Source: Solirubrobacterales bacterium (GTDB lineage Bacteria > Actinomycetota > Thermoleophilia > Solirubrobacterales > JACPNS01). Taken from it: a stretch of DNA of 64,000 bases. The notes beneath the pieces were generated by a model. It saw only the letters and a program-made list of their open reading frames with translations. It was not told the DNA's origin and searched no databases. Numbering within the stretch: the first letter of the stretch is position 1; each line of letters opens with the position of its first letter. The DNA is taken from contig JASGFX010000005.1 in assembly GCA_047605325.1 (NCBI GenBank), positions 2,561 to 66,560 of the forward strand, read 5' to 3'. This document shows positions 1-64,000 of the stretch, piece by piece. The translations under genes and the position numbers were made by a program.

Positions 1-51
1 CCCTTGACCGCTGGGTTCGAATCGGCGATTATCGAAAGGTGGCGTTAGGCC

Positions 52-1095
52 ATGATGGAGGAGAACTTCGGGTCCGGTCAGGATGACGTGGAGGCCCGCG
101 CAGAGGAAGCTGTGACGGAAGCTCAGGACTTTTCACCCGGATCGGTGGAAGATCATCCGCGATTTGTCGACCCGCAAACGGGCGAGTCGTTCCCGACTGC
201 CCTGCCTCCGGAGAAGCGCCCGTCGGAGCCGACGGTCCACCTCGATGAGTTCGGCAACCGCATTCCGCCGAACGCGCCGGGCTACGAGCACGCTGGTCCC
301 TACGACTTCCACTCGCAGCAGCACCGCGCCCACGGCGCCGAGCGCAGCGCGATCCAGTTCCAGAACGTGCACAAGGCGTTCGGCCGCAACAAGGTCTTGA
401 ACGGCCTCAATCTCGACATCCCCGAAGGTCAGATCTCGATGATCCTCGGACCGTCGGGAACGGGAAAGTCGGTCTGCATCAAGCACATGGTCGGACTGCT
501 CTATCCCGACCAGGGGGACGTGCTCGTGCACGGCGAGTCCGTGCCGAACATGGCCGACGACCGCCTCTTCGAAGTGCGCAAGAAGTTCGGCGTGCTCTTC
601 CAGGACGGCGCGCTGTTCGGTTCGATGAACCTCTTCGACAACGTCGCCTTCCCGCTGCGCCAGCACACCGACAAGTCCGAGGCCGACGTGGCGGAGATCG
701 TCAACCGTCGCCTCAAGGAAGTCGGTCTGGGCAATGACGGCGAGAAGATGCCGAACGAGCTCTCCGGCGGAATGCGCAAGCGCGCCGGTTTCGCGCGCGC
801 GCTCGTGCTCGATCCCGACATCGTGCTCTTCGACGAGCCCGACTCGGGCCTCGACCCGGTCCGCACCGCGCTTCTCTGTGATCTGATCCAAGAGATCCAC
901 GAGGAGAACGGCGGCGCGTACGTCGTGATCACCCACGACATCCTCTCCGCGCGCCGCGTAGCCGAGCACATCGCCCTGCTCTGGAAGGGCAAGATCGTCG
1001 ACTCCGGTCCGGCCACCGAGCTCTTCGCCTCTGAAAACCCCTTCGTCAAGCAGTTCCTGACCGGCGACGCCGCCGGGCCGCTCGGGATGGAGTGA
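52..1095 (+). CDS. mkl: Mce/Mla-type ABC transporter ATP-binding protein (MceG/Mkl-like) with an N-terminal extension of about 95 aa
   Basis: 347-aa ORF. Walker A GPSGTGKS, ABC signature LSGGMRKR, Walker B IVLFDEPDSGLDP, H-loop ITHD. Directly precedes six MCE genes. Confidence 0.85.
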   Translation: MMEENFGSGQDDVEARAEEAVTEAQDFSPGSVEDHPRFVDPQTGESFPTALPPEKRPSEPTVHLDEFGNRIPPNAPGYEHAGPYDFHSQQHRAHGAERSAIQFQNVHKAFGRNKVLNGLNLDIPEGQISMILGPSGTGKSVCIKHMVGLLYPDQGDVLVHGESVPNMADDRLFEVRKKFGVLFQDGALFGSMNLFDNVAFPLRQHTDKSEADVAEIVNRRLKEVGLGNDGEKMPNELSGGMRKRAGFARALVLDPDIVLFDEPDSGLDPVRTALLCDLIQEIHEENGGAYVVITHDILSARRVAEHIALLWKGKIVDSGPATELFASENPFVKQFLTGDAAGPLGME

Positions 1096-1102
1096 ACGCC
1101 CG

Positions 1103-2473
1103 GTGGTAACCCGCTCCCAGAGGCAGATCGCCATCGCGGCGATCGTGGCTGCGATCCTGGTCGTGGTCTGGCTCGTCATGCGCGGAGGCGGATACGAGGT
1201 CAACGCGGTGTTCGAGACTGGCGGCCAGCTGGTCAAGGGCGCCAACGTGACCGTGGGCGGCAAGGCGGTCGGCAAGGTCGAAGAGATCTCGCTGACAGAC
1301 AACAACCTCGCGAACGTCAAGATGAAGATCGACGACGATTCGCTCACACCGCTGCACCGCGGAACCAAGGCGACGATCCGCCAGTTCTCGCTCTCTGGTG
1401 TGGCCAACCGTTTCGTCGCGCTCCAGCCGGGGCCGAACAACGCGCAGGAGATCCCCAACGACGGCGTGATCCCGACCGACGACACCGAGTCGCCGGTCGA
1501 CCTCGACCAGGTGCTCAACAGCTTCACCCCGAAGGTCACCAAGGGACTGCAGGGCTTCATCAAGGGCAGCGCGGCGCAGTACGCCGATGACCCCTCGACG
1601 CCGCTCAACGAGACGACCTACGGCAACATGGCGCTGCGTTACATCGCGCCATTCTTCGACGCCGGCGCCCGCCTTGCTCACTCGGTCGCACAGGACGACG
1701 AGACACTCGCCGACTTCCTCGTGGTCTCCGATCGCGCCTCGACGACGCTCGCCGAGCAGCAGGAACAGATCAAGACGATGTTCACGAACTTGACCAAGTT
1801 CACGACCGCCGTCTCCTCAGAGGCCGACGAGCTCGACCGCGCGCTGGCGATTCTGCCGCAGACGCTTCAGCAGGGCACGATCGCCTTCCGCAACCTGCGC
1901 CCGACTTTCGCCGCGCTTGAAGAACTCTCGAAGAAGTCCGACCCGATCGGCGAGAACGGGGGCGACGGCCTTGCGCCGCTGTTCCGCAAGCTTCAGCCGC
2001 TGGTCGACAACTCCGAGCCGACACTCTCGTACCTGCGCAAGATGATCCGCCAGAGCGGGCCCAACAATGACCTCACAGACATCTTCGCGACGCAGCCGTC
2101 GGTGACGAACGCCGCGAAGACCGCCTTCCCGAACTCCACTCAAGCGATGCAGACGGGTCAGATCGTGCTGCAGTTCCTGCGCCCGTACACGCCGGAGCTG
2201 ACGAGCTGGTTCAGCCACTTCGGGCAGATTGCGGCGAACTATGACGCCAACGGGCACTATGTGCGGGTTTCGACCGTTGCTGCTCCGTACTCGTATGACA
2301 GCGGAAGTGGAACTCTCAAGGTCAACAACGACACCGCATTGGGCGACTTCCCCAAGACCGGCACCGATCGATGCCCGGGCAGCGCCGCGCAACCGGCGTC
2401 CGACGCTTCGAGCCCGTTCACGGCTGGCGGAACGCTCGACTGCAACCCTTCACTCCAGACGCCGGGTCCGTGA
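1103..2473 (+). CDS. MCE family (MlaD-domain) protein 1 of 6
   Basis: N-terminal TM helix (IAIAAIVAAILVVVWLV), then an MlaD-like core YEVNAVFETGGQLVKGANVTVGGKAVGKVEEISL. Long helical C-terminus. Confidence 0.85.
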   Translation: MVTRSQRQIAIAAIVAAILVVVWLVMRGGGYEVNAVFETGGQLVKGANVTVGGKAVGKVEEISLTDNNLANVKMKIDDDSLTPLHRGTKATIRQFSLSGVANRFVALQPGPNNAQEIPNDGVIPTDDTESPVDLDQVLNSFTPKVTKGLQGFIKGSAAQYADDPSTPLNETTYGNMALRYIAPFFDAGARLAHSVAQDDETLADFLVVSDRASTTLAEQQEQIKTMFTNLTKFTTAVSSEADELDRALAILPQTLQQGTIAFRNLRPTFAALEELSKKSDPIGENGGDGLAPLFRKLQPLVDNSEPTLSYLRKMIRQSGPNNDLTDIFATQPSVTNAAKTAFPNSTQAMQTGQIVLQFLRPYTPELTSWFSHFGQIAANYDANGHYVRVSTVAAPYSYDSGSGTLKVNNDTALGDFPKTGTDRCPGSAAQPASDASSPFTAGGTLDCNPSLQTPGP

Positions 2474-3837
2474 TGAAGGTGCTGAAGCGGACATCGAAGA
2501 TGGCCTCGGCGGCGAATCCCCGCAAGCTCAGCGTGCGCTCGCGCCGCCTGACGGCGCTATGCATTGCCGCAGCGGCCATCGTCGTCGTTGTGCTCTCGCT
2601 CGGCGCCAGCGGCGGCGGTAGCTACAAGGTTCGCGCGATTTTTGTCAACTCCGCCGGCATCACCAACGGCGCCGATGTGCGCGTCGCAGGCGCGAACGTG
2701 GGATCGATCGACGGTATCTACGCCGGCAAGGACGGCCTCGCCTCGGTGATCCTTGACATCAAGGATCCCGGCTACCAGCAGTTCTACGCGGACGCGCACT
2801 GCCGCATCCGCCTGCAGTCGCTGATCGGTGAGAAGTTCGTCGACTGCACGCCCGGTACACCTTCGAAGGGCAACCTCCAGACCGACCCGGCTGACGACAG
2901 CCGCGAGATCTTGCCCCACTCACAGACTGGATCGCCGGTCGACCCGGACGAGCTGCTCGACGCGATGCGCGAGCCGCAGCGCGAGCGCTTCCGGGTGATC
3001 ATCAACGAGCTCGGCATCACGCTGACCGGTCGCGGCCAGGACCTTCAGGACATCCTTGATCGCTTCAACCCGACGCTGATGAACGTCAACAAGATCCTGA
3101 AGATCCTCGCCGACGAGAACAAGAAGCTCGTGCAGATGGCTGAGGATGGCGACGAGTCGCTCGAGCGGCTCGCCCGCGCTCGCAAGAGCATCGTCGGCTT
3201 GATGAAGAACGCCGACATCGCGGCGCGCGCTACCAACCAGAAGCAGGCCGAGCTCGCCGAGACGCTCCAGCGCCTGCCGGAGTTTCTGCGCGAGCTCGAG
3301 CAGACCGCGCCGGTGCTTGAGGAGTTTGCGAATCAGGCTGCACCGGTGGCTGCGTCGGCGCGCGCTGCTTCGGGTGATCTCTCTGACTTTGTCTCGGGAA
3401 CTAAGGCTTTCGTCGACGCGGCGAACCCCGCGCTGACGCGGTTCGGTCAAACCGCCGATGTCTTCCGCGCTCAGATCCCGGCACTTCAGCCGGTGGCGGA
3501 GACGCTGAAGCAGATTGGTGACAACCGGAGCTCGGTTACGAACATCAAAAAGTTGCTTACGAGTTTCGACCAGCAGAACGGTTACCCCAACCTCGCAGCG
3601 ATGGCCATCGGACTTGCCGGAGCCGGAAATGGCACGAATGCGTTCGGGCACTTCATGCGGTCTTCGATGGTCATTCGCCAGCGCGGCTGTCTCTTCACAT
3701 GGCAGCACGTCGGGCGACTGTGCTCGGACTGGACCGCGGGGCGAAAGAACTCCGACCCAAGCAACGGCCGGTTCGATCCACAGGCGACCGGCTACGACCG
3801 CCAGCTCCACGGCGAGCGCCGCCGCTCGACTACCTGA
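2473..3837 (+). CDS. MCE family protein 2 of 6
   Basis: Track ORF 2371-3837 trimmed to the ATG at 2473, which overlaps the upstream stop as TGATG. TM helix, then YKVRAIFVNSAGITNGADVRVAGANVGSIDGI. Confidence 0.8.
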   Translation: MKVLKRTSKMASAANPRKLSVRSRRLTALCIAAAAIVVVVLSLGASGGGSYKVRAIFVNSAGITNGADVRVAGANVGSIDGIYAGKDGLASVILDIKDPGYQQFYADAHCRIRLQSLIGEKFVDCTPGTPSKGNLQTDPADDSREILPHSQTGSPVDPDELLDAMREPQRERFRVIINELGITLTGRGQDLQDILDRFNPTLMNVNKILKILADENKKLVQMAEDGDESLERLARARKSIVGLMKNADIAARATNQKQAELAETLQRLPEFLRELEQTAPVLEEFANQAAPVAASARAASGDLSDFVSGTKAFVDAANPALTRFGQTADVFRAQIPALQPVAETLKQIGDNRSSVTNIKKLLTSFDQQNGYPNLAAMAIGLAGAGNGTNAFGHFMRSSMVIRQRGCLFTWQHVGRLCSDWTAGRKNSDPSNGRFDPQATGYDRQLHGERRRSTT

Positions 3838-3851
3838 TGGGAGGCGAGTAG

Positions 3852-5345
3852 ATGCGCCGTCAGGGAGTCGCTGACAACCCCGTACTCGTCGGTGCCGGCG
3901 CGATTCTCGTGATCCTCGTGATGGTGCTGCTGAGCTATAACGCCAACTCCGGTCTGCCGTTCGTCCCGACCTACGACATCACCGCGGACATCCCGAATGG
4001 TGCGGCACTCGTGAAGGGCAACGAGGTGCGCATCGGTGGCGCGCGCGTTGGAACGGTCACCAGCATCAAGCCTGAGAGCAAGGACGACGTCTACTACGCG
4101 CAGATCGCTCTCAAGCTCGACAAGAACATCGGCCCGATCCCCGAGAACTCAACTGTCGAAGTCCGACCGAAGTCGACGATCGGCCTCAAATACGTCGAGC
4201 TGACGTTGGGTGACTCCGACGACACGATTCCCAACGGCGGAAATCTGCCGATTTCGCAGGCCACCACCGCGACCGAGTTTGAGGACCTTCTCGACACATT
4301 TGACAAGCGCGTCCGCGAGGGCAACAAGCGGTCACTGCAGGAGTTCGGCAATGCATTCGCAGGTCGCGGAGCGGATCTGAACACGGCGTTCGGCGAGCTT
4401 GGTCCGCTGTTCGAGAATCTTGAGCCCGTTGCGAAGACTATTGCCGATCCGGCCACTCGCCTCGGCGAATTCATCCGTGTGATCGCGCAAGTCGCGCATG
4501 ACTACGCGGCCAGCGGCGAGGCGGGGTACGAGGTCTGGGTCAATGCTGACCGGACATTCGCGGCTTTCGCGCAGGCGTCGAACGGAATCCAACAGAGCCT
4601 TGAGGAGTCGCCGGCAACCCTTGCCGTGCTCACCGAGAATTTCCCGGCCGAGCGGAAGTATTTCCGTCAGCTGACCGACACGGTCGAACGATTCCAAGAA
4701 GGCGCACCGTACCTTCCCACGGTGGCCACAGACTTCGCGTCGATCACCGACGACGGGCCGAGCGCCTTTAACAAGCTCTACAAGACGGTTCCGGCGTTCA
4801 ACACGACCCTCACAAATCTCGGCCAGTTCGCCGCGGATTCGCAGGTCAAGTTGGGCCTGAATGCATTGAAAAACTTCGTCGTGACGATCAAGCAGCCGCT
4901 CGAATACATCACGCCGGCGCAGACAAAATGCAACTACTTCGGTCTGTTGGTGCGCAACCTCGCTTCCACGGTGAGTTCGCGTGACAACGGGGTCGGCATG
5001 CTGCGGTTCGGGGCTGTTGCGGGATTCCCGAACATCAATGGCGACACAAGTGCTGAGAGCGGACCGGGCGACAGACTCCCGGCGTCGTCGCAGAACGCCT
5101 ACTATCAGAACGGGAGGCTGATCGGAGATGTTTGGAACTATCTGAACAGCAACGGATACCCCGGTACTGGACAAAACGGGATCTGCGGCGCAGGAAACGA
5201 ATTCACTAAGGGCGTGAACCAAGGCGGCACGATCCCCCAGTCTCTGCCAAAACAAACACGCACCACCGAGCCGGATGGAATCAAGCCCGGCTTCACCACT
5301 CAGAACACTCAGCCCATCGGATCCGACCAGGTTGACACGAAATGA
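3852..5345 (+). CDS. MCE family protein 3 of 6
   Basis: TM helix VLVGAGAILVILVMVLL, then YDITADIPNGAALVKGNEVRIGGARVGTVTSI. Confidence 0.8.
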   Translation: MRRQGVADNPVLVGAGAILVILVMVLLSYNANSGLPFVPTYDITADIPNGAALVKGNEVRIGGARVGTVTSIKPESKDDVYYAQIALKLDKNIGPIPENSTVEVRPKSTIGLKYVELTLGDSDDTIPNGGNLPISQATTATEFEDLLDTFDKRVREGNKRSLQEFGNAFAGRGADLNTAFGELGPLFENLEPVAKTIADPATRLGEFIRVIAQVAHDYAASGEAGYEVWVNADRTFAAFAQASNGIQQSLEESPATLAVLTENFPAERKYFRQLTDTVERFQEGAPYLPTVATDFASITDDGPSAFNKLYKTVPAFNTTLTNLGQFAADSQVKLGLNALKNFVVTIKQPLEYITPAQTKCNYFGLLVRNLASTVSSRDNGVGMLRFGAVAGFPNINGDTSAESGPGDRLPASSQNAYYQNGRLIGDVWNYLNSNGYPGTGQNGICGAGNEFTKGVNQGGTIPQSLPKQTRTTEPDGIKPGFTTQNTQPIGSDQVDTK

Positions 5346-6769
5346 CGCTGCACCACGGACAGCCCGAAGGCGCGTCGCTCCGCAAGGCAGGACTCATCGG
5401 CATCGCTGTGATCGCGGTGCTCGTCTACTTCGCATTCACGAAGTCGATTCCGTTCACGCATGGCTACCAGGTCAACGCCTACTTCACCAACGCCGCAAAC
5501 ATTCAGCCGAAGGCTCAGGTGCGAATCGCCGGGGTAAAGGTAGGCACTGTCTCAAGCGTGCAGCGTGGCAACGGCGCTACGACCAAGGTCGTCATGGAGC
5601 TCGACAAGAAGGCGCTTCCGGTCTACCAGAACGCGGCCGCCAAGATTCGCTTCCGCATCTTTCTTGAAGGAAACCCGTTCATCGACCTCCAGCCAGGCAC
5701 TCCCGGCAGCAAGGAGATCAAATCGGGCGGCTCCATTCCGGTCGCCCAAACCGCTGGCCCGGTGCAGCTTGACCAGGTTCTCAGCGCAGTCAACAGCGAC
5801 TCGCGCAAGGGCCTCGAGTCGATCTTCACGGAGATCGGAACGGCTTTGAACACCAAGGGCACCGAAGAGGAGAACGCCACGCAGGAGGACGACGTCAAGG
5901 ATCTGACCGGCGCGCAGGCTCTCAACCGTGCGTTCCGCTACGGCCCCGACGGCTTCAAGGGCGGCGCGCGGGTGTTCGACGCCCTGATCGGTTACGGCGA
6001 TGACGACCAGCTCACGATCCTTCGCGGCATTCGTGATTTCAACACCGCCGTCAACGACCGCGAGGCGCAGTTGGTTCCGCTGATCGCCGACTTCGGTACC
6101 ACGATTGGCGCGTTCGCCGACGACGAGGAGGCGCTGCGCCAGGCGACCAAGCAGTTCTCGCGTCTTTCCTACGAGTCGTACCCGACGCTCGTGCAGCTCA
6201 ACAAACTTCTTCCGGCCCTCACGACTTGGAGCTACACGATCGCGCCGCAGCTGAAGGAAATCCCGGCGACCGTGCGCGCCGCCTATCCGTGGATCGAGCA
6301 GACGAATGACCTCATGGAGGCGCTCGACGATGGCACCGCCAAGCTCGCTCAGAACACCACGGAGCAGTTCGCGGTCGCGCAGGCTGGAACGAAGAAACTG
6401 CTTCCGCAGCTCGACAACGTTGCGCGCTGCTGGAACCACAACTGGTTCCCGACACTTAACGCCGTCGTGCCCGATGGATCGAACACTTCTGGCAAGGAGA
6501 ACTACAAGGAGTTCTGGTACTCACTGGTCGGCTGGAACAGCTCGACGCAGAACTTCACGTCGACTGGTCCTTACCTCCGACTGGGCTCCGGCTCGGCCGC
6601 GACCGTGACAACGCCGTCCGGCAAACTGTTCGGCCCGTCGGCCAACGCGCAGACTGGCACGAGCCCGAAGATCCTCTCGAGTGCGAACCCGCCGGTTCAG
6701 ACGAAGGTTTCTTGCTACAAAAATGCTGCGCCCAACCTCTCGCCTACCCCTGAGAGCGTGACTCCCTAA
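5342..6769 (+). CDS. MCE family protein 4 of 6
   Basis: 4-nt overlap with the previous gene. TM helix, then YQVNAYFTNAANIQPKAQVRIAGVKVGTVSSV. Confidence 0.8.
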   Translation: MTLHHGQPEGASLRKAGLIGIAVIAVLVYFAFTKSIPFTHGYQVNAYFTNAANIQPKAQVRIAGVKVGTVSSVQRGNGATTKVVMELDKKALPVYQNAAAKIRFRIFLEGNPFIDLQPGTPGSKEIKSGGSIPVAQTAGPVQLDQVLSAVNSDSRKGLESIFTEIGTALNTKGTEEENATQEDDVKDLTGAQALNRAFRYGPDGFKGGARVFDALIGYGDDDQLTILRGIRDFNTAVNDREAQLVPLIADFGTTIGAFADDEEALRQATKQFSRLSYESYPTLVQLNKLLPALTTWSYTIAPQLKEIPATVRAAYPWIEQTNDLMEALDDGTAKLAQNTTEQFAVAQAGTKKLLPQLDNVARCWNHNWFPTLNAVVPDGSNTSGKENYKEFWYSLVGWNSSTQNFTSTGPYLRLGSGSAATVTTPSGKLFGPSANAQTGTSPKILSSANPPVQTKVSCYKNAAPNLSPTPESVTP

Positions 6770-8085
6770 TGCACGGTTTGCGCAAAGCAATGAAGCGCTA
6801 CGGCGTGCACCTCGCGGCGATCGTGGTGCTCGTCGTGGTGTCGCTCGGTGTCGGTAGCTACATCCTCTCGCACCAGCGCCTGTATCTGCCCGCCTGGGTA
6901 CCGGTCATTGGGACCGACTTCTACACCGTGAACGCGCAGTTCACGAGTGCGCAGGCAGTCACGCCCGGTCAGGGGCAGACGGTCAACATCGCCGGAGTTC
7001 CTGTCGGCGAAATCGGCAGCGTCACTCTTGAAAACGGGACAGCCAACGTTCAGTTGAAGATCCGTCGCTCGCACGCGCCGATCTACAAGAACACGACGAT
7101 GCTGCTGCGCCCGAAGACGCCGCTGTCCGACATGTATGTCGACATGAAGCCGGGCGACCCGAGCGCGGGCGAGATCAAGGATGGCGGCACGGTTCCGCTG
7201 GCCAACACCAAGCCGACGGTCAACTTCGATGAGTTTCTCTCGCTCTTCGACGAGGACACTCGCGACTACTTCCAGAACCTCCTCACGGCGGCCGGCGAGG
7301 GCCTCGAGGGTCAGGGCGGAAACCTCCGCAATGGCTTCAAACGCTTCCCGACGACCGGCAAGTACGGCGTGCGCATCGTCAAGGAGCTGCAGAAGCGCCA
7401 CAAGAACATCAAGCGCGCGATCACGAATCTCGCGTTGCTCTCGAAGGCGCTCGGCGACAACTCGAAGGTGTTCGCTTCCCTGATCGACTCATCGAGCACG
7501 ACGTTCCGTACGTGGGCGAGCCAGCAGGAGTCGATCCGTCAGATCGTCCAGCTCGCGCCGGAAGCGTTTGGCAAGACAGCCGACGCAGCCGAGGCATCGA
7601 CGCCGGTCATTGAGGACAGCGCTGTCGCGTTCAAGAACCTTCAGCCGCTTGCCAAGAACCTCGGAGTTTCTTTGAAGAGCCTGCGCCCGTTCTTCAAGGA
7701 CCAGGCGCAGGTCACCAAAGATCACTTCATCCCGCTTGCCGAGGACTCGAAGCCGTTGCTGGAGGTTCTCAGTCCGGCCTCAACGAACCTCGCCAAGATG
7801 ACGCCTGACGCCGTCGCTGCCACCCAGTCTTTCAACCGACTTTTGAACATCGTCGGGTTCAACCCGAAGGGTTCAGAAGAGGGATATCTCTACTGGCTCT
7901 CATGGTTCAGCCATATTTCTGCGTCGAGTTTCAGCCGCGCCGATGCCAACGGCATCCTCTCGTCCGGTGCACTGGTCGCCTCATGCAAGGACTTGGGCAC
8001 TGCCGGCGCTGCGGCGCGAGGTGGAAACATCGTTTTCCCGCTTCTGGTCGGCCTCACAAATCTTCCGATCGACAAGGGCTGCTGA
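6769..8085 (+). CDS. MCE family protein 5 of 6
   Basis: 1-nt overlap with the previous gene. TM helix, then YTVNAQFTSAQAVTPGQGQTVNIAGVPVGEIGSV. Confidence 0.8.
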   Translation: MHGLRKAMKRYGVHLAAIVVLVVVSLGVGSYILSHQRLYLPAWVPVIGTDFYTVNAQFTSAQAVTPGQGQTVNIAGVPVGEIGSVTLENGTANVQLKIRRSHAPIYKNTTMLLRPKTPLSDMYVDMKPGDPSAGEIKDGGTVPLANTKPTVNFDEFLSLFDEDTRDYFQNLLTAAGEGLEGQGGNLRNGFKRFPTTGKYGVRIVKELQKRHKNIKRAITNLALLSKALGDNSKVFASLIDSSSTTFRTWASQQESIRQIVQLAPEAFGKTADAAEASTPVIEDSAVAFKNLQPLAKNLGVSLKSLRPFFKDQAQVTKDHFIPLAEDSKPLLEVLSPASTNLAKMTPDAVAATQSFNRLLNIVGFNPKGSEEGYLYWLSWFSHISASSFSRADANGILSSGALVASCKDLGTAGAAARGGNIVFPLLVGLTNLPIDKGC

Positions 8086-8089
8086 GTCA

Positions 8090-9691
8090 GTGATCAAGCG
8101 AGCACCAAGTCCTGCCCAGCTCATCGCGATGATCGTTTTCGCGTTCTCCTGCTTTGCACTGATCCTGTTCCTATGGGTTTCGTTCGGCGGCCCCGTGCCG
8201 CTGAAGCCCCAGGGATACCGTGTGAACGCGACATTCAACGAGGCGGTGCAGCTTGCCACTGAGGCTGATGTCCGGATCTCTGGCGTGCCGATCGGCAAGG
8301 TCAAGAAGGTCTATCCGGACCAGGGTCGCACCGAAGCAACTCTTGAGATTGAACCTCGCTACGCACCCCTGCCTGATGACGTAAAGGCGATCCTCCGCAG
8401 CAAGACACTTCTGGGCGAGACCTACGTCGAGCTATCCCCGGGAACCAAGGGTGCGCCGACGATTCCCGACCATGGGTCGATCCCAGCTGCCCAGGTCTCG
8501 AATCAGGTCCAGCTGGATGAAGTGATCCGCACGTTCGACCAGCCCACTCGCGAGGCGTTCGGCGACTGGCTTATTGGGCAGTCTGAGGCTGTCAAGGGTC
8601 ACGGAGATCAGCTAAACCAAGCCTTCGGTGTGCTCCCGATGTTCTTCACCGATAGCAACAACCTCATGGAGGTTCTGCACCGCCAGGACAAGGCGCTCTC
8701 GCGCGTCTTCCGCAACACTGCGACGATCTTCAAGGCGATCGACAGCCGGCCGGGCCAGCTGACCGACCTGATCATCGCATCGAACAACCTGCTGCGTGTG
8801 ACTGGTAACCGCAGTCAGCAGCTTGTGCAGACCTTCAACGAATTCCCCGAGTTTTTGCGCCAGACACGCCAGACGATCGCGGAGTTCCAGGATTTCTCGG
8901 ATGGCACTCAGAACCTGATTTCGAACACGAACGCATTTGCGGATGCATCCTCTCCGCTGATCAAGAAGTCCGTAAAAGCGGCTGACGACGCGCGTCAACT
9001 CGTGAGCAGTCTCGAGCCGATGCTCGACAAGGCGGATTCGGGACTGCCGGCTACGGACCAGTTCCTCACTCTCGCAAAGCCGACGTTGGCTCAGTTGGAT
9101 CCGTTTCTCGCGAACCTGAACCCCGTACTCGAATTCGTCGGCATGTACCAAAAGGAACTCACGGCATTTGCGGCTAACGATGCGGCAGCGTCACAGGCGC
9201 AGGCCACTATGTCTTCCACAAGATCGGGGCAAGCCTCTTTTGGGCACTACCTACGTGCGTTCACGATGTTTACCCCAGATTCACTCGCGTACTACCCGAA
9301 CAAGAGTGCGAAGACGCGATCAAACGCTTATCCGGTTCCCGGCTGGTACGACAAGCTCGCTTCCGGCCTCCAAGTATTCGACGCAGGCCAGTGTGGGACG
9401 ATCGCGGTTCCGCCCCTTGATCCGGATGACACGACCTACCTGAACCCACCACCTGGGGCAGTGCAACTCGCGCAAATCTTGCCGCAGATAAACCAGATCA
9501 TCTACGGCGGCAACTACACGCCGAATCCGACCAATCCCGTCGGAACGGCGGTATCCGCGAACCTCTCCCAGAGTCCAACCAATGCCGCAAACCTTCTTGC
9601 CCCCAACTGCTCCCAGCAACAGTCAATGACCTTCCAAGGCTCCTCGCTCCAGTTCCCGCACGTCAACCAGGGCACCAACGCCAATCCTTAG
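8090..9691 (+). CDS. MCE family protein 6 of 6
   Basis: Track ORF 7943-9691 trimmed to the in-frame GTG at 8090, 4 nt after the upstream stop. TM helix LIAMIVFAFSCFALILFLWV, then YRVNATFNEAVQLATEADVRISGVPIGKVKKV. Confidence 0.8.
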   Translation: MIKRAPSPAQLIAMIVFAFSCFALILFLWVSFGGPVPLKPQGYRVNATFNEAVQLATEADVRISGVPIGKVKKVYPDQGRTEATLEIEPRYAPLPDDVKAILRSKTLLGETYVELSPGTKGAPTIPDHGSIPAAQVSNQVQLDEVIRTFDQPTREAFGDWLIGQSEAVKGHGDQLNQAFGVLPMFFTDSNNLMEVLHRQDKALSRVFRNTATIFKAIDSRPGQLTDLIIASNNLLRVTGNRSQQLVQTFNEFPEFLRQTRQTIAEFQDFSDGTQNLISNTNAFADASSPLIKKSVKAADDARQLVSSLEPMLDKADSGLPATDQFLTLAKPTLAQLDPFLANLNPVLEFVGMYQKELTAFAANDAAASQAQATMSSTRSGQASFGHYLRAFTMFTPDSLAYYPNKSAKTRSNAYPVPGWYDKLASGLQVFDAGQCGTIAVPPLDPDDTTYLNPPPGAVQLAQILPQINQIIYGGNYTPNPTNPVGTAVSANLSQSPTNAANLLAPNCSQQQSMTFQGSSLQFPHVNQGTNANP

Positions 9692-9727
9692 GATCCCGGC
9701 TGCTCCACCGGCACCTCCGCAGCCGCA

Positions 9728-12271
9728 GTGAACCTTCCTGACATCTATCGCCGTACGGCCGAGGGCGCAGCGCGCTTCTCCCTGAAGAAGCCGCCGCTGG
9801 TGATCGCGGCCGTCGGTCTACTCGCGTTGATCGCGGCTGTGCTGGCGATCGGACTGAAGGCCGACACCGGGATCGAGTCGATCACCGGCAAGCGCTCCGA
9901 CACCTACAAGGCCTCCCAGGTCTGGGCCAAGAACTTCGGTGGCGACCCGATCATCGTCGTCGCCAAGGGCAGTGTCGCGAAGATGATGCTGAGCACCGAC
10001 GTCGCGTCGATGCTCGGCCTCGAGGGGTGCCTTTCGGGCAAGGGCACTCAGAAGGCGCTCGCCAGCATGCCCGAGATCTGCGGCGAGATCGCCAAGCTGA
10101 AGCCTGCCACCGCAGTCTTCGGTCCCGGCACTTTTGCCAACTCCGCGATCGGGTCGATCACCGACACGATCGAGCGCCTCTCCAAGGAGGCCCGCGTCAA
10201 GGGCAAGCAGGCCGGTGAGGCAGCCGCCGAGATCCAGCGCAAGGCAGGCCACGACAAGGCGGCGCAGGAGACCGCCCGCAAAGCCGCCGACGACGCCACC
10301 CGCGTGACGATGGCGCAGTACATGCTGCAGCTCGGCACGCAGTACAACATCGGCGTTGGCAGTCTGCCCGCGCTGAACAACCCCGAATTCATGGCGCGCC
10401 TCATCTTCGACGCCGTCCACGGCGCCGATACGCCGAAGTCTCGCTGGGCCTACGTCTTCCCGAGCAAGAACGCGGCGATCATCCAGGTCCGACTGCGCCC
10501 GGATCTCTCCACCGAGCAGCGCGCCGAAGCGGTCGACCTGGTGAACCGCGCGATCGCCGAACCGAAGTTCGCGCTGAACAACGGTTCCTACTTTGTCACC
10601 GGCGCTCCGGTGGTGCTCAACGGCGTCGAGGATTCGATCCAGCATGCCATCGTCGTGCTGCTGATCGCCGCATTGATCGTGATGGCGATCGCGCTGCTGA
10701 TCGTCTTCCCGGCCGAGCTTCGCCTGTTGCCGCTGGCCCTTGCGCTGATGGCCGCGGCCGGCACCTACGGCTTGCTCGCGATCACCGGATCGTCGCTGGG
10801 GGTCGGCGCCGTGGCTGTGCTCCCGGTGCTAGTCGGCCTTGCGGTCGACTACGCGATTCAGTTCCACGCCCGCGCAGACACCGCGATGCGAGAAGGCGAC
10901 GATCCACCGACCGCGGTCAAGCAGGCCGCGAGTGGGGGAGGACCCCCGGTGCTTGCCGCGGCGACCGCGACGATCGCCGCGTTGCTTGCCCTGCTGCTCA
11001 GCCCGATCCCGCTGATTCGCGGATTTGGCCTCCTGCTCGTGATCGGCGTCGCGCTCGCGATCGTGATCGTAGTGACGGCCGGCTTCGCGACGATCGGCTG
11101 GGCCGGCGGCGCGGCCAAGCGGGCCGAGCGCCGCGAGCCCGCCGAGACCGTCGCCGGCTGGGTGCGCCTGCGCAAGCTCTTCGCGCGCACGACGCGCAAC
11201 CCGCGCAAGACGGTCCGGATCGCGCTCGCATTCGCGGTGATCGGCTGGGTCTGTGGCCTGCTCTTACCGGTCACCACCGACATCCAGCAGCTCGTACCGT
11301 CAAGCCTTGGCGCCGTGAAGGACGCCAAGGAGTTCCAGAAGCTCACCGGCACCTCCGGCGAGGTCGACGTGCTCGTGCAGTCCAAGGACGTCACCGATCC
11401 CAAGGTCGTCAAGTGGATGGTCAATTTCCAGAAGACTGCGCTCGCGAAGGCCGGTTACAAGGGCGACAACCCGACCTGCGCGAAGTCTTCGCTCTGCCCG
11501 GCGCTCTCGCTGAGCGGCCTGTTCGAGAATCAGGAGCTCACCCAGGCGAACATCCGCCGGCTGCTCGACGAGGTCGGCGATTTCGCGCGCGGCGCGGTCA
11601 CGCCCGACCGCAAGATGGCGACGATCGCCTTCGGCTTGCGCCAGAAGTCCCTGAACGAGCAGAAGAAGTCGGTCGACGATCTGCGCAGCCGCATCAAAAA
11701 GGATCCTCCGCCAGCCGGGACGACCGCCACCGTCGTCGGCATCTCGGCGCAGGCAGCTGACGCCAGCGGCGCGCTGAGCAACCCGCTGCGCCGCCTGCTG
11801 ATCGCGCTGGTCGCCCTGGGCTTGCTGTTTCTGGTGGTACGCGGGGTCTCTGGCGCGTGGCGCACTGCCGCGGCCCCGGTGGTCTCGGTTGCGGCGGCCG
11901 CCGGCATTTCGGCGCTGCTGCTCTTCATCATCCGGGTCGACCTCAACCCGATGTCGGCGGCGCTCGGCGTGTTCATCATCGCGATCGCCGGAGAATTCAC
12001 TCTGCTGATCCACATGCAGTACCTGCGTGAGCGCGCGCGCGACGATTCGCTCGAGGTGATCGACGCCTTCAAGCGCTCCTATCGCACGATCGGGCCCGCC
12101 GTCTTTGCCTCCGGGGTCACAGCGATCGCCGGATTCGCGGCGCTCGCAGTGAGCGACATCAGCATGCTTCGTGGCTTCGCGCTGGTCGCCGTGATCGACC
12201 TGACGGTGGCGCTGGCGAGCACGGTGCTGCTCCTGCCCGCGATCACGGCCTGGCTCGAAGAGCGGAAATGA
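9728..12271 (+). CDS. MMPL family (RND superfamily) membrane transporter
   Basis: 847 aa. Two blocks of multiple TM helices, each preceded by a large extracytoplasmic loop. Typical MMPL layout and length. Confidence 0.8.
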   Translation: MNLPDIYRRTAEGAARFSLKKPPLVIAAVGLLALIAAVLAIGLKADTGIESITGKRSDTYKASQVWAKNFGGDPIIVVAKGSVAKMMLSTDVASMLGLEGCLSGKGTQKALASMPEICGEIAKLKPATAVFGPGTFANSAIGSITDTIERLSKEARVKGKQAGEAAAEIQRKAGHDKAAQETARKAADDATRVTMAQYMLQLGTQYNIGVGSLPALNNPEFMARLIFDAVHGADTPKSRWAYVFPSKNAAIIQVRLRPDLSTEQRAEAVDLVNRAIAEPKFALNNGSYFVTGAPVVLNGVEDSIQHAIVVLLIAALIVMAIALLIVFPAELRLLPLALALMAAAGTYGLLAITGSSLGVGAVAVLPVLVGLAVDYAIQFHARADTAMREGDDPPTAVKQAASGGGPPVLAAATATIAALLALLLSPIPLIRGFGLLLVIGVALAIVIVVTAGFATIGWAGGAAKRAERREPAETVAGWVRLRKLFARTTRNPRKTVRIALAFAVIGWVCGLLLPVTTDIQQLVPSSLGAVKDAKEFQKLTGTSGEVDVLVQSKDVTDPKVVKWMVNFQKTALAKAGYKGDNPTCAKSSLCPALSLSGLFENQELTQANIRRLLDEVGDFARGAVTPDRKMATIAFGLRQKSLNEQKKSVDDLRSRIKKDPPPAGTTATVVGISAQAADASGALSNPLRRLLIALVALGLLFLVVRGVSGAWRTAAAPVVSVAAAAGISALLLFIIRVDLNPMSAALGVFIIAIAGEFTLLIHMQYLRERARDDSLEVIDAFKRSYRTIGPAVFASGVTAIAGFAALAVSDISMLRGFALVAVIDLTVALASTVLLLPAITAWLEERK

Positions 12272-12879
12272 AAACCTTCTGGCGAGTGTTCCTGGGCCTG
12301 CTGGTGATCGGGATCATCGTCTCGCTGGTCACGCTCTTTCACGGCAATCGCCCGGTCGGCTCGGAGAACCTCGTCGGCCACGCGTTGCCGGACTTCGCCG
12401 CGCCATTGGCCTCAGGCACGCAGAACGCCGATTCGAACATCTACACCCCGGCGCAGGCGAAGGCGGTGCATTCGACCGCCGCCTGCGATGTCGACCTGCC
12501 GGGGGTGTTCAACTCCTGCCGCGATCTCAAAGGCCACGCGGTGCTGGTCTTCTGGAACAGCACGAAGTCCGAATGCGTCGGCCAGGTCGACACGCTCGAC
12601 GCATTTTCAAAGGCCAACCCGGATGTCAGCGTCGCTGCGCTCGCGTTCGATCAGTCCGAAGGCAAGGTGCGCAGTGTTGCCTCCGAGCGGGGCTGGAAGC
12701 TTCCGGTGCCGATCGATCGCGACGGCGCGGTGGCGGGTCTCTACGCGGTGGCCGGCTGCCCGACGGTGTACTTCTCCGATCGGGGGACGATCACCGGGGT
12801 TAAGCTCGGCGTGCTCACCCAGCAGCAGCTCGAGCAAGGGCTCGAGAAGCGCGCTGGGGCGACCGGAGTCACCGACTGA
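12268..12879 (+). CDS. Membrane-anchored TlpA/ResA-like thioredoxin-fold protein with a degenerate CXXC motif
   Basis: ATGA overlap with the MMPL stop. N-terminal TM helix. VLVFWNSTKSECVGQ aligns to the FWxxWCxxC region with the first Cys replaced by Lys. cis-Pro loop AGCPTVYFSDRGTI. Confidence 0.6.
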   Translation: MKTFWRVFLGLLVIGIIVSLVTLFHGNRPVGSENLVGHALPDFAAPLASGTQNADSNIYTPAQAKAVHSTAACDVDLPGVFNSCRDLKGHAVLVFWNSTKSECVGQVDTLDAFSKANPDVSVAALAFDQSEGKVRSVASERGWKLPVPIDRDGAVAGLYAVAGCPTVYFSDRGTITGVKLGVLTQQQLEQGLEKRAGATGVTD

Positions 12880-13365
12880 ATGGGCAAGCGATCACGACAG
12901 CGCCAGCAGGCCGCTGGGGGCGAGAAGCCCTCGGGGGAGAAACCGTCACTTCGGCAGCGGGCCGACGCGGCCAGTCGCGTCGCCGAGAAGCAGATCAAGC
13001 AGCGCCCAAAGGCGCCGTGGGATCCGTTCCCTCTGACCGAACTCGCCGTGCTCAGCGGATTGATCCTGATGATCGTGGGGGCGATCATGAGCGGCGGGAC
13101 CGGCAAGGGGCTCATGGCCTCTGGAGTGGTGCTCGCCTGCATCGGTGGGCTCGACACCGTGCTGCGCGAGCACCTCGCGGGCTATCGCTCCCATGCAGGG
13201 CTGCTGGCGGGAATGGCCGCGCTCCTCTCGCTGATCGTCAGCTCCGCGATCTTCACTGTGAGCATTCCGGTGCGTGCCGCGATCGCGATTGGTGTGTTCG
13301 CTCTCGTCTTTCCCGCGTTACGATCGAACTTCATCCGTCGTTCCGGCGGACAAGGAGTGATCTGA
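12880..13365 (+). CDS. Hypothetical integral membrane protein
   Basis: 161 aa. Basic N-terminus followed by 3-4 hydrophobic helices. High GC3. Confidence 0.5.
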   Translation: MGKRSRQRQQAAGGEKPSGEKPSLRQRADAASRVAEKQIKQRPKAPWDPFPLTELAVLSGLILMIVGAIMSGGTGKGLMASGVVLACIGGLDTVLREHLAGYRSHAGLLAGMAALLSLIVSSAIFTVSIPVRAAIAIGVFALVFPALRSNFIRRSGGQGVI

Positions 13366-13418
13366 AAATGTCGAATCCATTTCCGTTTGCGGTACCTTGT
13401 TCACTACACCGCAATTAT

Positions 13419-13433
13419 TTGACACGGTGTCAA
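13419..13433. repeat. Inverted repeat TTGACAC-G-GTGTCAA in an AT-rich promoter region (candidate operator and -35 element)
   Basis: Read directly from the sequence. 7-bp arms, 42 nt upstream of the ATG at 13475. The left arm is a TTGACA hexamer. Confidence 0.35.
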
Positions 13434-13474
13434 TAGGAGTAGTTTGGGATTCATTGGGGGAGTCTGAGCAAGAG

Positions 13475-13882
13475 ATGGCCACTCAGCAGGTAAGCACCGG
13501 CTTCGCGCCGGAAATCAAGTCCAGTCGCATGAAGCGGCAGGCTCTGGGCATGTTCGCGATCGGCATCGCCATGTGGGTCGGGGTGCCGGCATTCGTGCTG
13601 GCCGCGCCTGCGCTGCTGAAGAACAGCACGGGCCTCGCGTTTGCGCTCGCAGTCGGGATGATTGGCGCGGTGATTGCGGTGATCGTCCTGGTGAGGCTGC
13701 TCGGCAAGCTCAACACCGCTTGGCAGATCGAGTACGAAGAGCTGAACGACCGTCGCGCTCAGCGAACCCCGCTCGAGCCCGTGATGGTCATCAGCGTGAT
13801 GATCGCGCTGGCAGTATTCGGCATCTGGTTCATGGTCTTCGCCGGCGGCGGCGGAAGCTCGAACGTTTCGGGCAACGCCTGA
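13475..13882 (+). CDS. Hypothetical integral membrane protein
   Basis: Track ORF 13397-13882 trimmed to the ATG at 13475. Three predicted hydrophobic helices. Confidence 0.5.
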   Translation: MATQQVSTGFAPEIKSSRMKRQALGMFAIGIAMWVGVPAFVLAAPALLKNSTGLAFALAVGMIGAVIAVIVLVRLLGKLNTAWQIEYEELNDRRAQRTPLEPVMVISVMIALAVFGIWFMVFAGGGGSSNVSGNA

Positions 13883-13889
13883 CGGCGAG

Positions 13890-14426
13890 CTACTCGACGA
13901 CGATCCCCGGACCGTCGGTGGCGATCTCGACAATGTTGCCGTCGGGGTCGCGGAAGTAGATCGAGCTGTAGTACGTGCGGTTGATCGGCTCCGTCGCCTG
14001 GACGCCGTGCGCGTTCAGATGCTGATGCCAAGCGGTCAACTCTTCGAGCGAACCCGCGCGCAGCGCGAAGTGGTGGTTGACGCCGACGCCGATCGAGCCC
14101 TGCTCCATGTTCGGGTATTCCATGAACGTCACGAGCGAGCCAGGCGTGGCTTCGGCATCGCCGAAGTAGAAGTGGCGCGCGCCCGGGTCATCCTCGTTCT
14201 CGGCACGTTTGACCAACGTGAGGCCGAGCAGGTCGCGGTAGAAGCTCGTGGTGCGCTCGAGGTTTCCGCAGATCGCGGTGACGTGGTGGAGGCCGCGCAG
14301 ACGCAACTGAGGGGCTGCGGCGGACTCTGGGGCGGAGGAGGTCTCTGGCGTCGCCAGAGGCTCTGAGGTTGGCTCTGTGCTCACGAGAGAGAGCCTAACC
14401 GGATGGACGCGGGCGCTCGCGCCCAT
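13890..14426 (-). CDS. VOC (glyoxalase/bleomycin-resistance/ring-cleaving dioxygenase) family protein
   Basis: LHHVTAICGNLERTTSFYRDLLGL ... HHFAL ... SIYFRDPDGNIVEIATD are typical VOC beta-alpha-beta-beta-beta modules. The true start may lie downstream of the ORF start. Confidence 0.75.
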   Translation of the reverse strand: MGASARVHPVRLSLVSTEPTSEPLATPETSSAPESAAAPQLRLRGLHHVTAICGNLERTTSFYRDLLGLTLVKRAENEDDPGARHFYFGDAEATPGSLVTFMEYPNMEQGSIGVGVNHHFALRAGSLEELTAWHQHLNAHGVQATEPINRTYYSSIYFRDPDGNIVEIATDGPGIVVE

Positions 14427-14444
14427 CCGGGTCAGGCGGATTCT

Positions 14445-14828
14445 CTAAGCCGCGACGCGATAGACGACGCTGGCAGCGAGGTCGGGGGCGGGGCGGCCGG
14501 CAGTCAGGACGGCGGCCATCGCGGAGCGCTGACGCTCGGTCAGCGACTTGATGGTCTTACTCTCGTGCAGGCCGATCGAATCCATGAATTTGGCACAACG
14601 AGTGGAACCCCAGCGCTTCTGGCTGGTCAGGAGGTCGGCGATTTCCATGCCGCCGATCTCGTCGGTGGGGTCGAGCAGGACGTCGGCCACTGCGACGTCA
14701 CCCTTTGCGATCCGGCGCTTGAGCTCTGCGCGAGCGAGGCGGATGCGGTTGGCCTGTTCAAGAGCGCGCATGTTCTGGCGTCCTGTCGGTGCGGTCTTGG
14801 CGGCGATTTCTGGGTTTGAGTTGATCAC
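14445..14828 (-). CDS. mihF: Actinobacterial integration host factor (mIHF)-like DNA-binding protein
   Basis: Pattern ALEQANRIRLARAELKRRI...GGMEIADLLTSQKRWGSTRCAKFMDSIGLHESKTIKSLTERQR resembles the mIHF layout. The start may be the internal Met at 14771. Confidence 0.55.
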   Translation of the reverse strand: MINSNPEIAAKTAPTGRQNMRALEQANRIRLARAELKRRIAKGDVAVADVLLDPTDEIGGMEIADLLTSQKRWGSTRCAKFMDSIGLHESKTIKSLTERQRSAMAAVLTAGRPAPDLAASVVYRVAA

Positions 14829-15162
14829 TGTTTTCGTACCTCCCGTGTACGAGGTTCTTGACTGGTCACACGCTTCACAGCAGTTGCTTCACACGGCGCA
14901 GGAAAGCCACCATCGTCCGAGGGCGCACACGACCGTCCGGCTCCCCGCCGGCTTTGATCAAGCGTCTCGATGAAGGTCCCCTTGGCAGATCCGAGAGACC
15001 GTGTCAGCGAGGTGAACCATACGACGGAATGTTTCAGATTTGTGACGCGGCTGTTTTTAAATCCCGCTCAGAGCGAACATTTTCGTCACCGAAAAGATTG
15101 TGAAATCTTGGACAAAGTGATTCCGTCCGATGGGGTCGCATTCCGCACAAATGTGGAGAGGA

Positions 15163-15180
15163 AGTGACTATTGAGTCACT
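15163..15180. repeat. Perfect inverted repeat AGTGACT-ATTG-AGTCACT (candidate operator)
   Basis: Read directly from the sequence. Lies in the AT-rich region upstream of the mIHF-like gene. Confidence 0.35.
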
Positions 15181-15226
15181 ATTTGGCTGAGTGGCCAGTT
15201 TTCTCGCCCGGGTGGGGTAGATGGGT

Positions 15227-15521
15227 TTGACTGCCGTCGTGGACGGTCGGTTTCGCGCTGGTGCTCGTGGAGGTTGGGCCGCTTCGCGGCCGGCGGCGAC
15301 GGGAGTGATCCGTGGCCTGGCGGGGGCGCGCCGGAGTGGATTCCGCATAGGTAAGGGGTTTTTTCTCCACACCCTCTCCCAACGGGAGAGACCATGGAAG
15401 ATTTCCCGCATAGATGCGCCAGTCACCCGCGCCGCGGACCCAACTATCGCCGCCGGCGGCGAAGCCGCCTGCACTCTCAACCACCTACAGCAATCAACCT
15501 GCCGCGCACGACGGCAGTCAA
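15227..15521. repeat. Full-length copy of the structured intergenic repeat family (MITE-like, about 295 bp, long imperfect palindrome)
   Basis: Terminal inverted repeats TTGACTGCCGTCGTG / CACGACGGCAGTCAA. Internal GGCCGCTTCGCGGCC and GCGGCGAAGCCGCC hairpins. Central CTCTCCC-AAC-GGGAGAG hairpin. Related to 34130-34290, 39516-39823 and 47737-47959. Confidence 0.8.
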
Positions 15522-15528
15522 CGGCCAG

Positions 15529-16830
15529 CTACTCGCCAGAATCCCGCATCATGGCCGGATGCTTCGCGGCCACAGCCAGGATCCGCTCAATCGCCTGGTC
15601 AAGATGCTCACGCTGGTGCGTCGCCATCACCGAAGTACGCAGCAGGGCGCTCCCGTGCGGCACGGCCGGGTGCATTGCGACGTTGCAGTACACACCTGCG
15701 TCGTAGAGCTCCTTCCAGACCAGACCGGCTTCCCAATCCTCGCCGACGACGATCGGCACGACCGGGGTGAATGGCTTGATGTCGTAACGCTCGGCCATCT
15801 CGGTGCCCGGATCGACGACGCGCAGGCCGGCATCAGAGAGCTGGGTCCAGAGGTACTCGGCGTTGCCGAGCAGTTTCTCCATCAACGCCTTGCCCTCGTC
15901 GGTCTTGGCGATCTTGACCGCTGCCAGCGCGGCTCCGACGGCCGCCGGCACGGCCGAGGCAGTGAACAGGAATGAGCGCGCATAGAGACGCAGGTAGTCG
16001 ACGATGTCGGCGTCGGCGGCGATGAACCCGCCGCAGCTCGCCAGCGACTTCGAGAACGTGCCCATGCGCAGATCGACCTGGTCCTCTATGCCGAGCAGCT
16101 CACTTGCGCCTGCGCCGCGCTGGCCGAGCACGCCCACGCCGTGGGCCTCGTCGACCATCAGCCGCGCCCCGTATGTGCGCACGAGTTCGGCGATCTTCGG
16201 CAGATCGGCGATGTCGCCTTCCATCGAGTAGACACCGTCGACCACCACAAGCACCCCGCCGCCGTCAGAGCGCGCGCGATCGAGCATCGTTTCGAGTTTG
16301 TCGAGACGGCCGTGCCTGAAGGGGCGCACCTTGGCGCCGGAAAGCTGGATGCCGTCGAGCAGCGAGGCGTGGTCTCCGGAGTCGCAGATCACCGTGTCGC
16401 CGGGCTGGAGCAGCGCCGAGAGGCAGCCGACGTTCGCCTGATAGCCCGTGGTGAAGACGATCGCGTCGCCGGTTCCGTACCAATCGGCGATCTCGCGTTC
16501 GAGTTCGGTGTGGATGTCGATCGTGCCGTTGAGCAGCCGCGAGCCGGTCAGCGCGGTGCCGTACTTCTCGAGCGCGTCGCGTGCACCCTGGATCACCCGC
16601 TCGTCGCCGGTCAGCCCGAGGTAGTTGTTCGAGCCGAGCATCACCCGCTCCATGCCCTCCATGCGCACGACCGGCCCGGCCGGACCCTCGAGCAGGCGGA
16701 AGAACGGCAGCATGTCGTGTTCACGAGCTGCGGCGATGATTTCGGCGCGCTCGTGTTTGCGGGCGCGCTCGAACAGGTCGACCGCGGGCCCCGAAGGCTC
16801 TGTAATCACTTTTGTAGTGTCCACGGCCAT
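15529..16830 (-). CDS. PLP-dependent alpha-oxoamine synthase (8-amino-7-oxononanoate synthase / serine palmitoyltransferase family)
   Basis: 433 aa. LGSNNYLGL, TGYQANVG, DEAHGVG, and GTFSKSL with the PLP lysine. Confidence 0.85.
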   Translation of the reverse strand: MAVDTTKVITEPSGPAVDLFERARKHERAEIIAAAREHDMLPFFRLLEGPAGPVVRMEGMERVMLGSNNYLGLTGDERVIQGARDALEKYGTALTGSRLLNGTIDIHTELEREIADWYGTGDAIVFTTGYQANVGCLSALLQPGDTVICDSGDHASLLDGIQLSGAKVRPFRHGRLDKLETMLDRARSDGGGVLVVVDGVYSMEGDIADLPKIAELVRTYGARLMVDEAHGVGVLGQRGAGASELLGIEDQVDLRMGTFSKSLASCGGFIAADADIVDYLRLYARSFLFTASAVPAAVGAALAAVKIAKTDEGKALMEKLLGNAEYLWTQLSDAGLRVVDPGTEMAERYDIKPFTPVVPIVVGEDWEAGLVWKELYDAGVYCNVAMHPAVPHGSALLRTSVMATHQREHLDQAIERILAVAAKHPAMMRDSGE

Positions 16831-17953
16831 GAACGATATCGCCGTGTCCGAAGTCCGCGGGAAGGCCGATCTGAAGGCGTTCGTCGACTTCCCTTACGAG
16901 CTCTACGACAAGCAGAGCAACTGGGTTCCGCCCTTGAAGATGGATATCAAGGATCAGCTGAATCAAAAGAAGAATCCGTGGTTCGAACACGCCGAGGCCG
17001 AGTTCTTCCTCGCTCGGCGCGACGGAAAGATCGTCGGCCGAATCAGTGCCCACATCGACGAGAACTTCAACAAGTTCCAGGAGAACGACTGGGGCCTGTT
17101 CGGCTGGTTCGAGTGCATAGACGACGCCGATGTCGCAAACGCGCTCTACGACGCGGCGGCTGCATGGCTCAAAGCGCGAGGCCGCGACCGCATGGTCGGG
17201 CCGTTCAGCTACACGACCAACGACGAGTGCGGTGTGCTGATCGACGGCTTCGAGATCCCGCCGGCGATCCTCGAGCCATGGAACTACGAGTACTACCCGA
17301 CGCTCTTCGATGGAGCCGGCTTCACCAAGGCGATGGATCTCTTCATGTACAAGATGGAGATCTCGGACAAGGACAAGGTGCGTCCAGCCGTCTTCGCGGC
17401 CGCCAATCGCGTTGACGAGGGCAAGTACCGCTTCAAGCGCTTCTCACGTCTCACCCTGAACGCCGACGTCGACCGCTTCCTCGACATCTACAACGAGTCA
17501 TGGGAGAAGAACTGGGGCTTCGTGCCGCTGACCGAGAAAGAGGTGCGCCACTACGCCAAGACGCTCCTCCCGGTGCTCGACAAGAACTGGGCCTTCGTGA
17601 TCATCGGCCCAGACGACGACAACGCCGGCGCAGCGCTCACCTTGCCCGACTACAACCAAGTGCTCAAGCACCTCGGCGGCCGGCTGCTGCCGTTCGGCTG
17701 GGCGAAGTTTCTCTGGTACCGCCGCAAGATCGATCGCGTCCGCGTGTTCGCGCTCGGCGTCAAGCCGCGCTACCGCACGACGGGGATCGCGGCAAAGCTC
17801 TACATCGAGCACCTCGATGCGGCCGAGCGCACTGGCGTCGTCGGCGGAACGATGGGCTGGATCCTCGAGAACAACCGCCCGATGAACAAATCGATCGAGG
17901 CGCTGGGTGGGCAGATCATCAAGCGGTTCCGGCTCTACGAGCGGATGCTCTAA
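16829..17953 (+). CDS. GNAT-like acyl-CoA N-acyltransferase family protein (about 374 aa)
   Basis: Track ORF 16625-17953 trimmed to the ATG at 16829. GNAT motif-A-like YRTTGIAAKLY and a C-terminal WILENNRPMNKSIEALGG. Confidence 0.6.
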   Translation: MNDIAVSEVRGKADLKAFVDFPYELYDKQSNWVPPLKMDIKDQLNQKKNPWFEHAEAEFFLARRDGKIVGRISAHIDENFNKFQENDWGLFGWFECIDDADVANALYDAAAAWLKARGRDRMVGPFSYTTNDECGVLIDGFEIPPAILEPWNYEYYPTLFDGAGFTKAMDLFMYKMEISDKDKVRPAVFAAANRVDEGKYRFKRFSRLTLNADVDRFLDIYNESWEKNWGFVPLTEKEVRHYAKTLLPVLDKNWAFVIIGPDDDNAGAALTLPDYNQVLKHLGGRLLPFGWAKFLWYRRKIDRVRVFALGVKPRYRTTGIAAKLYIEHLDAAERTGVVGGTMGWILENNRPMNKSIEALGGQIIKRFRLYERML

Positions 17954-17983
17954 GCCCTCCGAGCCGCCAGTAGACTGCGGGAG

Positions 17984-18391
17984 ATGGCTTTTTCATCGCC
18001 TTTCAAGCGCAGCGCCGAGCCTGCCGACGTGATCTCCCCCGAGGGCGAGCAGCCCACGGGCGAGGAGATCGTGATCGACGCCGAGGCGACCGAGGTCACC
18101 GAGGCGCCCTCGAGCGCCCCGATCCGCCGCGCCGCTGCGGTGCCGGAAGCGGGCGAGACACACGCCGTCGAGAAGCGCTCAGAGCGCGAGATCGCGGTTC
18201 GAAACGTCGCCGTCGCCACTGCCGGCGGCCTGGTGGCGGGTGCCGCGACGATCGCGGTCGCAGCCGTCGCCAAGTCGGCCGCAAAGCACGCTCAGGCGCC
18301 GACGCCCGGACTCTCGCGCCGCCGCAAGAAGGACATCCTGGAATCCCAGTCCTTCCTGATCGACGTGCACGTGCTCAAGTCCGGGCGCTGA
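17984..18391 (+). CDS. Hypothetical protein with one hydrophobic segment
   Basis: 135 aa, high GC3, acidic N-terminus, VATAGGLVAGAATIAVAAVA helix. No family recognised. Confidence 0.4.
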   Translation: MAFSSPFKRSAEPADVISPEGEQPTGEEIVIDAEATEVTEAPSSAPIRRAAAVPEAGETHAVEKRSEREIAVRNVAVATAGGLVAGAATIAVAAVAKSAAKHAQAPTPGLSRRRKKDILESQSFLIDVHVLKSGR

Positions 18392-18400
18392 TCTCGCCTT

Positions 18401-19549
18401 CTAGTTGGAGTTGACCGACCCGGTGTCGTTGTCGTCGGTCTGCTGCGTCGCGCCGCCGCCGTCATCGGGCATCGCGCCCGGAAGCAGATCGTTCGTGATC
18501 GCGTCGGTGTAGGTCGTGCCCGAGGTCTCGAGTTCGCCGTTGTCGTGCATCCACTTGCCGTAGGCGGCCCAGGTCTCGGGGTCCATCCAGCCGAACGGGT
18601 TGTCGCCGATGTTCGTCTGGGCGAGCACCGGCAGCGTGACCTTCAAGCTCGCGAGGTTGAACTTGCGGTCGGCCGCCGTCTTCTTCAGGTCGGGATATTT
18701 GGCGGCGAGCGCATCGAACGCCTTCGTGGGGTGCGCGACAGCGTCCTTCGTGCCCTCCTGCAGTCCGGCGATGAAGCGGCGGTACGTCTCGACGCGGCGG
18801 CCGTCCTTGAGGTTGTCGGAGTTGGCGATGATCACCAGCTCGTTGTAGGTCGGTGAACCGGCCTTGTCGACCGGGGTCACTGTCGGGTGCAGGCCGGCCT
18901 GCTGGAGCTGAACGCCCTCGACGTTCCAGTAGCCCGTGATCGAGGCGTCGGCCTTGCCGGCAACGAGGATCTGCTGGAGCTTGTAGCCCACGTTGACCTG
19001 CTTGACGGTGCTCGGGTCGACCTTGTGGCTCTTCAGGATCGTGTCGAGCGTCGAGGAGTTGTCGTCGCCGGATACCGCGACCGTCTTGCCCTTCAGCCCC
19101 GCGATGTTCTTGATCCCCGACTTCTTGATCCACATCAGCGAGTTCAGTGGCACGTTCACGATCGCGCCGATCGCTTTGATCTTCGCGCCCTTGTCCTGCG
19201 CGGCGAGCACATAACTCGCATAGGTCAGGCCGAGGTCGACGCGGCCGGCCTCGACCTGCTTGATCACACCCGCGCCGTCGCTCGGGATCTGCGGCGCGAC
19301 GACGAGCGCGCGCTTGGTGAAGGCGCCGTCGGCCATGCCCGTGTAGATGCCGGCGTGATTGGCATTGGGCTGCCAGTCAAGCATCAGGTTGATCTTGTCG
19401 GGGCGGACGTTGTCGGGGGTCGTTGGCTCGGCCTTCTCGCCGCAGCCGGCGAGCAGGAGGGCGAGAGCGAACGTGGCGACGATCATGGAGAGACGTCGGG
19501 CGGGGCGGATCAAGGGGATTGCTCCTCGGGTTGTTTGGTGGTTGGTCAT
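18401..19549 (-). CDS. thiY: NMT1/THI5-like ABC substrate-binding lipoprotein (ThiY-type, HMP/thiamine-precursor binding)
   Basis: Track ORF trimmed to the ATG at 19549. Lipobox LLAGC. NMT1/THI5-like core INLMLDWQPNANHAGIY. Last gene of an operon headed by a TPP riboswitch. Confidence 0.75.
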   Translation of the reverse strand: MTNHQTTRGAIPLIRPARRLSMIVATFALALLLAGCGEKAEPTTPDNVRPDKINLMLDWQPNANHAGIYTGMADGAFTKRALVVAPQIPSDGAGVIKQVEAGRVDLGLTYASYVLAAQDKGAKIKAIGAIVNVPLNSLMWIKKSGIKNIAGLKGKTVAVSGDDNSSTLDTILKSHKVDPSTVKQVNVGYKLQQILVAGKADASITGYWNVEGVQLQQAGLHPTVTPVDKAGSPTYNELVIIANSDNLKDGRRVETYRRFIAGLQEGTKDAVAHPTKAFDALAAKYPDLKKTAADRKFNLASLKVTLPVLAQTNIGDNPFGWMDPETWAAYGKWMHDNGELETSGTTYTDAITNDLLPGAMPDDGGGATQQTDDNDTGSVNSN

Positions 19550-20313
19550 CGTTGGTTTGAGCTGTGGCGCTCCCACGGCACCAGCTTGCGCTCGATCAGC
19601 GCCATCAGGCCGTAGAGCGCCAGCGAGCCGGCGGTCAGGATCAGGATCGCGGCGTAGATCCGCGAGGTGTCGAAGTTCGGTGTGCCGCGCTGGATCAGAT
19701 AGCCGAGTCCCTGACTTGCGCCGGCATATTCGGCGAAGACGGCGGCGATGAACGCCCAAGTCGCCGCGATCCGCACGCCGCCGAGCAGTCGCGGCAGTGC
19801 GGCGGGCAGCTCGGCGAGTCGCAGGATCCGCGCGCGGCCGGCTCCGAGCGAGCGCATCAGATCGATCAGCTGCGGATCTGCGCTGCGCAGGCCGTCGAAC
19901 GTGCCGATCACGACCGGAAAAAAACAGGCGATCGCGACGATCAGGATCTTGGTGGTGATTCCGAAGCCGAAGGCGATCACGAGCAGCGGCGCGAGCACGA
20001 CCGTCGGCACGGCCTGCGAGGCGACGACCACCGGCAGCGTGGCGTCGCGCAGAAAGGGGGAGAGGTGGAGCAGCGTGCCGAGAAAGATGCCCACGCCGAT
20101 TGCGAGCAGCAGTCCGAGGAGCGCCTCACGCGCGGTCACCAGAGTGGCGGGGCCGAGGATGTCCAGCTCGCCGGTCAATGTCCGCGCGACGTCGACCGGT
20201 CCGGAGACGACGAGATCGCTGAGGCCGGAGTAGCGGTCGAAGAGCTCCCAGGCGACCAGGATCGCCGCGAAGGCGATGATCGGACTGAGCCAGCGGCTGT
20301 GCCTGGAGGTCAC
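19546..20313 (-). CDS. thiX: ABC transporter permease (ThiX-type)
   Basis: Track ORF trimmed to the GTG at 20313, which overlaps the ATPase stop as GTGA. About 6 TM helices. 4-nt overlap with thiY. Confidence 0.75.
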   Translation of the reverse strand: MTSRHSRWLSPIIAFAAILVAWELFDRYSGLSDLVVSGPVDVARTLTGELDILGPATLVTAREALLGLLLAIGVGIFLGTLLHLSPFLRDATLPVVVASQAVPTVVLAPLLVIAFGFGITTKILIVAIACFFPVVIGTFDGLRSADPQLIDLMRSLGAGRARILRLAELPAALPRLLGGVRIAATWAFIAAVFAEYAGASQGLGYLIQRGTPNFDTSRIYAAILILTAGSLALYGLMALIERKLVPWERHSSNQR

Positions 20314-21125
20314 AGGAGGGCCTCCAGCGCTTCGGCCTTCAGCTCCGCGAACTCGGGCGATGTGATCCACTCGGCGCGCGTGGCGCCCGCCGGGCGACGT
20401 GCGGTGATCTCGTCGACCACGCGGCCGGGGCGCGGCGAGAGGATGACCGTGCGGTCGGCGAGGGTCAGCGCCTCGTCGATGTCGTGGGTCACGAGCAGCA
20501 GCGTGCGTGGCTCGCCGCCGAGCGCGGTCAGCAGCCAGTCCTGCATCTCGCCGCGGGTGATCGAGTCGAGCGCGCCGAAGGGCTCGTCGAGCGCGAGCAG
20601 TTGCCTGCCCGTGAGCACCGTGCGCAGAAAGGCGACGCGCTGGCGCATGCCGCCGGAGAGTTCCCAGGTGCGTGACCGCTCGAAGCCGGCGAGTCCGAAG
20701 CGCTCGAAGACCGGCTGGGCGCGGGCGATCGCCTCCTTGCGGCTGACGCCCTGCGCCTCGAGGGCGAGCGCCGCATTGGCGATCGCCGTGCGCCACGGCA
20801 CGAGCAGGTCGCGCTGCGGCATCAAGGCCACCTCTTCGGCGGTGGCGACCGTGCCGGAGGCTGGCTTGATCAGGCCGGCGGCCAGCGCCAGCAGAGTGGA
20901 CTTGCCGCAGCCGGACGGTCCGACCACCGCGACGCGCTCACGCGGCGCGACCGTCAGCGAGAACCGATCGAGCGCCGTCGTCTCTTCCCGGCCTCGTGCG
21001 GCGTAACGAACCGTCACGTCTTCGAGCAGCAGCGCGGGTGCGGCGGCAGGCGAGCGCTCGGCAACCTCGGTGAGGCCGACCGGCCGCCCCGCGATCGGCG
21101 GGTCTGCGTGCTTGGGCGCTGGCAT
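20310..21125 (-). CDS. thiZ: ABC transporter ATP-binding protein (ThiZ-type)
   Basis: Walker A GPSGCGKST, signature LSGGMRQR, Walker B LLALDEPFGALD. Confidence 0.85.
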   Translation of the reverse strand: MPAPKHADPPIAGRPVGLTEVAERSPAAAPALLLEDVTVRYAARGREETTALDRFSLTVAPRERVAVVGPSGCGKSTLLALAAGLIKPASGTVATAEEVALMPQRDLLVPWRTAIANAALALEAQGVSRKEAIARAQPVFERFGLAGFERSRTWELSGGMRQRVAFLRTVLTGRQLLALDEPFGALDSITRGEMQDWLLTALGGEPRTLLLVTHDIDEALTLADRTVILSPRPGRVVDEITARRPAGATRAEWITSPEFAELKAEALEALL

Positions 21126-21129
21126 TCTT

Positions 21130-21245
21130 GCTTCCTTCGCGGGAATTACCCCACAGGTTCAAAGGGTCCGTGTCGGCGGCGCAGCGCTTTGGGCGGCTGC
21201 GCCCATCCACGATCTCAGCCCGCTTTGCCGCGAGCTCCCCTGATC
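21130..21245 (-). promoter_or_regulatory. TPP (THI-box) riboswitch
   Basis: Minus-strand read: GGGGAGCUCGCGGCAAAGCGGGCUGAGA...(long P3 with GGCGCAGC/GCUGCGCC stem)...ACCCUUUGAACCUGUGGGGUAAUUCCCGCGAAGGAAGCAAGAAUG. Conserved CUGAGA, ACCCUUUGAACCUG and GCGAAGGAA elements are present. The SD GAAGGAAG is embedded in the aptamer 3' side. Confidence 0.8.
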
Positions 21246-21279
21246 GGTACGACTGCCCGCAGCTTACACAGCCGCTCAA

Positions 21280-21589
21280 TTGCATGCCTCGGCCATGCAA
21301 CGCGCTCGCGGTGATTTTCGAGGCTTGGGAATGGGGTTTTGATTGCATGGCCGAGCCATGCAAAAGATCCCCCTTGTTCAAGGGCTTCCGCGGCGCAGGC
21401 AAACCTTGCATGGCCGAGCCATGCAAACTGCGGCGCGGTGCCTTGCAGCGCTTTGCGTTGCAAGGTTGGCCGGCCTCGATTTGCCGCTTGAACATCGGGT
21501 CTTCTTTGCAACACAAAGCGCTGCAAGGAAAACCGCTTGTCCACGCGGCTCGATCTCGTGGAATCTGCTTGCAACGCAAAGCGTTGCAA
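21280..21589. repeat. Array of six regularly spaced 21-bp palindromes (two subtypes), mostly with 42-bp unique spacers
   Basis: Type A TTGCATGGC-CGA-GCCATGCAA at 21280 (one mismatch), 21343 and 21406. Type B TTGCAACGC-AAA-GCGTTGCAA at 21443, 21506 and 21569. Start spacing 63, 63, 37, 63, 63 bp. Confidence 0.85.
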
Positions 21590-21635
21590 GACGCGGTCGC
21601 GGCGGCGGGCTTTCGGCGGCGCGGTGATCCGGCCC

Positions 21636-23090
21636 TCAGCGCGCGCGCACCGACGTCAACTCGCGCACGAAGTCTTCCAGCTGTTTGCTCGTCCAGCACT
21701 CGTAGACCCCGTCGCAGAAGTTCTCGTAGACCCCGATGACCGAGTCGCCGTAGTTCCAGTAGAGCCTCGGCTCGGGATTGAGCCAGAACGAGCGCCCGGC
21801 TCGCTCGGTGACCATGCTGAAGAGGTCGGCGCGTGGTTCGCGGCCGTTGGTGCGCGCATCGCCAAGCACGATCACGGTCGATCGTGGATCGAGGTCAGCG
21901 GCTACTTGGTCGTAGAAGTCGACCCACACGCGGCCGTAATCGGTGTAGCCGGAGATGTCGGCGACGCCGGCCGTGCTCGAGATCTTCTCGGAGGCCGTCT
22001 TGAAGCTGCGCTCCTGCTGGAAGACCTCGGTCACCTCGGCGACGCGCTCGATGAAGACGAACGTGCGCAGGCGGTTGAAGCTGTCGTGCAGCGCGTGCAG
22101 GATCGAGAGGAAGAAGACGCTCGCACTGGTGACGCTGGTCGAGACGTCGCAGAGGACGTAGAGCTCGGGCCTGCGCGGGCGGCGCGGGCGGTAGCGCAGG
22201 TTCAGGGGAACGCCGCCGGTCTCGAGCGAGGCGCGCATCGTGCCGCGCACATCGATCGGGCCGCTGCGCTGGTGGCCGCGTTGCTCGAGTCCCTGGGTGG
22301 CCATCGCGCGCTTGAGCATCTTCACCGACCGATGCACCGCCGCGAGGTCCGCCGCGCCGCCGGAGGGCAGCGCGCGGTTCAGCTCGTTGAGTGGCCTCGT
22401 CGCCGGCAGCTCGCCCGAGTCGGCGATCAGCCTGGCCTCGAGTTCGCGCCGTACGTGTTGCTCGAACTTCTGCAGCTGTTTGCGCAGGTCTGCGCCTTCT
22501 TCGCCGGGCGGCAGGTCCTGCGCGCGCAGCTCGAGCTGGCGACGCACACGCTGCACATCGACGCCGATCACGCCGCTGCTCGATCCTCCGGCGAGCGTCA
22601 TGATCGCGAGCCGTGCCAGGTCGAGGAGGTCCCCGTCGTCGCCGTTCTGCAGCGCCTCCATGATCGCGTCGCGCAGCGCTTCGACGTCGATCTCGCCGTC
22701 ACCATCGCCGTCGCCCTGACCCTCCATCGGCTCGCCGCCTTCGGCAGCCCGCTGTTCTCCGGCGCCCTTTTCATCGCCGGCCTGCTCCTTCGACGCCTCG
22801 AGTTCGGTCGCGCGGAAGAAATAGCGATCGAACACCGCCGAGAAGAGGTCGCGGTCCTCTTGGGACTTCGCGATCGTCGCCGACATCGCGGTCTTGAACT
22901 CTGCGCGCCTCTGCCAGTTCACCGCGCTCAGCGCGTCGAAGGCGTCGAGCAGCTCGGACGTGCCGACCGACATTCCCTCCTCGCGCAGCTCACGGGCGAA
23001 ATCGACCATGATCGGTTCGAAACCGCTCGCGGCCTCCCCGCCCGGACCGCCGGTTGTGAACCTCGCCCAGCTTGGAGTGTCGGCGGCCAC
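21636..23090 (-). CDS. VWA domain-containing CoxE-like protein
   Basis: 484 aa. C-terminal VWA-like region (LYVLCDVSTSVTSASVFFLSILHAL ... VIVLGDARTNG). Acidic linker. Immediately downstream of a MoxR ATPase. Confidence 0.8.
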   Translation of the reverse strand: MAADTPSWARFTTGGPGGEAASGFEPIMVDFARELREEGMSVGTSELLDAFDALSAVNWQRRAEFKTAMSATIAKSQEDRDLFSAVFDRYFFRATELEASKEQAGDEKGAGEQRAAEGGEPMEGQGDGDGDGEIDVEALRDAIMEALQNGDDGDLLDLARLAIMTLAGGSSSGVIGVDVQRVRRQLELRAQDLPPGEEGADLRKQLQKFEQHVRRELEARLIADSGELPATRPLNELNRALPSGGAADLAAVHRSVKMLKRAMATQGLEQRGHQRSGPIDVRGTMRASLETGGVPLNLRYRPRRPRRPELYVLCDVSTSVTSASVFFLSILHALHDSFNRLRTFVFIERVAEVTEVFQQERSFKTASEKISSTAGVADISGYTDYGRVWVDFYDQVAADLDPRSTVIVLGDARTNGREPRADLFSMVTERAGRSFWLNPEPRLYWNYGDSVIGVYENFCDGVYECWTSKQLEDFVRELTSVRAR

Positions 23091-23099
23091 GGGCTGCCC

Positions 23100-24017
23100 C
23101 TAGCGCGGGCGCGGCGCGCCGATCGCGGCGGAGCCCGGCTTGGAGAGCTTCACGCCAACGCGTTCGGCGACGAGGTCCATGTCGGAGCGGTGTTTGACGA
23201 TGATGCTCATCGTCTCTTCGAAGGTCTCGCGGTCGATCTGGTCGACGCCGAGCAGCATCAGCGTGCGCGCCCAGTCGATCGACTCGCTGATGCTCGGCGG
23301 CTTCTTGACGTCGATGTCGCGAACCATTCGCACGACCTCGACGAGCCGCTCGGCGAGTTTCTCGTCGAGGTCGGGCACGTGCAGCCGCACGATTTCGACT
23401 TCGCGGGAGTTCTCGGGGTAGTCGAGCCAGAGGTAGAGGCACCGCCGCTTGAGCGCCTCGGTCAGTTCGCGCGAGTCGTTGCTGGTCAGGAGGACGATCG
23501 GGTGAGTCGTCGCCTCGACGACGCCGAGCTCTGGGATCGAGACCTGGAAGTCGGAGAGGATCTCGAGCAGCAGCGCCTCGAATTCGTGGTCGGTCTTGTC
23601 GATCTCGTCGATCAGGAGCACGACGGGCTCTTCGGACGCGATCGCCTGGAGCAGGGGGCGCGTGAGCAGGAACTCCTCGGAGAAGATGTTGTCCTGCACG
23701 GAATCCCACGCGGCGTCGTCCTCGGCCGCGGCTGCTCCGCTCTGGATGCGCAGCAGTTGCTTCTTGTAGTTCCACTCGTACAGCGCCTTGGCCTCGTCGA
23801 CGCCCTCGTAGCACTGCAGGCGGATCAGCTCGCGACCGGTGTAGCGCGCGAGCGCCTTGGCGAGTTCGGTCTTGCCTACGCCAGCGGGCCCTTCCACGAG
23901 TACAGGCTTGCCGAGCTGGACGGCGAGATAGCTGACGAGGGAAGTGGTCTCGTCGGGCAGGTATCCGGCGGCCTCAAGGCCGCTGCTGACGGCTGCGGGG
24001 GAATCGGGCGTGGTCAT
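23100..24017 (-). CDS. MoxR/CoxD-like AAA+ ATPase
   Basis: Walker A EGPAGVGKT, Walker B VVLLIDEIDK, and the typical MoxR length of 305 aa. Confidence 0.85.
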   Translation of the reverse strand: MTTPDSPAAVSSGLEAAGYLPDETTSLVSYLAVQLGKPVLVEGPAGVGKTELAKALARYTGRELIRLQCYEGVDEAKALYEWNYKKQLLRIQSGAAAAEDDAAWDSVQDNIFSEEFLLTRPLLQAIASEEPVVLLIDEIDKTDHEFEALLLEILSDFQVSIPELGVVEATTHPIVLLTSNDSRELTEALKRRCLYLWLDYPENSREVEIVRLHVPDLDEKLAERLVEVVRMVRDIDVKKPPSISESIDWARTLMLLGVDQIDRETFEETMSIIVKHRSDMDLVAERVGVKLSKPGSAAIGAPRPR

Positions 24018-24047
24018 GGGCCGATGGTATCTGCGGCCGCGGGCCGG

Positions 24048-24503
24048 CTACCCGACGTAGTCCTGCTCCGGATACTCGTCGATGTACCACTCGCGGCCCT
24101 CGCCTGCGCGGATGAACATCCCCGCGAGAAAGACGATCAGGCAGCCGATCACGACGACGATCTCGCTGCGCGTGCTGGCGTTGTCGAAGAAGGCGTTGCC
24201 GAGCGCGACGAGCGCGGTCCAGATCGCGCCGACGGCGAGCAGCGTTCCGTCGGCGAACGGACTCGCGTAGGGGTGGCTCTCGACGCTGCGCGCGAGCACC
24301 CGCACCGACGCCACCGCCACCAGCAGCTGCGCCGCCTCCACCCAGCCGAAGTCGGGGAAACTGAGGATCGATCCGATCGCGATCACCGTGACTCCAGCAA
24401 GCGCGGTCCGCCGCCAGATGTCCAGCGCACGAAAGTGTGTGAACGGGACCAGCAAGATGCGCAGCCCGCGTTCGTGCGGAGGTCTCTCGAGCTTGCGGGC
24501 CAA
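24048..24503 (-). CDS. Hypothetical integral membrane protein
   Basis: 151 aa, 4 hydrophobic helices. TTG start 1 nt after the upstream stop. Confidence 0.45.
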   Translation of the reverse strand: MARKLERPPHERGLRILLVPFTHFRALDIWRRTALAGVTVIAIGSILSFPDFGWVEAAQLLVAVASVRVLARSVESHPYASPFADGTLLAVGAIWTALVALGNAFFDNASTRSEIVVVIGCLIVFLAGMFIRAGEGREWYIDEYPEQDYVG

Positions 24504-24504
24504 G

Positions 24505-25698
24505 TCAGGCGCCCGGCAGCGGCAGGCGCGATATGCGTACGCCGTTGCTCATGTACAGGTAGCGGTCGCCTGCCACCAGCGCCCATCCGGTGCGGCCCTT
24601 GGCCGCAGGCACGCTGCGCAGCTTCTTCGACTGCGGGTCGTAGCGCTTCATTGATTCGTCTGCGAAGACTCCGAAAAAGACATCACCTCGCCAGGAGTCT
24701 GCATCCTTCGACTTCGGCACGGCGACGCCCGACGGCGTGCCGCTGAGTTTCAGCACCGGCTTGCCGTCGCCGCTGCCCGCGCAGTCGGTTCGCGGGGGCT
24801 GCCAGCCGTAGTTGACGCCGGGGCGCACGAGGTTCAGCTCGTCACAGCTGTCGCCGACATCGGCGACCCATAGACGGCCCTTGGTGTCCCAGTCGAAGCT
24901 GAAGGGGTTGCGCAGGCCGCAGGCCCAGATGCGCCGATCCTCGATCTGGCGCTTCGCGCTGTTGTCGGCGTTCCCGCAGGTCGCCGGGTTGCCGCTCGCG
25001 CCTTCGTTGGTCGCATTCGGATTGAGGCGCACGATCTTGCCGAACGGGAGCGAGAGATCCTGCGCGCGCCCGGGCCCCTTCGCGGGGTCGTCGTTCTCAC
25101 CGAGTTCGCCGAGCCCGAGGTAGAGCGCGCCATCGGGGCCGAGGTGCAGCGCTCCGCCGACGTGGTTCTCCGCGCTGCTCGGGTGTCCGGCCGAGAAGAT
25201 CAGCTTGTCGGCCTTGAGCTTGCTGCCGGACGGCTTGAAGCGCCAGACGCAATGCGCCTTGATTCCCCCGCCCGCCGAGGCTTTCGTCGGGTTGGGGCAG
25301 CCAGGGCTGGGGGAGGTGTAGTAGGCCCAGACCTCACCCGACTTGTTCACGGCCAGGCCGAGCAATCCCGCCTCTCCGCCACCGGCGACATGCAGCGTCG
25401 CCAAAGTCGTGCGTTTGCCGTGAGCGACGCGGACGATCCGTCCCGTGTCCTTCTCGGCGTAGAGCAGGCGGCCCTTGGAGTCGAGTGCGAGCCCGATCGC
25501 GTTGCGCGTGTTGTTCACGTACGTGCGCGCCTTCTTCGATGCTGCGGTTTGGGCGGTCGTGGAACTGGCGGCGCCGCTCGAGCAGGCCCAGAGCGAGACG
25601 GCCGCGAACGCTGCGGCGCCGGCTGCGAGGACGGCGCGCGAGCGATCAGTCAATCGGGATCTCTTCGATTTCGAAGTCGTCATCACGGCGGCCGTCAA
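24505..25698 (-). CDS. PQQ-dependent sugar (glucose/sorbosone) dehydrogenase-like beta-propeller lipoprotein
   Basis: Lipobox LWAC. GLLGLA, GGALHLGPDGALYLGLGE, GLRNPFSFDWD, VNYGW motifs. Confidence 0.75.
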   Translation of the reverse strand: MTAAVMTTSKSKRSRLTDRSRAVLAAGAAAFAAVSLWACSSGAASSTTAQTAASKKARTYVNNTRNAIGLALDSKGRLLYAEKDTGRIVRVAHGKRTTLATLHVAGGGEAGLLGLAVNKSGEVWAYYTSPSPGCPNPTKASAGGGIKAHCVWRFKPSGSKLKADKLIFSAGHPSSAENHVGGALHLGPDGALYLGLGELGENDDPAKGPGRAQDLSLPFGKIVRLNPNATNEGASGNPATCGNADNSAKRQIEDRRIWACGLRNPFSFDWDTKGRLWVADVGDSCDELNLVRPGVNYGWQPPRTDCAGSGDGKPVLKLSGTPSGVAVPKSKDADSWRGDVFFGVFADESMKRYDPQSKKLRSVPAAKGRTGWALVAGDRYLYMSNGVRISRLPLPGA

Positions 25699-26038
25699 TC
25701 CTCTCGATCATCGCGTTGATGATGTCGCGCAGCACGACCAGAAGGTCGCGCAGGGTCTTTTCCAGTTGACGCCGCAGATCCGGTGAGAGGGCCTCGCCGG
25801 CGACGCCGCCCAGCCCGTCCAGTATCCGCACGATCGCCTCGACGAGACCCCGGTCGATCCCGGGGCGCGTCGATCCGCCGTGTCCGGCGCGGAAGTCCGC
25901 GTACGGGTCGAAGCCCTCGGCCTCGGGTTCACCGAACTCGGACTCGCGGTCGCGGATGAAGTCGTCGAAGTCGTCGAAACCGCCGGCGCCGTTTCCGTTG
26001 CCGTTCCCGCCGTTGCTGCTGCGTGAGGCCGGGTTCAC
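25646..26038 (-). CDS. Small acidic hypothetical protein (130 aa)
   Basis: GTG start overlapping the ArsA stop as GTGA. High GC3. Gly/Asn/Asp-rich N-terminus and a helical C-terminal half. Its 3' end overlaps the start of the next gene by about 40-53 nt. Confidence 0.45.
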   Translation of the reverse strand: MNPASRSSNGGNGNGNGAGGFDDFDDFIRDRESEFGEPEAEGFDPYADFRAGHGGSTRPGIDRGLVEAIVRILDGLGGVAGEALSPDLRRQLEKTLRDLLVVLRDIINAMIERIDGRRDDDFEIEEIPID

Positions 26039-27234
26039 GAGACCGTCTCCGCGGAACGCTCACTCCGCTCGAAGCTGATGCGCAGCCGGCCGTCGTCGAC
26101 CTTGGCGCCGCTCGGCTTGAAGCCCGTCATCGACGATGGCAGCATGATCGTGCGCTTCTGGTCGCCGACGCGGACGACCACTTCGAGGCCGATCTTGTTC
26201 AAGCCGATGTCCCCCTTCTCGACGAACGGGAGCGTGAGGAGCAGCTCGGCCGTGTCGCCGTCGATGACGATGTCCTGGATGATTGTGTCAAACAGGACCG
26301 CGGGCGCATCGCCTGCGGCGTCGAAGATCTCGCTCGAGAGTCGCGTCAGCATCTCGGTTCCGACAACTTCCTCGTCGAAGTAGGGCGCCGTCAGCACCGG
26401 CACTGGCTCGAACGATTCGCGCACACCGGCGAGGTTCTCCTGCTGCGACTTGCGCCAGCTGCCGAAGTAGCCGCCTTCGGTCTCCTCGGGGAAGAGGCGG
26501 TTGACGATCACGGCGTCGGTCAGATAGCCGTAGAGGTTCAGATACGTGAAGGTGCGCATCGCCTCGCTGATGACCATTTTGTCCGGGGTCATGACGAGGC
26601 GCAGACTGGTGTTGTCGTGGTCGCGGAGGATCCCGTTCATCGCCACGAGGCTGCCGACGAGCCGCTCGATCTCCTCGTAGACCTGCTTGTCCGGCAGCGG
26701 GATGTCGAGGAAAGCCTTGGCGACGGGCCGCGCCGCGCTGATCAGGCGGCGCTCCCACGGGAAGACCTTTTCGATCCACCACTGCGCAACGTCCGGGAAG
26801 CTCAGCAGGCGCAGCGTCTCGCCGGTGGGAGCGCAGTCGACAATGATCACGTCGTAGTCGCCGGAGTCGTGATGGTCCTTGATCTGCAGCAGCGCGAAGA
26901 GTTCGTCAAAGCCGGGCGGGACGGTCAGTTCCTCAGCTGTGATGCGCTCGAGGCCGCGGTCCTGCAGCAACTCTGTGAGCCAGCTCTGGACGGCCGCCCA
27001 GCGGCGCTCCATCTCCTCGTTGGCCTGGACCTGCTGGGCGAAGAGGTTGTCGGTGACTTCAATCGGCTTGCCGCCGAGCGGAACACCCAGCGAGTCAGCA
27101 AGGCTGTGCGCCGGGTCGGTGCTCATCACGATCGTGCGCAGGCCCTCGCGCGCGCAGGCGAGCGCGGTCGAAGTTGCGACCGACGTCTTGCCGACGCCGC
27201 CCTTGCCCGTGTACAAGATCGTGCGCGGTGTCAC
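26035..27234 (-). CDS. ArsA/Get3-family P-loop ATPase with a C-terminal Hsp20 (alpha-crystallin)-like beta-sandwich
   Basis: Deviant Walker A GKGGVGKTS, DPAHSL, DCAPTGETLRLL. The C-terminal 80 aa (IVIDGDTAELLLTLPFVEKGDIGLNKIGLEVVVRVGDQKRTIMLP...GRLRISFE) resemble an ACD. Confidence 0.8.
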   Translation of the reverse strand: MTPRTILYTGKGGVGKTSVATSTALACAREGLRTIVMSTDPAHSLADSLGVPLGGKPIEVTDNLFAQQVQANEEMERRWAAVQSWLTELLQDRGLERITAEELTVPPGFDELFALLQIKDHHDSGDYDVIIVDCAPTGETLRLLSFPDVAQWWIEKVFPWERRLISAARPVAKAFLDIPLPDKQVYEEIERLVGSLVAMNGILRDHDNTSLRLVMTPDKMVISEAMRTFTYLNLYGYLTDAVIVNRLFPEETEGGYFGSWRKSQQENLAGVRESFEPVPVLTAPYFDEEVVGTEMLTRLSSEIFDAAGDAPAVLFDTIIQDIVIDGDTAELLLTLPFVEKGDIGLNKIGLEVVVRVGDQKRTIMLPSSMTGFKPSGAKVDDGRLRISFERSERSAETVS

Positions 27235-27250
27235 CGCGCTGATTATTCCA

Positions 27251-28399
27251 CTACTTCAGGTAGCTCTTGAATTTGTCGCGGGTGTCGCAGAAGACTTGCT
27301 GCTTGGACACCTTGCAGAGCGTGTCGAGGAAGTCGATCGTGAGCAGGTGGTAATTCATGTCGGTCTTCTCGCCGTTCAGCGAGTAGAGCGACCACGAGCC
27401 GGTGTCGAACTCCGGGGTCTCCTGGATCGCAGCGGCGAGGCCCTTGCGATAGACGGAGCGCATGTGCGCGTCGTCGGCCAGCACGTAGTAGGTGCGGATT
27501 CCGATCAGCGACTGCAGGAACATGTTCAGGATGATCAGTTTCGGGCGCCCGGAGTAGCCGAGGAAGTGGTATCCGCCGTCGCGCCTCACGCGCACGCCGC
27601 GTGGGGGAGGCTGCGAGAACGATCGTCCGGCTCGCTTGGCGGCGCGCATGATCGAGCGGTTGTGCATGCGGTAGGCGACGCGCGCCAGCGACTGCATCGC
27701 GGTGCCCTGCGAGATCGCGCTGATCCATGGCGCGGCGCTGCCCTGGAAGTTGAAGTAGTACTCCCACGTGAGCGCGCCGTTGCGGTTGACGCCCCAGTGG
27801 ATCAGTTCGCGGGCGAACGAGCGCTGCGCGCGCCGCGATGGCGGGGTGTCGACGGTCCAGATCGCGTTGAGCTTGGCGAAGTTCGAGAGCGGATGGAACT
27901 GCCAACCGATCCCGGCGAAGTACTGGAAGATGATCCGGCTGTTGCCGAAGCGGCGGTCGGTCGCGACTGCCGCCGGGCCGTTGTGGCGAAACCAGCGGGT
28001 GTTGTTGCTGAGTGTCGTGAACAGCGGCGCCATGCGGTCGCCGGAGATCCGGTGGTCGCGCGCCATCGCCGAGACGATCTTGATCTGCGCCTTCATCGGG
28101 CCGCGACGCACCTTGTACTTCGCGCGCTTAGCGCGCGCCGCGTCGGACTTGCCGCGGATCGGCTTGTTCAGCTTGTTCGAAAGCTGGCGCGCCTTCATAT
28201 AGGTGCGCAGCGCCCAGCGCGCCCGGCTCTTGCTGATCTCGTGACGCTTCTGGAGCGCGTTCAGAGAGCGCTCGACCGGGCCGGCGGCGCCGGCAGTTGG
28301 CGCAGAAACCCCGAGCGCTGTGATCAGAGCGGCGCTGACGGTGATGACCGGCAGCAGCCGACGGATGCGCGGATGCATGGAGGTGTGGCGAAACATCAA
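27251..28399 (-). CDS. Secreted D-glucuronyl C5-epimerase C-terminal-domain-like protein (paralog 1)
   Basis: Signal peptide. WISAISQGTAMQSLARVAYR, LNMFLQSLIGIRTYY and TGSWSLYSL...NYHLL resemble the epimerase alpha/alpha-barrel motifs. The family call is from memory. Confidence 0.5.
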   Translation of the reverse strand: MMFRHTSMHPRIRRLLPVITVSAALITALGVSAPTAGAAGPVERSLNALQKRHEISKSRARWALRTYMKARQLSNKLNKPIRGKSDAARAKRAKYKVRRGPMKAQIKIVSAMARDHRISGDRMAPLFTTLSNNTRWFRHNGPAAVATDRRFGNSRIIFQYFAGIGWQFHPLSNFAKLNAIWTVDTPPSRRAQRSFARELIHWGVNRNGALTWEYYFNFQGSAAPWISAISQGTAMQSLARVAYRMHNRSIMRAAKRAGRSFSQPPPRGVRVRRDGGYHFLGYSGRPKLIILNMFLQSLIGIRTYYVLADDAHMRSVYRKGLAAAIQETPEFDTGSWSLYSLNGEKTDMNYHLLTIDFLDTLCKVSKQQVFCDTRDKFKSYLK

Positions 28400-28402
28400 G
28401 AG

Positions 28403-29710
28403 CTACTTCGAATACTGCGCGGAATTGCCCGCGAGGTCCTTGACTGTGATCGTGACAGCCGAGGACCGAGCCTTCTTCACACTGAAAACACGCTTGCCGC
28501 GCGCGACGGTGGCGGTGGCGCTGCCGCCCCCCGCGACCTTGACGGTCACTGTCGAGACCTTCGAGAGCATGAACGTGACGTAGATCCTGCCGCTCCTGGT
28601 CTTCTTCGAGATCTTCGAGATCGTCGGCTTCTGCGTGAGATAGCTGCTGAGGCGATCGTGCAGATCGCAGAAAACCGCCTCGTCGGAGGTGTCTTCGCAG
28701 AGCCGCGCGAGAAACTCGACGAGCACCTGGTGGTAGTTCAGGTTCGACTCCGCGCCGCCGAGTTCGTAGTAGGACCATGCGCCGGTGTCGGTCTTGGGCA
28801 TCTGCCTTCGCGCGGTGATCAGGCCCTTCTCGAACACGGCCATCGAAGCCGTGTCACCGGTGATCTTCGCGTAGTCGTGCAGCCCGTCCAGCGCCTGGGC
28901 GAACATGTTGAAGATGAACTCGCTGCGGTTGCCGGAGTAGCCGGCGAAGTAGTAGCCGCCATCGCGCGAGACCTTCAGGCCGGTCGGCGCGGAAACGGTG
29001 AAGGCTCTTGCGGCCCTGGTCGCGGCCGCTGTGATCTCGGGGTCTGCGAGCGCGTTGCCCGAGCGCGCGAGTGACTGCACGGCCGTGCCCTGCGAGATCG
29101 AGCTGATGAACGGCGCGGGGCTGCCCGAGAACGGGAAGTAGTACTCCCAGGTCAGGGCGCCGCCACGCAGCACGCCAAAGCTGATCAGCTCCTTGGCGTA
29201 TGCGCTGAGCGCCCTGCGCGCGGCGGCGGACTTGTCGGTCCAGATCGCGTTGAGCTGCGAGAAATTTGCGAGCGGATGGAACTGCCAGCCCCAGCCCGCG
29301 AAGTATTGGTAGTAGATCCGGCTGTCGCCGAAACGCGAACGTGTGCCGACCGCCGCCGGATTCTTCGTCCTGAACCAGTCGACGTTGACCTGCAGTTGTG
29401 AGAAGAGGGGGGTGACGCGGTCGCCGGTGATGCGGTTCTTCCGGGCCAGTGACTCGAGCGTGCGCAGTTGATTGGTCAGCGGCAGCTGCCGTGCGCCTTT
29501 CAGCTTCTTGCGCAGCGAGCGCGCGGCGAGGTAGGTCTTGCGCGCTGCCTTGGCCTTGTCGGCGTCGATCTTGCCCGAGGTCTGGAGGTCGGTGAGCGCG
29601 GTGGTGACGCTGGCACGGGAGGTGCCGACGCCGCCGATCAGCAGCGCGAGCGTGGCCAGCGCGCAGCAGGCGACCAGGCGCGTGGTCAGGTGCTCGGTCG
29701 AAGAATGCAT
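28403..29710 (-). CDS. Secreted D-glucuronyl C5-epimerase-like protein (paralog 2) with an extra C-terminal Ig-like domain
   Basis: Colinear with 27251-28399 (FISSISQGTAVQSLARS, FNMFAQALDGLHDY, TGAWSYYEL...NYHQV). Carries about 70 extra C-terminal residues with a beta-rich pattern. Confidence 0.5.
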   Translation of the reverse strand: MHSSTEHLTTRLVACCALATLALLIGGVGTSRASVTTALTDLQTSGKIDADKAKAARKTYLAARSLRKKLKGARQLPLTNQLRTLESLARKNRITGDRVTPLFSQLQVNVDWFRTKNPAAVGTRSRFGDSRIYYQYFAGWGWQFHPLANFSQLNAIWTDKSAAARRALSAYAKELISFGVLRGGALTWEYYFPFSGSPAPFISSISQGTAVQSLARSGNALADPEITAAATRAARAFTVSAPTGLKVSRDGGYYFAGYSGNRSEFIFNMFAQALDGLHDYAKITGDTASMAVFEKGLITARRQMPKTDTGAWSYYELGGAESNLNYHQVLVEFLARLCEDTSDEAVFCDLHDRLSSYLTQKPTISKISKKTRSGRIYVTFMLSKVSTVTVKVAGGGSATATVARGKRVFSVKKARSSAVTITVKDLAGNSAQYSK

Positions 29711-29800
29711 TCAAAGACGATAAAACCCCGGCATGCGGCTAGTTGCGCTGGGTTTAAGGACCAATTCGGCGGTTCTGTGCGCTGGTAGATTCGCTTCGCT

Positions 29801-30802
29801 GTGGCAGACGAGAAAACCGAATCGAAGCCCGAGAAGGGCAAGGAGAAGGGCAAGAACGACAGCGCAGGCAAGCGCCGCTACTGGCTCTGGATCGCCGGCC
29901 CCGTCGCCGCTTTCCTCGTGCTCGTCGGCCTGGTGCTCTCGACCGGCACGCCCAGCTCCGCGCAGTTGATGAAGCACGCGACCACGAGCTTCGGCGACGT
30001 CAAGAAGGGCACTTTCCGCTTCGCGATCACGATCACGCCCGCCGGCTCCGACGACGCGTCGACTTCGAGCATCGAACTCACCGGCCCCTTCGAGATCGTC
30101 CCGGGCAAGCCACTGCCGCTGGCGCGGATCACCTACACAGTGACCTCGGGCGGGCGCAGCCAGGTCGTGACGCTTCTGACCACCGGTGACAAGGCGTACT
30201 CGCTGATCAAGGGACAGGCCTACGAGCTCCCTGCCAGCGCCACCAAAGACCTCAAGTCGGCCACCAAAGATCTCAGCAAGGGCGGCTCGGGTGACAGCCT
30301 CGCCGGTCTGAAGCTCAACTTCGACAAGTGGCTGATCGACCCGAAGGTCGCGCCGGGCCGCGACATCGACGGCACCGCCACGTGGCAGACCACCGCCGGC
30401 GTGAACGTCGTCGAGGCGATCAAGGATCTGACCGCCTCGGCCGGCGCACTCAGCTCTATCACCGGCCAGGGTGCCGCGTCGAGCGCGCTCAAAGCATCTG
30501 ACATCAAGGCGATCAACAAGCAGATCAAAGACGCGAAGGTCGTCGTGTACGTCGGCCGCTACGACAACATCGTGCGCCTGATGGACCTCAGCATGACCTT
30601 CAAGACTCCGGCCTCTTCGTCCTCGGCCAGCACGGGCATTTCGGGCGGCAAGGCAAACGTGATCATCGGGATCTCAGAACCGAACAAGAATGTCGACGTC
30701 AAGCCGCCGAAGAACCCGCTGCCCTACAGCGCGCTGCAGTCGCTGGTCAACAGCCAGAGCTCGCAGACGGGCACCGCACTCGACGACGGCCTCGGTCAAT
30801 AG
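29801..30802 (+). CDS. Membrane-anchored hypothetical protein (paralog of 30833-31639)
   Basis: Lys/Glu-rich cytoplasmic N-terminus, one TM helix. C-terminal region shares the pattern L-[DN]-[LM]-[ST]-MT-[FL]-KT ... SE-x-N ... PKN with the next gene. Confidence 0.5.
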   Translation: MADEKTESKPEKGKEKGKNDSAGKRRYWLWIAGPVAAFLVLVGLVLSTGTPSSAQLMKHATTSFGDVKKGTFRFAITITPAGSDDASTSSIELTGPFEIVPGKPLPLARITYTVTSGGRSQVVTLLTTGDKAYSLIKGQAYELPASATKDLKSATKDLSKGGSGDSLAGLKLNFDKWLIDPKVAPGRDIDGTATWQTTAGVNVVEAIKDLTASAGALSSITGQGAASSALKASDIKAINKQIKDAKVVVYVGRYDNIVRLMDLSMTFKTPASSSSASTGISGGKANVIIGISEPNKNVDVKPPKNPLPYSALQSLVNSQSSQTGTALDDGLGQ

Positions 30803-30832
30803 GACCGTCCAGAAAGGTAAGCTCGCCGACCT

Positions 30833-31639
30833 ATGAACCGATTCGCGAAGCAGTTCCTGATCCCGGTAGTCGTCGTCGCTCTGGCCGCCCTCGTGGTCGC
30901 CGGTTGCGGCTCGAAATCTTCCTCGTCTTCTGAATCGCCCGACGCGGCGCTCAAGGCGGCGCTCGACAAGACGGCCGGAATCAAGAGCGGCAAGGCCGAT
31001 GTCTCCGGCGCGGTCTCGCTCGGCAGCGTGCCGGGTTCGATCGACATCAGCGGTACCGGCGTCTTCGACACCGAAGCATCTGGCGGCGGCGCGATGAACA
31101 TCACGATCGGCATCAACGTCGCGGGCAGCCAGCAGGAGATCGGCTTCGTGTCGGTCGACGGTCAGTCCTATCTCGTCTCTGGCGACAAGGGCGTCAAGCA
31201 GGGCAAGAACGACAGCGGCGCGACCAGCCCCGACCAGATCGCAAGCTTCATCAAGGCGCTCGGCGAGAATGCCACGAACGTCAAGAAGACCGGCGCGAAC
31301 ACTTACACAGCGACGATCGACGTCAAGAAGATGTTCCAGGAGAGCGACAAGGCCTCGGGCGGCAAGCTCTCCGACCTGAAGATTCCGGGCCTCGGCTCGT
31401 CCACCGATCTCGCAAAGTCGCTCGGTTCGACGGATATCACCGTGACCGTCGACTCAGAGGGCTACGCCTCGAAGCTCGATCTGAACATGACGCTCAAGAC
31501 CGGCAACACCACCGGTGGTCTGCGCCTGAACATCGCACTCAGCGAGATCAACCAGCCGCAGACGATCGAGAAGCCGAAGAACATCGTCTCGAGCACCGCT
31601 GAACTCGGCGGCCTCGGCTCCGCGCTCTCCGGTCAGTAG
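30833..31639 (+). CDS. Putative lipoprotein (paralog of 29801-30802)
   Basis: Signal peptide with lipobox VAGC. Shared C-terminal motifs with the previous gene. Confidence 0.55.
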   Translation: MNRFAKQFLIPVVVVALAALVVAGCGSKSSSSSESPDAALKAALDKTAGIKSGKADVSGAVSLGSVPGSIDISGTGVFDTEASGGGAMNITIGINVAGSQQEIGFVSVDGQSYLVSGDKGVKQGKNDSGATSPDQIASFIKALGENATNVKKTGANTYTATIDVKKMFQESDKASGGKLSDLKIPGLGSSTDLAKSLGSTDITVTVDSEGYASKLDLNMTLKTGNTTGGLRLNIALSEINQPQTIEKPKNIVSSTAELGGLGSALSGQ

Positions 31640-31658
31640 ACGCAGTAGCTTCAAACAC

Positions 31659-32762
31659 GTGAAGCGCTTTCTGCTCTCGTCAGACGGCTGGCCCTACCTG
31701 CTCAGCCCGTTCATCGTCGCCGCAATCGCGCTGAAGTACGGCGGCGCGAGTGCGACGGTGATCTTCGCCGTCGCCGCGATCGCCCTGATCCCGGCCGCGG
31801 CTGTCATGGGCCGCGCGACCGAAGAGCTCGCCGCCCGCTCGGGTCCGGGCATCGGCGGCCTTCTGAACGTCACCTTCGGCAACTTCCCCGAGCTGATCAT
31901 CGCGATCCTCGCCCTGAACAAGGGCCTTCAAGAGGTCGTCAAGGCTTCGCTGGTCGGGTCGATCATCGGCAACATCCTGCTCGTGATGGGCGCGGCGATG
32001 TTCGTCGGCGGCCTCCGTCGCAAGGAGCAGTTCTTCAACCAGACGGCGGCGTCGGTGCAGTCTTCGATGCTCGTCCTGGCGATGGCCGCGCTGATCATGC
32101 CGGCCGTCTACGAGTTGATCGACGGTCAGGGCCTGCCGAGTCCGGGCGACGCGATCGTCAACTTCGATCCGTCGGTCGAGAAGCTCTCGGCGATCGCCGT
32201 GTGCTTCCTGCTGATCTCGTATGTCGGTGGGCTGATCTTCTCGCTCGTCACGCACAAGGACCTCTTCAACCAGGGGCACGACGACGAGATGGCCGCCGAG
32301 GCGTGGCCGGTCAAGCGCTCGGTGGGGGTGCTCGCAGCGGCCAGCGTCGTCGTCGGGCTGATGAGTGAGATTCTCGTCGGCTCGATCGAGGAGGCCTCGC
32401 ATGCGATCGGTCTCTCTGAGTTCTTCGTCGGTGTGTTCGTCGTCGCAATCGTCGGAAACGCGGCCGAGCACTGGGTGGCGGTGCTCGTCGCACACAAGGA
32501 CAAGATGGATCTCGCGGTCAACATCGCGATCGGATCGGCGGCGCAGGTCGCGCTGTTCGTGGCGCCCGTGCTGGTGTTGCTCTCGTTCGTGGTCGGCCCG
32601 CACCCGATGCCGCTGGTGTTCAACGGTTTCGAGCTCGCCGGCCTGCTGATCGCGCTGATCACGGCCAATCTGATCACCTCCGACGGGAGATCCACGTGGT
32701 TTGAGGGACTCCAGCTGCTGTCGCTCTACGCGGTCATCGGCGTGGCCTTCTATTTCGCCTGA
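31659..32762 (+). CDS. Ca2+/H+ antiporter (CaCA family, Cax/ChaA-like)
   Basis: 367 aa, about 11 TM helices. Alpha-repeat motifs GNFPELI and GNAAEH. Confidence 0.85.
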   Translation: MKRFLLSSDGWPYLLSPFIVAAIALKYGGASATVIFAVAAIALIPAAAVMGRATEELAARSGPGIGGLLNVTFGNFPELIIAILALNKGLQEVVKASLVGSIIGNILLVMGAAMFVGGLRRKEQFFNQTAASVQSSMLVLAMAALIMPAVYELIDGQGLPSPGDAIVNFDPSVEKLSAIAVCFLLISYVGGLIFSLVTHKDLFNQGHDDEMAAEAWPVKRSVGVLAAASVVVGLMSEILVGSIEEASHAIGLSEFFVGVFVVAIVGNAAEHWVAVLVAHKDKMDLAVNIAIGSAAQVALFVAPVLVLLSFVVGPHPMPLVFNGFELAGLLIALITANLITSDGRSTWFEGLQLLSLYAVIGVAFYFA

Positions 32763-32877
32763 TCGCGCTTGAAATAGGCGTTTTCGGCGTCCGTACGCAC
32801 GTTCGTTCTTTTTGGTTTTGCCGCTACACTGCGGTGACCGACCAGGCCACTCAAGCCAAACCAGGAGCGACCCACAA

Positions 32878-34041
32878 GTGTCTGTCAACTTTCAGCTTTC
32901 CGACGAGCAGAAGCTCATGCAGGAGACCGCGCGCGAATTCGCCGAGAAGGAGATTCGTCCGGTATCCGAGGAGTACGACCGCGACTCCACCTTCCCGCGT
33001 GACGTGATCAACAAGGCTTGGGAGCTCGGCCTGATGAACACGTCGATCCCCGAGGAGTACGGCGGAGCGGGCCTCGATTTCCTCTCCGGTTCGATCATCG
33101 AGGAGCAGCTCTCGTGGGGCTGCAGCGGCATCGCCACGTCAATTTTCACCAACGGCCTCGCTTCGGCCCCGGTCGAGATCGGCGCCTCTGAGGAGATCAA
33201 GAAGAAGTACCTCACGCAGCTCGTCGAAGAGCCCAAGCTCGCCTCATTCTGCCTGACCGAGCCCGACGCCGGCTCTGACGTCGCCTCGATGAAGACCACT
33301 GCGGTCAAGAGCGGTGACAAGTACGTCCTCAACGGCTCCAAGTGCTTCATCACCAACGGCTCGCACGCCGACTGGTACACGGTCTACGCCAAGACCGACC
33401 CGGACGCCGGCCACCGCGGCATCAGCGCGTTCGTCGTTGAGCGCGACTGGGGCGTCGTCGTCGACAAAAAGGAAGACAAGCTCGGTCAGCGCGCTTCAGA
33501 CACCGCGATGCTCAGCTTCACCGATGTCGAGGTTCCGGCCGAGAACCTGATCGGCGAGGAGAACGCAGGCTTCAAGCTGGCGATGGCCACGCTCGATCGC
33601 ACCCGCCCGGGCGTCGCCGCGATGGCGACCGGCATCCAGCAGGCCGCGCTCGAGGCAGCCGTCGATTACGCGCGCGAGCGCATCCAGTTCGGTGTGCCGA
33701 TCGCATCGCACCAGGCGATCCAGTTCATGATCGCCGACATGGCGACCAAGGTCGAGGCCTCGCGCCTGCTCTACCAGAAGAGCGCGTGGATGCTCGACAA
33801 CGGCCTGCGCAACTCGCTCGTGGCCTCGCACGCCAAGCGCTTCGCCTCAGACTCCGCGATGGAGACCGCCGTCGACGCCGTCCAGGTCTTCGGTGGCTAC
33901 GGCTTCATCAAGGACTATCCCGTCGAGAAGTTCATGCGCGACGCCAAGATCATGCAGCTGTACGAAGGCACCGCCCAGATCCAGCGCATCGTGATCGCCC
34001 GCGAGACCCTGAACCCCTCGCGCGAGACCGTCAACGCGTAG
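32878..34041 (+). CDS. Acyl-CoA dehydrogenase (short/medium-chain type)
   Basis: Trimmed to the GTG at 32878, preceded by AGGAG. CLTEPDAGSD, ITNG, and a C-terminal YEGTAQIQRIVIAR. Confidence 0.9.
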   Translation: MSVNFQLSDEQKLMQETAREFAEKEIRPVSEEYDRDSTFPRDVINKAWELGLMNTSIPEEYGGAGLDFLSGSIIEEQLSWGCSGIATSIFTNGLASAPVEIGASEEIKKKYLTQLVEEPKLASFCLTEPDAGSDVASMKTTAVKSGDKYVLNGSKCFITNGSHADWYTVYAKTDPDAGHRGISAFVVERDWGVVVDKKEDKLGQRASDTAMLSFTDVEVPAENLIGEENAGFKLAMATLDRTRPGVAAMATGIQQAALEAAVDYARERIQFGVPIASHQAIQFMIADMATKVEASRLLYQKSAWMLDNGLRNSLVASHAKRFASDSAMETAVDAVQVFGGYGFIKDYPVEKFMRDAKIMQLYEGTAQIQRIVIARETLNPSRETVNA

Positions 34042-34066
34042 CCAGCGTTTTCCAGCGCTTGTTTTT

Positions 34067-34104
34067 CCAGACCCTCGCCCTTTCGGGCGGGGGTCTGGTT
34101 GTTT
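34067..34104 (+). terminator. Intrinsic terminator
   Basis: CCAGACCCTCGCCC-TTTC-GGGCGGGGGTCTGG followed by TTGTTT, 25 nt after the stop codon. Confidence 0.7.
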
Positions 34105-34129
34105 AAGGGGTTGCAGAGGGGTCCCGCAT

Positions 34130-34290
34130 GAACAAGGGGCAAATCTTCCATCGGGCGACCCGTCAGGGACGCCCGATGGAAGATTCACCGCTAGAAACCG
34201 ACCCACTCGCTTCACCACTCATCGCCGGCCGCGAAGCGGCCCGCACTCGACCGCCTCGAGCAACAACCCACCACCCACGACGGCAGTCGA
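34130..34290. repeat. Half-copy (single module) of the structured intergenic repeat family
   Basis: Central hairpin AATCTTCCATCGGGCG...CGCCCGATGGAAGATT, GGCCGCGAAGCGGCC hairpin, CA-rich tract, terminal CACGACGGCAGTCGA. Confidence 0.7.
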
Positions 34291-34326
34291 CAGCCGGCAA
34301 ACCCCCAGTCAAATACCCTCGCTCGC

Positions 34327-34914
34327 ATGCCCACCAACGCCGTCACCTTCTACTACGACCTCGGCTCGCCCTACGCGTACCTCACGGCAGATCGCATCGA
34401 CGAGCAGGTCGACACCTCGATCGATGTCGAGTGGATGCCGGTCCTGCTGGGCGGGATCTTCAGGGCGACCGGTCGATCCTCCTGGGCCGAAACGGCCAAG
34501 CGCGGCGACGGCATCGCCGAGATCGCTCAGCGCGCCGCCGCCTATGGGATCCCCGAGCTGCACTATCCCGAGCCGTGGCCGAACAACGGACTGACGGCGA
34601 TGCGGGTGGCCACCTGGGCGCAGTCGGCAGGTGCCGGCCGCCGCTTCGCGCGCGCGGCCTTCGAGGTGCAGTTCGCCGACGGCCTGCCGCTGAGTGAGGC
34701 CGAGAACATCGAGCTCGCCGCCCACCGGGCCGGCCTCGACCACCAGTTTGCGCTCGAATCTGCGAGCGATCCCGCGGTGAAGCAGGCGTTGATCGACAAC
34801 ACGCAGGCGGCGATCGACGTCGGCGTGGTCGGCGTGCCGAGCTTCAAGGTCGGCGACGAGGTCTTCTGGGGCGATGATCGCCTCGTCGAAGCGGTAGCCG
34901 CCGCCAGCGCCTGA
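34327..34914 (+). CDS. DsbA-family 2-hydroxychromene-2-carboxylate isomerase-like protein
   Basis: N-terminal FYYDLGSPYAYL and C-terminal GVVGVPSFKVGDEVFWGDDRL, typical of the HCCA isomerase/DsbA-like family. Confidence 0.75.
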   Translation: MPTNAVTFYYDLGSPYAYLTADRIDEQVDTSIDVEWMPVLLGGIFRATGRSSWAETAKRGDGIAEIAQRAAAYGIPELHYPEPWPNNGLTAMRVATWAQSAGAGRRFARAAFEVQFADGLPLSEAENIELAAHRAGLDHQFALESASDPAVKQALIDNTQAAIDVGVVGVPSFKVGDEVFWGDDRLVEAVAAASA

Positions 34915-34940
34915 AAAGCGCTGCAACGTATCCTCCATCC

Positions 34941-35429
34941 GTGGCCGCCAAGCCCAGCAAAGAGACTCCGAAGGACGCAGTGGCGAAGGCCGCGGGCGAC
35001 GCTGCGGGTCAGTACCTGCGCGAGCAGCGCGAGGCCGCGGCCGGTCCTGAAGTTCCGGCGACGACACGCCGTCGCGCCTCTTCCGATCCGCTGGCGGGCG
35101 AGCTTCGCAGGCAGCTTCTGCCGCTCCTCGTGCTGCACTTCGCCGCCGACGAGCCGACCTACGGAAACCAGCTGATCGACCGCATCACCGAGCTCACAGG
35201 CGGAGTGCTGACGGTCAATCCGAACACGATGTATCCACTGCTGCGCGATTTCGAAGCGCGCGGGCTGATCGAAGGGCAGTGGGAGCACCCGGAGCGTCGC
35301 AGCAGGCGTTTCTACTCCCTGACCGCGGACGGCGAGGCCGAACTCGCGCGGCTGCTGCCCGGGGCGAGCGAAGCGCTTGACTCGCTCGCCTCGACGATCA
35401 GTCAGATCAAGACCGCTCTGACGCCGTGA
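34941..35429 (+). CDS. PadR family transcriptional regulator
   Basis: LLPLLVLHFAADEPTYGNQLIDRI...TVNPNTMYPLLRDFEARGLIEGQWE...RRFYSLTADGEAEL. Confidence 0.8.
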   Translation: MAAKPSKETPKDAVAKAAGDAAGQYLREQREAAAGPEVPATTRRRASSDPLAGELRRQLLPLLVLHFAADEPTYGNQLIDRITELTGGVLTVNPNTMYPLLRDFEARGLIEGQWEHPERRSRRFYSLTADGEAELARLLPGASEALDSLASTISQIKTALTP

Positions 35430-35542
35430 ACGAACGTTCGTAAGCGGATATTCTTTCTGCTGTACGGACCGTTGCCGCGAATCGGAATCGCGAGCTTCCC
35501 CATGCGGTCCGCCTCTGTATATCCAGAAAGGTTTTTGCAGCA

Positions 35543-36709
35543 ATGGCAGTCATGACTGCGGCTGGCTCCCGGCCGCTCTTCGAAGACGTCCACGACGACT
35601 ACCGCGCGAGTTTTCGTCAGTTCCTCGAGCAGGAAGTGATCCCCAACCACGAGCAGTGGTCGAAGGACCACCTCGTTTCGCGTGAGCTCTTCACCAAGGC
35701 CGGCGAGCACGGCTTCATCGTGCCGTCGCTCGACGAGGAGTACGGCGGATTCGGTGTCGACGACTGGCGCTTCAACGCAGTCCTCGCCGAAGAGGCCGCC
35801 TACGCAGGCGTCGGCTCGTCCTGGATGGGCCCGATGGTCCACACCGACCTCGGCTTCCCGTACATCCGCGCCGCGGCCAACGACGAGCAGAAGGCTCGTT
35901 GGTACCCGAAGATCGCCTCCGGCGAGATGATCCTCGCGCTCGCGATGACCGAACCGGGCACCGGTTCCGACCTCTCGGCGATCTCGACCACCGCCGTCCG
36001 CGACGGCGACGACTACATCATCAACGGCGGCAAGACGTTCATCTCGAACGGCATCAACGCCGACGCCGTCGTCACCGCAGTCCGCACCAGCGAGGACCCG
36101 CACGCCGGCCTCTCGATGATCGTCATCGAGCGCGGCATGGAGGGCTTCGAGCGCGGAAACCAGATCCACAAGCGTGGCCAGCACGCCAACGACACGGCCG
36201 AGCTGTTCTTCAAGGACTGCCGCGTCCCGGCCGCCAACCTGCTCGGCGAGGAGGGCACCGGCTTCGCACAGCTGATGGCCCACCTGATCCCCGAGCGTCT
36301 CGGCCTCGCGGTCGCTTCAATGGCCGGTTCCGAGGCGGCTCTCGCGCTGACCCTCGACTACGTCAAGGAGCGCAAGGCGTTCGGTCGTCCGATCGGCACG
36401 TTCCAGAACTCGCGCTTCGTGCTCGCCGAGCTGCAGACGAAGGTCACGATCACGCGCGTGTGGCTCGACACGATCATCCAGAAGTTCGTCGACGGCACCT
36501 GCACCGTGCAGGAGGCCGCGATGGCCAAGTACTGGATCACCGACCTCGGCTGCGAAGTCGCCGACGCCGGCGTCCAGCTGTTCGGTGGCTACGGCTACAC
36601 CGAGGAGTACAAGATCAGCGAGTACTGGGTCGACGCACGCGTCAACCGCATCTACGCGGGCACCAACGAGATCATGAAGGAGCTCGTCGGCCGCTCGATG
36701 GGCCTCTAG
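35543..36709 (+). CDS. Acyl-CoA dehydrogenase
   Basis: 388 aa. AMTEPGTGSD, ISNG, and a C-terminal RIYAGTNEIMKELVGR. Confidence 0.9.
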   Translation: MAVMTAAGSRPLFEDVHDDYRASFRQFLEQEVIPNHEQWSKDHLVSRELFTKAGEHGFIVPSLDEEYGGFGVDDWRFNAVLAEEAAYAGVGSSWMGPMVHTDLGFPYIRAAANDEQKARWYPKIASGEMILALAMTEPGTGSDLSAISTTAVRDGDDYIINGGKTFISNGINADAVVTAVRTSEDPHAGLSMIVIERGMEGFERGNQIHKRGQHANDTAELFFKDCRVPAANLLGEEGTGFAQLMAHLIPERLGLAVASMAGSEAALALTLDYVKERKAFGRPIGTFQNSRFVLAELQTKVTITRVWLDTIIQKFVDGTCTVQEAAMAKYWITDLGCEVADAGVQLFGGYGYTEEYKISEYWVDARVNRIYAGTNEIMKELVGRSMGL

Positions 36710-36736
36710 TCCTCTCGTAGACAAGCCAGTTCCCTG

Positions 36737-36775
36737 CCAAACCTCCGCCCGATCGGGCGGAGGTTTGGCATTTAA
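36737..36775 (+). terminator. Intrinsic terminator
   Basis: CCAAACCTCCGCCC-GATC-GGGCGGAGGTTTGG followed by CATTTA. Confidence 0.65.
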
Positions 36776-36795
36776 AGGGCCTACTCTTCGGCCCC

Positions 36796-38748
36796 ATGAA
36801 CGTGACCAAAGCAGCCGTCGTCGGCGCCGGCACGATGGGCGGAGAGATCGCCTTCGTCGTCGCCACGGCAGGCATCCCCGTAGTCCTCAAGGACGTAGAC
36901 CAGAAGTTCATCGACCTCGGAATCGAGAAGGCCACCAGCCTGCTCGACCGTCAAGTTGAGAAGGGCCGCCTCGACGAGGCCGGCAAGCGGGCCGTGCTCG
37001 ACCTGATCGAGCCGGCGCTCGACTATTCGGCGTTCGGCGACGTCGACTTCGTGATCGAGGCAGTTCCCGAGAAGATGGCGATCAAGCAGGCCGTGTTCGC
37101 CGAGCTCGACGCCGCCACGCCCGGTCACGCGATCCTCGCCTCAAACACGTCGGCGCTCAGCATCGATGAGATCGGCGCCGCGACCACGCGCCCCGACAAG
37201 GTCGTCGGATTCCACTTCTTCTATCCGGCGAGCTTCAGCAAGCTCGTCGAGGTGATCGAGGGTGCCACCACATCTTCGGAGACCAGCACCGCCGCCTACA
37301 ACTTCGCGCAGAAGATCAAGAAGTCGCCGATCACCTGCGCCGACGCGCCCGGCTTCGTCGTCAACCGCGTGCTCACCGCGAGCCTCGGCGAAACCTTCCG
37401 CACGGCGGACGATCACGATCTCTCGCCCGAGCAGATCGACGCCGCGGTCGTCTCGATGAAGACTGCGCCGGTCGGACCGGCGACGCTCGTCGACACGCTC
37501 GGCCTCGACACAGTGCTGCACGTGATGGAACACCTGAACGATGAGCTCGGCGACACCTTCTACGTGGCCCCGAAGCTGAAGGAGCTGGTCGAGGCCGGCA
37601 ATCTCGGCGCGAAGACCGGCAAGGGCTTCTACGAGCCTGCCGGCCAGCCGGGCGAGCTGCCAGAAGTCGACCCGGCGGTCGCCGGCGAGCTCGCGCTGCG
37701 CAGCGGCCTCCGCGCGCTGGTCGAGGCGATCCTGATCGTCGAGGAGGCGGTCGGCAACGCCCGTGAGGTCGACCTCGGGATGATGATGGGCGCGGGCATC
37801 GTGCCCGGCCCGCTCGCACAGGCCGACAAACTCGGCCTCGACAACGCCCTGGCGGCGCTGGAGAGCGCAGAGAAGCAGTGGGGCGAAGGCTTCAAGGCCC
37901 CGACCCTGCTGAAGCGGCTTGTCGCTCAGGGGCGCACAGGTCGCGCCTCGGGCCAAGGCTTCTTCGCCTACCCGCAGGTTGAGTTCCCCGAGGACGGCGG
38001 CGTCGCGCTGGAGAAGCGCGGCAAGGTTGCGATCGCCTGGCTGAAGGTGAAGCCGGTCAATCCCGTCGGCGAGACGCTCCTCAGCGGCCTGAAGGCCGCC
38101 CACGAGGCCGCCGAGGCCGATCCGGAGATCAAGGCCATGGTGATCGCCAGCGCCAACAACGCGATCTTCTCGGCCGGCGCGGATCTCAAGGCCTTCGCCT
38201 CGATCGACGACGTCGGCACCGTGCTCGACGCAACCAACGCAGCTTTCAGCGCGCTCGGCACCGGCCGGGTGACCACGATCGCGGCGGTCAATGGCATGGC
38301 GCTCGGCGGCGGCTGCGAGCTGTCGCTGGCCTGCAACGTGCGCCTCGCCGGCGAATCGGCGAGCTTCGGCCTGCCCGAGATCACGCTCGGCATCCTGCCC
38401 GGCTTCGGCGGCACCCAGCGCCTCCCGCGCCTGGTCGGCAAGTCGCTGGCCTTCGAGATGATCAGCAGCGGCGAGGCGATCAGCGCCTGGCGCGCGCTCG
38501 AGGCCGGTCTCGTCTCGGATGTGCTGCCCGATCACGAGCTGTTCGACGCCGCCCTCGCGCTGGCCGAGCAACTCGCCGGTCAGGCGCAGGGCTCGATCGG
38601 CCTGATCAAGGGCGTGCTCGAGGATCCGACGCTCGAAGACGGCATCGCGCGCGAGCGCGCAGCGTTCGTCGAGGCCTTCAACTCGCCGGACGGCAAGGAG
38701 GGCGTGGCCGCCTTCCTGCAGAAGCGCCCGCCGAACTTCACGCAGTGA
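36796..38748 (+). CDS. Bifunctional 3-hydroxyacyl-CoA dehydrogenase / enoyl-CoA hydratase (FadN-type order: HADH N-terminal, ECH C-terminal)
   Basis: N-terminal Rossmann VVGAGTMGGEIA and SNTSALSI. C-terminal crotonase fold AAVNGMALGGGCELSLACNVRLA. Confidence 0.9.
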   Translation: MNVTKAAVVGAGTMGGEIAFVVATAGIPVVLKDVDQKFIDLGIEKATSLLDRQVEKGRLDEAGKRAVLDLIEPALDYSAFGDVDFVIEAVPEKMAIKQAVFAELDAATPGHAILASNTSALSIDEIGAATTRPDKVVGFHFFYPASFSKLVEVIEGATTSSETSTAAYNFAQKIKKSPITCADAPGFVVNRVLTASLGETFRTADDHDLSPEQIDAAVVSMKTAPVGPATLVDTLGLDTVLHVMEHLNDELGDTFYVAPKLKELVEAGNLGAKTGKGFYEPAGQPGELPEVDPAVAGELALRSGLRALVEAILIVEEAVGNAREVDLGMMMGAGIVPGPLAQADKLGLDNALAALESAEKQWGEGFKAPTLLKRLVAQGRTGRASGQGFFAYPQVEFPEDGGVALEKRGKVAIAWLKVKPVNPVGETLLSGLKAAHEAAEADPEIKAMVIASANNAIFSAGADLKAFASIDDVGTVLDATNAAFSALGTGRVTTIAAVNGMALGGGCELSLACNVRLAGESASFGLPEITLGILPGFGGTQRLPRLVGKSLAFEMISSGEAISAWRALEAGLVSDVLPDHELFDAALALAEQLAGQAQGSIGLIKGVLEDPTLEDGIARERAAFVEAFNSPDGKEGVAAFLQKRPPNFTQ

Positions 38749-38785
38749 TGGCGGCGCGGGAGTCGACACTCTGGCCCAGGCGCTC

Positions 38786-39511
38786 GTGAACGCCCGTAGC
38801 GCGGTCGTGCTGACCGGCGCGGGCGTTTCCGTGCCCAGCGGCATCCCCGACTTCAGAACCCCAGAGACCGGTATGTGGGCCAATGTCGACCCTATGGAGG
38901 TGGCGCATATCGACACCTTCCACCGCGATCCTGAACGCTTCTGGAGCTTCTACGGCGAGCGCTTCGCCTCGCTGGGCGACAAACGCCCCAACGGCGCGCA
39001 CGAGGTGCTCGTCGAGCTCGAGCGGCGCGGCCTGATCGACGCGGTGATCACCCAGAACATCGACCGGCTGCACCATATGGCCGGCACTGAGGATCTGATC
39101 GAGGTGCACGGGTCGATCGAGACTTCGCGCTGCCTGGACTGCGGGGCGACCTACGAGCTCGAGTGGGTGCGAGACCGGGCCGCGTCGGTCGGCGTTCCGC
39201 GCTGCACCGAGTGCGATGCGGCCTCGCCGCTCAAGCCTGACGTGGTGCTCTTTGGCGAGATGCTCCCCGAGGCCGCGATCCAGCGCGCCTTTGAGCTTGC
39301 CGGCGGCGCCGACCTGCTGATCGCGGTCGGCAGCTCGCTGGTCGTGCACCCGGTCGCCGGCCTGCCGCAGATCACGCTCAGGAGCGGGGGAGAGCTGGCG
39401 ATCGTCACTCAGGGGCCGACGCCCTATGACGACGAAGCCGTCGTGCGGCTTGACGGCGACGTCGAGGATGAGCTGCGCGGATTGCTTGCGGCCGTTGACG
39501 CGTTGGGTTGA
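38786..39511 (+). CDS. cobB: NAD-dependent protein deacylase (Sir2 family)
   Basis: GAGVSVPSGIPDFR, TQNIDRLH, Zn ribbon CxxC...CxxC (CLDCG...CTEC), GSSLVVHP. Confidence 0.85.
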   Translation: MNARSAVVLTGAGVSVPSGIPDFRTPETGMWANVDPMEVAHIDTFHRDPERFWSFYGERFASLGDKRPNGAHEVLVELERRGLIDAVITQNIDRLHHMAGTEDLIEVHGSIETSRCLDCGATYELEWVRDRAASVGVPRCTECDAASPLKPDVVLFGEMLPEAAIQRAFELAGGADLLIAVGSSLVVHPVAGLPQITLRSGGELAIVTQGPTPYDDEAVVRLDGDVEDELRGLLAAVDALG

Positions 39512-39515
39512 GGAG

Positions 39516-39823
39516 TTGACTGCCGTCTTGGGCGACCGGTTTCGGGTTGCTGTTGGTTGAGTGCGGGCGGCTTCGCCGCCAGCTATGAGGTGAGTGGATG
39601 GAGCCGTGGCAAGCCCCGAATCTTCCATGGTCTCTCCCGGCGGGAGAGACCATGGAGTAAAAGCCCAGTGTTCAAGCGGGATCCTGCTTCAACTCTGCGC
39701 GCGAAACGCAGAGTTGAAGGAAAGGACGGCTCAACCCAGCCGGACAACCTTCATCGCCGGCCGCGAAGCGGCCCACACTCAACTAGCTCGATCAATCAAA
39801 CCGCCGCCCAAGACGGCAGTCAA
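39516..39823. repeat. Full-length copy of the structured intergenic repeat family (308 bp, long imperfect palindrome)
   Basis: 19-bp TIRs TTGACTGCCGTCTTGGGCG / CGCCCAAGACGGCAGTCAA. The arms are roughly 75% identical as reverse complements (by eye). Central hairpin CCATGGTCTCTCCC-GGCG-GGGAGAGACCATGG and a second hairpin TTCAACTCTGCG-CGCGAAA-CGCAGAGTTGAA. Fills the gap between convergent genes. Confidence 0.85.
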
Positions 39824-39835
39824 CCACTCAAGCGG

Positions 39836-42115
39836 CTAGTCGCTCTTCCCAGTCTTCAGCTTCTTGTTCACGCGGATCGCGTAAGCCGATGGCTGGGTCG
39901 GGACCTCGGGGTTCTTGATCTTGCCGAGGTGGTCGAACAGGCGGTACCAGTCCTTCTTGGAGATGCGCTGGCCGGCGCCGGTGACCTTGCCGTTCTTGTT
40001 GATCGTTCCGCTGACGCGGAAGCCGACGTGGATGTGGTCGTTGTGGTCGCCCATCGCCATCGTCGCGCCGCCGAGGTCGAACATCGAGATGATCTGGTGC
40101 GGCTCGAGCACGCCCTGGAGGGTCATGATCTTGCGCACGACCTCTTCCATCAGGCCGCCCGGCTTGTTGTTGTCGATCATCGACTTGCCGTTGACCGCGG
40201 CGATGTCGACGGCCGTACCGGTTGTGTGCTCGGAGACGTTGCCCGAACTCGTCAGCACGCCGTGGCCGCTGATCAGGCTGGAGATGGTGGGGTGGTAGCC
40301 CTCGCTGTCGAGGAAGGCGATGACCGAGAGCACGCGGCGGTCGATCTGGCCGGCCTGAATGTCCTGGCGGCCGCCCTCGTAGATCTTGATCGACTTCTTG
40401 TGCAGGATGTAGCGCTCGAGCTCTTCCTTGCTCATCAGCAGGATCTGGCCGATCGTGCGGTCGCCGGACTTCGAGACCAGCGGGTTCAAGCCGATCGCGC
40501 GGTAGACGGCGGTCGAGTCGAGCAGCTTCCAACCGTCAAGGATCGGCTTCGGGTCGATGACCGGAGCGCCGGAACCAGCGGGGCGGACCTGGAAGTTGAT
40601 GTACGGCGTGCGGCCGTGGGCCTGCTCGCCGAGACGACCGATGATCGTGCCACCGATCAGCTTGGAGCCGACCTTCATCGGCTTGAGCACGACGTCTTCC
40701 TTCTTCAGGCCGTACGGACGGGCGAAGTAGTTGTCGAACGTCTCGTAGTCGCTCATCGCGGTGCCGGTGGTGACGTCGTAGGAGCCGTCGGCGCTGGTGC
40801 GCTCGCGCTCCGGGTGCGCGTAGATGCGCTCTTTGGTCGAGACGCGTGGACCGACGCGCTTGTTCGGGTCGGCGACGGCGGCGGCCTCAGCGGCCTCTTC
40901 CTCGGCGCTCGAACCGTCGCCGTTGGCGCGCGGCACGGGGTAGAGCTTTGAGAGCGATCCGAGGTTTCCGTACTTGTAGTGGTTGCCGTAGCTGTCCTCG
41001 AGGACGATGTAGTTGCCGTCCTTCTTGGTACGGCCCATGTCGACGACTGTCGAGTCCTGGACCGAGATGGCGGGCGCGTTCACTCGCGAGTAGATCTTGA
41101 TGCCGTTGCGGCGGCCTGAACCCTGAACCACAGATGCAGCGTTTCCGTTCTTGACCTTCTTGGGCTTCGTGCTGACGGCGCCCTTGTAGGTGGCGCGGGC
41201 GTAGACCGGGAAGTGACCCTGGGTCAAGCCGGTCAGCGAGTCGATCACGACGTCCGGGACACCGGCGATCAGCTTGGCGCGAAGCATCACCGAGTCGACG
41301 TACCACTGCGCGTGGTTGTAGGCGAAGATCGCGCGCTCGATGTCGCTGTGGCCACCGGCGGCCTTGAGGTACTTGGCAGCGGCGAAGATTGCGTCGACCG
41401 GGTTGTACGGATCCTTGACGCCGTCGTTGTTGCCGTCGACTCCGTACATCTCCCAGGTCGCGGGCATGAACTGCATCCAGCCGACCGCGCCGGCGGTGGA
41501 GACGTTGAGGTTGCGGCCGTAGTCGGTCTCGATCTCGTTGATCGCGGCGAGGATCTCCCAGCGCAGGCCGTACTGCGTGCCGGCGGCCTGGTAGATCGGA
41601 AGCAGGAAGGGCGGGATCTGGAACTGGCTGAGCACGAGGCTGGGGACGCTCGCGGTGCTGCTGCCGGTGTCATCGGCGACATCGAGCGGGTCCTCCGCCG
41701 TGGAAGTGCCACCGTTGGAGCCGCCGCCCGATCCGCCGCCGTCGCTGTCGACTGCGAGGTCCTTGTCGGTGGAGGTGCTCTTCTTCTTTGAAGTCGTCTT
41801 CTTCTTGGTGGTCGTCTTCTTGCTGTTGCTGTCGGACGAACCGGTCGAGCCGCTGCCGCTGCTGCCGGAGGATCCGCTGCTGCCCGATCCGGTGGTCGCT
41901 CCCGAGTCGCGCTTGGAGGAGCCAGTCGTGGTCGAGCCGGGCGTGGAGGTCTGCGACGGGGTGGTGCTGTCCGTGCCGTCGGGGACAAGACCGGGGCTCT
42001 CGCCGGAGGCGCCGGACTCGGCGTAAGCGGTGAACGAGCTGTAGAGCACGCCAAGCAGGGCGCATACGAGCGCCACGATGACGGCGGTAGTCCTGTTTGA
42101 AGGAATGCTCTTCAC
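39836..42115 (-). CDS. Secreted multidomain peptidoglycan hydrolase: lytic transglycosylase (SLT) + degenerate LytM (M23) + LAS/M15 (VanY-like) peptidase
   Basis: TM/signal, then a Ser/Thr/Gly-rich linker. SLT-like AVGWMQFMPATWEMYG. M23-like segments lacking the catalytic His residues (NYIVLEDSYGNHYKYGNL; TPYINFQVRP). M15 motif SEHTTGTAVDI plus DHIHV. Confidence 0.7.
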   Translation of the reverse strand: MKSIPSNRTTAVIVALVCALLGVLYSSFTAYAESGASGESPGLVPDGTDSTTPSQTSTPGSTTTGSSKRDSGATTGSGSSGSSGSSGSGSTGSSDSNSKKTTTKKKTTSKKKSTSTDKDLAVDSDGGGSGGGSNGGTSTAEDPLDVADDTGSSTASVPSLVLSQFQIPPFLLPIYQAAGTQYGLRWEILAAINEIETDYGRNLNVSTAGAVGWMQFMPATWEMYGVDGNNDGVKDPYNPVDAIFAAAKYLKAAGGHSDIERAIFAYNHAQWYVDSVMLRAKLIAGVPDVVIDSLTGLTQGHFPVYARATYKGAVSTKPKKVKNGNAASVVQGSGRRNGIKIYSRVNAPAISVQDSTVVDMGRTKKDGNYIVLEDSYGNHYKYGNLGSLSKLYPVPRANGDGSSAEEEAAEAAAVADPNKRVGPRVSTKERIYAHPERERTSADGSYDVTTGTAMSDYETFDNYFARPYGLKKEDVVLKPMKVGSKLIGGTIIGRLGEQAHGRTPYINFQVRPAGSGAPVIDPKPILDGWKLLDSTAVYRAIGLNPLVSKSGDRTIGQILLMSKEELERYILHKKSIKIYEGGRQDIQAGQIDRRVLSVIAFLDSEGYHPTISSLISGHGVLTSSGNVSEHTTGTAVDIAAVNGKSMIDNNKPGGLMEEVVRKIMTLQGVLEPHQIISMFDLGGATMAMGDHNDHIHVGFRVSGTINKNGKVTGAGQRISKKDWYRLFDHLGKIKNPEVPTQPSAYAIRVNKKLKTGKSD

Positions 42116-42509
42116 GATCCTTGACTCTTCAGCTCAGTGAAACCCGAACCGCACCGATCCATTCGGTGCCCCGCAGGAAACTCCCCACCTGCAGATTCCG
42201 GGTCTGCGAAAGATAGCGGCAAACCATGATGGTTTCCACAGAATCAGCGAAATCTGCAAGGGCAGATTCGTGGCCTTGGAAGCGGAATTCAGAGTTGAGC
42301 TGCATGCGTGTTTCAGTGTGTTTCCAGATAGCGAGATCGGCGGAGTTCGATCTGTCCGTATGCGAGACATCCGGTCCCGCTGCGGCAAGCGCTTGAGAGA
42401 CACATCGACACAACCCGGATCGACCTTAATCGCCGATATTTGAATTGGGTGTGAAGTTTCGGGGAAACCGACTCAAAACAGGGCCGAAATCCTCTATATA
42501 AGCCTCAAC

Positions 42510-42911
42510 TTGAACCTTAGAGTTTACCCTGGCGGGGGAAGATTGCGTATGCTGGGCGGAGCGATGGCAGATCGACAGGACAAACGCGCGCACGACGACG
42601 AACCCGACGGCATCGGCGGCCTGGTCGACGAACTCGCCAGCACCAGGCTGGTCGGCGATGCCCTGACCCGCATCGTCGAGACCGGCGAGAAGGCTTTTCG
42701 CGCCCAGCAGAGCGCACTGAGCGCGTTGGGGCTGCCATCGGGGTCGCAGTTCGAGAGCCTTACGCTGCGCGTGCGGACGATCTTCCACCGTCTTGAAGAA
42801 CTCGAGGACGAGATCGACCGCCTCTCTGCGCGCGTGGCCGCGCTCGAAGCGAAGTCGGCGCCCAAGCGTGGCGCGAGCCGCGCACCGAAGACCTCGCGCC
42901 GAGCAAAGTAG
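42510..42911 (+). CDS. Hypothetical coiled-coil protein (phasin-like pattern)
   Basis: 133 aa. Heptad-like RLEELEDEIDRLSARVAALEAK and a basic tail. No firm family assignment. Confidence 0.35.
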   Translation: MNLRVYPGGGRLRMLGGAMADRQDKRAHDDEPDGIGGLVDELASTRLVGDALTRIVETGEKAFRAQQSALSALGLPSGSQFESLTLRVRTIFHRLEELEDEIDRLSARVAALEAKSAPKRGASRAPKTSRRAK

Positions 42912-42945
42912 AGTTCTGCCCGTCATGCCGACGGGAGAACTCTGA

Positions 42946-43734
42946 ATGCGCGCCGGTCTCTTTCCCGGACAGGGAAGCCAGACGCCCGACATGCCGGTGG
43001 ACACGGCTGGTCAGCAGCCTGCGATGTTCGCCCGTTCGGTCCAGAGCTTCCAGGATGCCGGGGTCGAGTGCGACTACTTCCTCGGCCACTCGCTCGGTTC
43101 GTACGCGGCACTCGTCGCGGCTGGATCGATGAGCGCCGCCGACGGTGAGCGCGTGGTCAGAGAGCGCGGTCTGGCGATGGCAGCAGCCGCAAAAGAGCCT
43201 CCCGGCGCGATGATCGCTCTGCTCGGATGTTCGCCTGAAGGCGCGGCCGAGCTCGCAGCGCAGTACGACCTCACCGTCGCCAACGACAACGCCCCCGGGC
43301 AGATCGTGCTGACCGGGGCGATGGCCGGCGTCGAGGCGATCGAATCCGCCGAGCCCGCCGACCCGACGGCCGGCGACGATGCGCGCGGGCTGCGATTCAA
43401 GCGCCTGCCGGTATCCGGCGCGTTCCACTCACCGTTGATCGAGTCGGCCGCGGTGAGGCTTTCGGCCGCGCTCGCCGATGTCGAGTTCGGCGACGCCTCG
43501 AAGGTGATCGCCAACGGGACGACCGAGCCCTACGTGAACCCCCGCGAAGAACTCGCCGCCGAATTGCTCGGGCCGGTGCGCTTTCGCGAGTGCCTGCTCA
43601 AGCTGTGGGATCTCGGAGTGACTGAGTTCGTCGAATTCGAGCCCGGCGGGGTGCTGACCGGCTTGGTCAAGCGCACGCTGCCCGAGGCGAAGCGCTTCAA
43701 GATCGCCGACTTCCTCGTCGCGGAAGCGAGCTGA
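42946..43734 (+). CDS. fabD: Malonyl-CoA:ACP transacylase
   Basis: FPGQGSQ near the N-terminus, GHSLGSYAAL nucleophile elbow, SGAFHSPL. Shorter than usual at 262 aa. Confidence 0.85.
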   Translation: MRAGLFPGQGSQTPDMPVDTAGQQPAMFARSVQSFQDAGVECDYFLGHSLGSYAALVAAGSMSAADGERVVRERGLAMAAAAKEPPGAMIALLGCSPEGAAELAAQYDLTVANDNAPGQIVLTGAMAGVEAIESAEPADPTAGDDARGLRFKRLPVSGAFHSPLIESAAVRLSAALADVEFGDASKVIANGTTEPYVNPREELAAELLGPVRFRECLLKLWDLGVTEFVEFEPGGVLTGLVKRTLPEAKRFKIADFLVAEAS

Positions 43735-43739
43735 TCGAC

Positions 43740-44708
43740 GTGGCCGAGCTCTTCAAGGCCGGAATGCTCGGCTATGGCTGCGCGCAACCGAGCAAGGTCG
43801 TCAGCTCCGAAGAGGTGGCCGCGCGCTACGACCTCACCAAGGATTGGATCGTCGAGCGCACCGGCGTCGAGTCGCGCCGCGTGCTCGATCCTGAAAAGAA
43901 CGAGTCGCTGCTCGATCTCGTGGCGGCATCGTCGCGCGACGCGCTGGCGGTGGCCGGACGCGATGCGAGTGAGGTCGACCTCGTGGTTGTCGCCACGATC
44001 ACGCCCGACAACGTCTTTCCGGCACAAGCCGTCTCGCTGGCCGAGGCCGTCGGCGTGCCGCAGCGCGCAGTGGTCTACGACCTCTCGGCCGCATGCACCG
44101 GATTCGTCACCGCGCTCGGACAGGCGGCTGCCGCGATCGAGACAGGTCGCAGCAGGCTCGCGCTCGTGGTCGGCGGCGACGCGCTCTCGCGCATTACGCC
44201 CTACGACGATCCCAAGAGTGCCCCGTTGTTCGGCGATGCCGCCGGCGCGGTGGTGGTCGGTCCGGTCGGGCGCGGCGGGATCGGCGCGCTGATCGGCGGC
44301 TACGACCATCAGCATCGGATTCTTTACGCGGACCCTGACGACGGCGACGTCATCCGCATGCGCGGCCGCGAGACCTACACGCACGCGGTGGCGCGCATGA
44401 GCGAGGTCATCCTCGAATCACTCGAGGCGCGCGGCAAGACGCTCGACGACGTCGCGCTGCTCGTGCCACACCAGGCAAACATCCGCATCGTCCAGGCCGT
44501 CGGCGAGAAGCTCGGAATCGACAACTCGCGCGTCTCCGCCCAGATCGCGGACGTCGGCAACACATCGGCGGCTTCGATCCCGGTCGCGCTTCGCCGCGAG
44601 TACGAAGCTGGCAGGCTGGCCGACGGCGGGCTGATCGCGATGGCCGGCTTCGGCGGAGGCTTCGTCTATTCAGCGATCACCGCTGAGATCGAGGGGATTG
44701 CGCCGTGA
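43740..44708 (+). CDS. fabH: 3-oxoacyl-ACP synthase III
   Basis: Active-site AACTGF, HQANIRI, GNTSAASIP. Confidence 0.9.
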   Translation: MAELFKAGMLGYGCAQPSKVVSSEEVAARYDLTKDWIVERTGVESRRVLDPEKNESLLDLVAASSRDALAVAGRDASEVDLVVVATITPDNVFPAQAVSLAEAVGVPQRAVVYDLSAACTGFVTALGQAAAAIETGRSRLALVVGGDALSRITPYDDPKSAPLFGDAAGAVVVGPVGRGGIGALIGGYDHQHRILYADPDDGDVIRMRGRETYTHAVARMSEVILESLEARGKTLDDVALLVPHQANIRIVQAVGEKLGIDNSRVSAQIADVGNTSAASIPVALRREYEAGRLADGGLIAMAGFGGGFVYSAITAEIEGIAP

Positions 44709-45442
44709 GCGAATCATCCGAAACTCGCGTGGCGCTTGTCACCGGCGCCTCGCGCGGAATCGGTCGCGCCACCGCCGCGCTGCTCGCGCGGAACGGGCAT
44801 GACGTCGCGATCACGTACTCGAGTGACGCGGACGGCGCGGCGGAAACGCTCGCCGCGATCGAGGGTGCGGGGCAGAAGGGCCTCGTGATCCAGGCCGACG
44901 TACGCAGCGCCGAGTCGGTCGACGCGGCCTTCAAGGAGATCGAAGAGAAGCTTGGTCCCGTCACCGTGCTCGTAAACAATGCCGGCGTGCGCCACGACAC
45001 GCTTGCGCTCAGGCAGTCCGACGAGGACTGGGGCGACACGCTCGACACAAATCTCACCGGTTCGTTCTACTGCTCGCGCGCCGCGCTGCGCGGGATGGTC
45101 CGCGCGCGCTGGGGCAGGATCGTGATGATCTCCTCGGTCGCCGGACTGCACGGCAATCCCGGTCAGGCCGCCTATGGCGCCTCGAAGGCCGGCATGGTCG
45201 GGCTTGCCCGCACGTTGGCCAAGGAGTACGCCCGCAAGAACGTAACCGTCAACGTGGTCGCGCCGGGGCCGGTCGCCACGGCGATGACCGAAGGGCTCGT
45301 CCACAAGATTTCAGAGGCCGTGCCACTCGGCAGGCCCGGTACGGTTGACGAGATCGCTGCGGCGGTCGTATTTCTCGCTTCCGATGGCGCGGCATACGTG
45401 ACCGGCGCCGTTCTCCCCGTCGATGGCGGCATGACCGCCTGA
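44705..45442 (+). CDS. fabG: 3-oxoacyl-ACP reductase (SDR)
   Basis: TGASRGIGRA, NNAG, YGASKAG catalytic motif. 4-nt overlap with fabH. Confidence 0.9.
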   Translation: MSESSETRVALVTGASRGIGRATAALLARNGHDVAITYSSDADGAAETLAAIEGAGQKGLVIQADVRSAESVDAAFKEIEEKLGPVTVLVNNAGVRHDTLALRQSDEDWGDTLDTNLTGSFYCSRAALRGMVRARWGRIVMISSVAGLHGNPGQAAYGASKAGMVGLARTLAKEYARKNVTVNVVAPGPVATAMTEGLVHKISEAVPLGRPGTVDEIAAAVVFLASDGAAYVTGAVLPVDGGMTA

Positions 45443-45492
45443 TCGCCGATTAACTTTCACATTCAATTCGACCCTGAAAGGCCCGACCAAAG

Positions 45493-45732
45493 ATGGCTGT
45501 GACCTCCGAAGAAGTCCTGAACAAGATCAAGGAGATCGTCCCGAAGTTCGGTGTGAACCCGGACGACGTGACCGATGCTTCGACGCTCGAGGACCTCGAC
45601 ATGGACTCGCTCGACGTCGTCGAGATCATGCAGGCGATCGAGGATGACCTCGGTATTCGCGTTCCGGACGAGGACCTCGAGGACCTCACGACGATCGGCG
45701 ACGCCGTCGCTGCAGTCGTCAAGAACGGCTAG
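45493..45732 (+). CDS. acpP: Acyl carrier protein
   Basis: 79 aa. LDMDSLDVVEIM phosphopantetheine attachment site. Confidence 0.9.
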   Translation: MAVTSEEVLNKIKEIVPKFGVNPDDVTDASTLEDLDMDSLDVVEIMQAIEDDLGIRVPDEDLEDLTTIGDAVAAVVKNG

Positions 45733-45750
45733 TCCGTTCATCTGCGCGCC

Positions 45751-46938
45751 GTGTCTGCCGCACCGTTGACCAAAGTCGTGATCACCGGGATCGGGGCGAT
45801 CTCGCCCGGTGGCGTGGGCGCTGACGGCCTCTGGGAGGCCGCGACGGCCGGGCGTTCGCTCCCCGAGGGCGACGTCGCGGTCAGCCCCGACATCACCGAC
45901 ATGCTCACGATCAAGGAGTCTCGCCGGCTCGACAAGTTCGCGCGCTTCGGTCTGATCGCCGCGCGTGAGGCCGTCGCCGACGCGGGCGTCGACTTCAGTG
46001 AGCTCGACCGCGAACGCTGCGGCGCCGTGGTCGGCACTGGCATCGGCGGCTTCGAGACGATCGACGACGGCATGGAGATCCTGCGCACGAAGGGACCGCG
46101 CATGGTCCCGGCCACGAGCGTCCCGATGCTGATGCCGAATGCCGCGATCGCCGCGGTCACCAAGGACTTCGGCATCTGGGGCCCCGGTCACTGCGTCGTC
46201 TCTGCCTGTGCGTCAGGCAACCATTCGATCGGTGAGGCCAAGCGCATGATCGAGTACGGCCATGCCGATCTCGTGGTCGCCGGCAGCGCCGAGACCGCGA
46301 ACCGCCCGCTCGCCACCAGCGCCTTCCGCGCGATGGGCGCGATGACGTCTAAGGGCGTCTCACGTCCGTTCGACGCGGAGCGCGACGGTTTCGTGATGGG
46401 CGAGGGCGCCGGCATGCTGATCCTCGAGTCCGAGGAGCACGCCAAGGCGCGCGGAGCACGTGTGCTCGCAGAGCTGGCCGGCTACGGCGCGACCAACGAC
46501 GCCTTTCACCTGGTCCAGCCCGATCCCGAGGGCCGCGGCGCCAAGTCGGCAATGACGAAGGCGATCAAGGAGGCGGGCATCGTCCCGACCGACATCGACT
46601 ACATCAATGCCCATGGCACCAGCACCCCGTACAACGATCTCTCCGAGACGAAGGCCGTGAAGGCCGTCTGGGGCGACGCGACACCTCCGCCGATGTCCTC
46701 GACGAAGTCGCTGGTCGGCCACATGATGGGCGCTTCTGGGTCGATCGAGGCCGTTGTGGCCGTCAAGTCGATCCTTGAGAATCGCGCCCACCCGACCGTG
46801 AACCTGAAGACTCCCGACCCGGAGTGCGACCTCGACTACATCCCTGAGGGCGTCCGCGAGTTCGAGATCAACACGGTGCTCTCGAACTCGTTCGGATTCG
46901 GCGGGCACAACGCCTGTCTCGTCTTCAAGGGCGTCTGA
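45751..46938 (+). CDS. fabF: 3-oxoacyl-ACP synthase II
   Basis: Active-site SACASG, NAHGTSTP, HMMGASG, and a C-terminal NSFGFGGHN. Confidence 0.9.
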   Translation: MSAAPLTKVVITGIGAISPGGVGADGLWEAATAGRSLPEGDVAVSPDITDMLTIKESRRLDKFARFGLIAAREAVADAGVDFSELDRERCGAVVGTGIGGFETIDDGMEILRTKGPRMVPATSVPMLMPNAAIAAVTKDFGIWGPGHCVVSACASGNHSIGEAKRMIEYGHADLVVAGSAETANRPLATSAFRAMGAMTSKGVSRPFDAERDGFVMGEGAGMLILESEEHAKARGARVLAELAGYGATNDAFHLVQPDPEGRGAKSAMTKAIKEAGIVPTDIDYINAHGTSTPYNDLSETKAVKAVWGDATPPPMSSTKSLVGHMMGASGSIEAVVAVKSILENRAHPTVNLKTPDPECDLDYIPEGVREFEINTVLSNSFGFGGHNACLVFKGV

Positions 46939-46945
46939 TTCGCTG

Positions 46946-47734
46946 ATGGGCATCCTCGAGGGCAAGAAGCTGCTGATCACTGGGGTTTTGACGCCCCAGT
47001 CGCTGGCTTTTCACGTGGCCCAGCGGGCGCAGGAGGAGGGGGCCGTCGTGGCTCTTTCGTCTTTTGGCCGGATGATGTCTTTGACTGAGCGCACGGCGAA
47101 TCGTCTTGACGGCGACGTCGCGCTTGTGGAATTGGATGTCAATGATGAGGAGCACCTGGCCGCGCTTCCGGCGGCGGTTGATGGGGCTCTTGGCGGATTG
47201 GACGGCGTGCTGCACGCGATCGCGTTCGCACCCGAAGACGCATTGGGCGGCAAGTTCATGAGCGCCCCGGCTGAAAGCGCCGAACTGGCGTTTCGCACTT
47301 CGGCCTACTCGTACAAAGCCGTCGCCGGCGCGCTTCTGCCGCTGCTCGAAAAGAGCGAAGGGGAGGCCTCGCTGGTCGGACTCGACTTCGACGCCACCGT
47401 CGCCTGGCCGATCTACGACTGGATGGGCGTGGCGAAGGCCGCGCTCGAGTCGGTCAACCGTTATCTGGCCCGCGATCTCGGCCCGTACGGCGTGCGCTCG
47501 AACCTCGTGAGCGCCGGCCCGCTGCGCACGATGGCGGCCAAGGGCATCCCCGGCTTCAAGGATCTCGCCGAAATGTGGCCCGCTCATGCGCCGCTCGGCT
47601 GGGACATCGAGGATCCGATCCCAGTCGCAAACACGGTCTGCTTCCTGCTTTCCGACCTCGCCAAGGCGATCAGCGGCGAGATCATCCACGTCGACGGCGG
47701 CTTCCACGCCATCGGCGCCCCCTCGCCCGAATAG
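46946..47734 (+). CDS. fabI: Enoyl-ACP reductase (FabI/InhA type)
   Basis: 262 aa SDR-like. LITGV near the N-terminus, YDWMGVAKAALES (Y-x6-K), GEIIHVDGG. Confidence 0.85.
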   Translation: MGILEGKKLLITGVLTPQSLAFHVAQRAQEEGAVVALSSFGRMMSLTERTANRLDGDVALVELDVNDEEHLAALPAAVDGALGGLDGVLHAIAFAPEDALGGKFMSAPAESAELAFRTSAYSYKAVAGALLPLLEKSEGEASLVGLDFDATVAWPIYDWMGVAKAALESVNRYLARDLGPYGVRSNLVSAGPLRTMAAKGIPGFKDLAEMWPAHAPLGWDIEDPIPVANTVCFLLSDLAKAISGEIIHVDGGFHAIGAPSPE

Positions 47735-47736
47735 CG

Positions 47737-47959
47737 GGCGGATTCAAGCCTCAAATCCTCCATGGTCTCTCCCGGAAGGGGAGACCATGGATCAAACACC
47801 CCTTGAACAAGCCAGATCCGCCTCCAACTCTGCGCGAAAAGCGCAAAGTTGGAGAGAAGATCGCCCGCAGAGAGCACCGCTGATCCTTCGTCGCAGGCGG
47901 CGAAGCCGCCCCAGCTCGACCACCTCCAGCCCAAACAAACCTCGCACGACGCCAGTCAA
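47737..47959. repeat. Half-copy (single module) of the structured intergenic repeat family
   Basis: CCATGGTCTCTCCC-GGAA-GGGGAGACCATGG, TCCAACTCTGCGCGAAAAGCGCAAAGTTGGA, GGCGGCGAAGCCGCC, CA-rich tract, terminal CACGACGCCAGTCAA. Confidence 0.75.
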
Positions 47960-48020
47960 CAACCAAACCAACCAGCGCCCCAAGGGAGGAAACCAGCCAC
48001 CCTCAAGGAAGGACACCCCG

Positions 48021-48782
48021 ATGAACGCAGCAGAAGCAGTGCGAAAGATGGGCTCGCCCGTGATCGAGTTCGATCAGGTGTCGAAGGTCTATGACGATGG
48101 CACCGTCGGTCTGGAAGGCGCCTCGACCGTGATCCGCGAGGGCGAATTCGTCTTCCTCGTCGGACCGACCGGGTGCGGAAAGTCGACCTTCATCCGTTTG
48201 ATGATGAAGGAGTTCGACGCCACCGACGGCCATCTCTACATCGCTGGCCGCGAGATCACGCACATGGATCCCAAGCGCGTGCCCTACCTGCGCCGCAACA
48301 TCGGCGCGGTGTTCCAGGACTTCAAGCTTCTGCCCAACCGCACGGTCTACGACAACGTCGCCTATTCGCTGCTCGTGACCGGGGCCAAGCGCGCCGAGAT
48401 CCGACAGAAAGTGCCGCACATCCTGCGCCTGGTCGGGCTTTCGACCAAGCTTCACAACTACCCCGACCAGCTCTCGGGCGGCGAGCAGCAGCGCGTCAGC
48501 ATCGCGCGCGCGTTCGTCAACCACCCGCCGCTGCTGATCTGTGACGAGCCGACCGGAAACCTCGACCCCGAGACCTCGCTCGGCATCATGCAGCTGATCT
48601 ACCGGATCAACCGCACGGGCACGACCGTCGTCGTGGCGACCCACGACAAGCAGATGGTCGACCGCATGCGCCGCCGCGTGATCGAGCTCAAGGACTCGCA
48701 CATCATCCGCGATGAGCGCGGCGCCGGCTACACGCGCGAATTTGACGCGATCAACGATACGCACCAGGTGGACGCCGCATGA
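48021..48782 (+). CDS. ftsE: Cell-division ABC ATPase FtsE
   Basis: Track ORF trimmed to the ATG at 48021, 8 nt after AAGGAAGGA. Walker [30 protein letters not shown]. Confidence 0.9.
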
Positions 48783-49672
48783 ACTTCCGCTTTTTCATCA
48801 ACGAGGCGTTGCGCACCCTGCGCCGCAACTCGGCGCCGAGCATCGCGGCTTTCCTGACTGTGATGGTCACGACGCTGGTGCTCGGCGTGTTCATCCCGAT
48901 CACCAACATCGCGACCGGCGCCGCGAACGACGTGCGCAGCCGCCTGATGGTCGAAGTGTTTCTCAAGGACGCCGCGACGCAGGCCCAGGTCGATCAGCTC
49001 AAGACCAAGCTTCAGGACCTGCCGTACACGAAGTCGGTGACCTATGTCTCCAAGGACGACGCCAAGGAGAGTCTTTCGGGCACGCTCAAGGAGGCCAGCG
49101 AGCTGCTCGGCAAGAACCCGCTTCCCGCCTCATTCCGCGTGACGCCGAACGACCCAGACCAGGTCGACAAGATCGTCGCCGCGGTGCGTACGACCAACGC
49201 CGACGGCAAGACGACATACATCAGCGCCGCGGTTGATGACGTCCAGAACCGCGAGGACCAGACCGACAAGATCCTGACGATCACCGGCGGCGTGAAGTTC
49301 GCCATGTGGGGCCTGGCGATCCTGCTGATCCTCACGACGGCCCTGCTCGTCGGCAATACGATCCGCCTCTCGATCTACGCGCGCCGCCGCGAAGTCGAGG
49401 TGATGCGGATGGTCGGCGCGACCAGCTGGTTCATCCGCTGGCCGTTCGTGATCGAGGGCGTCTTCGTCGGCGCGGCCGGAGGCCTCACGGCGATCCTGCT
49501 GCTCCTGCTGTTCAAGGAGACGATCATCGACCCGGTCTCAGACCGCTTCGCGCTGTTTGCCGCTCCGGACACGATCAACTTCTGGGCGCTGACACTGATC
49601 CTGATCGTCTCGTCGATCGGCATCTCGGCCGCCGGGTCGGGCCTCACGCTGCGTCGCTTCCTGCGCGTTTGA
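48779..49672 (+). CDS. ftsX: Cell-division permease-like protein FtsX
   Basis: 4-nt overlap with ftsE. One TM helix, a periplasmic domain, then three TM helices. Typical FtsX topology. Confidence 0.85.
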   Translation: MNFRFFINEALRTLRRNSAPSIAAFLTVMVTTLVLGVFIPITNIATGAANDVRSRLMVEVFLKDAATQAQVDQLKTKLQDLPYTKSVTYVSKDDAKESLSGTLKEASELLGKNPLPASFRVTPNDPDQVDKIVAAVRTTNADGKTTYISAAVDDVQNREDQTDKILTITGGVKFAMWGLAILLILTTALLVGNTIRLSIYARRREVEVMRMVGATSWFIRWPFVIEGVFVGAAGGLTAILLLLLFKETIIDPVSDRFALFAAPDTINFWALTLILIVSSIGISAAGSGLTLRRFLRV

Positions 49673-49704
49673 GCAAGGCCAGCATCTAGGGTGCGCGGGG
49701 CAGG

Positions 49705-50903
49705 ATGCGTTACCTGATCGCCATACTCGCCCTCGTCGCGGCACTCTTCGCCGGGATCTACATCGGTGCGTACCCGGACACGCCGGTTGTCGGCGGGCTC
49801 AAGGGCGTGATTGCGCCCGATCGTGCCGAGATCCCTGTCGATCAGGTCCAGAACCTGATCGAGAACGATTTCTACCGCAAGGTGCCCGACTCGAAGGTGA
49901 CCAACGGCTCGATCTCCGGGATGATCGAGAGCCTGAACGACCCCTATTCGCACTACTTCGACCCGGAGCAGAACAAGGCGTTCGAGCAGTCGATCAACGG
50001 CAGCTACACGGGCGTCGGCGTAGCGGTGCTCGAGCACAAGCGCGGCCTGCGCATCACGACCGTCTACGACGGATCGCCCGCGAGCGACGCGAGTCTGAAG
50101 AAGGGCGACGTGATCACCAAGGTCAACGACAAGTCGATCGCAGGGCTGTCGGCCGATGCGGCTGTCGCGAAGGTCAAAGGACCGGAGGGAACGAAGGTGA
50201 CACTCACCGTCGCTGAGCCGGGCGCCAAGAATCCGAACAGACTCGGCGAGGAGCGCGCGGTCACGCTGACGCGCAAGGCAATCGACATCCCGGTCGCCGA
50301 GGGCAAGCTCTATAGGCGCGATGGCCAGAAGGTCGGCTATGTGTCGCTGGCGCAGTTCACGGCCAACGCCGGCCGTCTCGTGCTCGCGCAGGTCGACAAG
50401 CTCAAGAAGCAGGGCGCGAACGCCTGGATCCTCGACCTGCGCGGAAACCCCGGTGGCCGTCTCGACCAGGCCGTTTCGGTGAGCAGCATCTTCGTCCCGA
50501 CCGGAATGATCGTCGCTACCGACGGCCGCTCCGTGACGCGGCGCGAATACAACGCGATCAAGAGCGACTTCCGCACGGCTCAGCCGCTCGTGGTGCTGGT
50601 CGACAAGGGATCGGCAAGCGCTTCCGAGATCACCTCGGGTGCTCTGAAATACCGCGATCGCGGCCTGATCGTCGGTACGCGCACGTTCGGCAAGGGGGTC
50701 TTCCAGGAGGTCACCGAGCTGAAGAACGGCGGCGCGGTGTCGCTGACGATCGGTCGCTACGAGCTGCCGGGCAAGCACTTCATCACCAAGGCCGGCCTGA
50801 AGCCGGACATCACCGTCTCCGAGAACCCGAAGAAGTCCGGCGACGAGCAGTTGAGCGCTGGATTCGCGGCGCTCGCGAAGTTGGCCGCCGGCGACGGCAA
50901 GCA

Positions 50904-50907
<4 letters not shown>
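49705..50907 (+). CDS. S41 C-terminal processing peptidase with a PDZ domain
   Basis: PDZ-like segment GSPASDASLKKGDVITKVND. LDLRGNPGG, and GSASASEI with the catalytic Ser. Confidence 0.85.
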
Positions 50908-52804
<1,897 letters not shown>

Positions 52805-52805
<1 letters not shown>

Positions 52806-53290
52806 TGGCCAAGGGCAAGAAAAAGAAGGTCGACCCCGGCGACATCGCTACCAATCGCGAAGCACGCTTTCGCTATGAGCTCTCCGATCCGGTCGAAGCT
52901 GGGATCATGCTCGTCGGCAGCGAGGTCAAGTCGCTGCGCGAGGGCGGGGTACAGATGAAAGACGCCTACGCCGACGTCAAGGACGGCGAGGTCTGGCTGC
53001 GCAATCTCCACATCGCGCCGTACAAGTTCGCCGGCAACGAGAACCACGAGCCCGAGCGGCCGCGCAAGCTGCTGCTCCACCGCCGCGAGATCGACCGCAT
53101 CGTCGGCAAGCTCGCCGAGCGCGGTTACTCGTTGATTCCGACGCGTGTGTACTTCGCCAACGGCCGCGCAAAGGTCGAACTCGCTCTCGGTCGCGGCAAG
53201 GACGTCGGCGACAAGCGCCAAGCGATCAAAGAACGCGAGATGAAGCGAGAGATGGACCGCGCCGGGGCAGACTTCCGGCGCGGCCGCTGA
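52805..53290 (+). CDS. smpB: SsrA-binding protein
   Basis: IATNREARFRYEL, GSEVKSLR, LLLHRREI. TGATG overlap with rnr. Confidence 0.9.
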
Positions 53291-53296
53291 CTCTCT

Positions 53297-55021
53297 CTAT
53301 TTGCAGACCTTGAACTTCGCGGTCTTGGTCTGCACGCGCCCCTTGGGGAAGCTGCTGTCGACCTTGAAGTACACCTTGACCTTGTACTTGTAGGTCTTGC
53401 CGGCCTTCAGCTTGAGTTTGCTCGAGAGCTTGGCCTTCAGCTTGTAAGGCGACTTCGACGACTTCTTGACGTACTTGTTGTTGATCCAGAGCTTCGCGTA
53501 GCGCACGTGCGAGCGGGCCTTGATCGTCGGGGTCACGCTGAGCGTGGATCCCTTTTTCAGGCACTTGCTCACACTCTTGATCGACACGTTGTAGTTGAAG
53601 CAAGGGGGAGTCGTGTACTTGGTTGGTGAGTCGAACGACTGCACCTGGCCCTGGTAGCTCGTGATGTCGAAGTGCGTCGAGCCGCCGTCGACCGGAGTCG
53701 ATCCGTTGGTCGGGCACTTCTGCACCATCAGCAGGCCATTGTTGCCGCCCGCGATGCTCAGGTCGAAGGTCGAGAATCCGACGCCTGGAATGTTGTCGAA
53801 GGTCGTCTGGATCTGGTTGATGTTGACGAACTGGTTGGTGCCGCGGACGTTGAACTCGATCGCGCCCTTCACGTGGATCCCGAGATCCGGCAGGTTGTGT
53901 CCGGCCGAGGGTTTCACGAGATATGCCTCGCCGGAGAGACCGGCAGTGATCATCGGCGTCGTCAGGTGCACGGTGCCGACTTGGGTTGATGCCGGGCACT
54001 GGAACGCGGCGAAGGCCTCGTTGGTGCAGACGCGGCCGAGCTGGGCGACGTCGATCGTCAGGCCCTTGGGCAGCGTCGCGGTGACGGTCTTGGGCACAGC
54101 GGCTCCGATCGGGTCGGCGCCGAGGCCGTCGATCTTCAGCTGCGTTGAGAACGCCGCGTGGCCACCGCGAGTCGAGCCGTCGGCGTGCGCATCGGCGCCC
54201 ACGTTGAACGGGGCGAGCGTGTCGCAGTTGGGCTCGGTCGGCACGACGTCGGTCTTGAAATAGTCGTTCGTGCCGGTCTGGAACGGGTCGGAGTTGGCGC
54301 CGTCGTTGTTGTTGTAGAACTGCGCGTAGCCCCAGGAGTTCCAAGTGTCGCAGCGCGTCGGGTTGGTGATGAACACGTTGCCGTTGGCGAGCTTGCCGAA
54401 GAGCTTCTGCTCGTACTTGGTGATCTGCACTCGAGCCGAACCGAGGATCGTGTTTGCCGTCGTCGGGAACGGGTCGGTCTCTGCGCGGATGCGGAAGTCG
54501 CCGTCAGGGCCGGACGTGACCGGGTAGAACTTCGCGTACGCGCGGATCGGATCGCCGGCGTTGATGCCGCCGAGCTTGGGCTGGATGTACGCGCCGACGA
54601 CGGTGGGCACCTCGGGATCGGTCTGGATCTCTGAGATCGTGCCGGTCATGTCGGTGAGGTCGATCGGTAGAAGGCCGAAGATGTACGCCTTGGCGCTGAT
54701 TGTCACGACGCCGATCTGGCTCTTGGCGTCGCAGGTCGACGAGTCGAAGGTCTCGCGTGTACAGCGGTCCGCATAGGGGATCGCGTTCGGGTTGCCGACT
54801 CCGCCCGCGGGAAGATCGATCAGGATCTTCTTGACCGTCTCGCTGGTGTCGCTCCCGTAGTTGAAAGTGACGCCGGTCGTCAGGTCGCCGTGGCCGCCGG
54901 TCGCGGTGTCGGTGGTGCCGCCATAAGGCGTTGCAGTCACTGCTGCGAAGGTATTCGGCGCCGCCGCCAGGCAGCAGATGGATACGGCCAGAAGCGCAAT
55001 TCGCAGCTTGTTTGAAAACAC
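53297..55021 (-). CDS. Large secreted protein of unknown function, paralog A (574 aa)
   Basis: GTG start 8 nt after GGAGGA. Signal peptide ...NTFAA. Shares LPAGxxGNP, C...C-x-x-x-SQ[IV]G (twice), PTRCDxW[DN]S, FDN[IL]P and a Lys-rich C-terminal domain ending KFKVCK with 55174-57171 and 57501-59471. Confidence 0.75.
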   Translation of the reverse strand: MFSNKLRIALLAVSICCLAAAPNTFAAVTATPYGGTTDTATGGHGDLTTGVTFNYGSDTSETVKKILIDLPAGGVGNPNAIPYADRCTRETFDSSTCDAKSQIGVVTISAKAYIFGLLPIDLTDMTGTISEIQTDPEVPTVVGAYIQPKLGGINAGDPIRAYAKFYPVTSGPDGDFRIRAETDPFPTTANTILGSARVQITKYEQKLFGKLANGNVFITNPTRCDTWNSWGYAQFYNNNDGANSDPFQTGTNDYFKTDVVPTEPNCDTLAPFNVGADAHADGSTRGGHAAFSTQLKIDGLGADPIGAAVPKTVTATLPKGLTIDVAQLGRVCTNEAFAAFQCPASTQVGTVHLTTPMITAGLSGEAYLVKPSAGHNLPDLGIHVKGAIEFNVRGTNQFVNINQIQTTFDNIPGVGFSTFDLSIAGGNNGLLMVQKCPTNGSTPVDGGSTHFDITSYQGQVQSFDSPTKYTTPPCFNYNVSIKSVSKCLKKGSTLSVTPTIKARSHVRYAKLWINNKYVKKSSKSPYKLKAKLSSKLKLKAGKTYKYKVKVYFKVDSSFPKGRVQTKTAKFKVCK

Positions 55022-55109
55022 GTCTCAGTCCTCCAAGAAATCCGTTTCGCCGGCGAACACCCCGAACGCCGAACGAAAGGCGTATGCCCAAAAACGGGGA
55101 TCGTCAATC

Positions 55110-55146
55110 GCTTAAACGAAAACGGGGCCCGCGCGATGCGGGCCCC
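55110..55146 (-). terminator. Intrinsic terminator of paralog B
   Basis: Minus strand: GGGGCCCGC-AUCGC-GCGGGCCCC followed by GUUUUCGUUU. Confidence 0.75.
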
Positions 55147-55173
55147 GTCTCGGACAAGTGAGTCGTTTTGTGA

Positions 55174-57171
55174 CTACTTGCAGGTCTTGAACTTGTTGGT
55201 CTTCGTCTTGATGACGTGACCGTCCTTGTAGGTGACCTTGTAGCCGTAGTAGTAGGTCTTGTTCTTCTTGTAGGTGCTCTTCTTGAGAGTCAGCTTGAAG
55301 GAGAACGGGTTGGACGAGTCCTTGGCGCGGCTCTTGGTGCTGGAGGACTTGGAGCCCGTCAGCAGCTGCACGTTGGCGACCGTCGACTTGGCGATCAGGT
55401 TCTTCGGCGAAACGCTGAGCTTCTTGCCCTGCTTGACGCACTTGGTGACCTTGCCGGGGTTGTCCACGCCATAGCACGGAGCCAGTGAGGTGGCCGAGCT
55501 GCTCGAGGCGTTGGCGCCGGTGTAGCCGTTCATCGCGAAGGTGATCGGGCCATCATCCGGCGTGCTGCCGTCACCCGGGCACTTGCGGTTCAGCAGCAGC
55601 GAGTTGTTCGAGTCGCCACCGTTGATGTGGACCACGAAGCTGTCGAACGGCAGCGACGGGAGGTTGTCGAACGTGGTCTCGATCATGTTCGCGCTGGTGC
55701 CGACGAACTGGGTCGTGGCGTCGAGTCGGAACGTGAACGCGCCGGCCGGATCGTCGTTCGGGCCGTTGACCCAGATCGACAGGTACGGCAGACCCTGGGT
55801 GGCGCCGCGCGTCATGTACACGCGGCCGTGCTGCGTGGCGCTGAGCACCGGCGACGTGATGTCGGCGGTGCCGATCTGGCTGTTGGCCGGGCAGCTGTCG
55901 GTGACAAGCTGAGCCTGCTCACAGACGTTGCCGAGCGCAGCGGCGTTGACGGTGATCGTCGACGGCAGCGTCGTGACCAACTTCTTGGTCTTGTCGCGGT
56001 CGTCCGAGTTCGGGTTTGCGATGTTGACCGTCAGACCGGGGTATGCGCCGCGGGCGTTGTTGTCGACGGCCGCGGTGGCGCCGGCGGTCAGTGCGGGCTT
56101 GCTTCCGCTGCAGTCAGCAGTGGTGGGAGCAGAGTCGAACTCGGCGTACGAGCCGCTGCTGTCTCCGCCGCCCGGGTTTGCGGTGCCCTCGAGGGTGTGC
56201 GTCTGGGAATCGGTGCCGTGGGCGGCCACAACCTCGTTGCCAACTGGTCCGCTCGTGCCGTAGGTGCGCGCGTAGAGCGTTGAGTCCCAGTCACCGCACG
56301 TGGTCGGGTTGGTCTGGAACGCTGAGACTGCGGCGGAGTTGCCGTGCTCGCGTGGGTCGCCCCAGAGGCTCTGGGTGATTCCGGTGATCGCGCCGGTCAG
56401 CGAGTTGTCGGCGAGGCCGGCGGCCGGGCTGAGGTCCGGACGATCGATCAGCTCGGAGACTGAACGCAGGCGGTAGTCGCCCTGCGGTCCGCTGGTCACC
56501 GGAGCGATCTGAGTGCGCGAAAGTGCCGCAACGACGCAGTTGGTCTCAAGCGAGAGTGCGGCGCAGTTGGTCGAGGTCGTTTCGAACACGGTGAAGAGGG
56601 TCGTGGGGACCTCCTGCAGCGGGTCGGCCGACTGAACGACGTAGATCTTGCCGTCGAGGACCTTTGTGGCGATGCCACCGGCACCGGGGTCGTCCTTGAG
56701 GGTGAGGGTTGCGGTTCCGACCTGGGCGGAGGCGGGGCACTGTGCACCCGGCATCGGGCCATAGCCCGGCTTGAGCGCGTTCTTCTGGTACGAGCGCATC
56801 TGATCCTGGGTGCAGCGCGCAGCGAATGGAATCGCGCGTGGGTTGCCGTAGAAGCCGGCCGGCGTGTCGAGGATCCACTGCTTCAGGTCGTCGCCCGTGC
56901 GGCCAAAGCCGTCGTAGCAAGGGTTCGGGTAGGGCGGCACGGAAAGCGTGCAGCCGCTCGGGCTGCTCGGCATGCCGTCATAGGCATAGTGGTGGGTGAC
57001 GGTGAGGTCGCTGTGCGCGCCGGGCGTCGGGTCATCGAAACTGACGTCCACTCCGCTGCCGGCGGTGATGAAGTCTGCATTCGCAGCAGCAGGCATGACA
57101 AATGCCGCAAGCGCGGCGGCGGCCACGACGGCCAGACACAACCTCAGGCGAGTTGCCTTTGGACGGTTCAT
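55174..57171 (-). CDS. Large secreted protein of unknown function, paralog B (665 aa)
   Basis: ATG preceded by GGAGGA. Signal peptide ...PAAANA. Same motif set as paralog A. C-terminus KFKTCK. Confidence 0.75.
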   Translation of the reverse strand: MNRPKATRLRLCLAVVAAAALAAFVMPAAANADFITAGSGVDVSFDDPTPGAHSDLTVTHHYAYDGMPSSPSGCTLSVPPYPNPCYDGFGRTGDDLKQWILDTPAGFYGNPRAIPFAARCTQDQMRSYQKNALKPGYGPMPGAQCPASAQVGTATLTLKDDPGAGGIATKVLDGKIYVVQSADPLQEVPTTLFTVFETTSTNCAALSLETNCVVAALSRTQIAPVTSGPQGDYRLRSVSELIDRPDLSPAAGLADNSLTGAITGITQSLWGDPREHGNSAAVSAFQTNPTTCGDWDSTLYARTYGTSGPVGNEVVAAHGTDSQTHTLEGTANPGGGDSSGSYAEFDSAPTTADCSGSKPALTAGATAAVDNNARGAYPGLTVNIANPNSDDRDKTKKLVTTLPSTITVNAAALGNVCEQAQLVTDSCPANSQIGTADITSPVLSATQHGRVYMTRGATQGLPYLSIWVNGPNDDPAGAFTFRLDATTQFVGTSANMIETTFDNLPSLPFDSFVVHINGGDSNNSLLLNRKCPGDGSTPDDGPITFAMNGYTGANASSSSATSLAPCYGVDNPGKVTKCVKQGKKLSVSPKNLIAKSTVANVQLLTGSKSSSTKSRAKDSSNPFSFKLTLKKSTYKKNKTYYYGYKVTYKDGHVIKTKTNKFKTCK

Positions 57172-57434
57172 TTAGGTTTCCTCCGTTCACGCCCTGACGC
57201 GCTCCCCAGCGATCGTCGAGCGGATGTTCATTCGACGTCTCGGCCTCGCAAGGTCGAAACACTCCCTTGATACTGCAACCTACTGGACTTCCGGGACAGT
57301 TTGCGATTTCTCTCACAACTGTCCAGTTGGTCACTAAGTAACAGTCCTGTCACTAACTTCAACGATAGAACACGGACCTGTCAAGAAGGTTTCGGCGGAC
57401 TAGCCCATTTGTGTTAATTGCGCGCTAAACGCCA

Positions 57435-57470
57435 GAAAAAACGCCCCCGGTGGAATCTCCACCGGGGGCG
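57435..57470 (-). terminator. Intrinsic terminator of paralog C
   Basis: Minus strand: CGCCCCCGGUGGA-GAU-UCCACCGGGGGCG followed by UUUUUUC. Confidence 0.8.
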
Positions 57471-57500
57471 TTTGGAGTGACGGATCGCCGTCGGATTTCG

Positions 57501-59471
57501 TCAGCGACAAACCCGGAAGAAGGCGCTGCCCGTGTTGAGCACCGTGCCGTCCTTGTAGGTCACGCGGTAGGCGAAGCGGTAACGCCATCCGCGGTTGTAG
57601 AGCTTGCGCGAGATCGTGTGGCGCAGCGCGAACGGCGAGGAGCCGCGGCTGGCGCGGGTGCGCATGCCCTTTCTGTTGTGGCCGATCCGTACTTCGACGC
57701 GCCTGACCAGCGCCGCCGAGCGCAGGCCCTGCGGAGTGAAGGTCGCCGAGCGGTTGAGGCGCAGACAGCTGTTGCGGGTCGCCGGGGTCGACACGCCGTA
57801 GCACGGCTTCATCGAGGTGGCCGAGCTCGAGGCGGTGGCGCTGCCGCCCCAGCCGGTGGTTGCGAATGTGATCGGTCCGTCGGCCGGCAGCGAGCCGTCG
57901 GCCGGGCACTTGCGGTTGAGCAGCAGCGAGGTGGCCGACGAACCGCCAGTGATGTTCACGGTGAAGTCCGTGAACGGCGTCTGGGGGAGATTGTCGAACG
58001 TGGTCTCGATCATGTTCGCGCTCGGGCCGACGAACTGGGTCGTGGCGTCGAGTCGGAACTTCACCGCTCCGTCGACGAAGATCGAGAGGTAGGGGAGGCC
58101 TGCCGTGGCGCCCTTGGTGATGTACACGCGCCCGGTCAGACCGGCCGCGATCAGCGGGGTGGAGATCGTCGCGGTACCGACCTGGCTGGCGGCCGGGCAG
58201 GTGTCCGCGGCGAGGTCGGTGTCCGAGCAGACGTTGGTCAGCGCGTTGACGTTGATGCTGACCGATGCGGGCAGCGTCGTGATCATCTTCTTGGGCTGTT
58301 GGTGGTCGGACGGGTCGCTGTCGGCGACCTTGATCGAAAGCGACGGGTAGGCTCCGCGCTCACCGCTGCCGAGCGTGCCCGTGCTGCTGGCTCCGATCGT
58401 TGGCATCTGCGCGCAGTCGCTGCCACTGGGCGTCACTGAGTCGGTGTTGGAGGTCTGGTAGTTGTTGTCGCCGGGGTGGTTTGGGTCCATTGCGGTCGAC
58501 CCACCAGTCGGGTTGGCCCAGTCGATTGCGTATGACTTTGAATCCCAGCTGTCGCAACGGGTGGGCATCGTCAGGAACGGCGTGTCGCCTTGGCCGGCGG
58601 TCGGGAAGTTGTCGTTGGGGTCGACGAGGCCATAGAGGTGCTGATCGATCCGGCGAATGTGCAGGGGGGTACCGCCAGAGCCGAGGCCAGGATGGCCGTA
58701 GGCGGTGGGCAGCAGCGCCGACGGTGGATTTGTGTACTCGGCTGGAATCGTGCGGATTCGGAAGTCAGTTACATCGTCCAGGTCGGCGGAGCGATTCGTG
58801 ACCGGGGCGAGCACGCTTTTTGTCTTAGGCTGGATCAAGCATGGCGTTCCGGGGGCCGTCGTGCACGTGTTGCCCCCGTAGGCTGAGAAGTCGAAGTTCT
58901 GGTACGAGGCGCTGGTGAAGAGCGTGCCGAGCGTGGTCGGAACCTCCGGGTCGGTTTTGAGGATGTAGATCTTGCCCACCATCGGGCCGCTGAGGGCGGA
59001 CATGTCTTGGCCCGCAAGAATGCACTGGAGCGGCGCTGCAGGGCATGTACCCGAGTTGGCGTCGTTCACGAGGTAGACCTTCGCCTCTCCAACCTGCGAC
59101 GAAGCCGGACACGAGCCCGTGAAGAAGGTGTTGTACGCAGCGGCGGCTCCCGGTGTCGGGTCGAATGAGGCCGGGTCGCAGCGATCTGCTTCGGGAACCG
59201 CATTCGGGTTTCCGACCAGGCCTGCCGGCGAGTCGACGACCCACTTCTTGAGATCCTGACCGGCTCCTGTCGAGGCGGTCGGTTCAGGCCCATTGCCGTA
59301 CTCGAACTCCTGGATGATCGTGTAGTCGGTGTGCGCACCGGGCACTGTCGAGCCGTAGACCGTCGAGGCCTCGGTGGTGATGCCGAATGCCGATGGTACG
59401 AAGACGACGATCGCTGTGATCAGCGTCGCGACAATGCTCAGGCAAAGGCGAGCTGCCTTTGATGGCGTCAT
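57501..59471 (-). CDS. Large secreted protein of unknown function, paralog C (656 aa)
   Basis: Track ORF trimmed to the ATG at 59471, preceded by GGAAGGA. Signal peptide ...PSAFG. Same motif set as paralogs A and B. C-terminus FFRVCR. Confidence 0.75.
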   Translation of the reverse strand: MTPSKAARLCLSIVATLITAIVVFVPSAFGITTEASTVYGSTVPGAHTDYTIIQEFEYGNGPEPTASTGAGQDLKKWVVDSPAGLVGNPNAVPEADRCDPASFDPTPGAAAAYNTFFTGSCPASSQVGEAKVYLVNDANSGTCPAAPLQCILAGQDMSALSGPMVGKIYILKTDPEVPTTLGTLFTSASYQNFDFSAYGGNTCTTAPGTPCLIQPKTKSVLAPVTNRSADLDDVTDFRIRTIPAEYTNPPSALLPTAYGHPGLGSGGTPLHIRRIDQHLYGLVDPNDNFPTAGQGDTPFLTMPTRCDSWDSKSYAIDWANPTGGSTAMDPNHPGDNNYQTSNTDSVTPSGSDCAQMPTIGASSTGTLGSGERGAYPSLSIKVADSDPSDHQQPKKMITTLPASVSINVNALTNVCSDTDLAADTCPAASQVGTATISTPLIAAGLTGRVYITKGATAGLPYLSIFVDGAVKFRLDATTQFVGPSANMIETTFDNLPQTPFTDFTVNITGGSSATSLLLNRKCPADGSLPADGPITFATTGWGGSATASSSATSMKPCYGVSTPATRNSCLRLNRSATFTPQGLRSAALVRRVEVRIGHNRKGMRTRASRGSSPFALRHTISRKLYNRGWRYRFAYRVTYKDGTVLNTGSAFFRVCR

Positions 59472-59713
59472 GGTGGGTTCCTTCCAGTTAGACCCGGTGC
59501 ACGCTCCCCAGCGCCAGTCCGAGCAATCGTTTGTGAGCTGCCCTGGCGCATCCGCGCCAGACAAACCGTTCTGACTGAAACCTACCGCGATTCGAGGACG
59601 GCTGACACGATCGCGGAAGTGTCTTTGCGGTCACTTGGTACGGCGGCTTGGGGGCGGTCGGTGAGTAGGATCACTGTCGCATCAAAAACTGAATAGATGC
59701 ACCTCACACACAC

Positions 59714-60068
59714 GGGGACGCCAGGTTTCGACGCGGCCGATTTCGTGGGTGGAGTTGCGAGCCGAGGTTGTCTGGAGGCCTCGTTAAACCCCAGGCAAAA
59801 CCATAAATGCGGACTCTCACGAGTACGCCCTCGTCTAAATAGACTGAGGCATCCGTCCAGCCTGGGCCCGTGGGCTGGGTAGCGGGTGTCAGCCAACGGG
59901 CTTGACCGAAGCGCGCGCATCAGGCGCCCGGTGACATTCAACTGACGCTGGCTCTCCCGGACCCTGCCGGCCTGGCTAACGGAGAGCGAGATCCAGAAAG
60001 CCGGACACGCTCGTAGACGCTTTATTCCACGCGGTTGCGGACGCGGGTTCAATTCCCGCCGTCTCCAC
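59714..60068 (+). ncRNA. ssrA: tmRNA (SsrA)
   Basis: 5' GGGGACGCCAGGUUUCGAC. 3' GGACGCGGGUUCAAUUCCCGCCGUCUCCA, a T-arm plus an acceptor stem with the G3:U pair. CCA is not fully encoded. Tag ORF GCG GAC UCU CAC GAG UAC GCC CUC GUC UAA at 59809-59838. Confidence 0.9.
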
Positions 60069-60146
60069 TTTGGGTCGCTGACTCGCACGTATTCGCCGAT
60101 GCTCGGGCTCCGGACTTTGGTGCCTTGTAGCGCTTATACTGAACTA

Positions 60147-60431
60147 ATGGCGACACAAACGAAGAAGCGCGTTTCGGTTGGGGTTCGTGAGCTTCACAAT
60201 CGGACCAGCGCCTTGATGCAGATGGTCGAGGACGGTGCCGAGATTGAAATCACCAAGCACGGCAAAGTCCTTGGAGTGCTGCGGCCGTCGGTTCCAGATG
60301 CGTTTTACGAGAGGCTCAAGTCGGAGGGGCGCATTCGAGAGGCTCGCGTTCGCGACGACTGGGTGCCAGAGCCGATTGCGCTTCCGCCGGGCGTCACGAT
60401 TTCGGACTTGATTGACGAGCAGCGCCGCTGA
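60147..60431 (+). CDS. Type II antitoxin (Phd/YefM-like; VapB role)
   Basis: Track ORF trimmed to the ATG at 60147, which sits 6 nt after a TATACT -10-like hexamer, so the transcript may be leaderless. VRELHNRTSALMQMVEDGAEIEITKHGKVLGVL is a typical Phd/YefM N-terminus. Confidence 0.7.
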   Translation: MATQTKKRVSVGVRELHNRTSALMQMVEDGAEIEITKHGKVLGVLRPSVPDAFYERLKSEGRIREARVRDDWVPEPIALPPGVTISDLIDEQRR

Positions 60432-60859
60432 TCGTCTACTTCGACAGCTCGGCGTTGGCCAAACTCATGCTTCCGGAGGATGGGAGCGATTGGGCTCGCG
60501 CCTGCTGGGCGCAGTCGGAGGCGCGTCTGGCTTCGAGTCTCGCCTACGTCGAAGTTCGCGCGGCTCTGGCCGCGGCTCGCAGGTCGGGCCGGCTGACGAA
60601 AGCCCTGCACGTCCGCGCCAAGCGGGAATTCGAATCGATCTGGGAGCGGATCGACGAGTGCGAACCGACCATTGAGGTGATCGCCGCTGCGGCCGGATTG
60701 GCAGAGCTCCACTCGTTGCGCGGCTACGACGCGGTGCACCTCGCGACGTCCGTGCATGAATACCGACACGAGCCGCTCTTCATGCTCACTTGGGATCAAC
60801 ATCTCGCCCGCGCGAGCCATGATGCAGGGGTCAACGTGATCCACACCCACGACGCGTAA
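60428..60859 (+). CDS. vapC: PIN-domain toxin (VapC)
   Basis: The conserved N-terminus (L)IVYFDSSAL, with the first catalytic Asp, lies upstream of the first ATG (60455). The only candidate start is CTG at 60428, overlapping the antitoxin stop as CTGA. Further acidic residues at EV and GYDAVHLA. Confidence 0.6.
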   Translation: MIVYFDSSALAKLMLPEDGSDWARACWAQSEARLASSLAYVEVRAALAAARRSGRLTKALHVRAKREFESIWERIDECEPTIEVIAAAAGLAELHSLRGYDAVHLATSVHEYRHEPLFMLTWDQHLARASHDAGVNVIHTHDA

Positions 60860-60869
60860 GCTCCGCGCC

Positions 60870-61790
60870 ATGCCCGCACACGCCAAGCAGCCGATGCCGG
60901 AAGTCCCCGGCGTCGAGCACATCTATTTGAATGCCGGCGGCCTGCGCATGCATGTCGCCACCGCCGGACCCGAAGGCGGCGAGCCGATCATGTTGCTGCA
61001 CGGCTGGCCCCAGCACTGGTGGCTCTGGCGCAACGTGATTCCGGTGCTCGCCGATGCCGGCTACCGCGTGTACGCGCCCGATCTGCGCGGGCTGGGCTGG
61101 ACCGAGGCGACTCCGCGCTACCGCGACTACGACAAGCGCCAGTTCGCGCGCGACATCGTTGCGTTGCTTGACGTGCTGGAACTCCACGAGCCGATCAAGC
61201 TCGTGGGACACGACTGGGGCGGGTGGACCGGCTTCGTAGTTGCGATGACGCATCCCGAGCGCGTCGAGCGCTATCTCGCGATGAACATTCCGCCGCCGTG
61301 GCTCGATCCTCGGCCGTTCAATCTCGGGCGCGCGGCGAAGGCGACATCGCGGCTCTGGTACCAGGTGGTCATGGCGACTCCCGGTCTCAACTGGGCGGCT
61401 CAGGTCGGCCCGGCGAAATCGGTCTTCGAGGATGGGATCGTGAAGGGCTCCGTGCGTCGCGAAGTCTGGGGCGACGGAGTGCTCGACGTCTTCCTAGATC
61501 AGTTCGAGGACGCCGATCACCGCCGCTCGTCGAAATTCATCTACCGCCGCTTCCTGCTCACCGAGCTGCCGCAGATCCAGGCCGGCAAGTATCTCGACGG
61601 GAAGCTCACCGTCAAGACTCATCTGTTGTTCGGCCGCGGCGATCAGGCGATCGACCCGGACGTGATCGACGCCGACCACTCGCGCCATGCCGACGACCTC
61701 ACGATCGAGTTCGTCGAGGATTGCGGACATTTCATCGTCGATGAGCAGCCCGAGACCGTCGCCGCCACCGCGCTGAAGTTTTTCGCCTGA
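60870..61790 (+). CDS. Alpha/beta hydrolase (epoxide hydrolase / haloalkane dehalogenase-like)
   Basis: HGWPQHWW, nucleophile elbow GHDWGG, and a C-terminal GHFIVDEQPE with the catalytic His. Confidence 0.85.
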   Translation: MPAHAKQPMPEVPGVEHIYLNAGGLRMHVATAGPEGGEPIMLLHGWPQHWWLWRNVIPVLADAGYRVYAPDLRGLGWTEATPRYRDYDKRQFARDIVALLDVLELHEPIKLVGHDWGGWTGFVVAMTHPERVERYLAMNIPPPWLDPRPFNLGRAAKATSRLWYQVVMATPGLNWAAQVGPAKSVFEDGIVKGSVRREVWGDGVLDVFLDQFEDADHRRSSKFIYRRFLLTELPQIQAGKYLDGKLTVKTHLLFGRGDQAIDPDVIDADHSRHADDLTIEFVEDCGHFIVDEQPETVAATALKFFA

Positions 61791-61802
61791 CGGTCGCGGG
61801 CG

Positions 61803-62621
61803 CTAGACCCCGGCGAGCTGAGTCATGCGACGCTCCGCCGCTTCGGCGAGGCCGCGGAACAGTCGTTCCTGCTGGTCGTCCTGGCGCGTCTGGCTCTCGG
61901 TGTGCCACTGCACGCCGAGCATGAAGTCGCGGTCGGTTGCCTGGATGCCCTCGATCACGCCGTCCGGCGCCCACGCGATCGCTTCGAGATTGCTGCCGAG
62001 TCGATCGCAGCACTGGTGATGGAAAGAGTTCACCTTCGTCTCGGTGCGCTCGAGCGCACGGTGGATCTTCGACCCCTCCTTGATCGTCACGTCGTGCGTG
62101 GCGAAGGCGCCGCCCTCTTCCTGCGAATGGTTGATCGTGCTCTCTGGGAAGTCGTGCGGGATGTGCTGGTGCAGCGAACCGCCGCGGACGATGTTCATCA
62201 GCTGCGTTCCGCGGCACACGGTGAGGATCGGCATGCTGCGAATGTCCGCCTCGCGGATCAATCCCATCTGGAACGTGTCGGTCAGCAGATTGGTCGGGCC
62301 GAGCTCGTCGCTCGGCGCCTTGCCGTAGAGCGACGGGTCGATGTCCGGGCCGCCTGAGACGAACAGCGCGTCGATGTTGTCAAGCACCTGGTCGATCGCA
62401 CCCGGCATGATCGGCGGGATCACCAACGGGATCGCACCCGACAACAGGATTGCGCGCAGATACTCGACGCTGATCACGAAGTCTTCGCGCGGCGGGTCGC
62501 CCTTGGGCACGACTCGCTCGCGTTCGGCGGGACGAAATTCCGAGCTCGAGACTCCGATCGTCACGCGACGGCTGGGAGAGCTGAGGCCGATCGGTCCGTC
62601 GGCTGGCACCAGGTCGTTCAA
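61803..62621 (-). CDS. Class I glutamine amidotransferase-like, peptidase C26 (gamma-glutamyl-GABA hydrolase PuuD family)
   Basis: GGPDIDPSLYG, CRGTQLMN with the catalytic Cys, NSFHHQ, GVQWHTE. Confidence 0.8.
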   Translation of the reverse strand: MNDLVPADGPIGLSSPSRRVTIGVSSSEFRPAERERVVPKGDPPREDFVISVEYLRAILLSGAIPLVIPPIMPGAIDQVLDNIDALFVSGGPDIDPSLYGKAPSDELGPTNLLTDTFQMGLIREADIRSMPILTVCRGTQLMNIVRGGSLHQHIPHDFPESTINHSQEEGGAFATHDVTIKEGSKIHRALERTETKVNSFHHQCCDRLGSNLEAIAWAPDGVIEGIQATDRDFMLGVQWHTESQTRQDDQQERLFRGLAEAAERRMTQLAGV

Positions 62622-62675
62622 CTTTGAACCTCTGACAAAACTTTCTGAGACGCTTGCAAGACGCAGTCTGCCCGA

Positions 62676-63836
62676 TCAGGCGAACTGTTGTGCAAGGGTG
62701 CCGACCAGTTCGGTCAGACTCGCGCCCGAGCGCACGATCTCGCGTTGGCGCTGCGCGCCGGTGCGGAAGTCCGTGTCGATCAGGGCCTCGAGTTCCGCTT
62801 CGCAGCCGAGTTCCTGCGCGTGCGGACGCGCAGCCTCGACCAGCCGCGGCAGCAGCTGCGCGATCGGAACGCGCGTCGATGTGTCGGCGTCGATCAGTTC
62901 CGCGTCGAAGCCGTCACGCGCGGCGAGGAATCGATTCTCATTGAGCGCCTCCTGAACCGAGAGCTGCTTCTCCGAGTAGAAGCCCTCCTCGATCTCGAGC
63001 TTGGCGACCGACTGCACAAGCGCGACGAGTGATGCTGTCGTCTCCGAATCGATTTGCGCGTCCATCGTGCGGATCTCGATCGTCCCGAAGCGCGGCTGCG
63101 GGCGCACGTCCCACCAGAGATAGGTCGGCTCCGGGAAACAGTCGGCGCGAATCATCAGATCGACGGTCTCCACATAGTCGGCGTAGTCGTCGAACTTCAG
63201 CGGGATCCCGACGCGCGGGAAGGCCTGGAAGAGTGGGGTGCGAGCCGACGCGAGGCCCGTGTCGCGGCCCTGCCAGTAAGGCGAGTTCGCAGACAGCGCG
63301 AGCAGCAGTGGGACGTGGGCGCGCATCCGGTTGTAGAGGCGGATCGCGCTCTCCTCGTCGCCGATGCCGACGTGCACGTGCAGCGCGAAGGTCGGCTCGC
63401 GCCGTGCCAGCTCGCGCATCGAGCCATAGAGCCCTTGGTAGCGCTCACCGCTCGAGATCACCGTCTGGTACCAGACTGCCTGCGGGTGAGTGCCTGAGCT
63501 CGCCACTTTGAGCGCCAGCGGCTCGAGTTCGCGCTTGAGGCGCGTGCGCACGTCGTGCAGGTCGTTCACGGCCTCGCTGACCTTCTCGTTGACTCCAGTC
63601 GCGAGCTCGACGGCCGAGCCGTGCGTTTCGGCGGTCAGGCGCTCGGCGAGGTTGGGGGAGACGGTCCTCAGGACGTAGTCGATGCTCTGGGCGAGGGTGA
63701 GATCCTGCGTATTGAGCAGCATCACCTCTTCCTCGATGCCGACGGTCCAATCCGGAAACTTGCCGCCGCCCCAGGAGGACCAGGCTGGCTGGGTGGATGG
63801 TGGTTCCGGGGCCGCCGGCGGGGTGGGCGTGGTCAT
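62676..63836 (-). CDS. Carboxylate-amine ligase, glutamate-cysteine ligase family 2 (YbdK/GCS2)
   Basis: Track ORF trimmed to the ATG at 63836, which overlaps the upstream stop as ATGA. GIEEEVMLLN, ELATGV, SGTHP, HVHVGI. Confidence 0.8.
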   Translation of the reverse strand: MTTPTPPAAPEPPSTQPAWSSWGGGKFPDWTVGIEEEVMLLNTQDLTLAQSIDYVLRTVSPNLAERLTAETHGSAVELATGVNEKVSEAVNDLHDVRTRLKRELEPLALKVASSGTHPQAVWYQTVISSGERYQGLYGSMRELARREPTFALHVHVGIGDEESAIRLYNRMRAHVPLLLALSANSPYWQGRDTGLASARTPLFQAFPRVGIPLKFDDYADYVETVDLMIRADCFPEPTYLWWDVRPQPRFGTIEIRTMDAQIDSETTASLVALVQSVAKLEIEEGFYSEKQLSVQEALNENRFLAARDGFDAELIDADTSTRVPIAQLLPRLVEAARPHAQELGCEAELEALIDTDFRTGAQRQREIVRSGASLTELVGTLAQQFA

Positions 63837-64000
63837 ACGGCCTTCATGCTCCTTCTCTGTGACTCTGCGCGAAAGCGGATTGCTGCGTCGGCCAGGCCGG
63901 CGAACAGCGCTTCGTGCTCGTCGCGGTTTGTCAGGCTCTCGGCGTGCCATTGCACACCGAGGACGTAGTCGCGGTCGAGGGCCTCGATGCCTTCGACGAT
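63833..64000 (-). CDS. Second peptidase C26 / PuuD-like amidotransferase (3' end only; continues beyond the window)
   Basis: Minus-strand translation ...LGVQWHAESLTNRDEHEALFAGLADAAIRFRAESQRRSMKAV*, colinear with the C-terminus of 61803-62621 (GVQWHTESQTRQDDQQERLFRGLAEAAERR). Confidence 0.6.
   Translation of the reverse strand: MVEGIEALDRDYVLGVQWHAESLTNRDEHEALFAGLADAAIRFRAESQRRSMKAV

Follow-up and report, generated by a model that had tools for sequence, protein, structure and literature searches.

Paired-cysteine modules and a polybasic C-terminal domain in tandem paralogs encoded beside the tmRNA gene of a Solirubrobacterales bacterium

Introduction

Next to the tmRNA gene of a Solirubrobacterales bacterium (Actinomycetota, class Thermoleophilia) lie three tandem paralogous genes, here called A, B and C, which raise a simple question: what are their products made of, and what could such proteins do for the cell? 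To our knowledge, the Solirubrobacterales are barely characterised and their cell surface is undescribed. In the literature that we searched, no description of this module family was found.

We addressed the question with gene B, analysed within a window of 64,000 nucleotides (the whole stretch of DNA under study). Its protein is a 100% match to the NCBI entry 'MAG: hypothetical protein QM648_02975 [Solirubrobacterales bacterium]'. A previous sequence-only reading of the locus had proposed an internal duplication with one cysteine pair per half, followed by a lysine-rich, disulfide-bracketed C-terminal domain. Below we follow this architecture through profile comparison, structure prediction and homologue searches, and weigh what it may mean for the function of the proteins.

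Results

Gene array and export signal

The three paralogs share 31-37% pairwise identity over their full length (BLASTP, E from 1e-69 to 1e-136). Each gene has a Shine-Dalgarno sequence of its own; the length of paralog C was counted from the ATG at 59471, downstream of its GAAGGA. Features are collected in Table 1.

Table 1. Coordinates of the array genes and of the features of B in the window
Feature	Position	Strand	Description
Paralog A	53297..55021	(-)	574 aa, short type; architecture as in B; adjoins smpB
Terminator-like hairpin with U-run	55108..55150	(-)	Downstream of B; dG -29.2 kcal/mol, z -5.0
Gene B	55174..57171	(-)	665 aa; signal peptide, module a, module b, basic C-terminal domain
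B residues 571-665, polybasic C-terminal beta domain	55177..55461	(-)	Bracketed by C578 and penultimate C664
Bracket Cys of B	C664, 55180-55182; C578, 55438-55440	(-)	
B residues 361-570, module b	55462..56091	(-)	Second copy; HMM, stand-alone model
Module b second Cys pair, C531...C566	55474..55581	(-)	Invariant in 31/31 relatives
Module b first Cys pair, C417EQAQLVTDSC427PANSQIG	55870..55923	(-)	Invariant in 31/31 relatives
B residues 33-360, module a	56092..57075	(-)	First copy, longer insertions; profile comparison, motifs, Cys
Module a second Cys pair, C292...C354	56110..56298	(-)	Both in 27/31 relatives, both missing in the other 4
Module a first Cys pair, C120...C145-P-A-S-A-Q-V-G	56716..56814	(-)	Both invariant in 31/31 relatives
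B residues 1-32, predicted Sec-type signal peptide MNRPKATRLRLCLAVVAAAALAAFVMPAAANA	57076..57171	(-)	Hydrophobicity, pLDDT
Terminator-like hairpin with UUUUUU	57428..57478	(-)	Downstream of C; dG -34.1 kcal/mol, z -6.5
Paralog C	57501..59471	(-)	656 aa, long type; Arg-rich C-terminal domain; adjoins tmRNA gene

The sole hydrophobic 19-mer stretch of B is its N-terminal signal peptide, which has an AxA-type end and is probably cleaved after A-N-A; residues 1-31 have a pLDDT below 50 in the full-length AlphaFold2 model. In the signal peptides a cysteine occurs early within the hydrophobic core (VSICC, RLRLC, ARLC); beyond it lie over 12 more hydrophobic residues, and the peptide closes with an AxA-type end. 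A lipobox [LVI][ASTVI][GAS]C is absent from their ends, and with it the mark of a bacterial lipoprotein. In composition, A, B and C are acidic and high in Thr, Ser, Gly and Ala; without the C-terminal domain, the pI of their body is 4.5-5.0.

Both terminator-like hairpins were detected by direct folding and missed by the consensus promoter/terminator scan, which found no convincing sigma-70-type promoter either. The hairpin after C implies that B has its own promoter within the 329-nt spacer. Codon usage of the array genes is ordinary, with no sign of very high expression or of foreign origin.

In L001 and L004-L008, the tmRNA gene is adjoined by arrays that combine one or more long (B/C-like) with one or more short (A-like) types; in L001, smpB lies on the opposite side of the array, as it does in the window. 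This position beside the tmRNA gene is conserved across genomes with only 40-60% protein identity. That the long and short types stand constantly side by side suggests that they act jointly. The neighbours in the window are housekeeping genes (ftsEX, S41 peptidase, RNase R, smpB and ssrA), so that the gene context of the array gives no functional clue.

Two homologous modules per protein

Every motif claimed for all three paralogs was recovered by regular-expression search in A, B and C. The halves start with GGHGDLT and GGHAAFS in A, GAHSDLT and GAYPGLT in B, and GAHTDYT and GAYPSLS in C. Module a of B continues with DTPAG..GNP, C120-x24-C145PASAQVG, DPLQEVPT, DYRLR and PTTC292GDWDS...C354; module b, with TLPS, C417-x9-C427PANSQIG, TTFDNLP and LLLNRKC531P...C566. 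The shared blocks are DPEVPT (DPLQEVPT in B), D[FY]R[IL]R, PTxCxxW[DN]S, TTFDN[IL]P and LL[LM]x[RQ]KCP, together with the cysteine motif C-x(9-24)-C-[PD]-A-x-x-Q-[IV]-G. Here the initial consensus, which asked for Ser or Thr before the Gln, was right about the motif pairs but too strict at that position, as the first copy in B has Ala (CPASAQVG).

The proposed homology of the two halves is borne out by profile comparison. Aligned locally with hhalign, the N-half and C-half profiles match with a probability of 94.9% (E 4.5e-8); globally, E is 8.6e-9, and the 141 columns compared extend from the first strand as far as the G-x-[IV]-Y strand. In addition, the HMM of the second half picks up the first halves of A and B (8e-7 and 1e-3, respectively). 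The duplication is visible to profile methods only: BLASTP self-comparison gave no internal-repeat alignments. Homology between the tails of the halves (residues 185-362 against 455-572 of B) is not detectable by sequence, with an hhalign probability of 0.5%. The b copy measures about 210 residues, and the a copy is longer through insertions.

Cysteines gained and lost in pairs

The cysteine-pair motif is invariant in 31 of 31 relatives. The sequence-only reading had assigned one such pair to each half; that pair is confirmed, but each module has two. The first cysteine of the second pair sits in PTxCxxW in the first half and in LLxxRKCP in the second. The equivalence of the second pairs of modules a and b rests on paired-cysteine evolution, strand counts and the consensus of the four-module homologues, not on sequence homology.

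Across the 31 relatives, cysteine columns are gained and lost exclusively as sequence-adjacent pairs. The C-terminal pair (578,664) occurs in all 31, while the variable pairs are (203-206,212) in 22, (74,85) in 4 and (292,354/355) in 27. The mature cysteine count is accordingly even throughout (10, 12 or 14). Even counts also occur in 89-100% of the superfamily sets, and giant relatives keep four cysteines per module (80 in 20 modules, 48 in 12 modules). Conserved, pairwise co-varying cysteines with an even mature count are the sequence pattern of a disulfide-bonded exported protein, and disulfides probably form in A, B and C.

A large repeat-module superfamily

Not only does the duplication hold, but the duplicated unit proves to be a stand-alone repeat module, of which thousands of proteins contain between 2 and 33 copies. 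This four-Cys module of about 210 residues is the repeat unit in 3,562 representative clusters (counted at E <= 1e-3), and a second search returned 1,775 proteins that contain it. The largest proteins reach 7,000 residues; such giant relatives span 2,000-7,000 aa and 12-33 modules, and A, B and C, with two modules, are the shortest members. Named sources are all Solirubrobacterales or other Actinomycetota MAGs, and most sequences from Solirubrobacterales-type lineages originate in metagenomes of soil or other environments. In the soil and environmental metagenomes covered, Solirubrobacterales are common. Gene neighbourhoods of the four-module homologues are variable, with no recurrent partners.

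Nearly all superfamily members terminate in a polybasic C-terminus: the body is acidic, whereas the median charge of the final 80 aa is +13 to +19. These tails belong to several unrelated sequence types.

All superfamily members are labelled 'hypothetical' and lack a Pfam, NCBIfam or PDB match, so no known family lays claim to the repeats. Pfam-A 2025 gave only sub-threshold noise (PA14 and DUF7311, 15 bits each), and no real match for seven distant and eight giant relatives. Profile searches of NCBIfam r20 and PHROGs v4 found no matches, and PDB chains no significant sequence match to the module.

Predicted fold

AlphaFold2 models of B are confident rather than disordered. The full-length model is all-beta (pLDDT 81.9, pTM 0.74), and module b alone is predicted as a 13-strand beta sandwich (pLDDT 89.2, pTM 0.85). 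Such models place the proteins in the Ig-like beta-sandwich fold class, a structural class and not a family, and Foldseek returned generic Ig-like sandwiches only.

For module b, matches to cohesin, YcnI, ACE19 and pilins had probabilities of 0.97-1.0, with E of 3.5e-3 or worse and query TM-scores of at most 0.43. The best were the YcnI/DUF1775 copper-binding domain (7me6, 8um6) and type II cohesins (2y3n), which have in common with module b an Ig-like Greek-key beta-sandwich core (target-normalised TM-score up to 0.66). The query-normalised TM-score is, however, only 0.32-0.43 and the identity 8-9%, as module b is about 80 residues larger and has four conserved cysteines. The top matches of the full-length model were the macroglobulin arrays of complement C3/C5 and bacterial alpha-2-macroglobulin, likewise strings of beta-sandwiches; this likeness is generic only (TM-score about 0.12, RMSD above 30 Å).

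Several chemistries were considered and rejected. A Thr-Gln ester bond between GAH-x-D-x-T and the Q of CPxxSQVG was set aside, both Q and H being unconserved in distant modules. A YcnI-like N-terminal His copper site was discarded too: the conserved His lies about 20 residues past the point of predicted cleavage, and b modules lack it. Thioester and heme motifs are absent; in particular, A, B and C lack the C[GL]EQ of thioester macroglobulins.

Polybasic C-terminal domain

As the sequence-only reading had described, the proteins end in a basic domain bracketed by two cysteines. From the first bracket cysteine to the end it measures 88 aa in A, B and C, the second cysteine being the penultimate residue. 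In B these 88 residues hold 21 K, 1 R, 2 D and 0 E; the sum of K and R is 27 in A, 22 in B and 21 in C, with a pI of 10.5, 10.2 and 12.0, respectively.

The term lysine-rich, on the other hand, does not hold throughout. The basic charge is conserved (net +16 to +27 in 31 relatives), but lysine itself swaps with arginine: the counts of K and R are anticorrelated (r = -0.95, 31 relatives), and paralog C, with 18 R and 3 K, is Arg-rich. Among the 31 relatives, the only invariant residues of the domain are the two bracketing cysteines and one proline.

The suggested disulfide-stapled beta-sandwich stands as far as the strands go: in the AlphaFold2 model the domain is all-beta, with seven strands and a pLDDT of 93-96. 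DSSP finds an isolated beta-bridge at residue 579, beside C578, and C664 comes directly after the last strand. This modelled pattern is compatible with an intradomain staple, although C578 and C664 could instead bond between molecules. Similarity of the domain to Ig kappa constant domains, which are also Cys-terminated, is weak and not significant (E 0.0055 to 1).

Local HMM search places the tail type of A, B and C solely in the two-module subfamily. The C-terminal alignment alone, used as query, gave no matches, the family itself included, probably through failure of the word prefilter on Lys-rich sequence, which makes this negative uninformative. With no match on other protein types, the domain is a putative anchor module at most.

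As for known means of attachment, the last 60 aa contain no sortase signal (LPxT[GA], NPxTG, LAxTG, NPQTN or LPxGA). There is no C-terminal transmembrane segment and no Pfam Gram_pos_anchor match, nor did Pfam report SLH, LysM, GW, choline-binding or PG_binding anchors even at E up to 1. Judged from its charge, the C-terminal domain may attach to anionic wall polymers.

Discussion

The two-module architecture of A, B and C with its basic end is well supported; what we infer is that the proteins sit at the surface, that they are anchored electrostatically and that the long and short types cooperate. The explanation that we favour, with about as much doubt as confidence, is that A, B and C are surface proteins that leave the cell through Sec, are stabilised by disulfides and stay on the anionic envelope by means of their basic tail. 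After export, an actinobacterial oxidoreductase would form sequential disulfides, giving rigid domains that resist protease and stress. Two local disulfides would lock each module, and the C-terminal domain would be closed by one between its first and penultimate residues. The polybasic domain would then adhere non-covalently to anionic parts of the envelope, be it wall polymers or membrane lipids, with the acidic two-module body (pI about 4.5-5) pointing outward. In the superfamily relatives, repetition of the module up to 33 times would produce fibril-length proteins with a similar basic C-terminus.

The charge data also apply to another reading, in which A, B and C are secreted and serve in a matrix or in adhesion, their polybasic domain binding anionic material outside (extracellular DNA, exopolysaccharide, clay or humic surfaces) and not the wall of the cell itself. 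The prevalence of soil and other environmental metagenomes among the sequences of the lineage speaks for such a role, and the existence of several polybasic tail types without relation to one another suggests selection on charge as such, not for a specific wall ligand. We nevertheless regard it as unlikely, if credible: no other part of A, B and C would retain them at the cell, and Gram-positive surface proteins typically anchor C-terminally and bind N-terminally (PMC8286594). Alternatively, long and short types might co-assemble as the lattice of a two-component S-layer or sheath, with acidic bodies and basic tails in subunit contacts. Each array does keep one or more genes of either type, long and short, and the genes have the look of monocistronic units: their Shine-Dalgarno sequences are good, B is preceded by a long 5' spacer, and the terminators are strong. 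Acidic Thr/Ser/Gly/Ala-rich proteins with a basic cell-binding end recall the S-layer proteins of Lactobacillus, which have a similar composition and such an end, and the S-layer of N. maritimus is among the generic Foldseek matches. However, classical S-layer proteins are Cys-poor, unlike A, B and C. Codon usage shows no high-expression bias, Pfam gives no SLH or SLAP match, and no mention of a Thermoleophilia S-layer was found in the literature searched. The same module also builds proteins of 2,000-7,000 aa, which look more like fibres than lattice subunits. On balance, this assembly is decidedly unlikely.

A covalent fibre or pilus-like polymer, in which the bracket cysteines form intermolecular disulfides head-to-tail or between A-type and B/C-type proteins, seems more improbable yet. 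C578 and C664 are indeed invariant and located at the extreme ends of the domain, conserved tandem paralogs recall pilin gene clusters, and the C-terminal cysteine of the antibody kappa chain links it to the heavy chain. The kappa-chain resemblance is nevertheless below significance, all remaining cysteines behave as local intradomain pairs, the bridge at 579 and the place of C664 suit an intradomain staple, and no sortase or pilin-assembly genes are nearby. As to cargo of a mobile element or prophage, such as phage-derived Ig-like decoration or tail proteins, the thought is prompted by the adjoining ssrA, a classical integration hotspot, by a weak Phd/PIN toxin-antitoxin pair nearby and by Foldseek matches in BFVD that include phage tail proteins with Ig or FN3 domains. 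Yet islands integrate at the 3' end of ssrA, and the array lies on its 5' side. Its tmRNA-adjacent position persists between the diverged genomes, GC content and codon usage are native, and no integrase-like product is found among the flanking ORFs. With no PHROG match and only generic viral Foldseek matches (query TM-score at most 0.22), a phage or mobile-element origin is effectively refuted.

Surface proteins with a non-covalent basic anchor, the reading that we retain, have known counterparts. The Lactobacillus S-layer wall-binding domain and the GW modules of Listeria InlB bind (lipo)teichoic acids. These are likewise terminal, strongly basic and part of exported proteins without a covalent anchor, and a similar electrostatic attachment is proposed here. 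The C-terminal domain of A, B and C has no sequence relationship to them, however: it is an 88-aa, cysteine-bracketed beta domain, whose binding is predicted.

More broadly, and quite tentatively, the module and the polybasic domains might constitute an unrecognised surface system, specific to Solirubrobacterales and other Actinomycetota, in which a new, purely electrostatic and sortase-independent class of anchor keeps proteins of 2 to 33 modules on the cell, with the tmRNA-adjacent pair as a core structural component of the envelope. If true, the long and short pair beside the tmRNA gene would be such a component in an abundant, almost unstudied soil lineage. No new biological principle is involved: surface proteins built of beta-sandwich repeats are already known, and so are basic regions that bind the wall. 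What the locus does reveal is a large unannotated domain family with clear rules (four cysteines per module, an acidic body and a polybasic C-terminus) that can seed a new domain entry. Through it, thousands of proteins, the 7,000-residue giants included, would become annotatable as exported surface proteins.

The fibrillar adhesin-like proteins of Gram-positive bacteria likewise combine a signal peptide, tandem covalently stabilised beta-sandwich modules and a C-terminal attachment element (PMC8286594). A, B and C differ from them in lacking LPXTG and any stalk, adhesive or anchor domain known to Pfam, in their probable stabilisation by disulfides instead of isopeptide or ester bonds, and in containing two modules only. 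No adhesive domain known to Pfam was found in A, B and C; the lineage-specific insertions of module a could bind ligands. Nor do they contain a recognised stalk domain as used in the definition of fibrillar adhesins (PMC8286594), the module being repeated 2-33 times yet uncatalogued. About half of the fibrillar adhesin-like proteins are without a recognised anchor, from which the authors infer undiscovered anchor types (PMC8286594); the polybasic tail is a candidate for one of these 'missing' anchors. As a stalk would need more than two modules, the proteins in the window may differ in role from their giant relatives.

Paralogue array beside the tmRNA gene

ORF B, the feature under study, is identical to 'MAG: hypothetical protein QM648_02975 [Solirubrobacterales bacterium]', and QM648_02980 is the counterpart of its neighbour C. 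Aligned end to end, the paralogues A, B and C share 31-37% identity, and a six-frame HMM scan of the window finds these three copies only. On one flank of the array, Pfam confirms ftsE, ftsX, an S41/PDZ peptidase, RNase R and smpB; the other is occupied by the tmRNA gene, so that the trans-translation partners smpB and ssrA are parted by the paralogues. As each of A, B and C has its own Shine-Dalgarno sequence, and strong terminator-like hairpins follow B (dG -29.2 kcal/mol, z -5.0) and C (dG -34.1 kcal/mol, z -6.5), the three look like separate transcription units. The listed FtsE ORF (47586-48782, plus strand) enters its ABC-transporter domain only at residue 177, after 170 Arg/Pro/Ser-rich residues; its true start codon is therefore probably much further downstream.

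Genes of the array and its borders (window positions) and cysteine pairs of the family (B residue numbering)
Feature	Position	Strand	Details
smpB	52805-53290	+
Paralogue A	53297-55021	-	574 aa; same strand as B
ORF B	55174-57171	-	665 aa
Paralogue C	57501-59471	-	656 aa from the ATG after a GAAGGA Shine-Dalgarno sequence
tmRNA gene	59714-60068	+
Cys pair	74, 85		both in 4/31 relatives
Cys pair	120, 145		both in 31/31 relatives
Cys pair	insertion after 168		both in 5/31 relatives
Cys pair	203-206, 212		both in 22/31 relatives
Cys pair	292, 354/355		both in 27/31 relatives, both missing in the remaining 4
Cys pair	417, 427		both in 31/31 relatives
Cys pair	531, 566		both in 31/31 relatives
Cys pair	578, 664		both in 31/31 relatives

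The arrangement recurs in other genomes. In the loci L001 to L008, genes of this two-module type always stand in tandem sets of two or three, and the array adjoins the tmRNA gene in all six loci that contain one (L001, L004-L008), with an identical tag peptide, ADSHEYALV, there and in the window. The array genes fall into two orthogroups: a long type (B/C-like), which adjoins the tmRNA gene, and a short type (A-like), with smpB as its neighbour in both the window and L001, where smpB again lies on the other side of the array. Every array holds at least one gene of each type, which argues for a native, long-standing pair whose products probably act together. Between two intact A-type genes of L001 (13923-14376), there are short ORF fragments that match the basic C-terminal domain and the second module. 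They seem to be the remains of a further paralogue, which would imply ongoing duplication and loss within the array. The ARAGORN output for L006 (6733-7422) also includes a permuted 'tmRNA*' in overlap with the normal tmRNA. Its 20-residue tag is implausible, and this second call is probably a false positive.

Duplicated beta-sandwich modules

The sequence-only reading described two homologous halves per protein. A pattern check found all of its listed motifs at the kind of position described, including the Cys-pair motif, whose first copy in B departs from the consensus by reading CPASAQVG, with Ala at the [ST] position. The duplication likewise stands, with statistical support from profile comparisons only: on the 31-sequence family alignment, hhalign pairs the two halves with a probability of 94.9% (E 4.5e-8; in global mode, E 8.6e-9 across 141 columns), and an HMM of the second half matches the first half of A at E 8e-7. 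The global alignment brings together GAHSDLTV and GAYPGLTV, the LP/PAG segment, the Cys pair and a G-x-[IV]-Y strand. Plain BLASTP does not detect the duplication, and homology between the tails of the two halves is not detectable.

AlphaFold2 models built on the same 31 sequences are confident rather than disordered, both for full-length B (pLDDT 81.9, pTM 0.74) and for module b, the second copy, alone (pLDDT 89.2, pTM 0.85); low confidence is limited to the signal peptide and a few loops. The predicted structure of B is all beta except for short helices in the Cys-pair loops, with 12 strands in the first half, 13 in the second and seven in the C-terminal domain (pLDDT 93-96). With the full model as Foldseek query, the PDB matches are all generic multi-domain arrays of the Ig, FN3 and macroglobulin kinds (TM-score about 0.1-0.2), and those in BFVD are similar. 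Module b alone has no PDB match at E 1e-3, and its best matches, namely type II cohesin, YcnI/DUF1775, BslA, ACE19 and Gram-positive pilins, reach a query-normalised TM-score of at most 0.43; the module is thus predicted to be an Ig-like sandwich without a close solved relative. The family profile matches no PDB sequence with E up to 1, and no part of A, B or C is recognised by Pfam-A, NCBIfam or PHROGs, so that no known family claims the repeats.

Cysteine pairing

After the signal peptide, all 31 full-length relatives carry 10, 12 or 14 cysteines, never an odd number. Counted column by column, cysteines come and go only in pairs that are neighbours in the sequence, which is strong evolutionary evidence for a predicted disulfide connectivity of 1-2, 3-4 and so on. 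The one Cys pair per half noticed from sequence is accordingly extended to two, the first Cys of the second pair sitting in PTxCxxW in the first half and in LLxxRKCP in the second.

Basic C-terminal domain

Counted from its first Cys onwards, the C-terminal domain has exactly 88 residues in each of A, B and C, with a pI of 10.2-12.0 versus 4.5-5.0 for the rest of each protein. It had been called Lys-rich; it is basic in all three, but that of C is Arg-rich (18 R, 3 K). Its only invariant positions are a single Pro and the bracketing pair of Cys. Counts of Lys and Arg are very strongly anticorrelated (r = -0.95) and the net charge is always within +16 to +27, so that what is conserved is positive charge, not any particular residue. 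Residues 600-648 of B (about 55228-55374, minus strand) weakly resemble antibody kappa constant domains in phmmer (E 0.0055 to 1, non-significant), which also have a Cys at the end; this fits an Ig-like fold and is a curiosity, not evidence of homology.

Proposed attachment to the cell envelope

The architecture of A, B and C is secure: a signal peptide, two copies of a new beta-sandwich module with predicted disulfide bonds, and a polybasic beta domain bracketed by a predicted disulfide. A sortase motif, a transmembrane segment, a lipobox and a known wall-binding domain were all looked for in the three proteins and none was found, and the basic C-terminus is the sole candidate for keeping them on the cell. 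Its position matches the C-terminal one that is usual for anchors in Gram-positive surface proteins (PMC8286594). For these two reasons we favour, in agreement with the suggestion made from sequence, electrostatic retention: the basic C-terminus would hold the proteins non-covalently on anionic envelope components, leaving the acidic, rigid two-module body exposed. Actinobacteria oxidise exported cysteines, which is consistent with this reading.

There are several rival explanations. The long and short types might form a two-component S-layer, the proteins might serve in a matrix or in adhesion by binding polyanions outside the cell, or they might be joined by intermolecular disulfides into polymers. 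A mobile-element origin of the array is essentially excluded: its position on the 5' side of ssrA disfavours a recently acquired island, and GC content and codon usage of A, B and C are the same as in the remaining window. Plus-strand GC skew does rise to as much as +0.12 at 54001-60000, where the three minus-strand paralogues lie, versus about 0 elsewhere. Since GC3 and codon choice are ordinary, this is consistent with the unusual composition of the proteins (rich in Thr, Ser, Gly, Ala, Asp and Asn), not with foreign origin. Directly 3' of the tmRNA gene, two small plus-strand ORFs (60099-60431 and 60455-60859) give sub-threshold Pfam matches to a Phd/YefM antitoxin (E 3.6e-4) and a PIN domain (E 1e-4). 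Possibly an ssrA-targeting element has left them behind as a type II toxin-antitoxin pair.

Relatives and distribution

Searched against 1.84 billion representative proteins, the family profile matches 3,562 clusters at E ≤ 1e-3, 2,166 at E ≤ 1e-10 and 540 at E ≤ 1e-30. Three architectures occur: proteins with two modules, as in A, B and C; a very large four-module group (900-1,150 aa); and giants in which 12-33 consecutive modules repeat with a period of about 210 aa and four Cys per module. Examples of the latter are P0060 (7,161 aa, 33 modules), P0066 (6,729 aa), P0083 (4,362 aa, 20 modules, 80 Cys) and a protein of 2,614 aa (12 modules, 48 Cys). The giants P0060, P0066, P0083, P0064 and P0082 each have a signal peptide and end in a polybasic region, and P0060 is closely related to MBI4897769.1, from an 'Actinobacteria bacterium' MAG. 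Pfam gives no real match for any of eight giants and seven distant relatives.

A second, word-indexed search with a four-module alignment as query returned 1,775 proteins, all 'hypothetical', every named source being Solirubrobacterales or Solirubrobacteraceae. GTDB species representatives contribute 33 loci, all from MAGs, labelled Solirubrobacterales, Thermoleophilaceae, Conexibacter, Actinomycetes or Actinomycetota. Across the sets of relatives the body is acidic, the median net charge of the last 80 residues lies at +13 to +19, and 89-100% of the proteins have an even number of Cys. The polybasic tails belong to several unrelated sequence types, of which the Cys-bracketed one occurs in the two-module subfamily only.

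Surface proteins built from beta-sandwich repeats and a basic region for attachment are of a familiar kind and conceptually unsurprising. The domain family is uncatalogued, large and lineage-specific, with an unusually clean Cys rule; it is testable and useful for annotating the dark matter of a neglected soil lineage, and its recurring polybasic terminus may represent an unrecognised anchor class. In locus L035 (1791-2666 and 6251-9703), a gene for a DsbA-family oxidoreductase lies about 7 kb from the four-module homologue P0228, and a 1,150-aa PKD-domain protein is encoded next to that homologue. Another homologue, in L036, is surrounded by a series of large unannotated ORFs.
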